Source of the DNA: Octopus vulgaris
Lineage: Eukaryota
Assembly: GCA_951406725.2 (NCBI GenBank)
Contig: OX597823.1
Coordinates: 88,474,001-88,538,000 of the forward strand
Direction of reading: 5' to 3'
Length of the DNA stretch: 64,000 nucleotides
In this document: positions 1 to 64,000 of the stretch, in pieces
How positions within the stretch are numbered: the stretch's first letter is position 1
How the letters are laid out: every line of letters starts with the position of its first letter
Notes under the pieces: model-generated
The model's input: the letters and a program-made list of their open reading frames with translations, nothing else
What the model was told of the DNA's origin: nothing
Database searches by the model: none
Program-made: the position numbers and the translations under genes

Positions 1-44
1 AACTGATATTCACTATGTGTATATAATCCTGAAATTTGGTCAAT

Positions 45-80
<36 letters not shown>

Positions 81-84
<4 letters not shown>

Positions 85-275
85 CCACGTGTGTATCGTT
101 GGCGATTTTCTTTCTCCGTCTCCCCTTCTTTGGACTTTTCTATATTTCTGATGAAGAGCTGCGCTCGAAGCGTGACATCCTCTTTCTTTTCTTTCCTTTC
201 CTGAGCGTCCAATAACAATGTACTTTTATCCCCCGCCCTCGCGTTGTTGTTTTTCTTGCTTGTTCATGTTTGTAT

Positions 276-281
<6 letters not shown>
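81..281 (+). mobile_element. Short non-coding HHR-bearing element (Penelope pLTR/retrozyme-like), degenerate copy
   Basis: Homologous to 7478-7687. Contains CTGATGA-A-GAGC-TGC-GCTC-GAAG-CGTG (148-174) with GAAA mutated to GAAG. Lies between (GT)n and (TA)n. Confidence 0.6.
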
Positions 282-326
<45 letters not shown>

Positions 327-1170
327 ATATATATATTATTTCTGTGGGGCGGGTGAGAGAGTGCCTGTGTCTCTGTATATATATATATATATACGTATGT
401 ATGTGTGTATCGATGCGTGTATTCTGAGAACATTAGAAAAAGAAGGAAAATGCACATTATATATTTAATACATTTTAAAGGATAGAATATTATGATAGTG
501 TACTGATTTTGCATTTCACTAATCATGACATTGAAATTTCGTGTTATGTTAAGGAGGTTTTAGTCCATGTAGCTTGTTGGAAAGTCTGTACATGAACCAG
601 CATGTAGAAAAATCTAATGGGAGGTAATTGGTGGTTGTTATTATTCGAGACCGGTAATTGTACCATTTTGGGGCGGCATATGCTTTCTTTTATGGTACGC
701 TTTTCATTAGAAGATAGAGTTGCCGAAAATGGCAGGCACTATAAAGCATCCCGAAATCAAAATGATGCGAAGCAAATTTCTTAGTTCCATAGAAAAATCT
801 GTACTGCTACATATATTATATGTGAAATATTAGGAATAGAAATAGAACATGTATTTATATTGATAATTAAGTTTACGCATATATTACAGGTGTGGGTTTC
901 TATGTGTAGGAAATCACGAACGGGGTTGCTGGTGTGGCAGGTTTTACATTTTTTCCAGGTGTTTCAATAACGCATGATTGACAAATCATGCAGCAGACTT
1001 GAATACCTGGAAGAATATAATGATGCTGCCATTTCACTAATATAATATGTATTCCATAATTCCTTGTACACGACCAACAGGTACTAAACACTGTGCGGAA
1101 AAAAATGAATATATATACATGTGTGTATGTGCCCAGAAACAGTTTATCTTTTAAGTTTTATATTCTAATA

Positions 1171-1380
1171 TTTCTTTCACTAGACATGAGCCATACAGGA
1201 GCACGGCCTTTAGTCGCACAAATCATCGACCCCAGGAGTTAGTTTTTGAAACCCTAGGACTTATATTATCGGTCTCTTTTGCCGAATCGCTAAGTTAGTG
1301 GACGTAAACACACCAACATCGGTTGTCAAGCGATGTTGGGGGGGACAAACACAGACACACACACATAAACACACACATAC

Positions 1381-1432
<52 letters not shown>

Positions 1433-1556
1433 GAAGGCCTTCTTTCAGTTTCCGCTACCAAATCCACTCACAAGGCTTTGGTCGGCCCGATGCTATAGTA
1501 GAAAATACTTGCCCAAGGTGCCTCGCAGTGGAACCGAACCCGGAAGCATGTGGTTG
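1171..1556 (-). mobile_element. tRNA-derived SINE, family A (CORE-like CCTTGGGCAAG motif, internal microsatellite)
   Basis: Colinear with 59645-60085 and with the reverse complement of 30045-30507. Internal (CA)n(TA)n tract. Confidence 0.8.
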
Positions 1557-1581
1557 ACAATTATAATAATAATAATGATAA

Positions 1582-1704
1582 GGCACATAATTGCAAGTTC
1601 AGTCCCTCTGTGTGGAACCTCGAGCAAGTATCTTCTGCTATAGTTTCAGGCCGACCATAGACTTGTGAATGGATTTGTTTGACGCAAACCGAAAGAAAAC
1701 CATG
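1582..1704 (+). mobile_element. SINE family A, partial diverged 5' portion
   Basis: GCAAGTATCTTCTGCTATAG...GGCCGACC...GTGAATGGATTTG matches 30120-30200. Confidence 0.6.
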
Positions 1705-2548
1705 TGTGTATGTGTGCGCGCGCGCGCGCGCGCGTGTGTGTGTGTGTAGTGTGTGTGTGAAATGTCATAAAGTAAAGCAGGCTAACATTTTCGTATACTT
1801 GATCGTCTCTTCATTAGTTTATGAAACAGAACTAACAGCCGGAAACATGTCAAATAGCACACCTGCATTAGTTATAAACCTATCAACACTGTCTGCAATT
1901 TTGCAGTGGTAGCTAATGCACGGCAATCAATTGCATAATATTACATTATGATAGTTGAAATAGCGCCGTGTATTCGGACACACTTTACCAGACTAAGGTT
2001 ATGTATTAAAAACATACCAGACGTCTACAACTGTCTTATGTATCTTAGTAAATTCATTTAGTTTAAGAATATAGTGACGCCTAAAATCTTCCGATATACT
2101 CCAAAATATACATCTGTGAGTATGTATACATTTCCTTAATAAAGGAAAGAACATTGAAAGCTTTACTAATCTGAAATTGAAATGTTGCAGACGTAAAATA
2201 TACGTCCATCTCAGTCAGGAAGTTTTTTTTTCTCTGGTCTGATGTAATGGGATTTTTAGTTCGTTTTCTAGAAGTATTTTCTTTTACGAGAATCGTTTTT
2301 ATCGTTTTGTCAAAACTATTTACTCTATCAAGCTGTATCAACTTAACGTTTTCCTTACAATAAAGAATGATATCAAAATATAGTCGCGTAGCATAACATT
2401 CTCATATCATGTATGTACATAGAAGTTCTAATCTGAAAGGAATATAAACGTCAGAAAATAAATACCACTAATATCGATTCAGGTATATCAAGTGGACGAG
2501 TTATTAACACTGTATACATACATTTAGACCTTCGCCTCCGCACACGTG

Positions 2549-2619
<71 letters not shown>

Positions 2620-3261
2620 ATCCCATATTAATGAATGGAACTCAGGGTTACAAATTTTGTTCTTTGAATCTTACTTGTTTTCTATTGAGTACTTTCTTAT
2701 ATATATCATCAATGTCCCATTGTGTCCCTCACATATGACTTCGTATGTGTATTCAGCTTTTGCCGAATGACTTGCACAGATAATTCATTTATAGCGGTCA
2801 ACTGTTCTTACCGCAGGATTTTTCACTCTCTCCATCAACGCTATGTTGTCTGAAGAAGTGCGCTGTGTAACACACGTCAGGTGTCGAAGTGATCAGAGCA
2901 ACGTGAGATGAAGGATTTTGCTCAAGATCAAAGTGCCCCACTCGGTCTAAGAACTGAAACCACCATCTTGTGAATGCATCAAGCTAACCCCTAGGTCTTG
3001 CGTTCTCAAGCATATATATATATAGGTATCTTATATAAAAATTTAGATTCAGATGAATATGGTACTTAAGTTGAGGCACCAGAATTTAGTACATGCAACC
3101 CCATTTAATTGAACAATGCAATCATTTCGTTACACCAGTTTAAAATGTAAAGCAATTTTCAGCTACACAAAGACATAGAATTTGATTAAATTAGAACTGG
3201 ACACATTAGTATAATTTTACTTAAGATTCCCAATGTTGATAGGTTTTATTGGTATCTTATG

Positions 3262-3353
<92 letters not shown>

Positions 3354-4249
3354 TATATGTGCATATATGTACGTTTGTCTCCTTCACTTTTATGAAGATC
3401 ATACATTTTTTCGAAACGAGTCGATGTATATTTTCTCTGCAAATATATTGTCCATCACAATTCGATTTGATCTTCCACCCACCAAGCTAAATGTTGCCCA
3501 ATGAATTGGAGGAGCTCTGCCAGAAAATATCCTTACGTAACGTCACGAACTATTACACAATGTTTAAAAATCTTATCACGCTATTGAAACGCGTGTAGCT
3601 TTCATTTTAGCTGCCCGTTCTTGATCCTTTACAATAAGACTTTCTACGTAATGTGTTGCAATTATCTCATTGGTACATGAGTACATGTACAAGATAGCGA
3701 GGGCCATTATACAACTGTTTATCTTCTCAGTGACAGCTATATTATTTACCAGTTGATTTATTAGGATATTTATGCATTCTTTCGCTCGTAGTTACTCGTT
3801 CGCTTGAAATGCGTAAAAGTGCCACAAAATTAATTGCCAAGATTGTTTAAATCCTCACTACTTTATATACATATACGTATGCGTGTATACAATGTGTTTA
3901 TGTCCGTGTGTGCGCGTGTTTATGTGTGTGAGTTTGTGTGTATGTCTATGATACGAAACTAATATAATAGAAGACAACAAGAAAATATTCAGTTTAAAGG
4001 AGTGCGCTTCAAAAGAAGTTTCTCGTAAATTCTGTTTCCCTCTGGTTACCTTCCGCCCGATTGCCCCATTGACACCCGTGTTTGATATAATGTGTACGAG
4101 GCATTATTATCGCATGCTGCCTAGATACAGACAACAATAAAACCACAAAATACGTTGAGAATCATTACAAATGTAAGACACATTATGATCTGTCTATCTA
4201 TCTATCTATTTACTTATCACGCTATCTATATGTACAGACATAAGTTTTC

Positions 4250-4886
4250 CTTTCTTTTTGTCATTGGATTACGACTAAGCTGGGGCACCGCTTTGAAGGG
4301 TTTACTCGAACAAATTGACCCTGTCTTTAATTTTTAAAGCAGGGGACTTATTCTGCGGTCACGACTGTACCGGACCACTAAGTTACGGGGCATGTAAACA
4401 AGCTAACACCCATTGTCCAGCTGTTAACTTAACAAGCGCAAAATCATTCACAAACCGAAATATACACAGATGCGCAAAAGAACTCAGCTATACACACACA
4501 TACACACATAAATGTATGTATACGACGGTCTTCCGTACAGTTACCGTCCGTCAAATATTCACTGAGAAGTCACTGGCTGATTTGGGTTACCGTTGAAGTC
4601 ACTTGTCGATGGTGCTACGATGCAGTTGCACTGATCACAAGGGAAGACCTGAGCTCGAAGCCACGTAGCTGTAATGTGAGCTTCTCAATCATACAGTCTA
4701 CATATATATCTTCTCTTACTTGTTTCAGTCATTTCACCGCGGCCATGCTGGAGCAACTCCTTAAAGAATATTTTAGTCGAAGATGTCGAAGCCCATGACT
4801 TATTCTTTGTAAACCTAATATTAATTATTTTGCGAATCACTATATTAAGAGGTCGTAAGCAAGCCAACAATTGTGAAGTGATGGTG
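4250..4886 (-). mobile_element. Two adjacent diverged SINE family A fragments
   Basis: GGGGCACCGC..GACTTATTCT..CTAAGTTACGGGG (4280-4400) and GTTTCAGTCATT..GGCCATGCTGGAGCA..GACTTATTCTTTGTAA (4720-4815) match 59660-59790. Confidence 0.6.
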
Positions 4887-4895
4887 ATATATATA

Positions 4896-5506
4896 TAAAT
4901 GTTTTTTAAATTTTCTCCTGGTTTACTGAATTAACTTTTATTTGCGGTTGAAGCTGTGGTTGTTATTTCTAGTGGGTGAATGGCCTATTATGGCCGTTCC
5001 TTTATTGTTGATGTTGAACTTAAAAATGGTCTATGACTATTTTAATTTTTTCCTACTAGGCCGCTGGTGGCAAAAGAATTCTACAAAATTTTTTTTGCCA
5101 CCCTATATTGATTAATTATGAATTTTCTGGTTGATTCCGTAATGGAATCGACGGCTTATATATATTTATTTGCTGCCGATAAATTTGGCGCGAGTGCGAC
5201 GATTTGAAAATTTTAGGTCAGATATAAACTTGGCAACGACGGAAATGCCTCGTGAAAATATCTGTTCCGTCTTGGGCTATTTCTTACTGATGAATCTGAG
5301 GGCCTGTGGAAGATTGGCTTGATTTAATTTAATCAGGTTAGTTTACCATTAATCAGCAGATGAAACGGTATATCGTATAAGAAATTACAGGGTAAATGTT
5401 TTTTAAATTTTCTCCTGGTTTACTGAATTAAATTTTTATTTACGGTTGAAGCTGTGGCTGTTATTTCTAGTGGGTGAATGGCCTATTATGGCCGTTCCTT
5501 TATTGT

Positions 5507-5510
<4 letters not shown>
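4896..5510 (+). mobile_element. Terminally redundant ~497-bp non-coding HHR element (retrozyme/pLTR-like) inserted in (TA)n
   Basis: ~117-bp direct repeats at 4896-5012 and 5393-5510, TA repeats on both flanks, internal HHR and hairpins, no ORF. Confidence 0.75.
5279..5385 (+). ncRNA. Type I hammerhead ribozyme with extended stem II
   Basis: Stem I ATTTCTTA/TAAGAAAT; core CTGATGA 5287-5293; stem II ATCTG...CAGAT; GAAA 5362-5365; near-palindromic stem III CGGTATATCG; GTA triplet 5375-5377. Confidence 0.85.
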
Positions 5511-5562
<52 letters not shown>

Positions 5563-5582
5563 ATGTATATATATATATGAAT

Positions 5583-5636
<54 letters not shown>

Positions 5637-5663
5637 ATATGTATATGAATGTAGATATATATG

Positions 5664-6009
5664 CGGCGGAGACCCCCTTCTGTCTCGAATGACTATGGGA
5701 TTGCATCTAGAATGTTACCCTCCGAGGCACAAGTTCGCAAGTTCGGGCAAGGTTGTTTATGGAAGACCAGCAGTTTCCCATGCATTTCAGCCTCCCTTCT
5801 CCATGCCACCGATGTTATCCAAGGGAAAGGTAAAGGGGCCGATACAGCTTGGCACCAATGACGTCGCAACTCATTTCTACAGCTAAGTGAACTGGAGCAA
5901 CGTGAAATAAAATGTCTTGCTCAAGAACACAACACGCAGCCCGGTCAGGGACTCGAATTCACTACCTCACGGTCGTAAGTCGATGCTGTGACCACTGAGC
6001 CATACGCCT
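5664..6009 (-). mobile_element. tRNA-derived SINE, family C-related
   Basis: Reverse strand begins GGCGTATGGCTCAGTGGTCA (A box) and contains GAATTCGAGTCCC (B box) and GTTCTTGAGCAAGACATT, shared with 13620-13730. Confidence 0.7.
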
Positions 6010-6101
6010 TCTCACACACACACACACACACACAATGGGACTGAATCCACAAATGTGTTTGGAAAGCAAACTTCTTACCACACAGCGACGTATATAAACA
6101 C

Positions 6102-6149
<48 letters not shown>

Positions 6150-6754
6150 GTGTGTATGTTGTATACGTGTTTTTGTGTATGGATGTAAGTTATTTAGGGA
6201 TATAGCATCATTGAACTTCCAATATATTTATAAACTGTTAGTAATCTCTTATTTTCTATTTCTCAGACATTTCGCATCCAATTAAATAATTCCTCAAACA
6301 AACAGACAACCAAATTGTAAAATAATTGGTCTGCCGTAGTAAATGATATGTGGAGTAAAAAAATAACGAGATTGATATTATATTTCTAACTGATCTAAAC
6401 TTAACCGTAAACTGGTGCTAAATACTCAGCTGCCAATCTTGTCTGTGCGTCGACACCTTAGGCCTATAAAAGAAATAATGCAATCATCACTTCCGCTCTC
6501 AATATCATGATTGTTATTTATGAAATATTTTTAATGCTTTCATCCAGTCTGTCCAATCGAAGGAATGGTTATCATGTAATCTTTAACTGGTTATGATATT
6601 ATCTTAAAATATCTAGCGTATCTGCAAATAGACTGTGTATCATATGACATCCTCAATGGATGCAGAATGTTACATTTTCATTTGGACATAATCTTGAAGC
6701 CGCGTCTACGAGCCGGTCTTCATCAGCACCTCGAATGTTATGATATATTGGTTT

Positions 6755-7110
6755 CAAATTTTGGGACAAGGCCAGAAATTTGGAGGGCAGGGGGTAAATC
6801 GATTACATAGATTCCTGTGATCAGATGGTGTTAATTTTATGTATCCCGAAAAGATAAAATGCAAAGTCGAACTCAGCGGAATTTGAACGAAGGCGAGAAA
6901 ACGATTCGTTTCTACTCCAGGCACAAGGCCCGATATTTGGGGAGAGGGGACCAGTCAATTTGCTCGACCCCAGAAGGCAACTGATATTCATTTTATGGCC
7001 CCCGAAAGGATGAAAGGCAAAGTCAACTTCGCGGGAGTTTGAACGTAAAGACGAGCGAAATACTGCGGTGCCTTTTGCCTGCCGTGCATACGATTCTGCC
7101 ACCTCCTTGC
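6755..7110 (-). mobile_element. SINE family B (Meta-domain-like), diverged dimeric copy
   Basis: Two diverged CCCGAAAGGATGAAAGGCAAAGTC-type units at about 6845 and 7000. Confidence 0.7.
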
Positions 7111-7420
7111 CTTTCTGTTAGGATATACTGAAATTAAATCCCGAGAACTTCACTACTATATTTTTCTTGTGCCTGTATTGAAATGTAAAATACTTAAAAG
7201 TCAAAGCAATTTTTTATAAATTTCTTTGATAGATATCGCCCGGCTGAATAATTATATGAATTTATCTCTAACATAATTGATCATGTTATTAACACTTCCA
7301 CATCTACACTCATCTAGGAATATGCGCAAACTTCACAATTCGTGCTTCTCTCAATGCACAGAAACACCATCTATCTATCTGTCTGTTTGTCTGTATATAT
7401 ATATATATATATATCTCCAC

Positions 7421-7472
<52 letters not shown>

Positions 7473-7477
7473 TCAAA

Positions 7478-7687
7478 ATGTGACCGCGTGTGTACGACTG
7501 GCAATTTTTTCCTCCGTCTTCCCGTCCTTGGATCTTTCCTTTTCCTATGTTTCTGACGAAGAGCTCCGCTCGAAACGTTAAATCCTCTCTCTTTCTTTCC
7601 TTTCCTGCGCGTCCAATAACACTATACTTGTTCCACGTCCCCGCGTTGTTGTGTTTTCTCATTGGGTTTTCATGTTTGGATTAACTA
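7478..7687 (+). mobile_element. Short non-coding HHR-bearing element (Penelope pLTR/retrozyme-like)
   Basis: Homologous to 81-281 and to the reverse complement of 49640-49732. TA-rich flanks. Confidence 0.7.
7549..7583 (+). ncRNA. Minimal type I hammerhead ribozyme
   Basis: GTTT-CTGACGA-A-GAGC-TCC-GCTC-GAAA-CG-TT-AAAT. Palindromic AACGTT stem III as in Penelope-associated minimal HHRs. Stem I is weak. Confidence 0.7.
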
Positions 7688-8053
7688 TATTATATATTCA
7701 GTTGCTATAAAAATATATCTTCTGCCTCTGTTGAATCTTTACTTTCGTCTCTGCTACTGTCTGCCGTTATCTGTCAATCTCAGCCAAGGCAAGAGAAGGC
7801 AAGGCATAGCAAATATTTCACGATGACCCAGCCAGAGTTGCCCTGGATGAAAGACATTTCTTTATGTCCGTCAAACAAAAGTGTTGAATCTTCAGAAAAA
7901 TACGAGTGACATCAAAATAATGAATTACTGTTGTATTATTTATGCGAAAAATATTATATCGAATATAAAACCATGAGTGTTTGTAAAACGAACATAGAGA
8001 CACGCGTTTTCGTCATCATTTTCATATAGTTGAAAAATATACTGAAACAAGAT

Positions 8054-8331
<278 letters not shown>

Positions 8332-9691
8332 GCGGAGGTAGGTAGTCAGCTACGTAGACAGGTAGGTCGGTATGTAGGTAGATAAGTAGTCAGGTGTTTA
8401 AGTTGCTTGGTAGTTATACGCGCAAGTATGTTATACATATATCACCGATACTTATGTGTTAATGGAAGTATAAGAAGTTATTTGTATTTACATTTGTATA
8501 AGAGAGAAACATCGATTCAATGTAGGATATATGTAAACAAAACAAAGAGTTTTTTGTCGGGGTGCAGCGTTTCACAATATAATGGAAGCTCTAACGATGT
8601 ACCTCTATTTGATTATATATATGTATGTATGTAATGTATGTATATATGTGTGTGTGTATGCATATATTATATATAATATATATACATATGTATACATACA
8701 TATATATACACGCACTAATCTATACTTATATATATATATATATATGTGTGTGTGTGAGTGCGTGTGTATACATATGTATGTATGTATGTATGTAGGTGTA
8801 CATACTCGCACCCATAGACCGATACATTCAGGCACTGATATATATATATATATATATATATATAGTGGGAATACGCATATTGATGCAAATATACGTTGAT
8901 AGTGATGTAGAACGACGTGTATTTGTGTGTCTGCATCCGAAGATGTTCGGAATATTTGCTGCATAGATTGATATTGTGAAGCGCAGCAGGACAACCAGAA
9001 ATATATTCTTTTTGCCTATATGTATCTAACATTGAATATACATTCATTCCTCGCACATACATTCATAAAAACATACACTTATTTATAGATACTTACACGG
9101 ATGCATAATGCCATCGATCCGTATGCACATATGTAATCAGTATACCCCAAAGCTAACAGAGTAATCTTCTTTCATAATGCCTTACAGCTCACATACTAAA
9201 CGTATTAAACAGCGTAGCATTAGTTAGTCTCTCGATATATTTATGTTTGACAAGAATCAACGCATTATTCATAACCGTTAAGCATAAATTGAGTATTAAT
9301 CTGCATCTTTTTGTCATTCCTTGGTTCCCTAGGTGACATGCAGCCATATCTTCTGGCGTTTCTCTTTGATCCTTTCAGAAACTTACTAAGATAGTTAGTA
9401 AAATTAATGAATTTATATAATTTTGGTTTTATGGCTACATTCTGCAATATAACTTCGCTGCTTGCGGAAGGCGTCAAGACATTCTGAATGTACCCAATAT
9501 ATCGATTATGTGGCAAACAATATTATTCCGCTCATAATTTCTAGTCAGCCAAGGAATCCGTGAAAAGAATTTTGGTTTTACATACAACTGTAATTGTTTA
9601 CTATTATTACATTTGTGTGTGCAAAGTACTTTTACTTCTATTTTTCTTGAACGCAAGCCTAATGCACTCTAAATGATATTGTTGTACCATA

Positions 9692-9740
<49 letters not shown>

Positions 9741-10440
9741 GCGTTTGTATATGTGTAAAATACTTTTCTTCATATCTTTTCTGAATATAAACCTTATGCA
9801 CTCTAGTGTTCGTTGCTGCACCATATATAAATATATATATAAATATATCTAAATACCTACATTAATATACATATATGTGTGTATGTATTGCGTGTTTGTG
9901 TGTGAGTGTATCTGTGTATTTGTGTATGTATGTGTGTATGTATGTATGCATGCATTTATGCATGCTTGTATGCATGTACGTATCAATATCAATATGTAAA
10001 TATCTGCACAAATATAAATAAAGTCTGATGACGATGAGGAAGCTGCAATCACTTCCAAATTATTTCCTTGGATCAGTTAATATATATATATATATATATA
10101 GTCACGGGCCTAAAGTAGAAAAGAATAAATATGAACTCAACTAATAAGCATTCAGTTTTCCTAGAACGGTAATTCCTGGAACAGGCATACGCTGTTACAC
10201 TTACGCACTTCCACGTGTGCAAAAGCACAAAGGTACGAATGCACTCACTTTAAACGCATAAACATGAACATCTATAATTCCGCTTTTCGCTAGCACTAAA
10301 GGCCTGGCAAAGCAAGCTCAGCGCAACGTTCATAATGATCCGCATTGGGTTAATATACATCTCCTGGGTTCCTTCTTCTGGTCAGACAGCTAACAGAGAG
10401 TACTCTGTGGTTTTGAGAGAGTCCAGGAAGATATTTCGTT

Positions 10441-10862
10441 GATCTTTTCGATTTGAACGGCAGTTTTTAACATAATTTGTAGGTAACTAAAAAATTTTAA
10501 ACTTCGTATACTGGTTGAATGTGTTTATAAAACATCTTTTTCTCTTGGCTTTATTAAGAAAATTCTAGAGTTTATAAGATATTTGTTGTTTTTTTCTTCA
10601 ATTTTTGCAATTTCAACCAATCACTGACGTATTTGAGGTAAAAAAACATTCTGTGCCGTATGAATGTGTCCCTCGTTTAAGAAACAGATTGGGTTTATTT
10701 ACATTTGTGAAAAAAAATATATACCCTTCCACAACCCCTAATCCTAAACCTAACCCTAAAATAGATTTAAATGCAATAAATCGGTAGTAGGGTCATAATT
10801 ATGGGTTTACAATTTCATATGACACCGCTAGAAAAAAACTGCCGTTCAAACCGAAAGGATCC
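10441..10862. mobile_element. Non-autonomous TIR DNA transposon (MITE, possibly Mutator-like)
   Basis: 28-bp TIRs GATCTTTTCGATTTGAACGGCAGTTTTT / AAAAACTGCCGTTCAAACCGAAAGGATC; putative 9-bp TSD TATTTCGTT/TATTTCATT; internal TAACCC-like repeats. Confidence 0.75.
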
Positions 10863-11123
10863 TATTTCATTTCATAGGAACAGATCTCTTCCTGGAGAAG
10901 GCATCATGATTCCAACCTGGTTATCAATTACTTGACAGAGTTGGCCATCAAAAACTATCCCTCAAAAGTCTACATTCCCGACCTTGCTCCCTTTCAATTT
11001 TGGTTCTTCTACAAGCTGAATGAAAAGATGAAGAAAGCTGTGACAATTTTTCTGGTCGCCTTCACATTCAACGATTTGCAGGAGACCTTCATAAAGTGCC
11101 CCGGGATGCAAGAAGTACAATAG
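10863..11123 (+). pseudogene. Mariner transposase C-terminal fossil
   Basis: ORF 10932-11123 reads YIPDLAPFQFWFFYKL, a degenerate form of the mariner YSPDLAPxDFWxFxKL motif. Confidence 0.65.
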
Positions 11124-11666
11124 AGTTGGCGATTATTAGATAAACAAATGTGTACGATCAAATATATACGTATAGACTTATCTGTTTAAACACATACTTA
11201 CTTGCATGCACACACGTACACCTCATCTCCATTTGCACAATCATAAGTCATCGCAAATATGAATGTGTGTGTGTGTTTGTGCGTTTGTGCATGCTTATGT
11301 ATTATATTACAATATACATTTTTTTATTCATATAAATAATCAATCGATCATCGTATGAATTTATGCTAAAATCGAATCGGATTTGAAAAATAAGAATTTT
11401 GCGGAAAAATCTTTGTAAATCACAAATATTTTATATCGTTTCCGTTGCTTCTCGCTGTTTCTTACTTGTTCAAATTTTTATTATCTCTTCTGCAATCAGC
11501 AATATAATATGGGTTTAATTAATGCATCAATACCAATAAAAGAATAATTACAACAGTTTGCAGTCCTATAAAATTCATGTACAATATTATATCGATTCTT
11601 ATGCAATTCTGCAAGGATATTTTGAGATATATTTAGCATGGCTACGCATATTCATTTGCACTTATC

Positions 11667-11704
<38 letters not shown>

Positions 11705-13158
11705 TATGGTGAGATACGTATGCGTTTGTTGTGGGATGTCGTTTTCATACAGCTATAAGAAATATAATGAATTTCAATCTTAGTTTATCGATTATACATT
11801 ATAAATTAAGGAGAGATATATTCATATGATAGCTTGGTTTCTTCGTTTCCGAAATTCTGAACTACTTTAATGTTGACAAATGTTCTAAGGAAACACGGCA
11901 TCGATCATTTACAGGAACCATTTAAATCGGAGATAACATTTCGTCGTTTTATATATTGAAATAAAGATCCTACCGTTATTACAACATCTAATGCTTAAGT
12001 GTTGCTTTATCTGCGCTCGTGAATACATTCAGAATTTGAAACTGTTATTGCACTTTGACATCACGTCTATTCAATCATCAATATTGATTTTCTTGGAGGA
12101 ACACAACAACAGCAATTTGTAGGGCAGAGGTGGTGCCTTTTAAGTCATGACCAGTATATAGACTGATCTTTGTAATATTAATTCCCTATAATTGTTACAA
12201 GAATGCAAATATATTGGAACAATATATTTGAATTCTTGAACTTGCAAACAGATCCCAAATCTTTCTAAGAATATTTATTTATACATGACAGGATCTTTGG
12301 CGATCCTACCCAAGTTTTACAAATTTTCGAATTTCTGATTTGATGCAGAAATATATAGGTCTCCATATTATCGATTCATTATTTGGATTGTGTATTGGAA
12401 TGCAAATATAGTTTTGTTTTGTTTGTTCATTTTTTTGTTAGTAACCACTGATTAAACAACTTGTGTTTTTTTACTAAAATTTCGTGCTTAAAAATTATAT
12501 ATAAGAAACTTTCGGTTGACATTTTTTCTATACACAATAATGCCTAAAATTATATAAATTTATCCAATAGTACATCGTAAATATTTTGAAATACTAACCA
12601 GAAACTCAAAAGTCTAATGCCCGAAATCACTGTACTATCAGAAAAAAATAATTCAATAAATTGAATTAAATGGAAAGAAAATTCTGTCATATATTGACTG
12701 CCTTCACGATGCAGAATCGTTGCATTATTTCCGTATGCTCATACTAAGGGTAGTTTGATACCTTGAAAGGGCCAAGGATATTAATTTTTTAAATCGAGTT
12801 GTTTGGAAATAGTAAAAGAAATTAATATGTAACTGTGTAAATAAGTATTAATTTCATAAAAATTACCCTTTCCTTTATGTGAGTATCGCCAACAATTGTC
12901 TCTCGACATTTGAGATTCTTTCCGCAATATGAGACTAATATCTAAAAAGAAAAAACACTTCTTGTGTACGCCATTCAATACATCAGCACCTACCCTAATT
13001 AAATATAATTATATCAATTGTTCTTCAGAATCTTTCTCTTTTGTTCATATTTATTTCTGCCGTTTTTATTCTATCTCTGGTTAAAATGTTTGCTATTGTA
13101 CTTCTTGTAAAAATCTGTTCACCTACTTCCTTGGCGTCAATTGTCTATTTTTCGGTTA

Positions 13159-13732
13159 GGAGTACGCCGTTGGTTACGGCGACGAGGGTCCCAGCTGATA
13201 CGATCTGTTTCTTTATTACCCACTAGGGGCTAAACTTAGAGGGGACGAACAAGGAGAGACAAACGGATTAAGTCGATTACATCGAACCCAGTGTGTAAAT
13301 GGTACTTAATTTATCGACCCCGAAAGGATGAAAGGCAAAGTCTACCTCGGCGGAATTTGAACTCAGAGCGTAACGGCAGACGAAATACGGCTACGCATTT
13401 CGCCCGGTGTGGTAACGATTCTGCCAGCTCGCCGCCTTACCCAGCCGATACGATCGACGGAACAACTTGCTCGTGAAATTAACATGCAAGTGGCTGAGCA
13501 CTCCACAGACACGTGTACCCTTAACGTAGTTCTCAGGCAGATTCAGCGAGTCACAGTGTGTGACAAGGCTGGCCCGTTTTTGAAATACAGGTACTACTCT
13601 TTTTTGCCAGCTGAATGGACTGGAGTAAGGTGAAAGAAAGTGTCTTGCTCAAGGACACGACGTGTCCCCGGGAGTTGAATTCACGACCTTTCGATCGCGA
13701 GCTGAATGCCCTAACGTCTAAGCCACGCACCT
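13159..13732 (-). mobile_element. tRNA-derived SINE family C, interrupted by a family B SINE
   Basis: Reverse-strand head GGTGCGTGGCTTAGACGTTAGGGC..GAATTCAACTCCC and GTGTCCTTGAGCAAGACACTT; body matches 26310-26490. Confidence 0.75.
13206..13439 (-). mobile_element. SINE family B (tRNA head plus Meta-domain-like core), nested, with 16-bp TSD
   Basis: TSD CCCAGCTGATACGATC (13190-13205) / CCCAGCCGATACGATC (13440-13455); GCCTTTCATCCTTTCGGGGTCGATAAATTAAGTACC on the minus strand. Confidence 0.85.
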
Positions 13733-14214
13733 TCACTACTTCGCTTATAATGACAAATATAAAGTCTTATAATTCTGAGGGCGTCCATAACAACCACGAA
13801 GCTGGCTAAAATGAAAATTATCAATTTTCCTTAAGCAAAGAAATTAATAATCATTTAAGAAATTAGTCCCTAATTTCTAGAAATTATCTTTCCAGCTCTT
13901 TCAGAATTGATATAATTTAGCTTTAGATTACAAATTACAATTAATTTAGATTTTTATAAACACTGTTAAATACCGCACCAAGCACACTAATTATTAACTA
14001 ATTATCATATAGTTTTTGGGCGAGAATGTAATCGTGTGCGAGAGCGCTTATAGATGTGTCTTTATGGACAACTCTACAGTGGAGAGGAAAATTTGTTCGC
14101 TGATTTAAATTTCTTGCACTGGAAAAATATATTTAGATTAATGACACACAAAATATTATCATTATGATATTCTGCTTCTATCCACAGCACTATTTCTGAC
14201 GTCAGTACTACCCC

Positions 14215-14575
14215 TAGCTGTTGGATAAGAAGCTTGCTTTGAACCACAGTTTCGTGTTCAGTCTTACTACTGGCATCTTGGGAAAGTGTCTTCTACTATT
14301 GCAGCGAGCCCAGTAAAGCATTGTGAATGGATTTGGTCGTTTATATATATGTCTGTGAGTGTGTGTCTGTATTTGTTCTCCCCTATCGCCACATGACAGC
14401 CAGTGTAGTGAATTTACGGCTCCGTAACTTTGCGGTTCGGCAAAAGAAACAGCTAGAATAAGTGTAGGGCTTACAAAATAAGTGGTGAGTGCGATTTGTC
14501 TCAATAGAATCTTTCAAGGTGGTACTCCAACATGGCCGCAGTCAAATGAGTGAAACTCACAAAAGAATAAAAGAA
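14215..14575 (+). mobile_element. SINE family A, diverged
   Basis: Colinear with 30045-30507 (GGCATCTTGGGAAAGTGTCTTCTACTA...GCGGTTCGGCAAAAGA...CATGGCCGCAGTCAAATG). Confidence 0.7.
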
Positions 14576-14714
14576 TATATATTGGAATACAAAAAACGGG
14601 ACAAGTACGCAAAACATCCGGACAGTTAGATGATACAAAAAAGGGACAAGAAAAACGAGGACGGGTCATTCGGAGTTTTCTTTCCTCAGTCGAGTTCCAG
14701 ATTATCTTTGCAAT

Positions 14715-14856
<142 letters not shown>

Positions 14857-14881
14857 TAGGTACCTCAAAGAATGAGTTTTA

Positions 14882-15083
14882 AGGCGTCGAGCTGGCAGAA
14901 ACGTTAGCACGCCGTGTGAAGCGTTATTTCGTCTGCCGCTACGTTCTGAGTTCAAATTCCGTCGAGGTCAACATTGCCTTTCATTCTTTCGGTGCTGATA
15001 AATTAAGTACCAGTTGCGTACTGAGGTCGATCTAATCGACCCCCCCCCTAGAAAATGTGTGCCTTGTGCTCTAGAGTAGAAAA
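14882..15083 (+). mobile_element. SINE family B
   Basis: GAGCTGGCAGAAACGTTAGCACGCC...GAGTTCAAATTCC...GCCTTTCATTCTTTCGG...GATAAATTAAGTACCAG. Confidence 0.8.
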
Positions 15084-16509
15084 TAATATTATGCATATTT
15101 TTTGACGATTTATCAGTTACATATTGTCACTTAATTCATTTCTTTTTAATTTCGTGTCAATCGAATACCCATTCAATTGACTTGGTGAGGAGCGGTTTCC
15201 TGTATGTTGATGTTTACCTAATCCTAATTTCTTACGAATATGATCGTAGTTATACGTTATCAAATATTGACATTGCAGAAAAGATGTGACAGGTGGGAAA
15301 ACTTTATTTTAACTGTAGTGTTCACATTTATCCATAAATTAGAGATAAACCTTTGAGGTGGACGGGGATCATGGATACATAACTGAAATGTTCCGTTTTC
15401 CCTAACAACAATTTCTGTTTAAAATTGGTTAAACCAGTGATACGCTGCAGAGCGCTTACATGTGCTGTTGCAACAAACTATCAGTTTACTTAAATTCAGT
15501 GGAGAGAAATAACATATTCGAGAATGTAATGCTATATATGAAAAAAGAAAAATTGTTAATATGTTAAAGCTTAAATCTCTTTGAGCATACGCTTGATATC
15601 ATCAGAGTTGAGTTATGGCTAAACACCAACAATACCAGCTACGACTCTGATGTTAAACTGTAGAGTTTATTTATTTGTTCTACAGTATTATCTTGAGAAT
15701 AAATTATTATTTTAATATCCTGAGTACTTCAAACGAATGAGCCGGCTGCTGTAGAGAACCAGATCATTACTCTAAAATTCTCCATAAAATTTAACAATTT
15801 ATATAAACGTCCATCATTATTTTAATAGCGAAAATATTTTATTAGATCAACACTGTCTGTGTTTTCTATTCTCATTCGACGTTTATTTAATTGGTTCCGA
15901 AAACTATTTGGAAATAAATTCAGACAATAATTTGATGTAAGCTTTATTTTCATCATTGTTAATTGTTCCGCGCAATCATTAAAAGAAAATATAACCAGTG
16001 TTCATATAATAAAATTCGTGTTGGTTCTAATGAGGTCAATAAGATATTTAGAATTAAACTCCAGTTTACTTCAATTTTATACAGTTTCTCTATGATATAC
16101 TAATATACACACTTCCTTTGTTCTTTTATGGTGTAAACGTCTATTGTTATGCATTAAACAGATACAACTGGGGCACGGAACTTGCTGCCTTTCACTAAGC
16201 TACATTCCAGCCAATCGATCGAACGATTTTATTGCTATAGTTTCAAAGAAAATCGCCACAATCTGACTAATTATGCATTTAGTTATTTTTAGTATAGTAA
16301 AACTAATGATAACCTATTTCGTTTGTATATGAATACGCAGATCAGTGATATCGGTGTGGAAGCTCGATGAAAATGACATCGAAATAGTCTGTTAATTTAA
16401 ACACTATATTCACCAACAGAGCAAAACAAAGCTTTGTGAATAGGATTTTCACCGTTCTCACAGAATTAATGGCTTGTAATAACATTTGACTTACGCTTCG
16501 ATCTTTTAT

Positions 16510-16985
16510 CGTTTACTCGTCTCGAACACTGGACTGCAGCCATTCTAAGGCACCACGACGGGTTGTAGTCGACCAGATGTACGCTTCTCTTATTTTGTAA
16601 GTTAGGTACTTAATAAATCGATGTGATTTCCGAACCGCTAAGTTACGGGGAGGGTAAAAAATAATTTCAGTTGTCAAAGTGGCGGAGGGCAAACCCCAGC
16701 CTAGAGTTACACACGCATAGATACAAACACACTGATATCTAAACACACACACACACCTTTGTTATATATATATATATATATATATACGTATGTATGTTTG
16801 TGTGCATACACGCACACACATGTATAAATTTAACGAATTTAGGCACAGCTGCCTTCTACCGAATTCACACAAGGCATTGGGCAGCCACCAGTTATAGTAG
16901 AAGACACGTGTTCAATGTGCTGCACAGTAGGACTGAACTTGAAACATGTATTTGCAAAAGCGAGCTTCTTAACCACTCGGCCATA
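16510..16985 (-). mobile_element. SINE family A, diverged
   Basis: CCGAACCGCTAAGTTACGGGG and TATAGTAGAAGACAC shared with 59645-60085. Confidence 0.65.
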
Positions 16986-17261
16986 CCGATTGAGAAATAT
17001 ATATCGGTGCTATAATGTTAAACTGTAGTATGTCCAAGTTTTGCCAAATGCGTATCTTTCCGTATTTATTCTTGCTTGCAATAGTCTGTATTTTTTTTGT
17101 CAATCTATCGTATCTCCAGCTGCTTCGCATACCAAGATATCAAAAATTGTCAAAGTGTAGAAAGCAACGTCCTGGACTTATGACAATTTTGCATAATAGC
17201 AACGATACATAGACAGACAGACACACACACACACACACACACAACAACAACAACAACAACA

Positions 17262-17314
<53 letters not shown>

Positions 17315-19214
17315 AGTTAATTCTAGTATCGGTTATCGATTGATACCGGGATAAAGTGAAAGTAGCGACACTACAATTGAAAATGTAAAAGGAAAGAACT
17401 AAATATTGTAAACAATCTCAGAGAACATTCTATCTCCTCTCCCCTCTCATTCTCCGATTGTCTTTCTTAAGGACATTTTATAGGATATTACAATAGCTCA
17501 GTAACTTAGACGGGATAGCACAACCATATGAACATAAAACATGTGTCCTCGTATACGATGATAGTAAAATGTACTTCAGTTGGCTAGCTAAAACAAAATT
17601 AAAAGCTAATTTATATTTTATTAGAACGTTAAAATGCGCATAAACCTACGTTTCTGCTACAAAAACTACTATTAAAAGAGTAATGATTCGGGTATGATAT
17701 TTTCTTGAGGCGAACGTCTCCAAGGCTTGGACAAACAAAAATAGCAGTGAGCTTATTTAAGATATTTGTATTTCTTTTGCTTTTAGTTTAATTTGACACC
17801 GACAACGGCAAACCTTTTTAATAAGTGGATAAGTGGATAAGTGGATTTAAAATTAGGATTTTTTACTACCACTTGCCAAATAGACAATACCTATACGTCG
17901 GTTATGTGGAGGAAATAAATTCAGGAATGATGGCATGGTATCTGCAGAGATAAGATAATATCTTGAAAAGATCCTCTCTAATATACAAATAAAAATTATG
18001 AAATTTTCGTTTAAGTTATTGATAAAAATATAAAACAGAAAAATACACTTCTTTTTTTGCTCTTATATATTTTAAAAATTTATAGGATGGGGGTCAATAA
18101 TCATCGGCAATTCTAAGAAGAGGTCAAAGATATAGCATGTTTGTCAAGCCCTTGACAAGATATTTTCAAGATGATAATAGTGGTGGCAGTGACGGCGAAA
18201 ATCTTGGCACCTACAGTCACCTCACTGATAATATCAAACAACTGAGAATGAGAATGATTTCTTTAGGTAGAGATGAGTATCAGCCTTGGGTACGGGGAGA
18301 GTGGGAGAGCAATGTAGGAATTGTTTAAGCGCTGGCTGGCCCTGCTTGTGAGGGAGGACAGTTTGAAATTGTTTGATGTATATACAGTGAAAATAAGTTT
18401 TAATTAAGAAGGAGAGAAGAAAATGAGTTGAAGAGTTTGGTGAATTTATTATGTGTTGGCAAGGTTTCATATCATTTGCTCTAAGTCGAGGTTAGGCATT
18501 CGGTTGAATACTTAAAGGCCGATACAATACGACTCAATACACAAGTCAGATTTACACTTACACGTTTTCTATCTACAACTCAGTGGAGAGAATAATTTCA
18601 TTCTGTGTAGGGTAACCATAAACACTATGGGTTTATTCTTTCAGAGTCCGAATAATTGAATGCTTTAGCCAAATATAACTCGAACTGGTGACAAGGGAAA
18701 TCTTGTATGTTCAGTCGAAAAATTGTTATGTTACACCGTATTAACATTTCTTAGTTGTATATTGATTGCATTCTGGCCTAACCGTGTACACAAGATAATG
18801 CAGAGAAGTAATCAATAGATGCTAATGAAATATAAATTCTATGACCTTTCCGACAAAGTCCCACGAGGAATATGTAGTAACGGACATTATTTACTCTGAC
18901 GTATAAACCTCCACAACTTGATTTCGATAATGACGTCAGAACACAATTGACCGTAACTAAATAAATACATATTGTATGACTTAACAGCATAGTGTTCATG
19001 CTTGTATATTATGTTTGCTGGAGGAATATAACATAACTGCATTACATAAACTATTTTAGGGAGACCTGTTACTGAAACGAAATGAAATAACTGATGGTTT
19101 ATTAACAAATCTGAATACACAATAGATTAATCACAAATATTTCAATGTGCTGCCTTGGAATTTGCTTTGCAATAACACGACAACTAGTATACGGAGCTTA
19201 ACAGGAATATACCA

Positions 19215-19263
<49 letters not shown>

Positions 19264-19286
19264 TACATATATATATATGTATATAT

Positions 19287-19699
19287 ATTTCTTTACTGCC
19301 CACAAGGGGCTAAACATAGAGGCGACAAACAAGGACAAACAGAGGGATTAAGTCGATTATATCGACGCCAGTGCGTAACTGGTACTTATTTAATCGACCC
19401 CGAAGAGATGAAAGGCAAAGTCGACCTCGGCGGAATTTGAACTCACAACGTAACGGCCGGCGAAATACCTATTTCTTTACTACCCACAAGGGGTTAAACG
19501 TATAGGGGACAAACAAAGACAGACAAACGGATTAAGTCGATTATATCGACCCCAGTGCGTAACTGGTACTTATTTAATCGACTCCGAAAAGATGAAAGGC
19601 AAAGTCGACCTCGGCGGAATTTGAACTCAGAACGTAATGGCCGGCGAAATACCGATAAGCATTTCGCCTGGCGCGCGAACTTTTCTGCCAGCTCGCCGC

Positions 19700-19700
<1 letters not shown>
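19287..19700 (-). mobile_element. SINE family B, dimeric
   Basis: Two tandem ~183-bp bodies joined at GAAATACC|TATTTCTTTAC, with a single tRNA head at 19640-19700. Confidence 0.85.
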
Positions 19701-19761
<61 letters not shown>

Positions 19762-19807
19762 GTATATATATATATATATATTGTATGTATGTATGTATGT
19801 ATGTATA

Positions 19808-20928
19808 TTGAGAGTCATCCTATAAGCATTGTGTTTTTGTATACTTCTTTTATGTTACAAAATTAAGATAAACAAAGTTCTTTTTTAATCTAAAATATAC
19901 TCTCCTTCATTTTCTACAATGCTGTTCTATCTATTCGGCAGACTTGCAAGGTCTCCCTCCCAAAATTTACTTGTCTGTGACCAAAAAACACTCCTCTACA
20001 CCTCATCGGTGCGGCTGAGCATTATCTTGATGTATGTGGCCGAGCATTACAAGGTTTAAAGAAAACCCTTCATCTTGAAACCAAAGATGTTCGTTTCTCT
20101 TCTGGTGCTGACTTGAATGACTGGTTAAATGAACAAAGTCCAAGTTTTCCCTGATACTTCCTCAACGGTTACAATGGGATATTGTTCCACCAGGGTTTGC
20201 AGGACGTCCTCGTCGAGTCCTATAGATCTTGCAGGACGAGGCTCGTCCCCTGGGCTGTAATGTTCGGCTCGGAATTTCTGGAACTACCGTTGATAATGGC
20301 TTTCGATTATTGTTCGATCCCCATATACTGCATTAGTATTCCTCACACTTCCGTTGTAACTTTATTGACATTTATTGTTGACGTTATTGAACTCATTATG
20401 CAAAATATGCATAATGAGTCATTTCCATTATAGCTTTGAAAAATAATTGTTAAAATCGAACTGCACTCTTCAGAACTTGCACTGAGAATAAATGTTGTTG
20501 TTGTTGTTTGTTCCTTCTTGACCGATGCCTGGGACAGAAGGGCCAGATTCCCGGCGTATAGGCTCCCCACATAGGCCGGACGCCGGTCTGTCACAGGAGA
20601 GCTGCTAGATGCAGGAGGAAAGAGTGAGGGAAAGTTGGGGCGAAAAAGTCAGCAGAAGTTCGCCATTACTTTCTGTCGGAGCCGCGTGGAGTGTAGATGT
20701 TTCGCTCGTAAACACAAACATCACCCGGGCTGAGATTCGGACCCGCGAACCCTCGATCGCGTGTCCGCTGCTCTAACCACTAGGCCATGTGGCTCCACAC
20801 TAAGAATAAGTATAAGGTAAAATTACTCCCTGCTTTTATAGCAAGGTGACACAGGCAGCAATTTGTCCTGTCCGCCTCCGAATTTTAGTTCATGCATTTG
20901 AAAAATCTGCATTACTTATGTGATGACC

Positions 20929-20930
<2 letters not shown>
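19808..20930 (-). mobile_element. Internally deleted mariner fossil interrupted by a SINE
   Basis: Degenerate TIRs (GTCATCCTATAAGCATTGTGTTTTT / AAAAATCTGCATTACTTATGTGATGAC). Minus strand gives VYGDRTI..FQKFRAEHYSPGDEPRPARSIGLDEDVLQTLVEQYP (mariner HTH region, 20170-20330) and LPNR*NSIVENEGEY (C-terminus, ~19895-19945). Confidence 0.7.
20493..20800 (-). mobile_element. tRNA(Arg)-like SINE with (CAA)n tail
   Basis: Reverse strand: TGGCCTAGTGGTTAGAGCAGCGGACACGCGATCGAGGGTTCGCGGGTCCGAATCTC (A and B boxes, ACG anticodon-like), ending in CAACAACAAC. Confidence 0.75.
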
Positions 20931-20988
<58 letters not shown>

Positions 20989-21252
20989 ATATAATATATA
21001 TTATATATATATAAAATATATATGTGTATATATTATATATATATATATAAAATATATATGTATCTATATATATATATATATATATAAAATATATATGTAT
21101 CTATATATATATATATATAATATATATGTATATATATATATATAAAATGTATATGTATATATATATATATATGTGTGTGCATATATATATATGCATATAT
21201 ATATATACATATATATATACATATGTGTATATATATATATAGATATATAAAA

Positions 21253-21283
<31 letters not shown>

Positions 21284-21341
21284 GTGCATATATATATATG
21301 TGCATATATATATATGCATATATATACATACATATACATAC

Positions 21342-21400
<59 letters not shown>

Positions 21401-21432
21401 TATGTGTATATATATATATATATTTATATATA
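20929..21432. repeat. Compound (TA)n/(TG)n low-complexity tract
   Basis: Direct observation. Confidence 0.95.
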
Positions 21433-21866
21433 AAGCGAGAGAGGGAGAGAGAGGGGGGTTGTTATATTGTCATATCAGAAATTTTATCCAACTTTAAATA
21501 TTGCTAAGGGCACACACAGAGACATATAGGAATGTTTCACTTTCTCACTTTCCTTCTCTCTCCCTCTCTTCCAGCCTCATTACTCACGCATAAACAGTGA
21601 AAGAAACAGATACACCTATGCATAGGCAATATGCTTATCAAATTTTCATAACATATCTCTCTATTACTTAATGGATATTTACATATGTTAAATATCGACT
21701 TCACACAAAAATATATAAAATATTCCTAATCTGCATACATTGTCACGGATTTATAGATACACAAGCACACACACATAAAAACACACCTGCGTACATATAA
21801 ACATTATAATATATATCTGCTTCTCTACATTTATAGCAGGTGCGTGTATTTACTCACATACGTACA

Positions 21867-21926
<60 letters not shown>

Positions 21927-22329
21927 TACTCACAAACATCTTTATGCATTCAAGTATTCATCAATACATGCATATTATGCATATTTACGGATGAACATCT
22001 TATCAAGATTATGTATATTTTTTTTCCATTTCAATAATTTAATTTCAAGAATTTTCTCGTTTTTTTAAATAGTAAAAAAACATGTAAATTTTAATATACC
22101 TTCTATATAATAAATATATTGTGTTGAGTCATGGAATTTTCGCGTACCAAAACATTTAGCATTGCGGCAATGTGAGAATTAACTATTTAATCTGTACACA
22201 ATGTGTATCCTGACTGTTCACGAGAAGACTAGCAACCATTTCTCTAAGCTGAGGTATTTCTACCTATGGCAATTGCGTTTTTTTTATATTGTCCGGTATT
22301 TTATTTTCATCTCCCATGGAATCAGGAAA

Positions 22330-23450
22330 TGATTTGTATGATAAAGAATAATCTGGACTAATGACACGCCAGCGATGTCAGAAGCAAGATCTGCATTTCA
22401 GTTTCTATGAAAAGGCGAGTTTCAAAAGCGAAAGGATTTTATGTTCCATCAGATGTCACAAATAATTCTGCCTTCAACAAAGAAGGTCAGAGATCAAACA
22501 ACCCAATTGCGAATTTTATTATGGGAAAAGCTCTTAGCTCATGATCTCGACTTAATTATATATTGCCATGGATGCACGCTCTCACTTGCATCATTTCTAC
22601 GTAAATACATGATACATTTGAAGAGAAAAAAGAACTCAATATGTGATTTTGGATAACGGATGTGTCCAAAGTCCTCTCCTTTTAGAAAATCATGGTTACG
22701 TGGTAATTTTTTTCTGAGCTATATAATGATACAATGCAGTATGCCTACTTTGATTAAAGTTTTTGAGCAGCTGAATTGATGAAACCATCAGACGCCAGAT
22801 GGAATGATAACTCATTAAATCTATTGATTCCTTGAAGGGTTTCATAACCAAAGACGAAAACGTTGAGATGAAATTATTTTAAAATGTAGCAAAATTAAAG
22901 AATTCTTCAGTAATTGGTTTTGTAAGTAGTGAAGAATGGCACTTCTAGAATTTTCTAGTTGTCATACTTGCAATAATTAGAATACACTGTATAAAGAATT
23001 TAGTGCATATTTCCTGCACCGAATGCTGAGTAGTTGGATTAGAAGCCAGTGTATTTAAGTTTTCAGGTACAAAGTTTAGTGTAGATTCTTACGATACATT
23101 TCTGTAGTCAAAATATCTAATCATGAAACAAGAGACATGTTTGATAAGAAATCAATCAGAAAAATGTGCTCCAGTATCGTGCATTTTTTATCCAAATTTA
23201 TCAGAAGAGAGGCGATGCATGCATTGCTTTCATACGTGTCTTTGAAATTTGATTTTTCAATGCTGTTTCAAAAGGAACCAAAGAAACAAAGAAGAAATTG
23301 AATTTAAAAAAAAGACTTGTGTTATTCCATTTCAACCATTCCATCACGTATCCGGGAATTGGTGAAGAACTAAGACAATCAATCACAGATTACTCATTGA
23401 CTGTGAATTTTATCAAAAAAAAATGGAAGTACAATAGAATGAAATTCTAT
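22330..23450 (+). pseudogene. Decayed hAT (Buster/Charlie-type) transposase
   Basis: Ordered degenerate motifs: TNDTPAMSEARSAFQ (like TDGAPAMxGxRSGF, 22357-22401), SWLRGN (like RWLSRG, ~22690) and AYLIKVFEQLN (like LAYLxDIFxxLN, ~22743). Many stops and frameshifts. Confidence 0.5.
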
Positions 23451-23764
23451 TAGAGTTGAGTTTTAATACTTCAGAAATATTAGTAATTAGTTATGCGAAT
23501 GCAAATACAACCGTAATTTTATTCTTTTTTTAGTTGTAAGAATTCATTCAATTTAAATACGAATGTAATTAAAACAAACCAAATAAAATGATTTTTGCCA
23601 TATTTAAAACCCTAAAATTCGGCCATACTTGAAAATCATTTCTTTAATGTATTGACAGAGGTTTTTATTATTTAGGATATATATATATTAGAAAAAAAAC
23701 ACCTTTTATCAAATCAAAATGGTGTAATTTAATTTTTCATTTTGAATTGATAAAAGGTGGTTTC

Positions 23765-23848
<84 letters not shown>

Positions 23849-24870
23849 ATATTATATTATATTTTGTGAAATTTGATTTAGTATTTCTAAATTGAATTTT
23901 TCCCTGTAAGTTTGGAATAATATTCCCTCATATTATTATTATTATATATAAATCCCCATCTGTATTAGTGTATTGAGCATTTTACGCTCCAATTCTTTTT
24001 TTCCCAGTGTAAACTTCCAGTTTTGATTGAATAAGAATTCCAAATACTTCTCAAAAATTACTTTCGTCAATGTGTAGTTTATGCATGCTCCGTTCAAGAA
24101 TCTTCTTCTAAATCCCTAAGGGAACTTCAAGTCTGACATTTATACAGTTCTGTGTGAATTCTCGAAGATATTACCCCCTTATTACTTGCTCCTAACTCCA
24201 TGTCTTTCCTTCAGGTCTGATGCACTTTTGAATGGATTTCACTCTTTACGTATCATTCTTTAACTCAATATCTTGGCCATTTCACTCTTCATTAAATATA
24301 TCATTACGTGTTACACTTTAAACATTATAAGATATATGTTTGAGCAAGTACGAAGTTATCAAGATTTTATTACGCAAAATTTATACCATTATTTAACCGT
24401 AACACGCATACGCATACATGTATATTTATATAGCGTGTGTGTATATGTGTGTTCCAATTAATGTGTATCTATGAGTGTATCTTTGAAACTATTTTTTATG
24501 TGTAAGTTTTAATATGGGTGCGGTTGTTTTTAATTAAATCTATGGTCAGTGAGGAATATAAAGTTGCAAGTAACATCATGTATATATTAAGAAAAATACC
24601 CGTTAGGTAAGAAAATATCGACAGACTTCAATTTTTCCATCCAACAGTTAAAATGGCTTATTTTACTTCGTGTTTTAGAGTTTAAAGAAATCCTATGTTT
24701 CACGTCTGCCGAAGTTTCGAAATTCACAAGCTATTCACACACACACACACACACACACGTATATCTACATTTAGCTATACATATATGCACATATATATAT
24801 AAATGTACATATTCATATACCGGTATATACGTATATACGTCTGTGTGTTTGCCTATGTGTTTGGTGAGTG

Positions 24871-24912
<42 letters not shown>

Positions 24913-25516
24913 TGTGTTTGGTGGGCAGAATGTATACATAGATATATTTATTCATATATTTAAAGAGACATAAATGGAAAATATATTCAAATATTTACGC
25001 TGAAAAAAAACATGCAAAAATGTATTTAGAATACAAAAGATGAAGACCAACCTCTGAGATTCATTTTCAGTTCTTGAAATTAATACTCCAAAATTTTCGA
25101 TAAATTATTGAAATTTACCTACCTGAAATTAAAACAAAATACATAATGTCAGTTATTTGACTTTATCAATTATGAATGGAAGGGAAGTTCGTGATTTATA
25201 GCTTAACCGGTTTCTTTTTTTTTTGCTCGTTTGTTGACTATAAGTTTTTACCACGAACTACAATAAATCAAATATCATATTAAAATATTTGACATTAATG
25301 ATCAGACTGAATATTTAATTTAGTTTTATTCTAAGCTTTGACAATAAAGAAACAGAGAAACTTAATATAATTATTTTAACACATCTGTTTCATTTGAAAT
25401 GCTACAACTCACCAGGCATGATATTCACTAAACTTCATATTTCCGGTTATGAAGACAATGTGAACATATAGGTATACAAATATTTATTTATGCGACCAAT
25501 TACGAATACACAAACT

Positions 25517-25575
<59 letters not shown>

Positions 25576-25641
25576 CCATTCAGAAATATATATACACATA
25601 TGTATGTATATATGCGCCCGCACTCACACGCACACATATAC

Positions 25642-25681
<40 letters not shown>

Positions 25682-25961
25682 CTCATCCTCTTCCACATGT
25701 ATATATATGTATACCTCATATACATATATATCCACATATGTGTATATCCACACACACACATATATATATATACGTATGATCAAAAGTATTCGTCATTTAT
25801 ATTTCTTATCTCACTCATAAACATAGTGAATTACTTATATGTATGCGTGTGTACATATATAAATATTTAATATCATTTATATAAAACTCAATGTATATAT
25901 AAAAATAATTAATAAGTATATAGATTGGTATACATAATACATGAGCAACTGTGTGAGAGTT

Positions 25962-25992
<31 letters not shown>

Positions 25993-26041
25993 TATGTATG
26001 AACACAAAGTTATACATACATACTTTAATACATGTGTGCAC

Positions 26042-26112
<71 letters not shown>

Positions 26113-26309
26113 TGATGTAGATATAAATGAATTATGTGATTCAATAGAATCTACGCACATCAACGTATAGAACTTCAAAGATGGCTGGGTACAATAACAA
26201 AATGCTCAAGGTAATGGAAAACAACAATGAATGTCTCTGGTGTTGGTGTGATAGAATAGATACATAAGTAGCAATTAAACGCAAATCCGACTCAGGTTAC
26301 AAGCCATAT

Positions 26310-26640
26310 CGTGGCACTCCGTCGATCACGACGACGAGGGTTCCAGCTGATCCTATTAACTGAACAGTGTGCTCGTGACATTAACGTGCAAGTGGCTGAG
26401 CACTCCACAGACCCAGCGCCCTTAATGTAGTTCTCAGGCGGACTCAGTGTAACACGGAGTGTGACAAGGCCGGCCCTTTGAAATACAGGTACAATCAGAA
26501 ACAGAAAGAAAGAGTGAGAGAAAGTTGTGGTGAAAGAGTACAGCAGGATTCGCCATCATCCCCTACCTAAACCTTGTGGAGCTTTAGGTGTTTTTACTCA
26601 ATAAACACTCACAACGCCCACTCTTGGAATCGAAACCGCA
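26310..26640 (-). mobile_element. SINE family C body joined to a 20493-type segment
   Basis: 26310-26490 matches 13160-13590; 26505-26640 resembles 20615-20745. Confidence 0.65.
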
Positions 26641-26684
26641 TTTTTTTTTGTGTGTGTCTGTCCACATATATCTAGTATTCCATC

Positions 26685-27138
26685 AGTAACGAGGATGAGT
26701 GTTCCAGTGAATCCGATGAACGGAAAATTTGCGCGTGATGATAACGTACACGTAACTGAGCACTACTCAATCAGGCGTACATTGAGTGAAGTTCTTAGGG
26801 AGATTCAGCATGACACAAAATGTGACAACGCTAGACCTTTGAATGAGAAGTGCTTAGCGGCATTTTGTTTGTTTTTACGTTCTGAGTTCAAATTCTGCCG
26901 AGGTCGATTTTGCATTTCCACTTTCGGGGTCAATAAATTAAGTATAAGTTTCGCACTGGGGTGAATCTAATCGACTGGCTCCCTCCCCAAAATTTTCGGG
27001 TCTTGTGCTTTGAGTAGAAAAGAAGTACAACTCATTTTTGTCACTTGGGTGGACTGGTTTAAGGTGAAATAAAATGCCTTGCTTAAAACAATCGAACTCA
27101 CTACGATACGATCATGAGCTGAAAACCCTAACCACTAA
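26685..27138. mobile_element. Diverged family C SINE (minus) interrupted by a family B SINE (plus, ~26850-27022)
   Basis: CTGAGCACT..GAGATTCAGCATGACAC..GTGACAA, then TTACGTTCTGAGTTCAAATTC..GGGGTCAATAAATTAAGTA, then family C resumes (CTCATTTTTG..GTGGACTGG). Confidence 0.6.
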
Positions 27139-28373
27139 TCCACACACACATACACACACATGTTTAGATACATTTACGAAAGTTTGTAACCGCCATCGCA
27201 TATGCACATGCGTAAAAACAATTCATTTTTTTAATCTGATGGAATCATGTTACTATTCAGATCGAATAACGCATTGATCTCAGTATGAAGTAATTTATTT
27301 TGAATTCACGTAGTCTGTTCTATGATTTCAATGACAATTTTAATAGAAACTGTGCAGTCAAGTGATATTAATAGCAAACTAACATTAACATCACGTAAAT
27401 ACAATTTATATTTTATATTAGAGTCGTCTTCATATATCGCAGTGGGACTTATTAATGAATATAATTTGAATTTTAACATTTCTGTTTCTAATACAGAAAA
27501 TCTTTAATGAATTATTTGCTAAATGTCATAGATAGCACCTATCACTAATGAGAATATATAAATCGAATATCAAACAATTTCGTTTTACAGCTTGTAAGCG
27601 GTGGGTGTAATATACTGAACAAGTATTCTGTAGAAGGAATCAAAGCAAATCGATTCTCCTATACGACTGTAGCTTATTTTAGGTATTGTTTAATGAGATT
27701 CGATCTCAGAACACAGAGGAGTAAAGGAAGAATAAATTGTATATAACAACACTCATCTTCTGAATTGCGTCGGAATTTATAAACAGGTCTAACATGAATA
27801 AAAAGCCAGAAATTGAGGATGATTATAGCTAGTTGGCCCGTCCTGCCATTCGAATACACGTCATTGAAAAGCCCAAAAGCCTCAAAAATACTAATGTCGT
27901 TCTTACTGGCCGATGCTGGGGTGATTTTTCTCTGCAAGATGTTATTTCGGTCAAATACTTAGTAACTGGCCTGTGAATAGTGTATATACATATAAAGTAT
28001 GATACATATATGGCTGTTATACTCTAATATTGCCTTCGTTGAGAATAACGGCTAATTACATCCACCCCGTTAATTACCTGGTGCTTGTTACGTCAACAAT
28101 GCAAAAATAAAAAGCAAAACTGCTCTCGTTGATTGTTCTTTCCTACACAACTAATTACTTCATCTTATTAATATTTAGAGGGTTTAACGCGACAATCTGG
28201 CCGAATCGCTAGCATGATTCCCAAAATGCTTTGCGGTATTAGGTCCGTCTTTACGTCGAGTTCAATAGGTGACTTATTATTTCATTCATTTGAGGTTGAA
28301 AAAATAAATACCAGCTGAAAATAGGTGACAATGAAATCAACACGCCCCCTTACCCGTTATTACTGGCCTTATG

Positions 28374-29056
<683 letters not shown>

Positions 29057-29788
29057 CAGTTTACAACATATACAGAGTTTACAATATAGACGCAATGTCA
29101 GGGGCACTGGATTTAGTCTAATTAGATTTTAGCAGGTTGCTGGGTTTTTTTTTATATCGCCGTAAATACTGAGAGGCTGAATTCAGCGGAGTTCGAACTC
29201 AGAAAAACTTACTGAAACCGTTTTTTTTTTCTAACGACTCTGCCAGTTCATTATCTTATCATAATATGTAATAATTGCATCCATTGACGAAACTCTCTGA
29301 TATTTTCTTAATAGACGAACCTAAAAGTTTTTGGTATTTATTTTCTTTTCGTAGAAAAAATAGTCTTAACACTAGAAGAGCTATTTTAGCTTGTTCACGG
29401 CATCTTTTAAAATTACGTATTTCAAACATGTATATAAAAAAATATATATTTTCTTATTCTCCGGGTTATTTTTTCTGGCTCTTTTTCATCATCTTTTGCT
29501 TACTTCTTTTCGATATGAAAAATTCGATTGATCATACGTTTCCAACATAATACAGTTATTAATAATGAAGTTACATTTAATGAACTTCAAATAAGATAAT
29601 AACCGGTAAAAAAAATAACTAGTATAAGTGTGCGTGTGATTCAGCGAGTATGTGGGGGAGAGAGAAAGAGCATGCGTGCTTCTATGTTAGAGTATTTGTG
29701 AACATGTACGTGTTTGGGCAAAAGCTGGTAAGTGCATTACACACATCCTGAGCACATATCACAAGGCTATAGCTTGGTATTTTCCTCC

Positions 29789-29839
29789 GTCTCCAATGAA
29801 GGGATATATAATAAAATATACCGGAAATAGCTGTAAGAC
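29789..29839 (+). ncRNA. Degenerate type I hammerhead motif (probably inactive)
   Basis: GTCT-CCAATGA-AGGGATATAT..ATATACCG-GAAA-TAGCTG-TA-AGAC. Stem I GTCT/AGAC, near-palindromic stem III, essential G5 lost. Confidence 0.5.
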
Positions 29840-30044
29840 CTATGTATAAATGTTCTAAAATCTTTCACAGCCTTGGATTTTTATCTAATTCTAAAAATTT
29901 ATATATATGTATATATATATACATACATATATATATGTATACATACATATATACATACACACATATATATATAAATATATGGATGTAAAGTCTATATGTA
30001 CGCATGTATATGCATGTATGTATTTAAGTGAGTATGTGTGTGCA

Positions 30045-30507
30045 TGAGTAGCTGTGTGGTAAGTAGCTGGCCTACCAAACACATGGTTCTGGATTCAATC
30101 CCATTGCTTGGCACCTTGGGCAAGTGTCTTCTACTAAAGCCGCGGGCTGACCAAAGTCTTGTTAGTGGATTTGGTAGGCGGAAACAGAAAGAAACCCGTC
30201 ATATATATGTGTGTGTGTGTGCTTGTGTGTGTGTGTGCTTGTGTGTGTGTGTTTTTGTGTGTGTGTATGTGTGGGTGTATGAGCGTGTGTGCGTGTGTGT
30301 TTGTGTCTGTGTTTGTACCTCCAGCATCGCTTGACAACCGATGCTGGTGCCTTTACGTCCACGTAACTTAGCGGTTTGGCAAAAGAATCCGATACAATAA
30401 GTACGAGGCTTACAAAGAATAAGTCCTATGGTCAATTTGCCCGACTAAAGGCAGTGCCCCAGCATGGCCACAGTCAAATTACTGAAACATGTAATAGAGT
30501 AAAAGAA
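30045..30507 (+). mobile_element. SINE family A, near full length
   Basis: Head GTAGCTGTGTGGTAAGTAGC..GGATTCAATCCC, CCTTGGGCAAGTGTCTT, internal (GT)n, 3' GTAAAAGA tail. Confidence 0.85.
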
Positions 30508-31409
30508 TATATATATAGATATATAAGATATATATCTACATAGATATACATATATGGATATATATTCATATACCGCATATTTGGCAACGTTTCCATCTGA
30601 CAAATTTAATTGGGAGATCCAAAGCCGTGATGATTATGTTTCTATTTGGTGCAGTAACGTTGGATCGATTACAAAATGAAATTATTTACAAACACATTCC
30701 ATATGCGCTCATAACTCTGCGGATGCATACATACGGTATTTCTCTCTAGATGTTTATTTGAGCTTCTGTGGGAAGAAATGCACATAAGTAGGTGTGTTTG
30801 GCTTTTTATATGCACATGATTGTGCATACATTTATGGCGTTCCATACCATTTTATCGGCCCTCCAATCCTGATGGAGTCGTAGGAGCATTGTCAGTGATA
30901 TACGGTGTCTTTGGCCTTTCTAGAAGTGGTGGGACCACCCCTAAGCAGGTGATTTTTTTCAGAGGAAGAGAGACAGACAGAAAGACTCAGAGAAAGAGCA
31001 CTGGACTGCTACTTCCTGTATCGCTCGCAAAAACATGATGAAATATATATATATATATGTGTGTGTGTCTGTGTGAGAGTGTGTGTGAATGCATGTCTAC
31101 GTGTGTGTGTGCCTGCGTGAATGTGGCTGAGTGTGTGCATTTGTATGTTTATACACACACACCCATATACATATATATTAAAGGAAAAGTAAAACGAAGG
31201 CAGGACGAGTATCTGAGCTCATTTTGAATATTTAATTAAAGGTGAATCAAAAGAAAATGACCCAAGATGGTCGTCCTGTTTTTGTTCTCTTTTCTTTTTC
31301 CTTTACTGTATACGCGCTGACCCCGCGTATAACTTGGGACATAACGGATGACCAATTACATCACTTACGATTACCTATCTGTTTAGATCATCAGTGAACT
31401 AACTCCCTT

Positions 31410-31493
<84 letters not shown>

Positions 31494-32130
31494 GACGTAC
31501 CTATCTCTCTCTATATATATATATATATTTCTTCATAACAATTTAAAAATAGGATCAAATTTTTATAAGAATTTATCAAGAAATTAGCGTGAAAAACCTC
31601 ACAAGAGAACAATCTATCAATTTTTCTCTTAAATATATTTCTTTATATTGTATTGAGGGCATTACTATACATAAATGCAAAACGCTAGGAGGGACTCTTA
31701 AAGATATGGATTCTCAAAAGTATTTTATGAAATGTAGGGCATCTTCGTAGCATATATCCAATCGTGGTCTTTGGTATTGAAAGGAAATACATTCATGAAA
31801 ATATAACAGCATACACCAGCCGTCTGGAAAACATTCATAGTACGAAAATGTTTCAGGACCAAACATATTGATCGAGACGAAAGCAATGCAAAATAAAGAA
31901 AAAAAGGAAATATTCTTATTATTAAAATAATTTCTCTTGAAGTAAAAGAAAATATAAATTGAATGCATTTCGTTCGTGAGAAGAAGAACAACATCCTCGT
32001 GAACAGGTGGTTTGCTATTTGTCCAATGTTTTTTTTATAAATTATTACTGTTCTGTTAAAAAGCAAATCTAGTAAATACAAGTTTATATACCCATGTAGA
32101 CTCGGAGACTCACACAAACATGCACACACA

Positions 32131-32187
<57 letters not shown>

Positions 32188-33397
32188 ATACACGCACACT
32201 CACATATGTGTGTGGGTGCGTGTTTGTAGGTGTGCGTTTATGTGCATGCGTGCGCATGTATGTTAACAGTTTGAGGAAATGTTTACATTTGAATTTACTG
32301 CACAGTAGATGAGTGAAAGATTCATTCATTACAAATAACCGAAGATTAGTTGCAAATATTCTTATAGCGTCCAGATCCTGGCAAACTACACCTTCTTGTC
32401 ATTGGATAATGTATTCCTAGAAAAACAGTACTCTGAAAACAAGGTGAAATGGTTACCTTTGTACGTCTTTAATTACAAGGCCACCGAATTAGCGCTATTT
32501 GCCTCTATATAACCTAATCAACCAGAATTAGACAAATTAATGGCTTGAAAAGATATGTAGATCAACGTCTTGTTTCGTTGTTTTATATTCAGAAATCATT
32601 AATTGAGAAATGCCTCTCTCTTCATTTAAGAGGTTAAACTCTAATGTTTTTTTGTTTTTTTTTAAATTTAATTCTTACTCCTAATCAGTCGAGCGAATGC
32701 ATTGGGCTCACACATTGGACTGCGTGTGTATTGCGTATTTATGCAACTAGATAAATTACCTGACTGCTAATTAATTTTATTGACTATGGAGAGAGGAAAT
32801 TCTAGTTATTTTCGCTGGTATTTGAACACCGGTCGTAAAATTTCGGAAGAAATCACTCAATGGATTTCATCCACAGTACTAAGGTCTTTGTTAGCTCGTT
32901 GCTTCAGTCGACTTCATAAGACTATAAATTTTGAACAGAGAAAAATCCGACAGTTCAATGCGATACAGGATGAAAGTGTCCTGCCGATAATGGTTATAGA
33001 TCCTTCATAAAACTGCGTTACGAATTAAGGCTGCAATTTCTAAATTATATTCACACCCAACATACACCGAAGGATCTTAGCTTTATTATGAATAATAGTT
33101 GCATGATTTTAATTTGTTGAAGAACCTTCTTAGTTTTGTTAGCAATCAGCTTTCCATCAAAGCTGATATGAATTCCTTTAATTCCATTTACTTACTTCGT
33201 AGATAGTGGCTTTATCGATATTGTACCGTCTCCCTCCAAAATTGAATTGCACTTAAATATCATAAATTCCACCTGCTGAAATGTAGGGTCACAAAAACCT
33301 TAAATCACTCTACTTTGAAAATGAATGTCAGGTTTTCAATGTTGCAAAGAAAACTGCATCTGATTATAAAACTAATTAATCACTACTATAACACCAT

Positions 33398-34030
33398 ATT
33401 ATTATTATTGTTGTTGTTGTTGTTGTCGTCGTTGTTGATGTTATTGTTGTTGATATTAGTGTTATGTGATGAAAACTCACAGCTTATTTTGCGGGGTAAA
33501 ATGGAAAGTATCAGCTGTCCACAGCCAGCAGGCGAAGATGACATTTGTTTACTAGAGATGCTTCAAGTACCCTGCGAAGAATTCTTACAGTTCCAAGCAA
33601 TGCTGATTTTTGGTTTTTTATTGTTCTACCTTCACACTTGCACCAGTCTTTTTCAGCCACGTTGGTAGTTGAGTGCTGATACTTCCAAGTGCACCAATTA
33701 CGCATAGTATCACGTCTAATCTCTTCACTGAGCACAGCCTACATACTGCCCACTTCAAAACATCATGGTTGTTTCAATTTTTCTTCTTTAATATTCATCC
33801 TATTGTCACTGAGGCACGCTGTCGATTACTCTGAATGCTCTTTCTTTTTTATTCACCAATCTAAGTCCGGTTTCCTATGTTTCGTCGGGTGATCGCATTG
33901 GAGCATTGCATCCCACAGGATTTTGCAATTCTTATTCTCTGTGACACCTTCCGGGGTTTACTCATACCACATCCTTGCACTTTGTAGGCCGTGATTTCCA
34001 CAGAGTTCCCAATGAATCATCCTTATCACA
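33398..34030 (-). mobile_element. 3' end of an RLE-type non-LTR retrotransposon (R4/Dong-like), decayed
   Basis: Minus strand IHWELC..WYE*TPEGVTENKNCKILWD..RKPD and C-terminal QKSALLGTVRILRRVLE, followed by a (CAA/TAA)n tail. Confidence 0.7.
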
Positions 34031-35351
34031 TTATTATTATTAGTTGTTTGTTGTTGTTTCGAGTTTCTTTTTATTATTTTTTGCTTTTCTTTTAACTGGT
34101 GAGCTGAATAATGAAAACGAATCACGAAATATTTTCTCTTAAAATGCAAAATTGAATATGTGTAAATTTAATCAACTTTGTTTCGAGCCTGAAATATGAA
34201 GCACACCCTTCTAAGTAGAGCAATAACATCTGCAGAGAAATGATGGTACAGTTGATAAGTAATTACATATTTCTTATAGTAACAAGTAAGTTATACAGAA
34301 AACAATTTTATTCGCCATTTAAGACTGAAACATGTACCACTTCGAGCATAGAATCTCAATGAATATGGTGTTGTTCTTTTTAGTTTCAATTTTTATTTTT
34401 AGTTCCTTCTTCATGTTTCACTCACCGTTTAGTGAAAGAATCAATCTGCAAGTGATTTTATTTTGGCATATTATTATTACATCATATTTCATTCGCTTCT
34501 TCTTGCTGTTTTCCAAATTTCTGCCAACTTCCATCAGTATTCAATATTGAAAGTTTATGCGTTTGAATATTCTTATATGGTGAGCAGAGGAAGCTTCACT
34601 TTGATAACACACGAAAGCAGCCGGTTTCCATATTGTTGTATGAGATTGTCGGAAACAGATCGATATTTGCTTCACTTGCCTCTTCCACATGCTAACCATC
34701 AAGCGATGTTTTCAGAGCCAAGAAGGAAGCAAGGAATATAAGCATTCTCATTGAAGACAAATTCTCCTTCACCTTGCACACCATTATTGTTTACTTATTG
34801 ATGTGTGTATTTTTATCAAGAAACCACATTTTCAAAAAAAATATAAAACTACATAGAACCGAAGTTTCTAAATCTATTCTATTTAATATTTTTGCACTGA
34901 TTTAGTTCACTCTTGTGCGTATCGTCATTTCTCATATTTCGACTTCCAATCGATTATTAATCATTTTTCCCCGTTTTTAAAATATACACTCCTTCGTATA
35001 TGTGATTATTTGCATATGTGTGCATATGCTAACAAACTTTTCTTTTCTTTTTTTTTAGATTGCATTTTTTTCTTTTAAAGTATTTGCAGAAAACGCAAAA
35101 GAAAAAGCCATCCTGCACACAAAAAAGAAAGGCTGTAACACTTGAACAATTACATTTAACCAAGTTTCATGACGATTTACGAGAGAGATTATAGGTGCAG
35201 TAGATGTTAAAAAATATGCACATGTGTGTACGTGCGTGTGTGTCTGTGTGTGTGATACGGTATATGGAATAATGCACATACTATTGATACACATTGTTTC
35301 TTCGGTCACGATGGCCAATAGTTTGTACTCTACACAAACACACATATACAG

Positions 35352-35385
<34 letters not shown>

Positions 35386-35386
35386 T

Positions 35387-35447
<61 letters not shown>

Positions 35448-37060
35448 TTGTATATATATATATACACACACATATTCGTCAGCATGCGCGCACAGTCACA
35501 CACATGAAGCACGCAGACACACACATGTACATATACAGTATGCATCTACATAAGTCAGAATGCTGGCGCGAATAACGTCAAAGTTTCTAACGCTAAAACA
35601 AACTTAAATCCATCAGTTCAGAGAGCCCAAGCTTTCCACATATCTTGGCCAACGGGCGGAGGACATTTCCTATCTTCCTTTATAGTCATCATCACACGGA
35701 GTGCATTTTCTCCACACAACCGAGTGATAACTATGAAGTTGTAATGGAGAGATTAAAGAAGCTAAGATGGACGGCTGAAATACATCCCTTACTGACACGA
35801 CTGTCCTGTCTATATAAATTGCATTGCTAACACAATCGAAAAAGGCAGGTAAAACTATTTCTATAATAATGAGGAGCTATTCAAGCAATGTCGACTGTAT
35901 ATATTATTAAAAATGAACGATAAAACAAAAATTCATATTACAGGTAATCTTAAGGGGCCTCGCTTCGGCATTGTAGTGCAATTTCAGTGATCAAAGTTGT
36001 AAGCTATTAAAATATGCACACACACACATACTATGGAGGGTGTGCGCAACACACATATATGTTTGCGCGTGTCTGTATTATCATAGCAAATTTTGGAGAC
36101 AGATGTAAATAAATTCTTTGAAATCCCTTAGAATATAACGAAGTAATTTTTTTTAAATCATTAAATGATCAATTTAACAGTAGTATATTTCCCGTGAAAT
36201 AACAACCAAAATTACTTCAGAGTCAACTATTTTCAGTAGATAAATATGCATCCATCAACAACAAACAATATTTTCTCACTAATCTGAAATGAAACTGTTT
36301 ACTGTACAGTCAAGACAATTTCTAGTTGAAAACCTCGAACCAGGGCGTTATATCACTGCATTATTTTCTATATTATATATAGGTGCCTATTGACTGCCTA
36401 TGTCTCATTGCTTTACATTTTTTTTTATATAATATGTAAAATGCCTTTCTCCTTGTAGATTTCTTTCTTCAATGACATGTCAAACAACAATGAACTTTCT
36501 ATGCGGCTATACATGTGTAGATAGCATCGATTTGGGTATGCTATGTTGTCATTTCTAGATAAATAAACATTAACGAGGTTTGGTATTAACTTGACTTTTA
36601 TCAGACACTATAAAAGTAGGAGTGCTAGGTATTTTGCTATTAGCTTGTTCAAGCTGTTCTCTTTTTTTTTTGCTATTCAAAACGCATGCAAAGGTCAAAT
36701 ACCGCTTTAATATCTACATTCAACTTACTACTGAGAACATCTGTCAGTTGCAAAATAAATTTTTACGAGCAATAGTAACCCGAGAGGAAGCAGAGTACAA
36801 ACGCATGTACGATTAATGCAGGTGGTTATATATCATGTGAAGAAAAATGAAACTAATATGAGAAAACAAGGAAGTGTGCCAAGCGAGAGTAAACTGATTT
36901 ATTGTATGTAATCAGATAAGTAGTGAGTTTTCGAAAATAGATTGAATATTAATATTGTAAGTATCGGAAATAGTCATCTTTTGTCATTTAATGCATTGTA
37001 TACAGTAAGAAAATATTCATAGTGACTAGGTACAAGAACAGGCTTCGAAAAAGGAATACA

Positions 37061-37280
37061 CGTAGGGGTGCTGAATAGTTCCTGGCTGTAAGGGTGTCGT
37101 GAAAGGCCTGGTTGGAGGCCAAAGTTTTCAAGTTCTTTTACAAGGTATAAAAAAACTGAAGTGTTGTTGCGATAAGTGTGTGAATCTGAAGGGGAGGGGA
37201 ATATGTTGAATAAAATCATAATTAACTTTCACCCATTATTTTCTTTTATACAAAGGCCAGGAACTTCTGAGTATCCCTCG
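37061..37280 (+). mobile_element. Mariner-derived MITE (~220 bp)
   Basis: Imperfect TIRs AGGGGTGCTGAATAGTTCCTGGC / GCCAGGAACTTCTGAGTATCCCT; internal AAGTGTGTGAATCTG..GAATATGTTGAATAA (KCVNL..EYVE*). Confidence 0.65.
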
Positions 37281-37624
37281 TACATATATGTGTGGGTGTG
37301 TGTGTGTACATACGTATTTATTTATGCGTGTGTATGTTCACGTGTGAATGTATTTGTGTATATATATACATATATTCTTATCTTTTATTTCGTATCCTCC
37401 CTATATAAGCAACATACAACGCTTACTTCTTGCACAACGTAAAAGCGCACCTGATGTCATACCACTCTAATATATAAAAAAAACATATTACGTAATATTT
37501 CACATGAAATTTTGGCGTGCAATGGTGTAAAAACGAAACTATTGTAAGTGTTAATTTAAAATGTGCTAAACTCTTTCTTTACTTTATTGTTCTTTATTTA
37601 CCTTATTATTCTTTGTTTACTTTA

Positions 37625-37714
<90 letters not shown>

Positions 37715-38103
37715 TGGGGCTATGCTCATATACTGTATTAAGATGCATCGTTACAAGAGAGACAGACTCAGTGCAATACAAAGTAACGGAAAACAGCGCC
37801 TGGCTTTTATTTCATACTCGATGTGAACTGAATGATATTACAATCGAAAGGTTGAAACCAATAGAGAGTGAGTGCAGGAGTTCATGTATCTGGAACATGT
37901 ATATATGTATGTGTATGTGTCTGTGTATGTATGAGCGTATGTATATATACAAGTATGTACATATATAATCATCTATATATCTGTACAAATCCATATACAT
38001 ACATTTGTGTATGTCTGTGTAAACATATTTATCTCTATATAGCAGCTGCATTCCACAAGCTTTAAACATATATCTATACGTATACATATATGTGTGTGTG
38101 TGT

Positions 38104-38134
<31 letters not shown>

Positions 38135-38183
38135 CATATACGTATATATATAATCCATATACTTATATATATGCGTATGTATG

Positions 38184-38232
<49 letters not shown>

Positions 38233-38599
38233 ATACATACATGTGTGCGTGATTCAGTGTTTGTGTGTGTGTGTAAGCAAATTTGTCTCTCTATATACCA
38301 GATTCATTCCACAAGCTTTAAAACTTTTTTCCGAGGAGGTATTTATAAAGGCTCTAGATCATTCTCTTTTTGCTATTTCTCATTAATATACTCGTAATAA
38401 TTTGGCCTGCCAGCGTCTGTTATTCCAAACGGAAGGTGACAGATGTTCCTGTACATTGAACACACTTTACTGGACACTGCCCTTCCCTACTAACTAGTTT
38501 GTAGAATGCAGTGAGGGCGTGAGGACAATTTGGAAGCTCACTTTGCAAGGACGCTTTCTGTTGAACTAATGGTGGGGGAAACAATACAGAAACACATGA

Positions 38600-39160
38600 A
38601 CAATGCTTCTCACTGTTTCTGGATTAACTATTCCCTTGGCACAAAAATTTCAAAGGCAGTAAGGAGAAGGTAAGATTCGATAAGACTCGTGGGAGGCAGA
38701 CGGACGTCCGAAAATCAGAGCTGGTTGAGACATTTGGCTGTCTATAAAGACGATTGGTTTATAGATTCGAGTTGGTTTGACAACTGTAAACAGAATTACA
38801 CACAAAGATTGCTCCCAGGGGTTTCTGTGGCGGGCATTCTGGTAACCAATTACATGGCAGAAATGGGTGTCAATCGGTGCCTCAGTCTCTATTCGGTCTA
38901 GAACTTGAAACCTGCTACTTTTATTGCTACGCAAGTAGAAGTAGAGCGTCAGGAACAGTCGTTCTGAAGATGAAGGGGTTATGATATACGTCCTGGACTC
39001 TTTCATTTTGGAAGATGTCTATGAGGTGTTCACAAAGTGACTAGAATGCTGAGAGAGGTGCATTGAAGTCAGAGAATCCTGATTTGAAGGAGGTTAGTGT
39101 TTAGTACTTCTTCGGAATTTACAAATGTCTCTCCTGGAAACGTTTGAAAACTTCTGGAAT
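38600..39160 (-). pseudogene. Possible decayed LINE APE endonuclease fragment
   Basis: Minus-strand SDFNAP (~39055-39075) and VVKPTRI (~38765-38785) occur in the expected order, but the similarity is weak. Confidence 0.3.
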
Positions 39161-39163
39161 ACA

Positions 39164-39241
<78 letters not shown>

Positions 39242-40093
39242 ATAAGGGTAGAAATTGATATTAATCAATTAAAACCAGTGGCCTAGCATATTTTAAAAAA
39301 TCCGAAGATTAAACATTTTTTTGCATACAAAATTTAGAGGACTGACCACTAAAAAAATGGGCAGCCTATATGCTAGATATAGACGTCAAAATCGCTATTT
39401 TCCACGAAGAATGTGTTCTCAAGAAAAAAATTCAGCAAAAACCAAAGTGTAAAAATAAGCAAGACAAATGAAATTGTGTTTTGTAAACAACAGACTATGC
39501 TAATGATCTTGCAGATGGTTGCGTATCCACATAGGTAAATATTAGCAAGTGAAACTAATTAGTACATAGGTAATCGTTTTTTTTTTCCTATATTATCATT
39601 TATACATTATGGCTAGCCTTAGTTAAAATGAGTAAAACCCACTCACTTAAAGATTCCTTGTCAGCGGGGAAGATAAGCCTTCTCTGAACCTCAATCTTTC
39701 ACACATTCATGAAATACAGATTAAATACCCCAGCGAGAATGAAAAGCCAGAACTTCTCGGTTCATTTTGAACAGAACACTCAAGCGATGTCGTTGCTCGA
39801 GATCGAGTTGCAGTTAGATAATTATATATGAGGACTGAATAGTTAAATTGGTAATATTTAGCGGGTTTCAGATAGTCATATTTCTAATTTCATTCTGATA
39901 TGAAGTGTATAAAATATTTTTCAGTATACGATGTATAAATTTGTAGTGATAAATAAATTGAATGAAAATCCATGTATATTATACACTAGCAAACCTCATG
40001 AGAATACGTAGGTACAGAAAGACACGCATATACGCTCAGCACAAACATAGACACGCAACGAGACACATACGCACATTAATATACGTGTCTGTG

Positions 40094-40142
<49 letters not shown>

Positions 40143-40434
40143 CTCTGTATGTTGCGTATTTGTGTCTCTGGAAATATACAGAGAGGGAAGCTGCGAGAGT
40201 TGGGAGAAAGAGAGAAAGTAAAAAGGAAAGAGTGTCAATAAATACACGAATGCTATTATTGAGAAATATGGAAGCTAGTAACATAAAAATGTAAAAGCAA
40301 TATCTGTTGCCGCGAGTGTCTGCTCTCGACGCATATTGGAATATGGATTGCCAAGATAAGTATATTTACATTTCATAAGGAATATAAATGCATACGCAGA
40401 CACACACATATACATACACACATATTATATGTAT

Positions 40435-40525
<91 letters not shown>

Positions 40526-40992
40526 TAGATATGTCCATTTGCATATATACATATAATGTAATATAACTGCATCTTTTTGTCTCAGATGAGTTTACACCAA
40601 TGTCTGTTTGTCGGGGAAACTGACATCAGCATTAATGTATGTTGTTAGCAAATAGATATTTAAATGTATTGTATTCAGATAATATACGTAGTTTCGTTTC
40701 TTAAAATAACGTTACTTCTCTTGTAGAAATGAAATGCAATAAACTCCCTCCGGCATATTCTGGATTTTAGTTTCCTGTGTGCCGTTGCCTTCGGTTATAA
40801 TTATCAATGGGACATAGCTGAGATTATTGCAGTCTATTTCTTTTAAATGTTTCTCCTGCTAACGATGAGAATATGTAACATAACATTCATACACGGACCC
40901 AAAAGCCGTTGTACGTACACTTTTATACTGTTTTAGAGTGATTCTTATAAATGTACCCTTTTATCTATAGACATTTGACTTTGACATCGCCC

Positions 40993-41069
40993 ATAGTAGT
41001 AATAGTAGTAGTAGTAGTAGTGGTGGTGGTGGTGGTGGTGGTGGTGTTGGTGGTAGTAATAATAATAGC

Positions 41070-41141
<72 letters not shown>

Positions 41142-41377
41142 TTTATTAATATTGCTATCATTATTCTCAATATTATTAATAGTAATAATAGTGATAACTT
41201 GTAATATTCATAATAGTAATAATAATGGTAATAATAATAAAAAAAGTAATAATAATGATAATAAAAATACTAATAATAATGATACCAATAATAATAATCA
41301 CGATGATGATGATGACGATGATGATGATGATGGGGATGATGATGATGGGGATGATGATGATGACGATGATGATGATG
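40993..41377. repeat. Compound trinucleotide microsatellite (GTA/GTG/AAT/GAT)
   Basis: Direct observation; explains the poly-V/N/D ORF at 40951-41406. Confidence 0.95.
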
Positions 41378-41502
41378 CTAACCACACGGCATCTTTGAGT
41401 GAATAACATGATTTGCATTTGAGTGAGACAGAACTCTGATATGGCTAAGCGTGAAAGATATAAACAGTCGGACATAAATTGCTTCAAATGCTAGCAAACA
41501 AC

Positions 41503-41543
<41 letters not shown>

Positions 41544-41800
41544 CGCAGGACTATTATCTGTCTAATGATAACTGCTGCTCGTTTTCTTCCATGGCATTAT
41601 GATAAATGTCATAAACTTAAGAATGTTTTAGCGTGATGAAACGTAGTTTCTTTTGATTAAATCCGGATTTCAAACTTTTAAAATATTTCACAAACGTCTC
41701 TTTTATTATATAACGTATCTTCTTATAAGTTATATACGGAGATATGGATATGCTTTTGTGTGTGTGTGTAGACATAGATATACATGTATGCATTATATGA

Positions 41801-41844
<44 letters not shown>

Positions 41845-41915
41845 TTATATATGCGTATATATATACACATACATTATATATGTATATACACGTATAAAAG
41901 CGCATCTACTCAACA

Positions 41916-41990
<75 letters not shown>

Positions 41991-42598
41991 TATATGTGTG
42001 TGTGTATATGTATTCATGTACATGTAGATATATGTCTATATATATGTATGTACATATGTATATATCTATTATGCATATATATTGTTTCCAATCGGTAAAG
42101 GTTATAGTTCATTCGTGCTCCTGCTTATCATTTGGGTTATTATATTTTAATACTTGGAATATATATATTTTACTATTGTCAGTTTCAATTGAAATGTAAT
42201 AAAAGAAGTGTGGCAGAGAGAATAATCATATTAAGAAAGTTTCTAAAAGTAGTTTTGAAACCGTCTGAATATGTTGGGAAAATGATCAAATGATAAAATA
42301 AGCAAATAACCGATGATGAATATACGAACAAGTAAACTATAGAAAAGTTCAAAGGAAAAAAAGATTTTATAACTGAAATTATCAAAGTGATCAAACATAA
42401 TAGATTTATATATATCTATAATCACATATATATATCTAAATATATATATATATATATATACAATTATATATAAGTATACACACAATTATATATTTATATA
42501 TACACACACACATATATATACATATATATATATATCTGTATATATATATATGTGTGTGTGTGTATGTTTGTCTGTGTATGTGTGAATATTTTATATAA

Positions 42599-42635
<37 letters not shown>

Positions 42636-42916
42636 GAAGTATGGTTTTGAATGTGTGGACGGGTGGGTATGCTATTATGCTATGAATAAGTTCACGTGAG
42701 TGCGTTTAGTAGATAAAGATTCCGGCTCGCTTTGTGATTAGACTCCGGTTAAAGCTGATTTCTTTTTATAGTTGCAACTCATGGAGCTGTTTTCAGTCTC
42801 ATTTCGTCAAAGTAACATGTGTAACATTTTCCGCACAATCGTATTACAATTGAACCACAATATCACACGAACACCCACGTACTCTGCGTACGCGTGACTT
42901 AGTTCAATCTGAAATA

Positions 42917-43311
42917 TCTTTATATATAAAAGTGAGGTTGTGTGCTGTCTGTCTCCTACGATTTAGATTCCCAACTACTCCCACATTTTGCGGTGCAGTT
43001 TAACCAAAACCGGGTATCTTATCGTCGTGATTCATATCGAGCCCTTCTGGGTATTAGCGCACGTCTACGATGAGTCTACGATTAAAAAAAAAAATACTAT
43101 CAATTTTTCCCATTTTTAATGTATTTTTGGCACATATAAGGGAAGTAACTCTCTAAAAATTTATTATTAAATCTCAGAACGTAAAAAGCTACAGTAACAT
43201 TCCCCCTTTGTGGTTAGCCATATGGAGATGGCTATTATACTTTACATCTCTAAAAATGCTTATATAGTTTTTTCCCTTACAAACCCGAGCAACGCCGAGC
43301 GATACTGCTAG
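42917..43311 (+). mobile_element. Non-autonomous Helitron
   Basis: 5' A|TCTTTATATATAAAAG; GC-rich subterminal CCCGAGCAACGCCGAGC followed by CTAG|T; no TSD. Confidence 0.7.
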
Positions 43312-43529
43312 TTATATATATTATAATAGAGATAGATGGAGAAATATATAGATAGAGAGGGGGAGAAACGAGGAGGGGGAAAGAGAGAGAGAACGTCATA
43401 AGGAATAAGATCATAACCAATTTTGCTATATTGAGGTCGGTCCACCCCAGTACACGTTCGCGACTTCACGCTTAATTTGATAAATGAAACGTTGCCCGTG
43501 TTTTGAGTCTGAGACGTGTTGGATTTCGA

Positions 43530-43885
43530 GGCATGGATGTGCGGTCGGGAGTTTGCTTCCTAACCAGGTGGTTTCGGGTTCGGTCTCATTCCGCTACAGG
43601 TTGGAAGAGTGCATTCTACTACATCCCCGATAAAAGCTTTGTGAAAGATTCGTGACTCTATTTGGTGGACGGAAACAGAAAGCCCGTCATAGCAAGTGTT
43701 GTTGCGTTTGCGTTTATAACCGACTACCACTTAACAAACTGTATTGGTTTCATTACGTCCCTGTTACCTAGCAGTTTGGCAAGAAAAGATCGATTGAATA
43801 AGTAACAGATTTTAAAAACATTTACTGAAGTTGAATTGTACTACTAAATATATTCAGGGTGGCAAAGTCCAATGACTGACAAATA
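43530..43885 (+). mobile_element. SINE family A-related, old copy
   Basis: TTTGCTTCCTAACCA..GGTTTCGGGTTCGGTC; TTTGGTGGACGGAAAC..AGCCCGTC; TAGCAGTTTGGCAAGA. Confidence 0.55.
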
Positions 43886-44039
43886 AATTATGACACATAC
43901 ATACACACATATATATGCTTACATACCTACATACACACGTATATACACAGGTGCATGCCTACATATATAAATCTATACATGCATACATAAAAACATACGT
44001 ACTTGCGCACACACTCACGCACATATGTATGTATTTCAA

Positions 44040-44455
44040 TTCCTTTACTACACACAAGGGGCTAAACACAGAGAGAGAGGACAAACAAAGACAGGCAAAC
44101 GGATTAAGCCGATTATATCGATGCCAGTGCGTAACTGGTACTTATTTAATCGACACCGAAAGGATGAAAGGCAAAGGTCGACCTCGGCAGAATTTGAACT
44201 CGGCACGTAGCGGCAGACGAAATACCTATTTCTTTACTACCCACAATGGGCTAAACACAGAGAGGACAAAGACGGACAGACAAACGGATTAAGTCGATTA
44301 TGTCGACCCCAGTGCGGAACTGGTACTTATTTAATCGACCCCGAAAGGATGAAAGGCAAAGTCGACCTCGGCGGAATTTGAACTCAGAACGTAGCGGCAG
44401 ACAAAATACTGCAAAGCATTTCGCTCGGAGTGCTAACGACTCTGCCAGCTCGCCG
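44040..44455 (-). mobile_element. SINE family B, dimeric
   Basis: Same organisation and GAAATACC|TATTTCTTTAC junction as 19287-19700. Confidence 0.85.
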
Positions 44456-46000
44456 GCTGCACATCCTCAATCGTCGTTGTCAGCCAATTCTCTAATAATT
44501 TATTATATTTCATTCTGTTGTTAGGTACCTTGTTTTTCAATGAAGAAACACTGTCGCCGGTGTTAAGGTGGTAGAATCTTTAGAGAGTTGTAAAAAAATA
44601 TACTATTCATTAAGTATTTGAGTCGATGTATCGAATACCACCTTCCACCAAACTGTTAGTCTCGTGCCATAATTAGATAAAATTATTATTGTTGTTTGGC
44701 ACTTGTCCTATAAAGTAAACATCCGCCCTTTCCCTATACATTTACATTGATTTTATTCGAATGAACAGCAGAAAAAATAAACTTGGAATATTTGGCTTGT
44801 GAACGGTTTAAATGGAGAAACTATTCAGTTTGTCTCTGTAATATTTATCAATTCACCGTCCTGTTCTTGGGGAAATATTGATCGGTCTTTCTAAGAATTT
44901 TTAGCGTTGAAATAAATGATTTTAATGAATGCCTGTTAGGTTATATACATATTCTTCCTTGAAGGTACAAATAATTTATAGATTTTATTGATAAATTAAT
45001 GCATCGAACACAGTAGATTTTTCTTAGGATTTCTGAAGAGAAAAAGATTTAATAAGTAGAAATCGATAGTTGTCACAGAAAAAAAATACCATATCAGAGT
45101 TTCAATTATTTTTATATTTATTCGATAAATTGGTAAATCAGCCGGAAGGAATTATTGAATTTGCTAATCAAGAAGACTTTCTGTTTGTTTTATTTGATTC
45201 ATTCCCTCATTTTCCTTCATGAGTGTGAGCAATCTATGTTAGGATGTGTGCAAAAATAAGACAAGGTGTCAGGCTAATTGAAGGATTCGATTCGAGAATT
45301 TTAATTGATATTCAACCTAATATATTACAATTATTCACGCACAACTGATGCAGCGCGGACGGTGAATGACAAAGACTGATTTAATAAAGTTACTCTCTTG
45401 TTGTTGTTGTTGCTGTTGTTGTTGTATATTTGTTTATTCTCAAGTCAGACCTCTTCAGCAGACATAAGATCAAAAGCGCTTCGAAAAAGACTATTGCGTT
45501 TTCATAAAGATTTATATCTTTATTATGCTCTATGGGTCTTTTCTTTTAAACAGTGTGCAATGATTAGTGAGTGAGTTCTTTGATCATTCTGGGAACGAAT
45601 GCATCGACCTTCTGTGTACTTTATCAAGTTGTTATTGCCATTCAGCACTACACTGCCCTGCGTGAGTGAAACTATGATAAAGGCATTCAACTAATTATCA
45701 TACTGTCCTTTCTATAGCAATGGATGTGTTTTTCCATTCTTTTTTGTTCTGTAGGACGTCACAGTGGCTAAAACAGTCAACAGGAAACCATAACATAAAT
45801 AAATGTACAGCAATCCATATCGCTGTTCACCTATTGCGGTTTATTATTGAAGCCTAATTCCTCCATCGTGTTGTTTTACATTTATGATGAAATAAATGCA
45901 TACAGATTATAAAAATAATTTATGATATATACATAGCGTACAGTACTGATTCTACTTCGCGGATTTAGACCAATCGCGGTGGGGTTTCAAACGTAATACC

Positions 46001-46228
46001 TATTTCTTTATTACCCACAAGAGGCTAAACACAGAGGGGACAAACAAGGACAGACAACCGGATTAAGTCGATTACATCGACCCCAGAGCGTGACTGGTAC
46101 TTAATTCATCGACCCCGAAATGATGAAAGGCAAAGTCGACCTCGGCGAAATTTGATCTCACAACGTAACGGCAGACGAAATACCGCTAAGCATTTCGCCC
46201 GGCGTGCTAACGTTTCTGCCAGCTCGCC
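46001..46228 (-). mobile_element. SINE family B monomer with perfect 16-bp TSD
   Basis: TTTCAAACGTAATACC at 45985-46000 and 46229-46244. Confidence 0.9.
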
Positions 46229-46419
46229 TTTCAAACGTAATACCGGCGAGCACCAGCATTGAAAGTTTAAGAAAATATCTTATATGCTCAGATAGATGAG
46301 TTAGAATACAACTAACAGCAAAATAAGTAACAGTAGTGACTCGTAAACGAATACTGTAGTTTGTTCATATCGCAACTTGCCTTCGATACAAAATGAATAT
46401 ACAGAATATTTGGACCTAA

Positions 46420-46858
46420 AGAGGGGTTGGTAAAATAATGGAAACACCTTAAAATTTCAAACAAATTTATTTATATATGAGTTAGGACTTTATTTGGTAG
46501 TAATTATAGGTTGAATTCTATGAGGTATGGACTCATGCAAAGTTTGGATTTTTTTCCAAAAGAATTTCTGTCCATTTTTCAATTAAAACACTCTGCTCGA
46601 TAATATTGAGATCTGTGGACTGTTGTGGCTAAATAAGATATTCAACTTCACTAGAATGTTCCTCTTGTATTCAGAAAGAACTTTAGCTGTGTGAATTGGT
46701 GCATCATCATCCTGAAAGATTGTGTTTTCCTCCGGAAACAGTTCCACAACTATAGGATGAATTTGATCAGATAAAATGCCTAAATAGTATGGACTATTAA
46801 TTCTGCCATGAAGGAAAACCATTGGGCCGGCGGATTTCCGAGATAAAGCTTCTGGCAA
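46420..46858 (-). pseudogene. Tc1-like transposase 3' fossil with one TIR
   Basis: ORF 46583-46858 has the Tc1 DDE motif IFQDDDAPIHTAK; TIR-like AGGGGTTGGTAAAATAATGGAAACACC at ~46422. Confidence 0.75.
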
Positions 46859-47596
46859 AAGCTCCCGATAGAATAAGCACTAGGATTACAAAGAATAAGT
46901 TCAGGGGTCGATTTTTTCGACCAAAATGCGTTACTCCAGCATGACCACAGTCAAAATTACTTCAACAAGCAAAAGAAAAAAGAATATATACATACATATA
47001 TGTGTGTCTCTGTGTGTGCGCATGTCTGTATATGCGTGTATATATATACATTCACATGTTAGTGCATGTATATATACATGCTCATGTAGTGTATGTATAT
47101 ATGTAGTAGTGTGTTGGTGGCGATGTGCACGGGAGTACTATTATATAATACTTAATACCTCCACCAGGATGTTCTACAGGGGCTTTACCCCCTCTACTTA
47201 ATTTATGTTTTCCAAGTTCACAATTATCCAATCTTTATGACCTCTAATGAAAGTTTCCTACTTTTTAGGCCACTTTCAGATAATCTACATAATAAAGTCC
47301 GTCGTCTTCGTCGTCGTCATTGCAGCAGCAGCAACAGCAGTACTAGTAGTAGTAATAACAGCAATAGCAGAAGCAGTAAAAGTAGTATTAGCTGTAAATA
47401 TTACTGACATGTAATTTTAAGAATAAAATTGAATTTACTTGCCCTAAATTAATATTATTATTATTACCACCACTACTACTGCTACTAATACTACTACTAC
47501 TACTAATACTACTTTAGTTCATGATTTGTGTTGCAAGTTTCCTAGCTTTCGACAGTTATATTAGGTCGTTGGGAGACATCCATTGTCATCCTCTTA

Positions 47597-47646
<50 letters not shown>

Positions 47647-47924
47647 TCTATCACATTCTCAGAACAGAAGAATGCCAGTTAATCTTATCTTTCGTCCTTG
47701 AAAGCATTGGAACATACATTTTTCAGTTAGAAGAACATTAATTGATTTATATGTTGCAACCTGTGTTTAAGAAGAAAAACATCTGTCTTTATTTTCTTTC
47801 CTTTCGAGCTCCGTATATTATTGCATATATTATCATTCTTCTGTAATACTATCTGCGGTGATATAACAATGCGATTATCTTTTGCAATTTATATCTAAAC
47901 AGAATTTTCCTGAAAGGAAATGAT

Positions 47925-48300
47925 TTATTTTTCAATGTGTCAGTCACAGCAGGCGGGGCAATGCCCATGACCTCTGCAGGTCTGTCGAAACTAAAACAAG
48001 AAAGAAAAAAAAAAAACAGTTTACATTGAAACAATGTGGTAGAGCTAACTTTCTACGGAACAAAGGCTGCAAGAATCTTTTACTGCGAGATTTGTGAAGC
48101 GAGAGACAGTAAGTGCGGGAGGAGATTGTGTTACCCCTGAGTTGTACAGACGTCTGTGAATAGACATAGAGTGTAGCAGAGACTGCTAGCCTATCAAAGA
48201 ACAAGCTACGTTGTGCAGAAATCTGACCATCATCAAGATATCGCATCAACAACATCCAATACATCGATCGCATATAGAGCAACAAAATTTGAACCGTCAG
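47925..48300 (-). mobile_element. Possible decayed LINE 3' end with structured 3' UTR
   Basis: GC-richer segment; short hairpins (GGGC-AAT-GCCC, GACCT-CTGC-AGGTC) precede GAAAAATAAA on the minus strand; protein similarity weak. Confidence 0.3.
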
Positions 48301-48329
48301 CAACCTTATATTATTGCTTTGCACTTGTA

Positions 48330-48762
48330 AGGCAACGAACAGGCAGACACGTTAGCACTCCGGGCGAAATGCTTAGCGGTGTTTAACTCCTTGTGGGTAG
48401 TAAAGAAATAGGTATTTTGTCTGTCTTTACGTTTTGAATTCGAATTCCGCAGAAGTCAACTTTGCCTTTCATCCCTTCGGGGTCGATAAATTGACTACCA
48501 GTTGCGTACTGGAGTCGATCTACTTTACTGTCTCCATCCCCCAAAAATTTCGAGCCTTGTGCCTGGAGTAGAAACGAACATTCTTTTATTAGCAGTATTT
48601 CGACTGCCTTTACGTTCTGAATTCAAATTCCGCTGAGGTCGACTTTGCTTTTCATCCTTTTGGGGTCGATAGATTAAGTACCAGCTGCGTACTGGGGTCG
48701 ATCTAATCAACTGCCCCGCTCCCCAAAAACTTTTGGGCCTTGTGCCTAGAGTTGAAAAGAAT
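48330..48762 (+). mobile_element. SINE family B, multimeric
   Basis: tRNA head at 48330-48380, then two bodies of the TTTGCCTTTCATCC..GGGGTCGA type (~48420-48575, ~48595-48760). Confidence 0.8.
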
Positions 48763-49568
48763 ATTGCTTTGTACTTCGTTCACTGGATGCAATACTACTT
48801 ATAATTTATTTCGAATCCTTTACATTTATTGCTAATGCTAAGTTTGTAACTGCTCGTTGATCGATAGTGTATTAAGTCAGCAAATATACGTTTTTCTTTC
48901 TCGTAATTGGACTCCATTTGCAATAAACCAACATATTTTAATCTAAAATAGTGACATGAAAATATAAATTGCAAACCTTTAGCAGTTAAAATCTTAATAA
49001 TATGCTGACTTCATATCTAATTTATACCACAGAAGGTAACTACGAATCAGTTAAGTCGCATATCATCTATAATATAAACTACAGATACATAGATACCATC
49101 ATTTCGCTATGCTTACAACACTATAAAAATTCCTGTTCACGACTCAGTGAACAACAGTTAATATTTTCTGATTAATTAGATCGTCTTGAAAAATGAAGAT
49201 AATCCAATAACTTTTGTCTAACACCAACACTAACCAAAAATCAAAAGCATTAGAACGATATTTCTTCCTTCCTACCGATTTCGATTTCTATTGTGTGAAT
49301 ATTTCATGATCCTAGTATATCATTAGGCCAATTCTCGCATGCATCTTTTGATGTCAGTATCACATTCAATCACACAAAGATATTTTCCAATATCATTTTC
49401 ATAAGTCCTGGATCACTTCCAATATATCTACGGCTCCACTGTCACTTAAACATTCCCAGCCTTTCGCTGGCCATCTCTTAACCCTTACACGCAGTTATAC
49501 AGAAGCAATGAAACAATACACACGTTCCTAACTACCGTTGATTTAAATGCTGCCACCCAACGCCCGCT

Positions 49569-49618
<50 letters not shown>

Positions 49619-49639
49619 CACACACACATATATATATAT

Positions 49640-49732
49640 GGTTAATCCAAACACAAAAACACGAAGAGAAAACACAACGTGATGACTTCGAACAAGTATA
49701 GTGTTATTGGACGCTCAGGAAAGGAAAGAAAG
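49640..49732 (-). mobile_element. 3' fragment of the 81/7478 HHR element family
   Basis: Reverse complement matches CTTTCCTTTCCTGAGCGTCCAATAACA(C)TATACTT...TGTTTGGATTAAC. Confidence 0.65.
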
Positions 49733-49854
49733 AAATATATATATATATATATATACCAGAGTAAGGACAGAAATGTTAAACAAGGTGGAAAATGGCACTG
49801 GAATACCGGAGGTAGAATATGTTTTATTATTAAAGGTGCAAAAACATCACAAAA

Positions 49855-49898
49855 AAGTTATTACTCAGAGTTTCATGTTCTCGATCGTCGGACAGTTT
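49855..49898 (-). ncRNA. Second copy of the U4C hammerhead, stem II degraded
   Basis: Reverse strand AAACTGT-CCGACGA-TCG-AGAA-CAT-GAAA-CTCTGAG-TA-ATAACTT. Confidence 0.45.
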
Positions 49899-50238
49899 TG
49901 GTTGAGAATATTTTGCTTGGAGGTGTTTTTATATAAGTATGCATGCATCAAAGTTTGCATGTTTAGTGCATATTTTAATTAGATTTAATTTACCATTAGT
50001 TAATTTACTCTGAGTATATATGTTGTTACTTTCTAACTGACGTTAATTTTGATATAACGTTTTCTTCAATTTTCTTATAATTTTTAAGTCGTGATTTTAA
50101 TATTATGTATATGACCGCTTCTTAAAAAGACCGTCATTTGAAAGGACCAATGAAACGAAACTAATTTCAAATGTGTGTCTGTCAATGTATATTATATATT
50201 TATAAATATAACATTAATTTTTTGTTCAATTCTCAACC

Positions 50239-50282
50239 AAACTGTCCGACGAACGGGAACGTGAAACTCTGAGTAGTAGTTT
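50239..50282 (+). ncRNA. Minimal type I hammerhead, U4C core variant
   Basis: AAACTGT-CCGACGA-ACG-GGAA-CGT-GAAA-CTC-T-GAG-TA-GTAGTTT; all three stems pair. Confidence 0.65.
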
Positions 50283-52302
50283 TTTGTGGCATTTTGCAGC
50301 TTTAATAATAAGGTGTATATATTTGTATGTGTGTGTGTGTGTGTTTGTGTGTATTTGTTTTTATCGTCTCCATGTGTATGCTTTGACGAATGAACAAAGG
50401 ACAAGTGACCAAAATGTCAACATCCCTTTCTTTATTTCGCAGTATAATACATTGATTTTGTGTTGATGTTGTGCGTATCTTTGTCATTCTGTTTTGGGAA
50501 TTAATAAAATTCCTTCGTTATGCGCACACACAGACACACACGCACATACGAACCTCGGGATGTTGGCAAAGATCTGGCTTCATTTAAGCAGATATGGATT
50601 TTTCCATTTATACGATATGCTAATTAACAGATAGTTTTAAAGATAACTTCCCCTTTACCTCCCTCTTCTCTCTCTCTCTCTCGTTTTCTCTCTCCCTCTC
50701 TCTCCCTACCTACCTATCTCTCTTTCACATACATATACACACGCAAACAACTAATCTGTACACTCACAAACATACACGCAAACAAACCAGCGCACAACTC
50801 ATTATTCGTTGATCTTTTGGTCTTCGAAAAATATTTCGTTTTATCGCAAACCGTCTAATTGTGGTTTACGTCTTGTCTCCTCCACGATAACCTCAGTAAC
50901 ATAATCTAATTGTTTCATTCATAAATTTCCACCTCCTTCTTAGCCTTTGCTAATGATGCTACATTCGTGCATAGTTTTCCTAACCTTTACCTCGATGTGA
51001 TATATATAATCTAATGCAACATCATTTCAAACAACAAGTAACCACTTGCTACTGTATTAATCTAGTTTCGTTGAGGGAAAATATAACCTCCCATACACTA
51101 ATTCTTCTTTAAGAAGTCATGAATTATATTCTTAAACTACTTATCTCTATGTGCGAAAGCATTTTGTTAACTCAATATATATAGCATTTATTTCCTACTA
51201 CGTGAATGTAATGTTTCTGGTGTAATTGGATATAAGCTTCCTGCTTTATCTATGTCATTTCTTAAGATAGAATCTCAAAGATGAATTGTATCTTTTAGTA
51301 ATTCATATTTTCTTTGTAGTTTCTTATCGGTTTTATAGATATCTATTTATGATTGTGCTGTTGAAGCTATTTTGAGATGTTTTACATATATTGTAAGGAA
51401 AAACGTCACAATTAGGCAGGCGTTATACTGTGATGATCCTCCGGAATTTGTTTTTTCACTTCAAGATTTGGATTCGATTCCGATGCTTTGCATCTATTCT
51501 CGTCTGAAAATAATACTATTTATTACACTAGATGCAGTTCAGTCGATTATAAATATCATAAGATGTGGGGCATATTTGATCATCTTCCTGATCTATCTAT
51601 GCCATTTCTTAAGATAGAAACCAGAAAATGGTTTGTGCTTTTTATATAGATTTTGTTTTCTATTTTATAGACATTTTATTTATGGCTGTTAAAAGGAGGC
51701 CAACTGGCAGAATCATGAGCACGTTGGATAAAATGCTTTTGGCATTACTTCAGGCTATTTACGTTCTGAGTCCAAGTCCTACCGAGGCCTCCTTTACCTT
51801 GATATGCAGCCTTGAATCAAAGGAGGCAATCATAATGCTAATCCTTGTTTATAAGGCAAAATCGCTTTTGTTGGCTACAACGTACTATAATCAAGTTAGT
51901 ATTCAATTAAAAGGACAATGCAAGTACAAAAAGTACAATGCGAGTATAAAATGTACAATGCAACGGTACAATGGTCTGGTGCTCACCGAAGTTTGTGCAA
52001 CTTGATTCTTGTGTGAAAATAATGGATTGTTATGCACATGCAAAATGAATGATTGTCTTAGCGATTCCTGTCTTGATTTCGTTAAATAAGTAACACATCC
52101 TGCGATAGATTTAAGAACGAATATGTCGAAAACTATAAATAATATAATATTATCCAATAATATATTATTCAAACCACCTACGAAGACTAGTTAGTTGCAA
52201 GAAATAAGAGCTAAAATCTCACTAAAATTATAAGCTTTTTCGTTATAAATACATTATTTACAGTTGATGGATATTTGCCCTGTCCTCATCTTGATTGTTG
52301 TT

Positions 52303-52348
52303 AACACAACGTTTCGGCTGATGTACTCTCCAGCCTTCTTCAGATGTC
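52303..52348 (-). ncRNA. Minimal type I hammerhead ribozyme
   Basis: Reverse strand GACAT-CTGAAGA-A-GGCTG-GAGAGTACAT-CAGCC-GAAA-CG-TT-GTGTT. Confidence 0.75.
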
Positions 52349-52408
52349 TTGAGGAAATTTCGAACCTGAGTTCTCATTCCTAAGATATTTTTCGATCTTC
52401 TTCTTCTT

Positions 52409-52453
<45 letters not shown>

Positions 52454-52642
52454 GTTGTTGTTGTTGTTATTATTCAGGTCACTGCTGTAATCGAACTCGG
52501 AATCTTGGGGTTAGTATCCCTCAATACAGTAACCATAAGAGCATCACAATAAACCACACCACATACCCATGGCACACAGAGCTGCGCTCGGGAGTGAAGT
52601 GAATGCACTCAATAAATATAAAACTACTGAATAATAATAATG

Positions 52643-52707
<65 letters not shown>

Positions 52708-52752
52708 GAAAAATACCTTAGGAATGAGAACCCAGGTTGAAAATTTCCCCAA

Positions 52753-52798
52753 GACACCTGATGAAGGCTGGTAGGTATATCAGCCGAAACGTTGTGTT
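52753..52798 (+). ncRNA. Minimal type I hammerhead ribozyme
   Basis: GACAC-CTGATGA-A-GGCTG-GTAGGTATAT-CAGCC-GAAA-CG-TT-GTGTT, with palindromic AACGTT stem III. Confidence 0.8.
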
Positions 52799-53676
52799 AA
52801 CAAATAAGATGAGGACAAATATCCGTCAAATCTAAATAATGTAAATGATGTACATAATTCCCCATCTCTTAAATATAGAACTGTATTAGGAATACATGCC
52901 TCAATACTAAATTACTGATACTTTCCGATTTTATTCGTTTATTTCTTTGGCTAAGAGCTTGTTTTCTGCTATTTATATAAACCTAATCATTCGACACAGT
53001 CACAGATTTCAAAATATAATGCAAGATTTCATACACAGCAAAATAGATTCTGATATTAATAGATAGTTAGACATACAGACAGACAAACAGATAGATAGAG
53101 GGAGGGAGGGAGAGCGAGATAAAAGACACACAGAGAGAGTGAGTGAGGGTTTAAGGAAACAAAACAGAGACATCAATTATGAATTCAATTTTCTGTTCAC
53201 TTCCTCAGCAGATTACACGATATGACCCTTATTGTTTCCTCATTATTTTTTTACGTCCGTTTTCTATCAGAAATCGTTCATATTATTCGTTAGACCACTC
53301 TATTAATAAAAGGTTATTTCAAGAATGATGTGTACTCTGCTAAGGCATGGATTTTTATAGCAAGCGTTGTCTTATTACATTTTAATTAAAAAATAAATAA
53401 TAGGCACGGAATTCTTCAGAAAACATGGGAATGTCCTAGCCTTACAGATGCCTAAGTAGTGCATGTACGGCAAAGTCAATATGTAAACAAGCATACACAT
53501 ATCCATATGCATATACACATACGCATACGCGCACACACACATACTCTCAAACACACACCCATGGATGTAGTGCTCCGAGAAACAGCAACGAAGCTACATA
53601 CAAAGGGGCAAATACAGTGATACATACACATATATAGAGAGATAGATAGAAATATATGTAAGATACATATATACAC

Positions 53677-53710
<34 letters not shown>

Positions 53711-53729
53711 ATGTATATATATGTACTTG

Positions 53730-53792
<63 letters not shown>

Positions 53793-53840
53793 ATGTATAT
53801 ATATATGTACTTGTATGTATATGTATATATATATATATAT

Positions 53841-55919
53841 ATATTGTTATATTTCGGAATGGTCATATTGCCAGTTTAGCCAATAAAAACACACGCACTA
53901 TATATTTGGTGTTATTTTGCTTCAGTGATATTTATTTTTTACATTAATCTTAATCTTATTTCGGCAAAGTTCTTTCGTCACACTCCTGTGACCGCATCAG
54001 TGGTCCTTTGTTTTCTTCTCACTTACTTGTGTCTCTCCTTACTAACCGTCAGCCATTTTGTATTTCTATTGTATGTCTTCATTTGCGCATGCTTATATCT
54101 CTATGTGCGTCTATGTTTATTTAATGTGTGTGTGGGGATGCCTGTAATATTTGTATCTTCTGGTTATATACATTCTTGTAATTTGTATTTTGTTTTTGTT
54201 GTTGTTGCTTTTGTTCTAATTTTGTTCATGTGTTTACATCCACCCATTATTATCATTACATATGCTTGTATGTATGTATAACAACAATATTAGTAATAAT
54301 AATAATAAATCTAATCGAAAAAAAAAAAAAAAGAATATACATATACATATATATATATACATACATATACATATACATATACATATATATACATATATAC
54401 ACACATATATACACATATAGATATTCATTTCTATTTCTTTAATTACCTGTGTATTTATTATGTTTGCAGGATCCACTATTGTCATATGTTGTGGTGTGCG
54501 CTATTGCTCCATTCTAGTTTTCTATTCAGGCTAGGTTTATTTTCTATTATATGTGTAGCTTCTGTAATTTGTCTAATTGTTGCATCTGTTCTATGTGTGG
54601 ACAATATCTTAATCTCTATGTTATTGATTGATCCCCCGTGTTCTTGTTCGGCGTGTTGGTACAGAATCGATGAGCTTTTACCTTCCTTGAGTTGTCTCCA
54701 ATGTTCATTCACCCGCTCACCAATGCTTCTTGCAGTTTCCCCTACGTATGTTACTGTCTTGTTACTGCATCGTCCCTCTATACATCTTATACTATAGACC
54801 ACATTTCTGGCTTTACAGTTCGTTTGTGGGCTAAATCTACATACAGTGCAATAGTTATCCGTACAGAGAGTTCTACTAAAAGGATAGCTTCTACCAATTA
54901 TAGATCTGATAGGGTTGCCTGGCTTTTCAACAACCTTAATTCTTAGTTTAAGTTTATCTAGGGTCCTTCTAAAGCGGTACGCTAGTTCACCTCCAGGAGT
55001 GGTGTCAACGAACATGACACTCTGGTATTTATGGCTATCATACCAAGAGTTGGCCTTCCCTATTTTCTTTTTTGTCCTTTCTATAGTGTTCCATGACTTG
55101 TTCCTATAGAGTGGGCAAATCCCATTCCTATCATTACATAATATATTATCAAATTTCTTCATGGCTCCTTTGTATACAACAATTAGACAAATTACAGAAG
55201 CTACACATATAATAGAAAATAAACCTAGCCTGAATAGAAAACTAGAATGGAGCAATAGCGCACACCACAACATATGACAATAGTGGATCCTGCAAACATA
55301 ATAAATACACAGGTAATTAAAGAAATAGAAATGAATATCTATATGTGTATATATGTGTGTATATATGTATATATATGTATATGTATATGTATATGTATGT
55401 ATATATATATATGTATATGTATATTCTTTTTTTTTTTTCGATTAGATTTATTATTATTATTACTAATATTGTTGTTATACATACATACAAGCATATGTAA
55501 TGATAATAATGGGTGGATGTAAACACATGAACAAAATTAGAACAAAAGCAACAACAACAAAAACAAAATACAAATTACAAGAATGTATATAACCAGAAGA
55601 TACAAATATTACAGGCATCCCCCCCACACACACACTAAATAAACATAGACGCACATAGAGATATAAGCATGCGCAAATGAAGACATACAATAGAAATACA
55701 AAATGGCTGACGGTTAGTAAGGAGAGACACAAGTAAGTGAGAAGAAAACAAAGGACCACTGATGCGGTCACAGGAGTGTGACGAAAGAACTTTGGCCGAA
55801 ATAAGATTAAGATTAATGTAAAAAATAAATATCACTGAAGCAAAATAACACCAAATATATAGTGCGTGTGTTTTTATTGGCTAAACTGGCAATATGACCA
55901 TTCCGAAATATAACAATAT
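53841..55919 (-). mobile_element. 5'-truncated Penelope-like element with inverted pseudo-LTR
   Basis: Near-identical ~742-bp inverted arms (53841-54582 / 55177-55919) around a 594-bp coding spacer; left flank (TA)n; GIY-YIG ORF. Confidence 0.92.
54482..55273 (-). CDS. Penelope-like retroelement ORF C-terminus: Cys-rich linker plus GIY-YIG endonuclease (5'-truncated; first ~32 aa derive from the inverted arm)
   Basis: CTDNYCTVC linker; NVVYSIRC..C..YVGETARSIGERVNEH; HAEQEH (CCHH); RQITEATHI..SLN; uninterrupted frame. Confidence 0.88.
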   Translation of the reverse strand: MLWCALLLHSSFLFRLGLFSIICVASVICLIVVYKGAMKKFDNILCNDRNGICPLYRNKSWNTIERTKKKIGKANSWYDSHKYQSVMFVDTTPGGELAYRFRRTLDKLKLRIKVVEKPGNPIRSIIGRSYPFSRTLCTDNYCTVCRFSPQTNCKARNVVYSIRCIEGRCSNKTVTYVGETARSIGERVNEHWRQLKEGKSSSILYQHAEQEHGGSINNIEIKILSTHRTDATIRQITEATHIIENKPSLNRKLEWSNSAHHNI

Positions 55920-57741
55920 CTGTTTCAACACACGACTTCACATAAAAAATCTTGCACAACAAATATTTAAACGTATATATATATATATATATATATATAC
56001 ACGCATGCATACATTGGTACATGCATATATTACATGTATTTATTGCTCTTTGTGACTTGACAGAAATAAATCTGTAAACGTTACTTTTATTCTTGGACTC
56101 CGGTTTGTATTGCTTTAAAAATAAAACACAAGGAATGTAAATGTTTAATTTTTAACATAAATATCATATATGGTTCTACGAATATCGAGTAAGAGACAAT
56201 GTTTCTTTTTATGTCGGACAGATACGTAGAAAGAGGTGTTTTTATTAGGATATAATAAAAATAAGTTATCTGTATTCTGAAACAAAAGTAACGGTAAGTA
56301 TACTATATTCTCTTCAAATTTGGCTTGGAATTCTTTTTTTTCTGATTTCTAAGAGAAATTAATGAATATAAAATTTTATTTTTACATTTCGTTCAACGAT
56401 AAACTATTTATTGTTGCCTTGTTGCTGTGGTTTTTTTTAAATTCTTTTGTGAACTCTGGTCCAATATCACCAAATTCACTCTAGCGAAAAAAACTTTTAT
56501 GGTTTTCGATCATCTCGGGCTTCATTAACCAACGTGTTTTCCATTCTAATATAAGATATGCTAGGGTGTGATGCTGTAGAGATGTGCATGTTATACCTAG
56601 AATCATGTAGAGACCACACATATTTACAAACAAAAATTGTCCGTGAAACATACGAAGCCTGTTGAAAGGATTTCGATTTCTGATGGCAGTTAATTGCTTC
56701 GATTGGAGACCATAAAAATTAAACGATTATAGTTCATATACTATAAGATATTTAGCATGACAGGTGACATTTTCTCCAGTTCTACCAGCATCTTGGAATC
56801 TGTCCACTTATTCGAGTTGAACAGTTTCCAGTTTGAAAGCTCATTTGGCGTGTACTCTGAGAGAAGCAAGACAGTAAAATGTCGATTTAATATACTGGTG
56901 GTAATGTCTCCTGTATGTTGAATTCTTCAATTAACTGAGATTATCCACAGATTAACCGTATTATTACGAGATAAAGTCTCTGGAGATCGTATAAAATCAA
57001 CAAACACCAAGTAAGGGAGATAATTCCGTATTCTAGGTTGTTTTGTCTTATTTGGACACTTAAGTGCTTCCAAAACATATCAGATGCAATTACGGATACG
57101 AAACAATGGACATAGAAATATGGATTTCAAATAGAAAATGTAGAGAGTTTACACATCCAATTACTTGTCAAAACACCCTGTTGGTGTATTACATCCCAAA
57201 GCAACAAACAAATGATATAACATCATAGGTTACATGGTACCGAAACATTTAGAAATTATATTAAAGATATATTCAGTTCAGTTTAAGACAGGGGTCTACA
57301 TCCCATCTGCTACTTCAGGGACAATGTGTGTGGGGTGGGGGCTACGTGTGCATATATGCGGGCGTGTAATATATGTGCACACAAGGACTTCGAAGCTCTG
57401 TTGCCGACTGACAGTGTTATGAAATGAATGAGAAACATCAGAGTCAAACCGTTCCTATTTAAATATTACAAATACACATAATACTTCTGCAGACATCAGA
57501 AGCGACTAACGGTACAATCTCCTGCAAGATTACCGAGCACGACTAGTTCGGAATATGGACGTTATCCAACTAACCATCCACGAATTATGTTGATGATTAA
57601 GTTCAGTTTCTGGAACATAAACATTATTTTAAAAATCAAATATCTCAAATATAGTTACTGAATTTCCCAAGTTTAACGACGGATTCAGAAAAGTATTTCA
57701 TACGAAGCAAAAGACGAAGACGTACAACAAATTTTCACATT

Positions 57742-57821
57742 TCTATCTCTCTCTCTACCTATCTATCTCTCTATGTACCTATCTATGTGTCTGTTTGTCT
57801 GTATCTGTCTGTATCTCTATC

Positions 57822-57908
<87 letters not shown>

Positions 57909-57929
57909 ATATATACGTATATATGTATG

Positions 57930-57960
<31 letters not shown>

Positions 57961-58091
57961 ATATATATATATATGTATGTATATATATACATATACATAT
58001 GTGTATGTGTGTGTATATATATATGTATATATATATACATACATATATATATATATGTATGTATATATATATACATATACATATATACATA
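57742..58091. repeat. Compound (CT)n(TA)n(TATG)n tract
   Basis: Direct observation. Confidence 0.95.
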
Positions 58092-58330
58092 TTATAGGCT
58101 TTAATGATGTACATGTGTATGTATGTATGTATTTTTGTGAGTATATATGTATACGTGTGTAGATGTGCATTAAAAATATCTTCAGTCAAGATTCAGAAGC
58201 AAACGCTGAAAGAAGCATGCCAGACTTGGCTGAAGATAAAAATATTGGAAATCAATAACTTTGATAATCATTTCATAAGTTGCTGAATTACAGCTAACAG
58301 TGTTGTGGTTTCGGAAAATAAAAGCGGCTC

Positions 58331-58555
58331 TTTTTTTTTTTTATGAAGTGAGTATATACTTAATAAAGTGTACGAGTCTTCACCTATGCTACATCTTTTA
58401 AACTGATCTCAATAAATTCAAAATTACAGCTGAACGTGTTGTGATTCTAGAAAATTTTTTTTTTTTTTTCTGAAGCGAGTATATATTTATTAAAGCGTAC
58501 TAGTCTTCACCTATGCTACATGTTTTAAAATGATCTCACTAAATTCAAGACAACA
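58331..58555 (+). repeat. Local tandem duplication (~95-bp match, ~127-bp period)
   Basis: poly-T-TGAAG.GAGTATATA..AGTCTTCACCTATGCTACAT.TTTTAAA.TGATCTCA.TAAATTCAA occurs twice. Confidence 0.85.
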
Positions 58556-58647
58556 TAAATTCCTGTTGGCAGGTTGTTTACTTTTTTATGTATTTATGGA
58601 GGTTTTCTATTCTTTTGAACTTTGTAAAATTATCTTAAGAACGTATA

Positions 58648-58655
58648 CATAGACG

Positions 58656-58705
<50 letters not shown>

Positions 58706-58899
58706 CACATACATACATACATACATACATACATACATACATACATACATACATACATACATACATACATAGAAACGGACGGACGGACAGACAGAAAGAC
58801 AGACAGGCATCAAACGGACGGACGGGCGGATGGACGGACGGGCGGATGGACGGACGGGCGGATGGATGGACGGACGGACAGATGGATGGATAGACAGGC

Positions 58900-58979
<80 letters not shown>

Positions 58980-59051
58980 GGATGGATGGATGGATGGATG
59001 GATAGACAGACAGACAGACAGACTGACAGACAGACACAGAGACACACAGAC

Positions 59052-59128
<77 letters not shown>

Positions 59129-59132
59129 GATA
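58648..59132. repeat. Compound tetranucleotide array (GATA, CATA, GGAC, GGAT, GACA)
   Basis: Direct observation; explains ORFs at 58607-59305. Confidence 0.95.
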
Positions 59133-59644
59133 ACAAACGCCTGCGAATGACGATGGAAATTATAATCTAAGGAGTGGATAAACAAATAATATAAAAATAA
59201 TTCTACAAGTGAAGCATGTAATGAAAAGACTATAGAAAGTGAAATGATATGAAGCAAACAATGTGTGCAATTAGAATAAACACAACGTATGTTCATATAA
59301 ATCATTGAATGAGATGGAGCGTTTCGGGTTCTTCACTTCATCAGTCAGAAGAAGAGAGACAAGAGAGGAATAAGTAAATGAAAAGCATAATTAAATAATA
59401 TATATGTCTAGTTTCTGTAGAGTGTGGGTTGTATCGGAGACTCAATAATAAAACTTGATGTAGGCAAAAGAATTTGAATTCTCATTTAAATATCTCTTTA
59501 AAACTGTTGCAGTTACTTCAGTGCTGAAATATTTCAGAAAGAATCTTGGCAAAACATTCCTTCGGCATTAAAGCCTTCGTTTAATTGTAAGGTATTTATT
59601 CACACACACATACATGCATGCACATGCATACTGTGAGAGTATTC

Positions 59645-59874
59645 TTTTATTTTTTTATTTGTTTCAATCATTCGACTACGGCCATGCTGGAGCACCGCCT
59701 TAAGTCGAGCAAATCGACCCCAGGACTTATTCTTTGTAAGCCTAGTACTTATTCTTTCGGTTTATCTTGCCGAACCGCTAAGTTACGGGGACGTAACGTA
59801 AACACACCAGCATCGGTTGTCAAGCAATGCTGGGGGGACAAATACAGACACACAAACAAACATACACACACACA

Positions 59875-59931
<57 letters not shown>

Positions 59932-60085
59932 GACGAGCTTCTTTCAGTTTCCGTGTACCAAATCCACTCACAAGGTTTTGGGCGGCCCGAGGCTATAGTA
60001 GAAGACACTTGCCCAAGGTGCCACGCAGTGGTACTGAACCCGGAACCATGTGGTTCGTAAGCAAGCTACTTACCACACAGCCACT
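59645..60085 (-). mobile_element. SINE family A, full length
   Basis: Reverse strand GTGGCTGTGTGGTAAGTAGCTTGC..GGGTTCAGTACC..CCTTGGGCAAGTGTCTT; internal (TA)n(TG)n. Confidence 0.88.
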
Positions 60086-61308
60086 TCTGCCCCTATATTT
60101 ACATCTGTGCGAATATATGACAATCTCTGAATCATGATGCCTTTATTTACAGGTTTCCGACAATTCAACCCACATTGTTCAACGTTTATCAATTGAAAAT
60201 GTAACATGAGTGTGTTAGTAAGTTGATTCGGAACAAACGTCTATAAAGAATATGTTCGAAAACTACTATTTATTTTTTAATCTCCTCAACTAAAGACGTC
60301 CACTTACAAGCACAGAAACAGTTATGTTCAACGAAATTCCACACGTATTCTATGGATCAAGTGAGATGCTGGCTCAATAAGCCACACATTCGAATCGAAT
60401 CTGGAATCCAATAGGTAGTAAGCGACCTTCGTTATACACAGTCACATGTATATGTATCGAATGAATATTTTCATACCGTATCTGGGCGTCTTAATTTATA
60501 ACGAATACTTTATCCAGAGACGCAGAAAACTATTCTAAAAAACAGTTTGAAAATACCACAAATGTACAATCATATTTCATATTTATTTAAATGAAAATCT
60601 TTATTATTGTTCTTAGTCGAAAATAGAGATTAGAGCCGCTCAATCTATATATGGAAAACGAAGACATAAAATCAAAGTTCCTGACATATATTTATGTTCA
60701 TAGTTTGCAATATATTCTGCATGACAGTTTTATGGCGAAATGATCTCTTGAGATCAAAACCAATTCTGTATGGGGAATTGCATCTTTCGTTCGAAGCAAG
60801 GATTAAACTAATGTTTCTATGGAAGAGCAACCAATGTCTTGTTGCAAATTCCCCGTAGAGATTGCTATGAACATACCATCATACTACATATTGTATAAAG
60901 GGAAAAGTTCTTGCATAGAAACAAACTGTGGGTTAATTATAATATAAGTTTTAACTAAAACTTTTTCCTTTGATATAGTATGACAGGCATAATTCATCGA
61001 ATGGTTTCTGAATATTCGTATCGTCGTGCTAAAGGCCGGAATTAATGGATATAGACAACAAAAGCTTGTAAGAATTTGTTCAACAATGCACTGAAGCCAC
61101 TCTTACAAGAATTGACATTACTTATCTTTATCTCACTTCCATAATGTTCTATATTTCAATTTCCAACAATTCGATGGTCTCTCACGAGCAATGAAACTAG
61201 ACTTTTGCGTATAATCTATTTCAGGTATTTCATAGCTAAACTTCGAGAGCCATATTTTAAAAGTGTTTGTGTGAATATACATACACATATACACACAAAT
61301 ATGTGTAT

Positions 61309-61348
<40 letters not shown>

Positions 61349-61350
61349 AT

Positions 61351-61652
61351 AAGAAAATTAAATCGTTTACATTACCGCAAAATATTTGGTCTTTTGCTAC
61401 TGGGAGGCATACAAACTTTTTTACACGTGGCAACGTGACCAAAACTTCTTAGGGAAATATTATAATAAGAGGAAATAGAGTTCAGTTATATTGCTGTCAT
61501 CTTCTCGGGATGTATATTTCTTTTCACAATACTACTCTGATCTAGTATTTACGCTAAACTGTATCGAAGCTCGTTTGCATTTTCCACACATATATGTTCT
61601 TGCTCTGAGAATATGTATGTACGAATGTGTATATGCAAGTAAGCACTATTTC

Positions 61653-61683
<31 letters not shown>

Positions 61684-61688
61684 TGCGT

Positions 61689-61738
<50 letters not shown>

Positions 61739-62073
61739 ACGCAAATATATATATATATATATATATGCAGAAATAGTGCTTACTTGCATATACACATTCG
61801 TACATACATATTCTCAGAGCAAGAACATATATGTGTGGAAAATGCAAACGAGCTTCGATACAGTTTAGCGTAGAAGTACTAGATCAGAGTGGTATTGTGA
61901 AAAGAAATATACATCCCGAGAAGATGACAGCAATAACTGAACTCTATTTCCTCTTATTATAATATTTCCCTAAGAAGTTTTGGTCACGTTGCCACGTGTA
62001 AAAAAGTTTGTATGCCTCCCAGTAGCAAAAGACCAAATATTTTGCGGTACGGTGTAAACGATTTGATTTTCTT
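61351..62073. repeat. ~720-bp near-perfect palindrome centred on (TA)n
   Basis: 61351-61690 is the reverse complement of ~61734-62073 with a few substitutions and indels. Confidence 0.95.
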
Positions 62074-62367
62074 CAGTATTTGATTTTCGTGGTACTTGTT
62101 AATTGTCGAAGACACAATTAAGGTAAATTAATTTACACCATTGAACTTTCAATGTATGTTTACTTTTCGCGTTCATATATAGGACAATACGATGTTTATT
62201 CACATACAACTAAAACTCGCTGGTTATGTAGCTCAGCCTTGCCTTGATGCAGCATATTTTCTCTTGCTGAGGAGTTCAATCAGATTCGTATAAGCTTGAC
62301 AACGATTCAGAGCGATGATGTTTGTGACACGCGAATATTTTGTACCAATTTGTCATGAGTATATACG

Positions 62368-62399
<32 letters not shown>

Positions 62400-62485
62400 T
62401 ATGTATGTATGTATGTATGCATGATGTATGTGTGTACGTATGTATATATATATATATATATATATTAACACAAATGTAAGCGTGC

Positions 62486-62532
<47 letters not shown>

Positions 62533-62573
62533 CATATATGTGCATATATATACATATATATATATATACATAC

Positions 62574-62609
<36 letters not shown>

Positions 62610-62681
62610 TAACACAAATGTAAGCGTGTATATATATATATATATATATACATATATGTGCATATATATACATATATATAC

Positions 62682-62726
<45 letters not shown>

Positions 62727-63394
62727 ATAACTGGTATGCGTTTAAGTGAATTAAAACTCATAACCATCATGTATTATCATAATCAATAAGCTATGCTTTG
62801 ATTAATTACTGTAAGTTTTAATGAAGTGCTGAAATTAAATTCAATAAAATGATAACTAAATAAAAATTCAAATATACTCAACTCGATCTAAATTGTATTT
62901 TAAATTGAAAACTGTGTTCCTAGATTTCCTGTTAAACAGTGAAAATGTGCAACGTTAACGCTTCAAGATGTAATTGATATTAAAACTTATCTAATTCGAT
63001 AATACTTGTATGTCAATAATAACAAAATTAAACTGTGCATTAACTGCTTCCATAATGATTAAGTGGAAAACAAAATGCTATATTTGTAAAACCAAACATT
63101 AAATACGTTTATTATAAAACGATAGTTATATTATTATTCTGTGTATTGTTTCTAAGCCTTAAGTGAAATGTGATTGAGTAAATCCGTGGTTAAAAGCATT
63201 CCTCATGTACCGACGCTCTTCTATCCTCACACAGCGTGGTTCGCTGAAAGTTTTATCAAATAGCTTCTAGCTTTTTTAAATGATTATAAATTATTTCGTT
63301 TTGGGATTTGGTTTGAAAGATTCTTTATATGAGTTAGTGTGTTGAAGCATATTCTGTTGTGTCTGGGGAGAGTCATTTTCTTTTTGTGACTTAT

Positions 63395-63550
63395 AATGTA
63401 ACACACTCACCGGTAAAATTTCTTATTTTTATTTTCCTAAAACTTTGGTTGCGTCTTGCAACTTTTGAAAAGATTGCAATGTGCAACGAAAATTTTAGGA
63501 AAATAAAAATAAGAAACAAGTGGTAATTTTACCGGTGAGTGTGTTACATT
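63395..63550. repeat. ~155-bp imperfect palindrome (foldback)
   Basis: AATGTAACACACTCACCGGTAAAATT / AATTTTACCGGTGAGTGTGTTACATT and TTATTTTTATTTTCCTAAAA / TTTTAGGAAAATAAAAATAA. Confidence 0.85.
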
Positions 63551-64000
63551 TAAAAATACTATTAATGATGATTCGATGTTATATCCCACAATGACCTCTT
63601 GTTAAGGCGATAGCATGATTAACATATAATTAAATATCTTATTGCTATTACTTCCGTTACTAGACTTTGACTGATAATATATATAAGTACGTTCACTGTA
63701 TGGGTAAAATATAATCGATAAGAACGCCAGTCAAAATATTTCAAAAGTGTATAACTTCAGTCTCATCTCTCGTATATTGTATGTCCTCAAAAATATTGCT
63801 ACGATCGATGATAAATAGTTAAAGCGTAATGACAATATTGACAGCTGTTAAACGATTTTTTCCCACAGACATCAAGCACAGCTATAAAACAGACGTATTT
63901 TGTGTGAATTATTAGCTATATATCTGAGAATGTGCGTATTTATGTGTTTGTGTGTGTGTACTTGTCTGTCTTTCTGTGTGTTTGTGCCAATAATACAATT

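What the first reader, a model, noticed from the sequence alone, without database searches (positions are those of the whole stretch)
4896..5510. Retrozyme-like ~497-nt unit: one internal hammerhead plus ~117-bp terminal redundancy, as expected from a circular RNA template
Seen: a non-coding unit between TA repeats whose first ~117 bp recur at its end (offset 497-498), with one complete type I HHR (predicted cut after GTA at 5377) just upstream of the second repeat, plus extra hairpins (GGTGGCAAAA..TTTTGCCACC 5066-5102; GATTCCGTAATGGAATC 5133-5149). Known: retrozymes are non-autonomous HHR retroelements that produce circular RNAs, and animal ones are linked to Penelope-like elements. Inference: a ~1.2-mer permuted copy is what reverse transcription slightly more than once around a ~497-nt circle would leave, so this may be an uncharacterised cephalopod retrozyme family mobilised by a Penelope RT.
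Basis: partly seen in the sequence, partly recalled or inferred. Interest (0 to 1): 0.85.

Follow-up and report, generated by a model that had tools for sequence, protein, structure and literature searches.

The report
Two-armed hammerhead retrozyme, Penelope-type insertions
This is one copy of a young, protein-free jumping repeat whose 493-base unit carries a predicted self-cutting RNA motif; its copies start at two fixed points of the unit and often stop at the predicted cut site, which suggests that a Penelope-type enzyme likely copies one RNA from both ends of a DNA break and that the ribozyme likely cuts in living cells.

Summary
Observation confirmed: a 497-bp unit (family consensus 493) with a complete type I hammerhead (predicted cut after 5377) and a 117-bp redundancy, between TA repeats. 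It is one copy of a young dispersed family (0.37% divergence; 182 exact ends for this subfamily). The redundancy is not a random permutation. The 3' end is fixed 132 nt after the cut (site A). In 71 of 90 insertions a second, inverted arm starts at site B, 100-110 nt further on; none was A/A, and none of 22 B ends was B/B. Inner ends pile up at the hammerhead cut (29/89 and 21/70, about 7-fold), and the window copy stops 15 nt after it. Both arms carry the same alleles (29 versus 1), and A>G changes exceed T>C. This is a non-LTR retrozyme with the known Penelope footprint (inverted copy, tail on one end), here with a much longer tail. Cut linear RNA and circles are both likely templates; no circle or cleavage was shown, and the partner element was not identified. 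The scan noted this two-armed anatomy earlier at other loci of this genome. In none of the notes or papers I saw: cut-site run-off statistics and a telomerase-like stutter in 10 of 90 insertions.

The parts
4887..4895 (.). left (AT)n target remnant; no inverted arm at this locus (single-armed class, 18 of 90)
   Evidence: sequence
4896..5510 (+). whole insertion, one forward arm of 610 consensus nt: 5' end at cut+16, 3' end at site A
4896..5012 (+). first copy of the 117-bp redundancy (cut+16 to cut+132); carries private T>G at 4956
4902..4914 (+). T6A3T4 motif; reiterated 2-8 times at the inner end of the inverted arm in 10 of 90 family insertions (not in this copy)
4978..5012 (+). hairpin A and site A (..TTGAT at 5012), read through internally
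5066..5102 (+). 13-bp hairpin B preceding site B
5112..5123 (+). site B zone (cut+232 to +243, mode +239): outer end of the inverted arm in other copies
5133..5149 (+). small hairpin GATTCCGTAATGGAATC
5279..5385 (+). type I hammerhead: stem I 5279-5286/5378-5385, core 5287-5293, long stem II 5294-5361, GAAA 5362-5365, near-palindromic stem III 5365-5376, predicted cut after 5377
5393..5510 (+). second copy of the redundancy ending at fixed site A (5510); carries the same private T>G at 5454
5511..5538 (.). right (AT)n target

Best explanation
This is a copy of a young non-autonomous hammerhead repeat (non-LTR retrozyme) that is likely pasted into TA microsatellites by the enzyme of a Penelope-like element, which likely primes DNA synthesis from both ends of the cut at two fixed internal sites of one RNA. 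Shown: family, TA target, two fixed outer ends with A-B polarity, pile-up of inner ends at the predicted cut, shared alleles in both arms, exact read-through of the junction. Inferred: (1) tandem copies are transcribed and cut by the hammerhead; (2) some monomers are ligated into circles; (3) the Penelope GIY-YIG endonuclease cuts both strands of (TA)n; (4) one 3'-OH primes at site A and the other at site B, each just 3' of a hairpin; (5) on cut linear RNA both cDNAs run off near the cut (short two-armed inserts of about 125 + 215 nt), while on circles or uncut multimers they go on for up to 21 units; (6) the two cDNAs are joined head to head, or one is lost. The window copy kept only the A arm, passed the junction once and stopped at the next.
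For: 182 exact site-A ends. Of 90 examined, 70 have an inverted arm ending at site B before TA, one more ends at cut+229, 18 are single-armed, 1 is cut by a gap; none is A/A. Of 22 site-B ends, 16 have an A arm, 6 are single, none is B/B. A-arm stops in cut-2..+25: 29 of 89, rate ratio 6.6, p 5e-13; equally AT-rich bins show 1.0-2.4 against 7.7 stops per 1000 nt. B-arm stops 21 of 70, ratio 7.4, p 8e-11. Stops at the first cut are coupled in the two arms, 14 of 16 against 2 of 33, p 2e-8; 5 of 18 single-armed copies also stop there. Polymorphic alleles are in both arms 29 times and in one arm once; A>G 22 against T>C 8 on the hammerhead strand, p 3.5e-4. 253 passes across the cut show no indel. 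Stems I and III covary between subfamilies, 3 of 11 pairs with double changes. Diverged families keep the anatomy. Autonomous RT/GIY-YIG elements of this genome use TA and two ends 30-33 nt apart. A purified Penelope-type protein cuts and extends both strands and starts internally at two sites (PMC11167929).
Against: No autonomous partner with similar sequence was found among 70 GIY-YIG loci or beside the insertions. The A-B distance (100-110 nt) is three times the published tail (30-40 bp, PMC8557442). In PMC11167929 the start site did not differ between strands, whereas here the two arms use different sites. Twelve variants occur in only some units of an array, some as linked sets 2-3 units apart, which a single monomer circle does not explain. 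The 27-nt stop window was anchored on the predicted cut but its width was chosen after seeing the data. One insertion outside the set of 90 (L219) has an inverted arm that ends near cut+19. Cleavage, expression and circles are untested.
Confidence: 0.8

Rival explanations
1. Same Penelope-type mobilisation, but no circle: all templates are linear multimer transcripts of existing arrays, partly cut by the hammerhead.
For: Stops at the cut also occur on later passes, 8 of 69 against 3.2% expected, p 0.0015, including the window copy. Exact junctions fit uncut multimers as well as circles. Linked variants repeated 2-3 units apart look inherited from a source array. PMC11167929 found unprocessed RNA to be the main substrate in vitro.
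Against: Arrays could then only shrink, yet several haplotypes each have their own arrays of 8-21 units. Alleles are array-wide in 47 cases and partial in 2; 5 private alleles fill all units that cover them. The window's T>G is in both repeats and no other copy of that haplotype was found in the assembly. Unit series of the two arms are out of register in L198 and L203. Cut-site stops fall to 1 of 24 from the fourth pass on.
Confidence: 0.3
2. Only covalent circles are copied, and the stops near the cut come from a barrier at the ligation junction or from joining at short palindromes there.
For: Array-wide haplotypes and exact junctions; the arms are often joined through short microhomology in this stretch.
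Against: The stop rate is not constant per pass (21/80, 4/30, 3/15, then 1/24); first-pass stops are coupled between the arms, which points to a class of molecules with an end there; single-armed copies stop there too.
Confidence: 0.12
3. The unit is the detached terminal repeat (pLTR) of an autonomous Penelope element not yet seen, so the copies are truncated Penelope insertions.
For: Retrozymes resemble pLTRs in Xenopus (10.64898/2026.07.22.740005); one autonomous family here has a minimal hammerhead 137 nt before its first end, close to the 132 nt of this unit; the genome could not be searched exhaustively.
Against: No arm runs into coding sequence in 153 loci; the Penelope ORFs found nearby are separated by their own 3' ends and TA tracts. 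Units run head to tail for up to 21 repeats.
Confidence: 0.07
4. A satellite or DNA element amplified at the DNA level, the hammerhead being incidental.
For: Some linked variants in arrays could come from DNA-level duplication.
Against: Fixed 3' ends with ragged 5' ends, stops at the ribozyme cut, strand-biased A>G changes and covarying stems all point to an RNA intermediate.
Confidence: 0.02

Closest known systems
Animal non-LTR retrozymes (Cervera and de la Pena 2020, PMC7229834, passages seen; Li, Clavereau and Pollet 2026, 10.64898/2026.07.22.740005, parts 1-3 of 5 seen)
   Same: Non-coding tandem unit, one type I hammerhead per unit, GC 35%, no LTR features, monomers to multimers, dispersed; Penelope elements proposed as the mobiliser.
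   Different: 493 nt, above the 170-400 nt of the 2020 paper but within the 51-972 bp of the 2026 preprint; 68-nt stem II domain; strict TA target; two-armed insertions with two fixed starts, not described in the parts I read; RNA circles not shown here.
Endonuclease-bearing Penelope-like elements: insertion anatomy (Craig et al. 2021, PMC8557442, passages seen) and PAc biochemistry (Frangieh et al. 2024, PMC11167929, main text seen)
   Same: 5'-truncated partial tandems, inverted copy at the 5' side, tail at only one end, microsatellite bias, internal start at two sites near a stem-loop about 85-145 nt after the hammerhead cut.
   Different: No ORF; tail 100-110 nt instead of 30-40; the two starts segregate strictly between the two arms; genomic ends pile up at the hammerhead cut, whereas PMC11167929 found no RNA reads ending there and no need for cleavage in vitro.
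Non-autonomous Chlamys elements such as MRC1 (PMC8557442, passage seen)
   Same: Non-autonomous Penelope dependants with pseudo-LTRs and head-to-tail multimers, once mistaken for LTR elements.
   Different: They resemble their autonomous partners at the 3' end and that clade lacks canonical hammerheads; here no partner similarity was found and the hammerhead is complete.

Membership tests
non-LTR retrozyme | type I hammerhead with complete core in each repeat unit | tested here: met
   core position 7 varies among copies (A, U, G) while the other core positions were fixed by the search
non-LTR retrozyme | non-coding tandem units of a few hundred bp, low GC, dispersed copies | tested here: met
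non-LTR retrozyme | no LTR-type fixed ends on both sides | tested here: met
   inner ends vary over the whole unit; PBS and PPT were not searched for
non-LTR retrozyme | self-cleavage of the transcript | not testable with these tools
   indirect support only: stops at the predicted cut
non-LTR retrozyme | expressed as linear and circular RNA | tested here: inconclusive
   only assembled contigs of runs guessed to be RNA; a cyclic contig fits a tandem as well
Penelope-mobilised element | fixed 3' end, 5' truncation, inverted 5' copy, tail on one end | tested here: met
Penelope-mobilised element | tail of 30-40 bp | tested here: not met
   A-B distance 100-111 nt
Penelope-mobilised element | sequence similarity to the terminal repeat of an autonomous partner | tested here: inconclusive
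   none among 70 GIY-YIG loci; the search was not exhaustive
autonomous Penelope-like element (ordinary pLTR) | RT and GIY-YIG ORF contiguous with the repeat | tested here: not met
TRIM or LTR retrozyme | two fixed LTRs, type III hammerhead in the LTR | tested here: not met
   the redundancy varies in length between copies and the hammerhead lies outside it in this copy

The most novel reading that the evidence does not exclude
These insertions record the Penelope reaction step by step: a two-enzyme complex primes both ends of a TA break at two different hairpin-marked sites of one RNA, runs round a circle or off a ribozyme-cut end, and near that end stutters like telomerase by re-aligning its A-rich 3' end to a short U tract and re-copying an 8-9-nt template. 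That would give in vivo evidence for hammerhead cleavage in the Penelope cycle, an explanation of the inverted copy and one-sided tail, and repeat-addition behaviour in the sister enzyme of telomerase.
Probability: 0.35. Interest if true: 0.8.

Novelty: new member of a known kind. Interest (0 to 1): 0.55.

Why it matters
How Penelope-like elements make their inverted copies and one-sided tails, whether their hammerheads cut in cells, and whether animal retrozymes are copied from circles by Penelope enzymes are open in the papers read (PMC8557442, PMC11167929, PMC7229834, 10.64898/2026.07.22.740005). Hundreds of near-identical copies of a short unit let each step be counted, and they give exact predictions for a bench assay: starts at cut+132 and cut+232-243 on opposite strands, run-off at the cut, and stutter at cut+22. 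The element class itself is known.

Tried and rejected
Rfam at gathering score: no hit in the window. First site-B pattern was misplaced and found nothing. A pattern for short-stem-II relatives of this hammerhead found none. A fragment in L063 taken for a relative proved to be an unrelated palindromic repeat, although one of its loci held the second subfamily. The match in L261 beside a Penelope fragment proved to be a third retrozyme family, not a partner. Partner search by BLAST, profile and chimera tests was negative. RNA: no RNA holder listed on record; contigs of seven runs, six guessed to be RNA and one of unknown kind, cover the unit at low depth, and one gives a cyclic 523-nt contig; contigs cannot tell circles from tandems, ends or level, so this is not used as evidence. 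Sloppy end-to-end template jumping as the main source of tandems is disfavoured: no indel in 253 junction passes. A type III fold suggested by Rfam has a poorly paired stem I and was set aside. The first constrained fold had a one-base offset and was redone. Literature searches that found no description of a cephalopod retrozyme, of twin-primed retrozyme insertions or of a Penelope stutter; supplements of all five papers were not read (those of the preprint are closed) and may bear on this.

Full report
Observation. The hammerhead is type I: 8-bp stem I, CUGAUGA, a stem II domain of 68 nt, GAAA, and a 3-bp stem III with a near-palindromic loop; two stem III copies can pair over 12 bp (-13.6 kcal/mol), as expected for hammerheads that work as dimers (PMC4209133, passages). 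On an alignment of 9 hammerheads from related subfamilies, 92.9% of cells pair, 3 of 11 pairs change on both sides, and slid controls give 28-60%; these changes are few events, inherited by many rows.

Family. The consensus unit is 493 nt and divergence is 435 substitutions in 116,779 bases. Older relatives exist: subfamilies at 85-95%, a second family with changed stems and a third at about 65%.

Ends. An exact pattern for the window's right end plus TA gave 182 hits. I examined 90 of the first 92 listed; the other two were fetched in a separate set of long arrays. In 70 an inverted arm ends at a second site, cut+232 to +243, before TA, one more ends at cut+229, 18 are single-armed like the window, one is cut by an assembly gap, and none ends at site A on both sides. 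Because this set was chosen by site A, I also took 20 regions from the first part of a site-B list (627 forward hits, reverse count inflated by overlaps, several subfamilies): of 22 B ends, 16 face an A arm, 6 are single, none is B/B. Both sites follow a hairpin and contain TTGAT. The second and third families show the same two ends. One array outside the set of 90 departs from the rule (L219).

Inner ends. These are spread over the unit but pile up just after the predicted cut: 29 of 89 A arms (ratio 6.6) and 21 of 70 B arms (ratio 7.4). Other AT-rich bins do not show this. The window width was set after looking at the data. When the A arm stops at the first cut, so does the B arm in 14 of 16 cases, against 2 of 33 otherwise. 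Per pass the A-arm stop rate is 21/80, 4/30, 3/15 and then 1/24. The window copy stops at cut+16 on its second pass, so its 117-bp redundancy is 132 minus 15. I infer that the ribozyme cuts in vivo and that cut RNA is used as template.

One RNA for both arms. Alleles seen in two or more loci are in both arms 29 times and in one arm once; they fill a whole array in 47 cases and part of it in 2. Five private alleles fill all units that cover them, among them the window's T>G at 4956 and 5454; the only other match in the genome is a single unit on another haplotype. Arrays reach about 21 units and the junction is crossed 253 times without an indel. This favours repeated copying of one unit, most simply a circle. 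Against a pure monomer circle, 12 variants occur in subsets of units, some as linked sets 2-3 units apart; oligomeric templates, misreading of a damaged base or later DNA duplication could each explain part of this, and it stays unexplained. A>G alleles outnumber T>C 22 to 8 on the hammerhead strand, as A-to-I editing of the template would give (lead from note e1-8662707; heavy editing in cephalopods is recalled); enzyme error bias is an alternative.

Stutter. In 10 of 90 insertions the inner end of the B arm carries 2-8 head-to-tail copies of the T5-6A3 motif at cut+22; none of 208 ordinary passages of the motif does. An A-ended cDNA slipping back onto the adjacent U tract would make this, as telomerase does; templated insertion by a repair polymerase is the alternative.

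Mobiliser. The genome holds several RT/GIY-YIG families with the cysteine linker that PMC8557442 ascribes to Neptune and Nematis. Two young ones insert into TA and have two ends 30-33 nt apart; in three two-armed copies seen (L096, L108, L251) one arm has the tail and the other lacks it, while L098 looks tailed at both ends. One family has a minimal hammerhead 137 nt before its first end. None shares sequence with the unit, and nearby Penelope ORFs are separate insertions in shared TA tracts. The enzyme class is therefore inferred from the footprint; the partner is unknown.

Comparison. The element fits the animal non-LTR retrozymes (PMC7229834, passages; 10.64898/2026.07.22.740005, parts 1-3 of 5) on all sequence features tested; cleavage and circles are untested. 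The inverted copy and one-sided tail are known for Penelope elements (PMC8557442, passages), and internal starts at two sites with extension of both strands were shown in vitro (PMC11167929, main text). The differences are the long tail, the strict assignment of sites to arms and the stops at the cut. Eight earlier notes of this scan describe retrozymes of this genome, several with the same two-armed reading; I had reached that reading before opening them and do not count them as evidence.

Verdict. A real, new member of a known class, with an unusually legible insertion record. Interest 0.55.

Noticed in passing
L094:2807-6471 (and L091-L110, L242): The young autonomous Penelope family has two ORFs: a 466-aa ORF overlapping the RT/GIY-YIG ORF in the -1 frame, with a T TTT TTA heptamer at the start of the overlap in 17 of 20 copies and in a second family 58% identical. 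This looks like a programmed -1 frameshift in a class described as single-ORF.
   Followed up: partly
L251:4305, L253, L258, L263, L265; L064:2376: A second autonomous family has a minimal type I hammerhead with a CCGAAGA core (CTGAAGA in the older L064 copy) and palindromic AGTACT stem III, 137 and 169 nt before its two ends.
   Followed up: partly
L295, L296, L298, L261:6291-6730: Third retrozyme family of about 480 nt; many copies have TTGANGA in place of CTGANGA in the core, with an ACCATGGT stem III.
   Followed up: partly
L201; consensus position about 208-216: The T tract of hairpin B varies by up to 13 nt between neighbouring units of one array, suggesting slippage on each pass.
   Followed up: no
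G000:C13:51750660-51761170 (L211, L212): Longest insertion seen: inverted arm of 10.4 kb (about 21 units) with an A arm under 100 nt; three linked variants recur in units 14 and 17.
   Followed up: partly
L110:7886-7919; L265:3160; L064:690; L137:1045-1200: Further hammerhead-like motifs of other families in fetched loci.
   Followed up: no
window 54518-54880, minus strand: GIY-YIG-type Penelope fragment (25% to one family, E 3e-7) inside a 319-codon open frame.
   Followed up: no
window 4690-4830: Very abundant repeat, probably a SINE, left of the insertion; contig depth is hundreds of times that of the retrozyme.
   Followed up: no
window 19286-19653, 44039-44409, 48412-48770: Two-copy tandems of 183-185 bp SINE-like units.
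   Followed up: no
L063:2966-3092: Palindromic repeat of about 110 bp with hundreds of candidates, MITE-like.
   Followed up: no

What the first reader, a model, noticed from the sequence alone, without database searches (positions are those of the whole stretch)
49822..50313. Inverted HHR pair with non-canonical CCGACGA (U4C) core in both arms
Seen: both arms read CCGACGA in place of CUGANGA although they differ at many other positions, so the variant predates their divergence. The plus-strand copy retains stems I, II and III and a GUA site. Known: U4 belongs to the conserved hammerhead core (uridine turn). Inference: a natural core variant in a Penelope-associated family that consensus-pattern searches would miss.
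Basis: partly seen in the sequence, partly recalled or inferred. Interest (0 to 1): 0.7.

Follow-up and report, generated by a model that had tools for sequence, protein, structure and literature searches.

The report
Retroelement hammerhead family with C4 core
This is a decayed fold-back copy of a very abundant animal repeat, likely the end piece of a Penelope-like jumping gene, whose small hammerhead RNA motif carries a C at a core position where almost all hammerheads have U; the C appears to be the norm for the whole repeat family, but whether the RNA still cuts itself is untested.

Summary
Observation confirmed. Both arms read CCGACGA (50246-50252 +; 49891-49885 -). The plus arm forms a type I hammerhead: 3-bp stem II, palindromic stem III, GUA site. 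The minus arm is decayed. Agreement between the arms is weak evidence: they are one insertion and also share three letters that the family lacks.

Contigs from four genomic runs (three organism labels) pile on the core about 15,000-19,000-fold over single copy. No U4 row appears among the 40 differences shown, whose lowest peak share is 43%; 152 rows were hidden. C4 therefore appears to be the family's majority state (inferred from a truncated table). The free position N7 does switch, to 71% U in one organism. Family stem I is Watson-Crick.

The architecture fits Penelope-like insertions (inverted truncated copy, one-sided tail, microsatellite target), but no ORF was linked. U4C itself is in print as a minority viroid variant. 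In eight searches I found no retroelement family with C4 as the norm; two key papers were not held. Most likely a slow ribozyme needing a dimer or protein help; this locus is a fossil. New variant of a known kind; interest 0.5.

The parts
50240..50281 (+). Type I hammerhead motif, plus arm: stem I 50240-45/50276-81, C4 core, stem II 50253-55/50260-62, GAA 50263-65, palindromic stem III 50266-74, A17 at 50275
50246..50252 (+). Core box CCGACGA; C4 = 50247; N7 = 50250 (U in 71% of laid depth in run X19, 3-5% in X1, X2, X5)
50275..50276 (+). Predicted cleavage site, after GUA (not tested)
   Evidence: hammerhead numbering applied to the sequence
49911..50313 (+). Longer 5'-truncated copy of the repeat element (about 400 nt of its 3' end, without the tail). 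The spacer is element body: paralogous contigs cover it at 1-3-fold, rising to about 1,000-fold at 50142-50160. Boundaries approximate.
49822..49910 (-). Inverted short copy (minus arm), truncated about 19 nt upstream of the core; C4 = 49890; stems I and II decayed
49757..49821 (-). Likely 3' extension ('tail') of the family, present on the minus copy only
   Evidence: depth 350-1,600-fold at 49762-49799, similar to the adjoining arm; a paralogous contig spans 49801-49913; loose-end consensus at 49816 follows the window
49738..49756 (.). (TA)n microsatellite at the left end, likely the insertion target
50314..50345 (.). TA/TG microsatellite at the right end
50007..50016 (+). Second exact copy of the stem III palindrome plus A, about 260 nt upstream; predicted to pair with stem III; role unknown
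   Evidence: expected 2-3e-4 by composition; pairing probability about 0.74 in a 49915-50313 transcript

Best explanation
The 49757-50313 stretch is a head-to-head pair of truncated copies of a very abundant repeat, likely the pseudo-LTR end of a Penelope-like retroelement, and its hammerhead motif carries C at core position 4, likely as the inherited majority state of the family. In the active source elements the motif would work as other Penelope hammerheads do: a long Watson-Crick stem I and a self-complementary stem III would let two copies on one precursor RNA pair, probably with help from the element's protein, and cut slowly after GUA. C4 would weaken but not abolish cutting. This particular locus is a fossil: the minus arm has lost stems, the plus arm has two wobble pairs where the family has Watson-Crick pairs, and a read-through RNA would fold arm on arm. 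Shown: motif, arms, high abundance, majority letters at the listed positions. Inferred: C4 majority, Penelope membership, single insertion event. Untested: transcription and cleavage.
For: Motif and stems. Laid depth at 50256-50274 is 14,999-, 17,626- and 19,424-fold the single-copy orthologous contig in X1, X2, X5 (a rough measure, not a copy count). Of 192 difference rows, 40 were shown; their lowest peak share is 0.43, and in 50239-50275 only N7 (50250) is listed. No row appears at 50247 or 49890, so U4 is at most about 43% in every run if rows are ranked by peak share, and lower under ranking by depth or mean share. In X19, U7 is 70.7%, so at least about 28% of depth is U7 without U4: a second expansion kept the variant. 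That row also shows that mismatches 3 nt from position 4 were tolerated in the laying. Majority letters at 50238 (A, 98-99%), 50276 (A, 70-83%) and 50277 (C, 94-97%) give a stem I of at least 8 Watson-Crick pairs, read by eye. Stem III self-duplex is -7.9 kcal/mol, while the 9-mer alone forms no hairpin. 14 of the 15 joints shown (138 hidden) link the minus arm to the plus arm, which points to other head-to-head copies. An inverted truncated copy, a one-sided tail and microsatellite bias are described for PLEs (PMC8557442 passages; PMC4209133). U4C keeps a viroid infectious (PMC3088659 passage citing Ambros & Flores 1998).
Against: The C4 share was never printed; it is bounded from the display cut-off of a truncated table, and depth favours the most amplified subfamilies. 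No RT or GIY-YIG sequence is linked: 0 of 6 spacer frames hit Pfam, and the neighbouring Penelope-type relic shows no similarity. The tail here is about 65 nt, against 30-40 bp in print. All single changes in CUGA gave low activity in a type III hammerhead (PMC9901934 passage). Stem II is only 3 bp and opens with A-U rather than G-C. In the anole PLE, catalytic mutants did not impair insertion in vitro, and no RNA-seq reads ended at the cut site (PMC11167929 passage), so cutting may not be selected. The window's plus arm folds as a monomeric hammerhead at +1.0 kcal/mol against an MFE of -5.3.
Confidence: 0.55

Rival explanations
1. C4 is the family's majority state, but the ribozyme is catalytically dead or nearly so. 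A master element acquired C4 and spread anyway because cleavage is not needed for retrotransposition; the fold may persist as a protein-binding or folding signal.
For: HHR catalytic mutants did not affect insertion in vitro (PMC11167929). Naiad PLEs proliferate without canonical HHRs (PMC8557442). CUGA mutants show low activity. Stem II is short.
Against: Every other core and stem position in 50239-50275 stays at the plurality letter in three organism labels, and the only listed switch is at N7, the free position. Family stem I is Watson-Crick. U4C is tolerated in viroid-like RNAs. This is weak, since a few master lineages give few independent chances to mutate.
Confidence: 0.25
2. The element is not an autonomous Penelope-like element but a non-autonomous passenger (retrozyme- or SINE-like) that is mobilised by Penelope proteins and carries the C4 hammerhead.
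For: No ORF trace in the spacer. Core depth is about 6-40-fold above the adjoining bins, and 5' loose ends are heterogeneous (agreement 0.43-0.52). Animal retrozymes are proposed to derive from pLTRs (bioRxiv 10.64898/2026.07.22.740005, part 1 of 5 read).
Against: No tandem repeat here. The depth step can come from clipping at this copy's private mismatches (50238, 50276, 50277). A pLTR need not carry recognisable coding sequence.
Confidence: 0.13
3. C4 is a one-off or minor-subfamily mutation of the donor, copied into both arms at insertion, and most family members have U4.
For: The arms come from one insertion and share three other non-majority letters (50234, 50238, 50277 and their minus-arm counterparts). 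152 difference rows were hidden.
Against: Those shared non-majority letters were listed at 92-99%, whereas position 4, at about 200,000-690,000 depth, was not listed in any of 4 runs.
Confidence: 0.07

Closest known systems
Hammerheads in the pseudo-LTRs of metazoan Penelope-like elements, variants with a small palindromic helix III (Cervera & de la Pena 2014, PMC4209133); closest listed architecture is Marsupenaeus japonicus
   Same: Type I topology, palindromic helix III predicted to need a dimer, AU-rich flanks, pairs on opposite strands 100-700 bp apart. The shrimp motif also has A10.1-U11.1, no extra base after A9, and A17.
   Different: All 56 of 56 motifs in their Fig. S3 have U4, though they were found with U4-requiring descriptors and homology. 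Their family-level core variant is U3-A8. Here position 4 is C, stem II is 3 bp with a GGAA loop, and helix III is a 9-nt palindrome.
U4C hammerheads of peach latent mosaic viroid (Ambros & Flores 1998, not held; known via PMC3088659 and PMC9608096) and of the citrus viroid-like RNA CtaHVd-LR1 (four variants)
   Same: The same core substitution, reported as compatible with self-cleavage and infectivity.
   Different: Those are minority variants of RNA replicons with loop-loop contacts. Here C4 appears to be the majority state of a genomic DNA repeat family on the order of ten thousand-fold abundant.
PLE insertion architecture: inverted 5'-truncated copy, one-sided tail, microsatellite target (Craig et al. 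2021, PMC8557442; Frangieh et al. 2024, PMC11167929, author name recalled)
   Same: Head-to-head truncated copies, an extension on one end only, TA/TG microsatellite flanks.
   Different: The extension is about 65 nt rather than 30-40 bp, and no ORF is present at this locus.
Non-LTR retrozymes (PMC7229834)
   Same: Short non-coding, low-GC repeat with a type I hammerhead at high copy number.
   Different: Retrozymes are short tandem repeats with mostly canonical motifs; this locus is an inverted pair, not a tandem.

Membership tests
Type I hammerhead ribozyme | Three helices around the core, open at stem I | tested here: met
   plus arm; minus arm decayed
Type I hammerhead ribozyme | C3-G8 pair, G5, A6, A9, G12, A13, A14, A15.1-U16.1, H17 | tested here: met
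   no majority change listed at these positions
Type I hammerhead ribozyme | U4 of the CUGA turn | tested here: not met
   C in both arms; a natural exception is in print
Type I hammerhead ribozyme | G10.1-C11.1 pair | tested here: not met
   A-U here; also A-U in the shrimp PLE motif
Type I hammerhead ribozyme | Match to an Rfam hammerhead model | tested here: not met
   no hammerhead hit at E<=10; the three U4 minimal motifs' family was also missed at 52343/52758, so this test has little power
Type I hammerhead ribozyme | Self-cleavage after H17 | not testable with these tools
   needs an in vitro assay or raw RNA reads
Penelope-like element | RT plus GIY-YIG ORF | tested here: inconclusive
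   0 of 6 spacer frames hit Pfam; the copy is only about 400 nt and no full-length member was available
Penelope-like element | Hammerhead with short palindromic stem III near the 3' end | tested here: met
Penelope-like element | 5' truncation with adjacent inverted copy | tested here: met
   14 of 15 shown joints link the two arms
Penelope-like element | 30-40 bp tail on one end | tested here: inconclusive
   one-sided extension present but about 65 nt
Non-LTR retrozyme | Tandem repeats of a short unit, each with a hammerhead | tested here: not met
   no tandem copy in the window; the rest of the genome could not be tested
Non-LTR retrozyme | Expression as circular RNA | not testable with these tools
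   no raw RNA run was available to lay

The most novel reading that the evidence does not exclude
A retroelement lineage amplified ten-thousand-fold in several related animals (octopus-type) has fixed C4 in a working hammerhead and kept it through at least two separate expansions. It compensates with a long stem I and a strong palindromic stem III, and perhaps with an upstream copy of the stem III palindrome that tunes folding in cis. This would be the first large natural family in which the CCGA turn is the functional norm, invisible to standard hammerhead surveys.
Probability: 0.4. Interest if true: 0.68.

Novelty: new variant of a known kind. Interest (0 to 1): 0.5.

Why it matters
Whether Penelope hammerheads need to cut at all is an open question: activity is low in vitro, protein-assisted, and dispensable for insertion in the one reconstituted system. 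A family that amplified massively with a core change known to slow cutting is a natural experiment. If C4 constructs cut, the hammerhead consensus and search descriptors should be widened, and genome surveys have missed large families. If they do not, a very successful family runs on a dead ribozyme, which supports a non-catalytic role. The locus itself is an ordinary decayed insertion.

Tried and rejected
No genome is held for this window, so no per-copy count was possible.

Pattern scans with position 4 free: metagenomes gave 4 loci, rejected as chance (GC 44-55%, at most 16 nt similar). Bacterial genomes gave 0 and then 1 locus, rejected (match limited to 29 nt, no 5' core or stem I partner). 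Viral contigs gave 0 twice.

Rfam found no hammerhead. Single-strand folds of the arms were unremarkable (z +0.27 to +1.87), which is expected for a dimer-type motif. nhmmer found no other copy of arm, spacer or tail in the window. The CCGACGA at 33888 (-) did not pass the structure scan and is taken as chance.

No RNA holder was listed. An argument from CpG decay toward U4 was dropped: CpG observed/expected in the window is 0.94. The pile-up of copy ends at 50239-50240 could not be separated from alignment clipping at this copy's private mismatches. The family-majority version of the ribozyme was not folded; its stem I was read by eye.

The family motifs were absent from the one supplement file held for PMC8557442 and for PMC13282606; file S2 of the former (HHR alignments) and the repeat library of the latter were not seen and may bear on novelty. 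Ambros & Flores 1998, Lunse et al. 2017 and Arkhipova et al. 2017 were not held.

Full report
Observation. The plus arm reads stem I 5' strand (50240-45), CCGACGA (50246-52), a 3-bp stem II with a GGAA loop (50253-62), GAA, the palindrome 50266-74, A17 (50275) and the stem I 3' strand. The minus arm has the same core at 49891-49885. The arms show 74 identities, 11 mismatches and 3 gaps. A scan that required stems but left position 4 free found 4 motifs in the window: this one and three U4 minimal hammerheads at 7553+, 52758+ and 52343-. Simulated windows gave 0.033 each, over 30 simulations. The minus arm failed that scan because stem II keeps only 1 of 3 pairs. Rfam found no hammerhead here.

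Why two arms prove little. The arms point outward from a junction near 49910/49911 and most likely come from one insertion, so they count as one observation. At their divergence a 7-nt box stays identical with probability 0.38. They also share three letters that the family majority lacks (50234, 50238, 50277 and counterparts).

Family-level test. No genome is held. I laid contigs of 4 of the 24 listed runs (X1 and X2, organism A; X5, organism C; X19, organism F) on 49762-50324 at 80% likeness; 2,686, 3,372, 2,976 and 2,873 contigs were laid. The locus itself is present in X1 and X2 (0 differences over about 440 nt) and in X5 (3 in 416 nt). Depth at 50256-50274 is 14,999-, 17,626- and 19,424-fold that of these single-copy contigs; the tool warns that this is not a copy number. 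The difference table showed 40 rows and hid 152. The shown rows have a lowest peak share of 0.43 and include rows of very small depth, which fits ranking by peak share. Within 50239-50275 the only row is C7-to-U: 3-5% in X1, X2, X5 and 70.7% in X19. There is no row at 50247 or 49890. U4 is therefore at most about 43% in each run under that ranking, and lower under ranking by depth or mean share. In X19 at least about 28% of depth is U7 without U4, so a separate expansion kept the variant. This is an inference from a display cut-off, not a count, and it is weighted toward the most amplified subfamilies.

Family fold. Majority letters at 50238, 50276 and 50277 replace the window's two G-U pairs and give at least 8 Watson-Crick pairs in stem I (read by eye). 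Stem III cannot fold alone but forms a self-duplex of -7.9 kcal/mol with a central U-U, the dimer-type design described for Penelope hammerheads (PMC4209133, main text parts 1-2 of 4 and supplement parts 1-2 of 3; PMC6765202 passages).

Element. Depth falls 5' of the motif to about 1,000-fold at 50142-50160, about 12-fold at 50104-50122 and 1-3-fold further up, the gradient expected from 5' truncation, though clipping at private mismatches contributes. The minus copy continues at 350-1,600-fold depth to the edge of the laid stretch (49762) and, by the sequence, to a (TA)n at about 49757. The plus copy stops at 50313 in a TA/TG microsatellite. Of 15 joints shown (138 hidden), 14 link the minus arm to the plus arm with shorter spacers, pointing to other head-to-head copies. 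An inverted truncated copy, a one-sided tail and microsatellite bias match PLE descriptions (PMC8557442 passages). No ORF was found in 6 of 6 spacer frames, so membership rests on architecture. That the host is an octopus is my recollection from its SINEs and microsatellites; no call names it.

This locus is a fossil. The monomeric hammerhead fold of the plus arm is +1.0 kcal/mol against an MFE of -5.3. In a transcript spanning both arms, the arms pair with probability 1.0 and all three stems fall to 0. In the plus copy alone, stem III pairs with the upstream palindrome at about 0.74. The arms are antisense and cannot be dimer partners.

Literature on U4C. PMC3088659 (passages) says U4C considerably lowers activity in vitro but keeps a viroid infectious, and that U4 contacts the A6-N7 phosphate. 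PMC9608096 (passages) reports CCGA in four variants of a viroid-like RNA and says the PLMVd change did not affect self-cleavage; the two accounts differ, and the original paper was not held. PMC9901934 (passages) found low activity for single changes in CUGA. PMC13481778 (passages and section 5) uses CYGANGA and reports C/T degeneracy in untested predictions. A protonated C can replace U in another RNA's U-turn (PMC4105743 and PMC6061696, abstract openings in the listing; passages of the former); this is only an analogy. PMC11167929 (passages) shows a protein-assisted PLE hammerhead whose cleavage is dispensable for insertion in vitro. Passages of PMC6155905, PMC7229834, PMC3376415, PMC6962438 and PMC13282606 added no C4 case. 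All 56 of 56 PLE motifs in Fig. S3 of PMC4209133 have U4. Eight searches found no retroelement family with C4 as its norm; Lunse 2017 and Arkhipova 2017, the likeliest places, were not held. Earlier notes of this scan list 14 findings with U4C, of which the 8 shown are all phage hammerheads (not checked here).

Verdict. A real hammerhead motif with C4, probably family-wide, in a likely Penelope-type repeat. A slow, dimer- or protein-dependent ribozyme in source elements: 0.55. Dead but carried along: 0.25. Non-autonomous passenger: 0.13. Donor-specific change: 0.07. The substitution is known; its apparent majority status in a very abundant animal repeat family is what is new. Interest 0.5.

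Noticed in passing
window 50007-50027 (+): An exact second copy of the stem III palindrome plus A. With the C that paralogous contigs carry at 50019, what follows resembles the stem I 3' strand with two extra bases, like a leftover 'substrate half' of the hammerhead. Only 2-3 paralogous contigs per run cover it.
   Followed up: partly
window 53841-55919: A young Penelope-type relic: inverted arms 99-100% identical, GIY-YIG fragment on the minus strand (Pfam E 5.5e-4, below the gathering score). Both arms hold a hammerhead-like motif (55759 +, 54000 -) with core CTGATGC, i.e. C in place of A9, a stem II and GAAA: possibly another core variant.
   Followed up: partly
window 52298-52803: A second inverted pair (86% complementary, 174 nt) with canonical U4 minimal hammerheads at 52758 (+) and 52343 (-).
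   Followed up: partly
window 7553-7697 (+), 49627-49735 (-), 183-292 (+): A U4 minimal hammerhead family; the piece next to the studied insertion starts just after that family's predicted cut site and is separated from the C4 element by (TA)n.
   Followed up: partly
window 59344 (-): CTGATGAAGTGAAG...GAAACG, a hammerhead-like core that failed the stem scan; possibly a decayed copy.
   Followed up: no
window 44074-44454, 45988-46228, 48412-48770: Several copies of a SINE-like repeat in both orientations; recalled as an octopus SINE, not tested.
   Followed up: no
window 50235-50249, table 5: 12 of the 14 shown arm-to-arm joints re-enter at 50235-50249, at the 5' edge of stem I; this may be a real truncation hot spot or alignment clipping.
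   Followed up: partly
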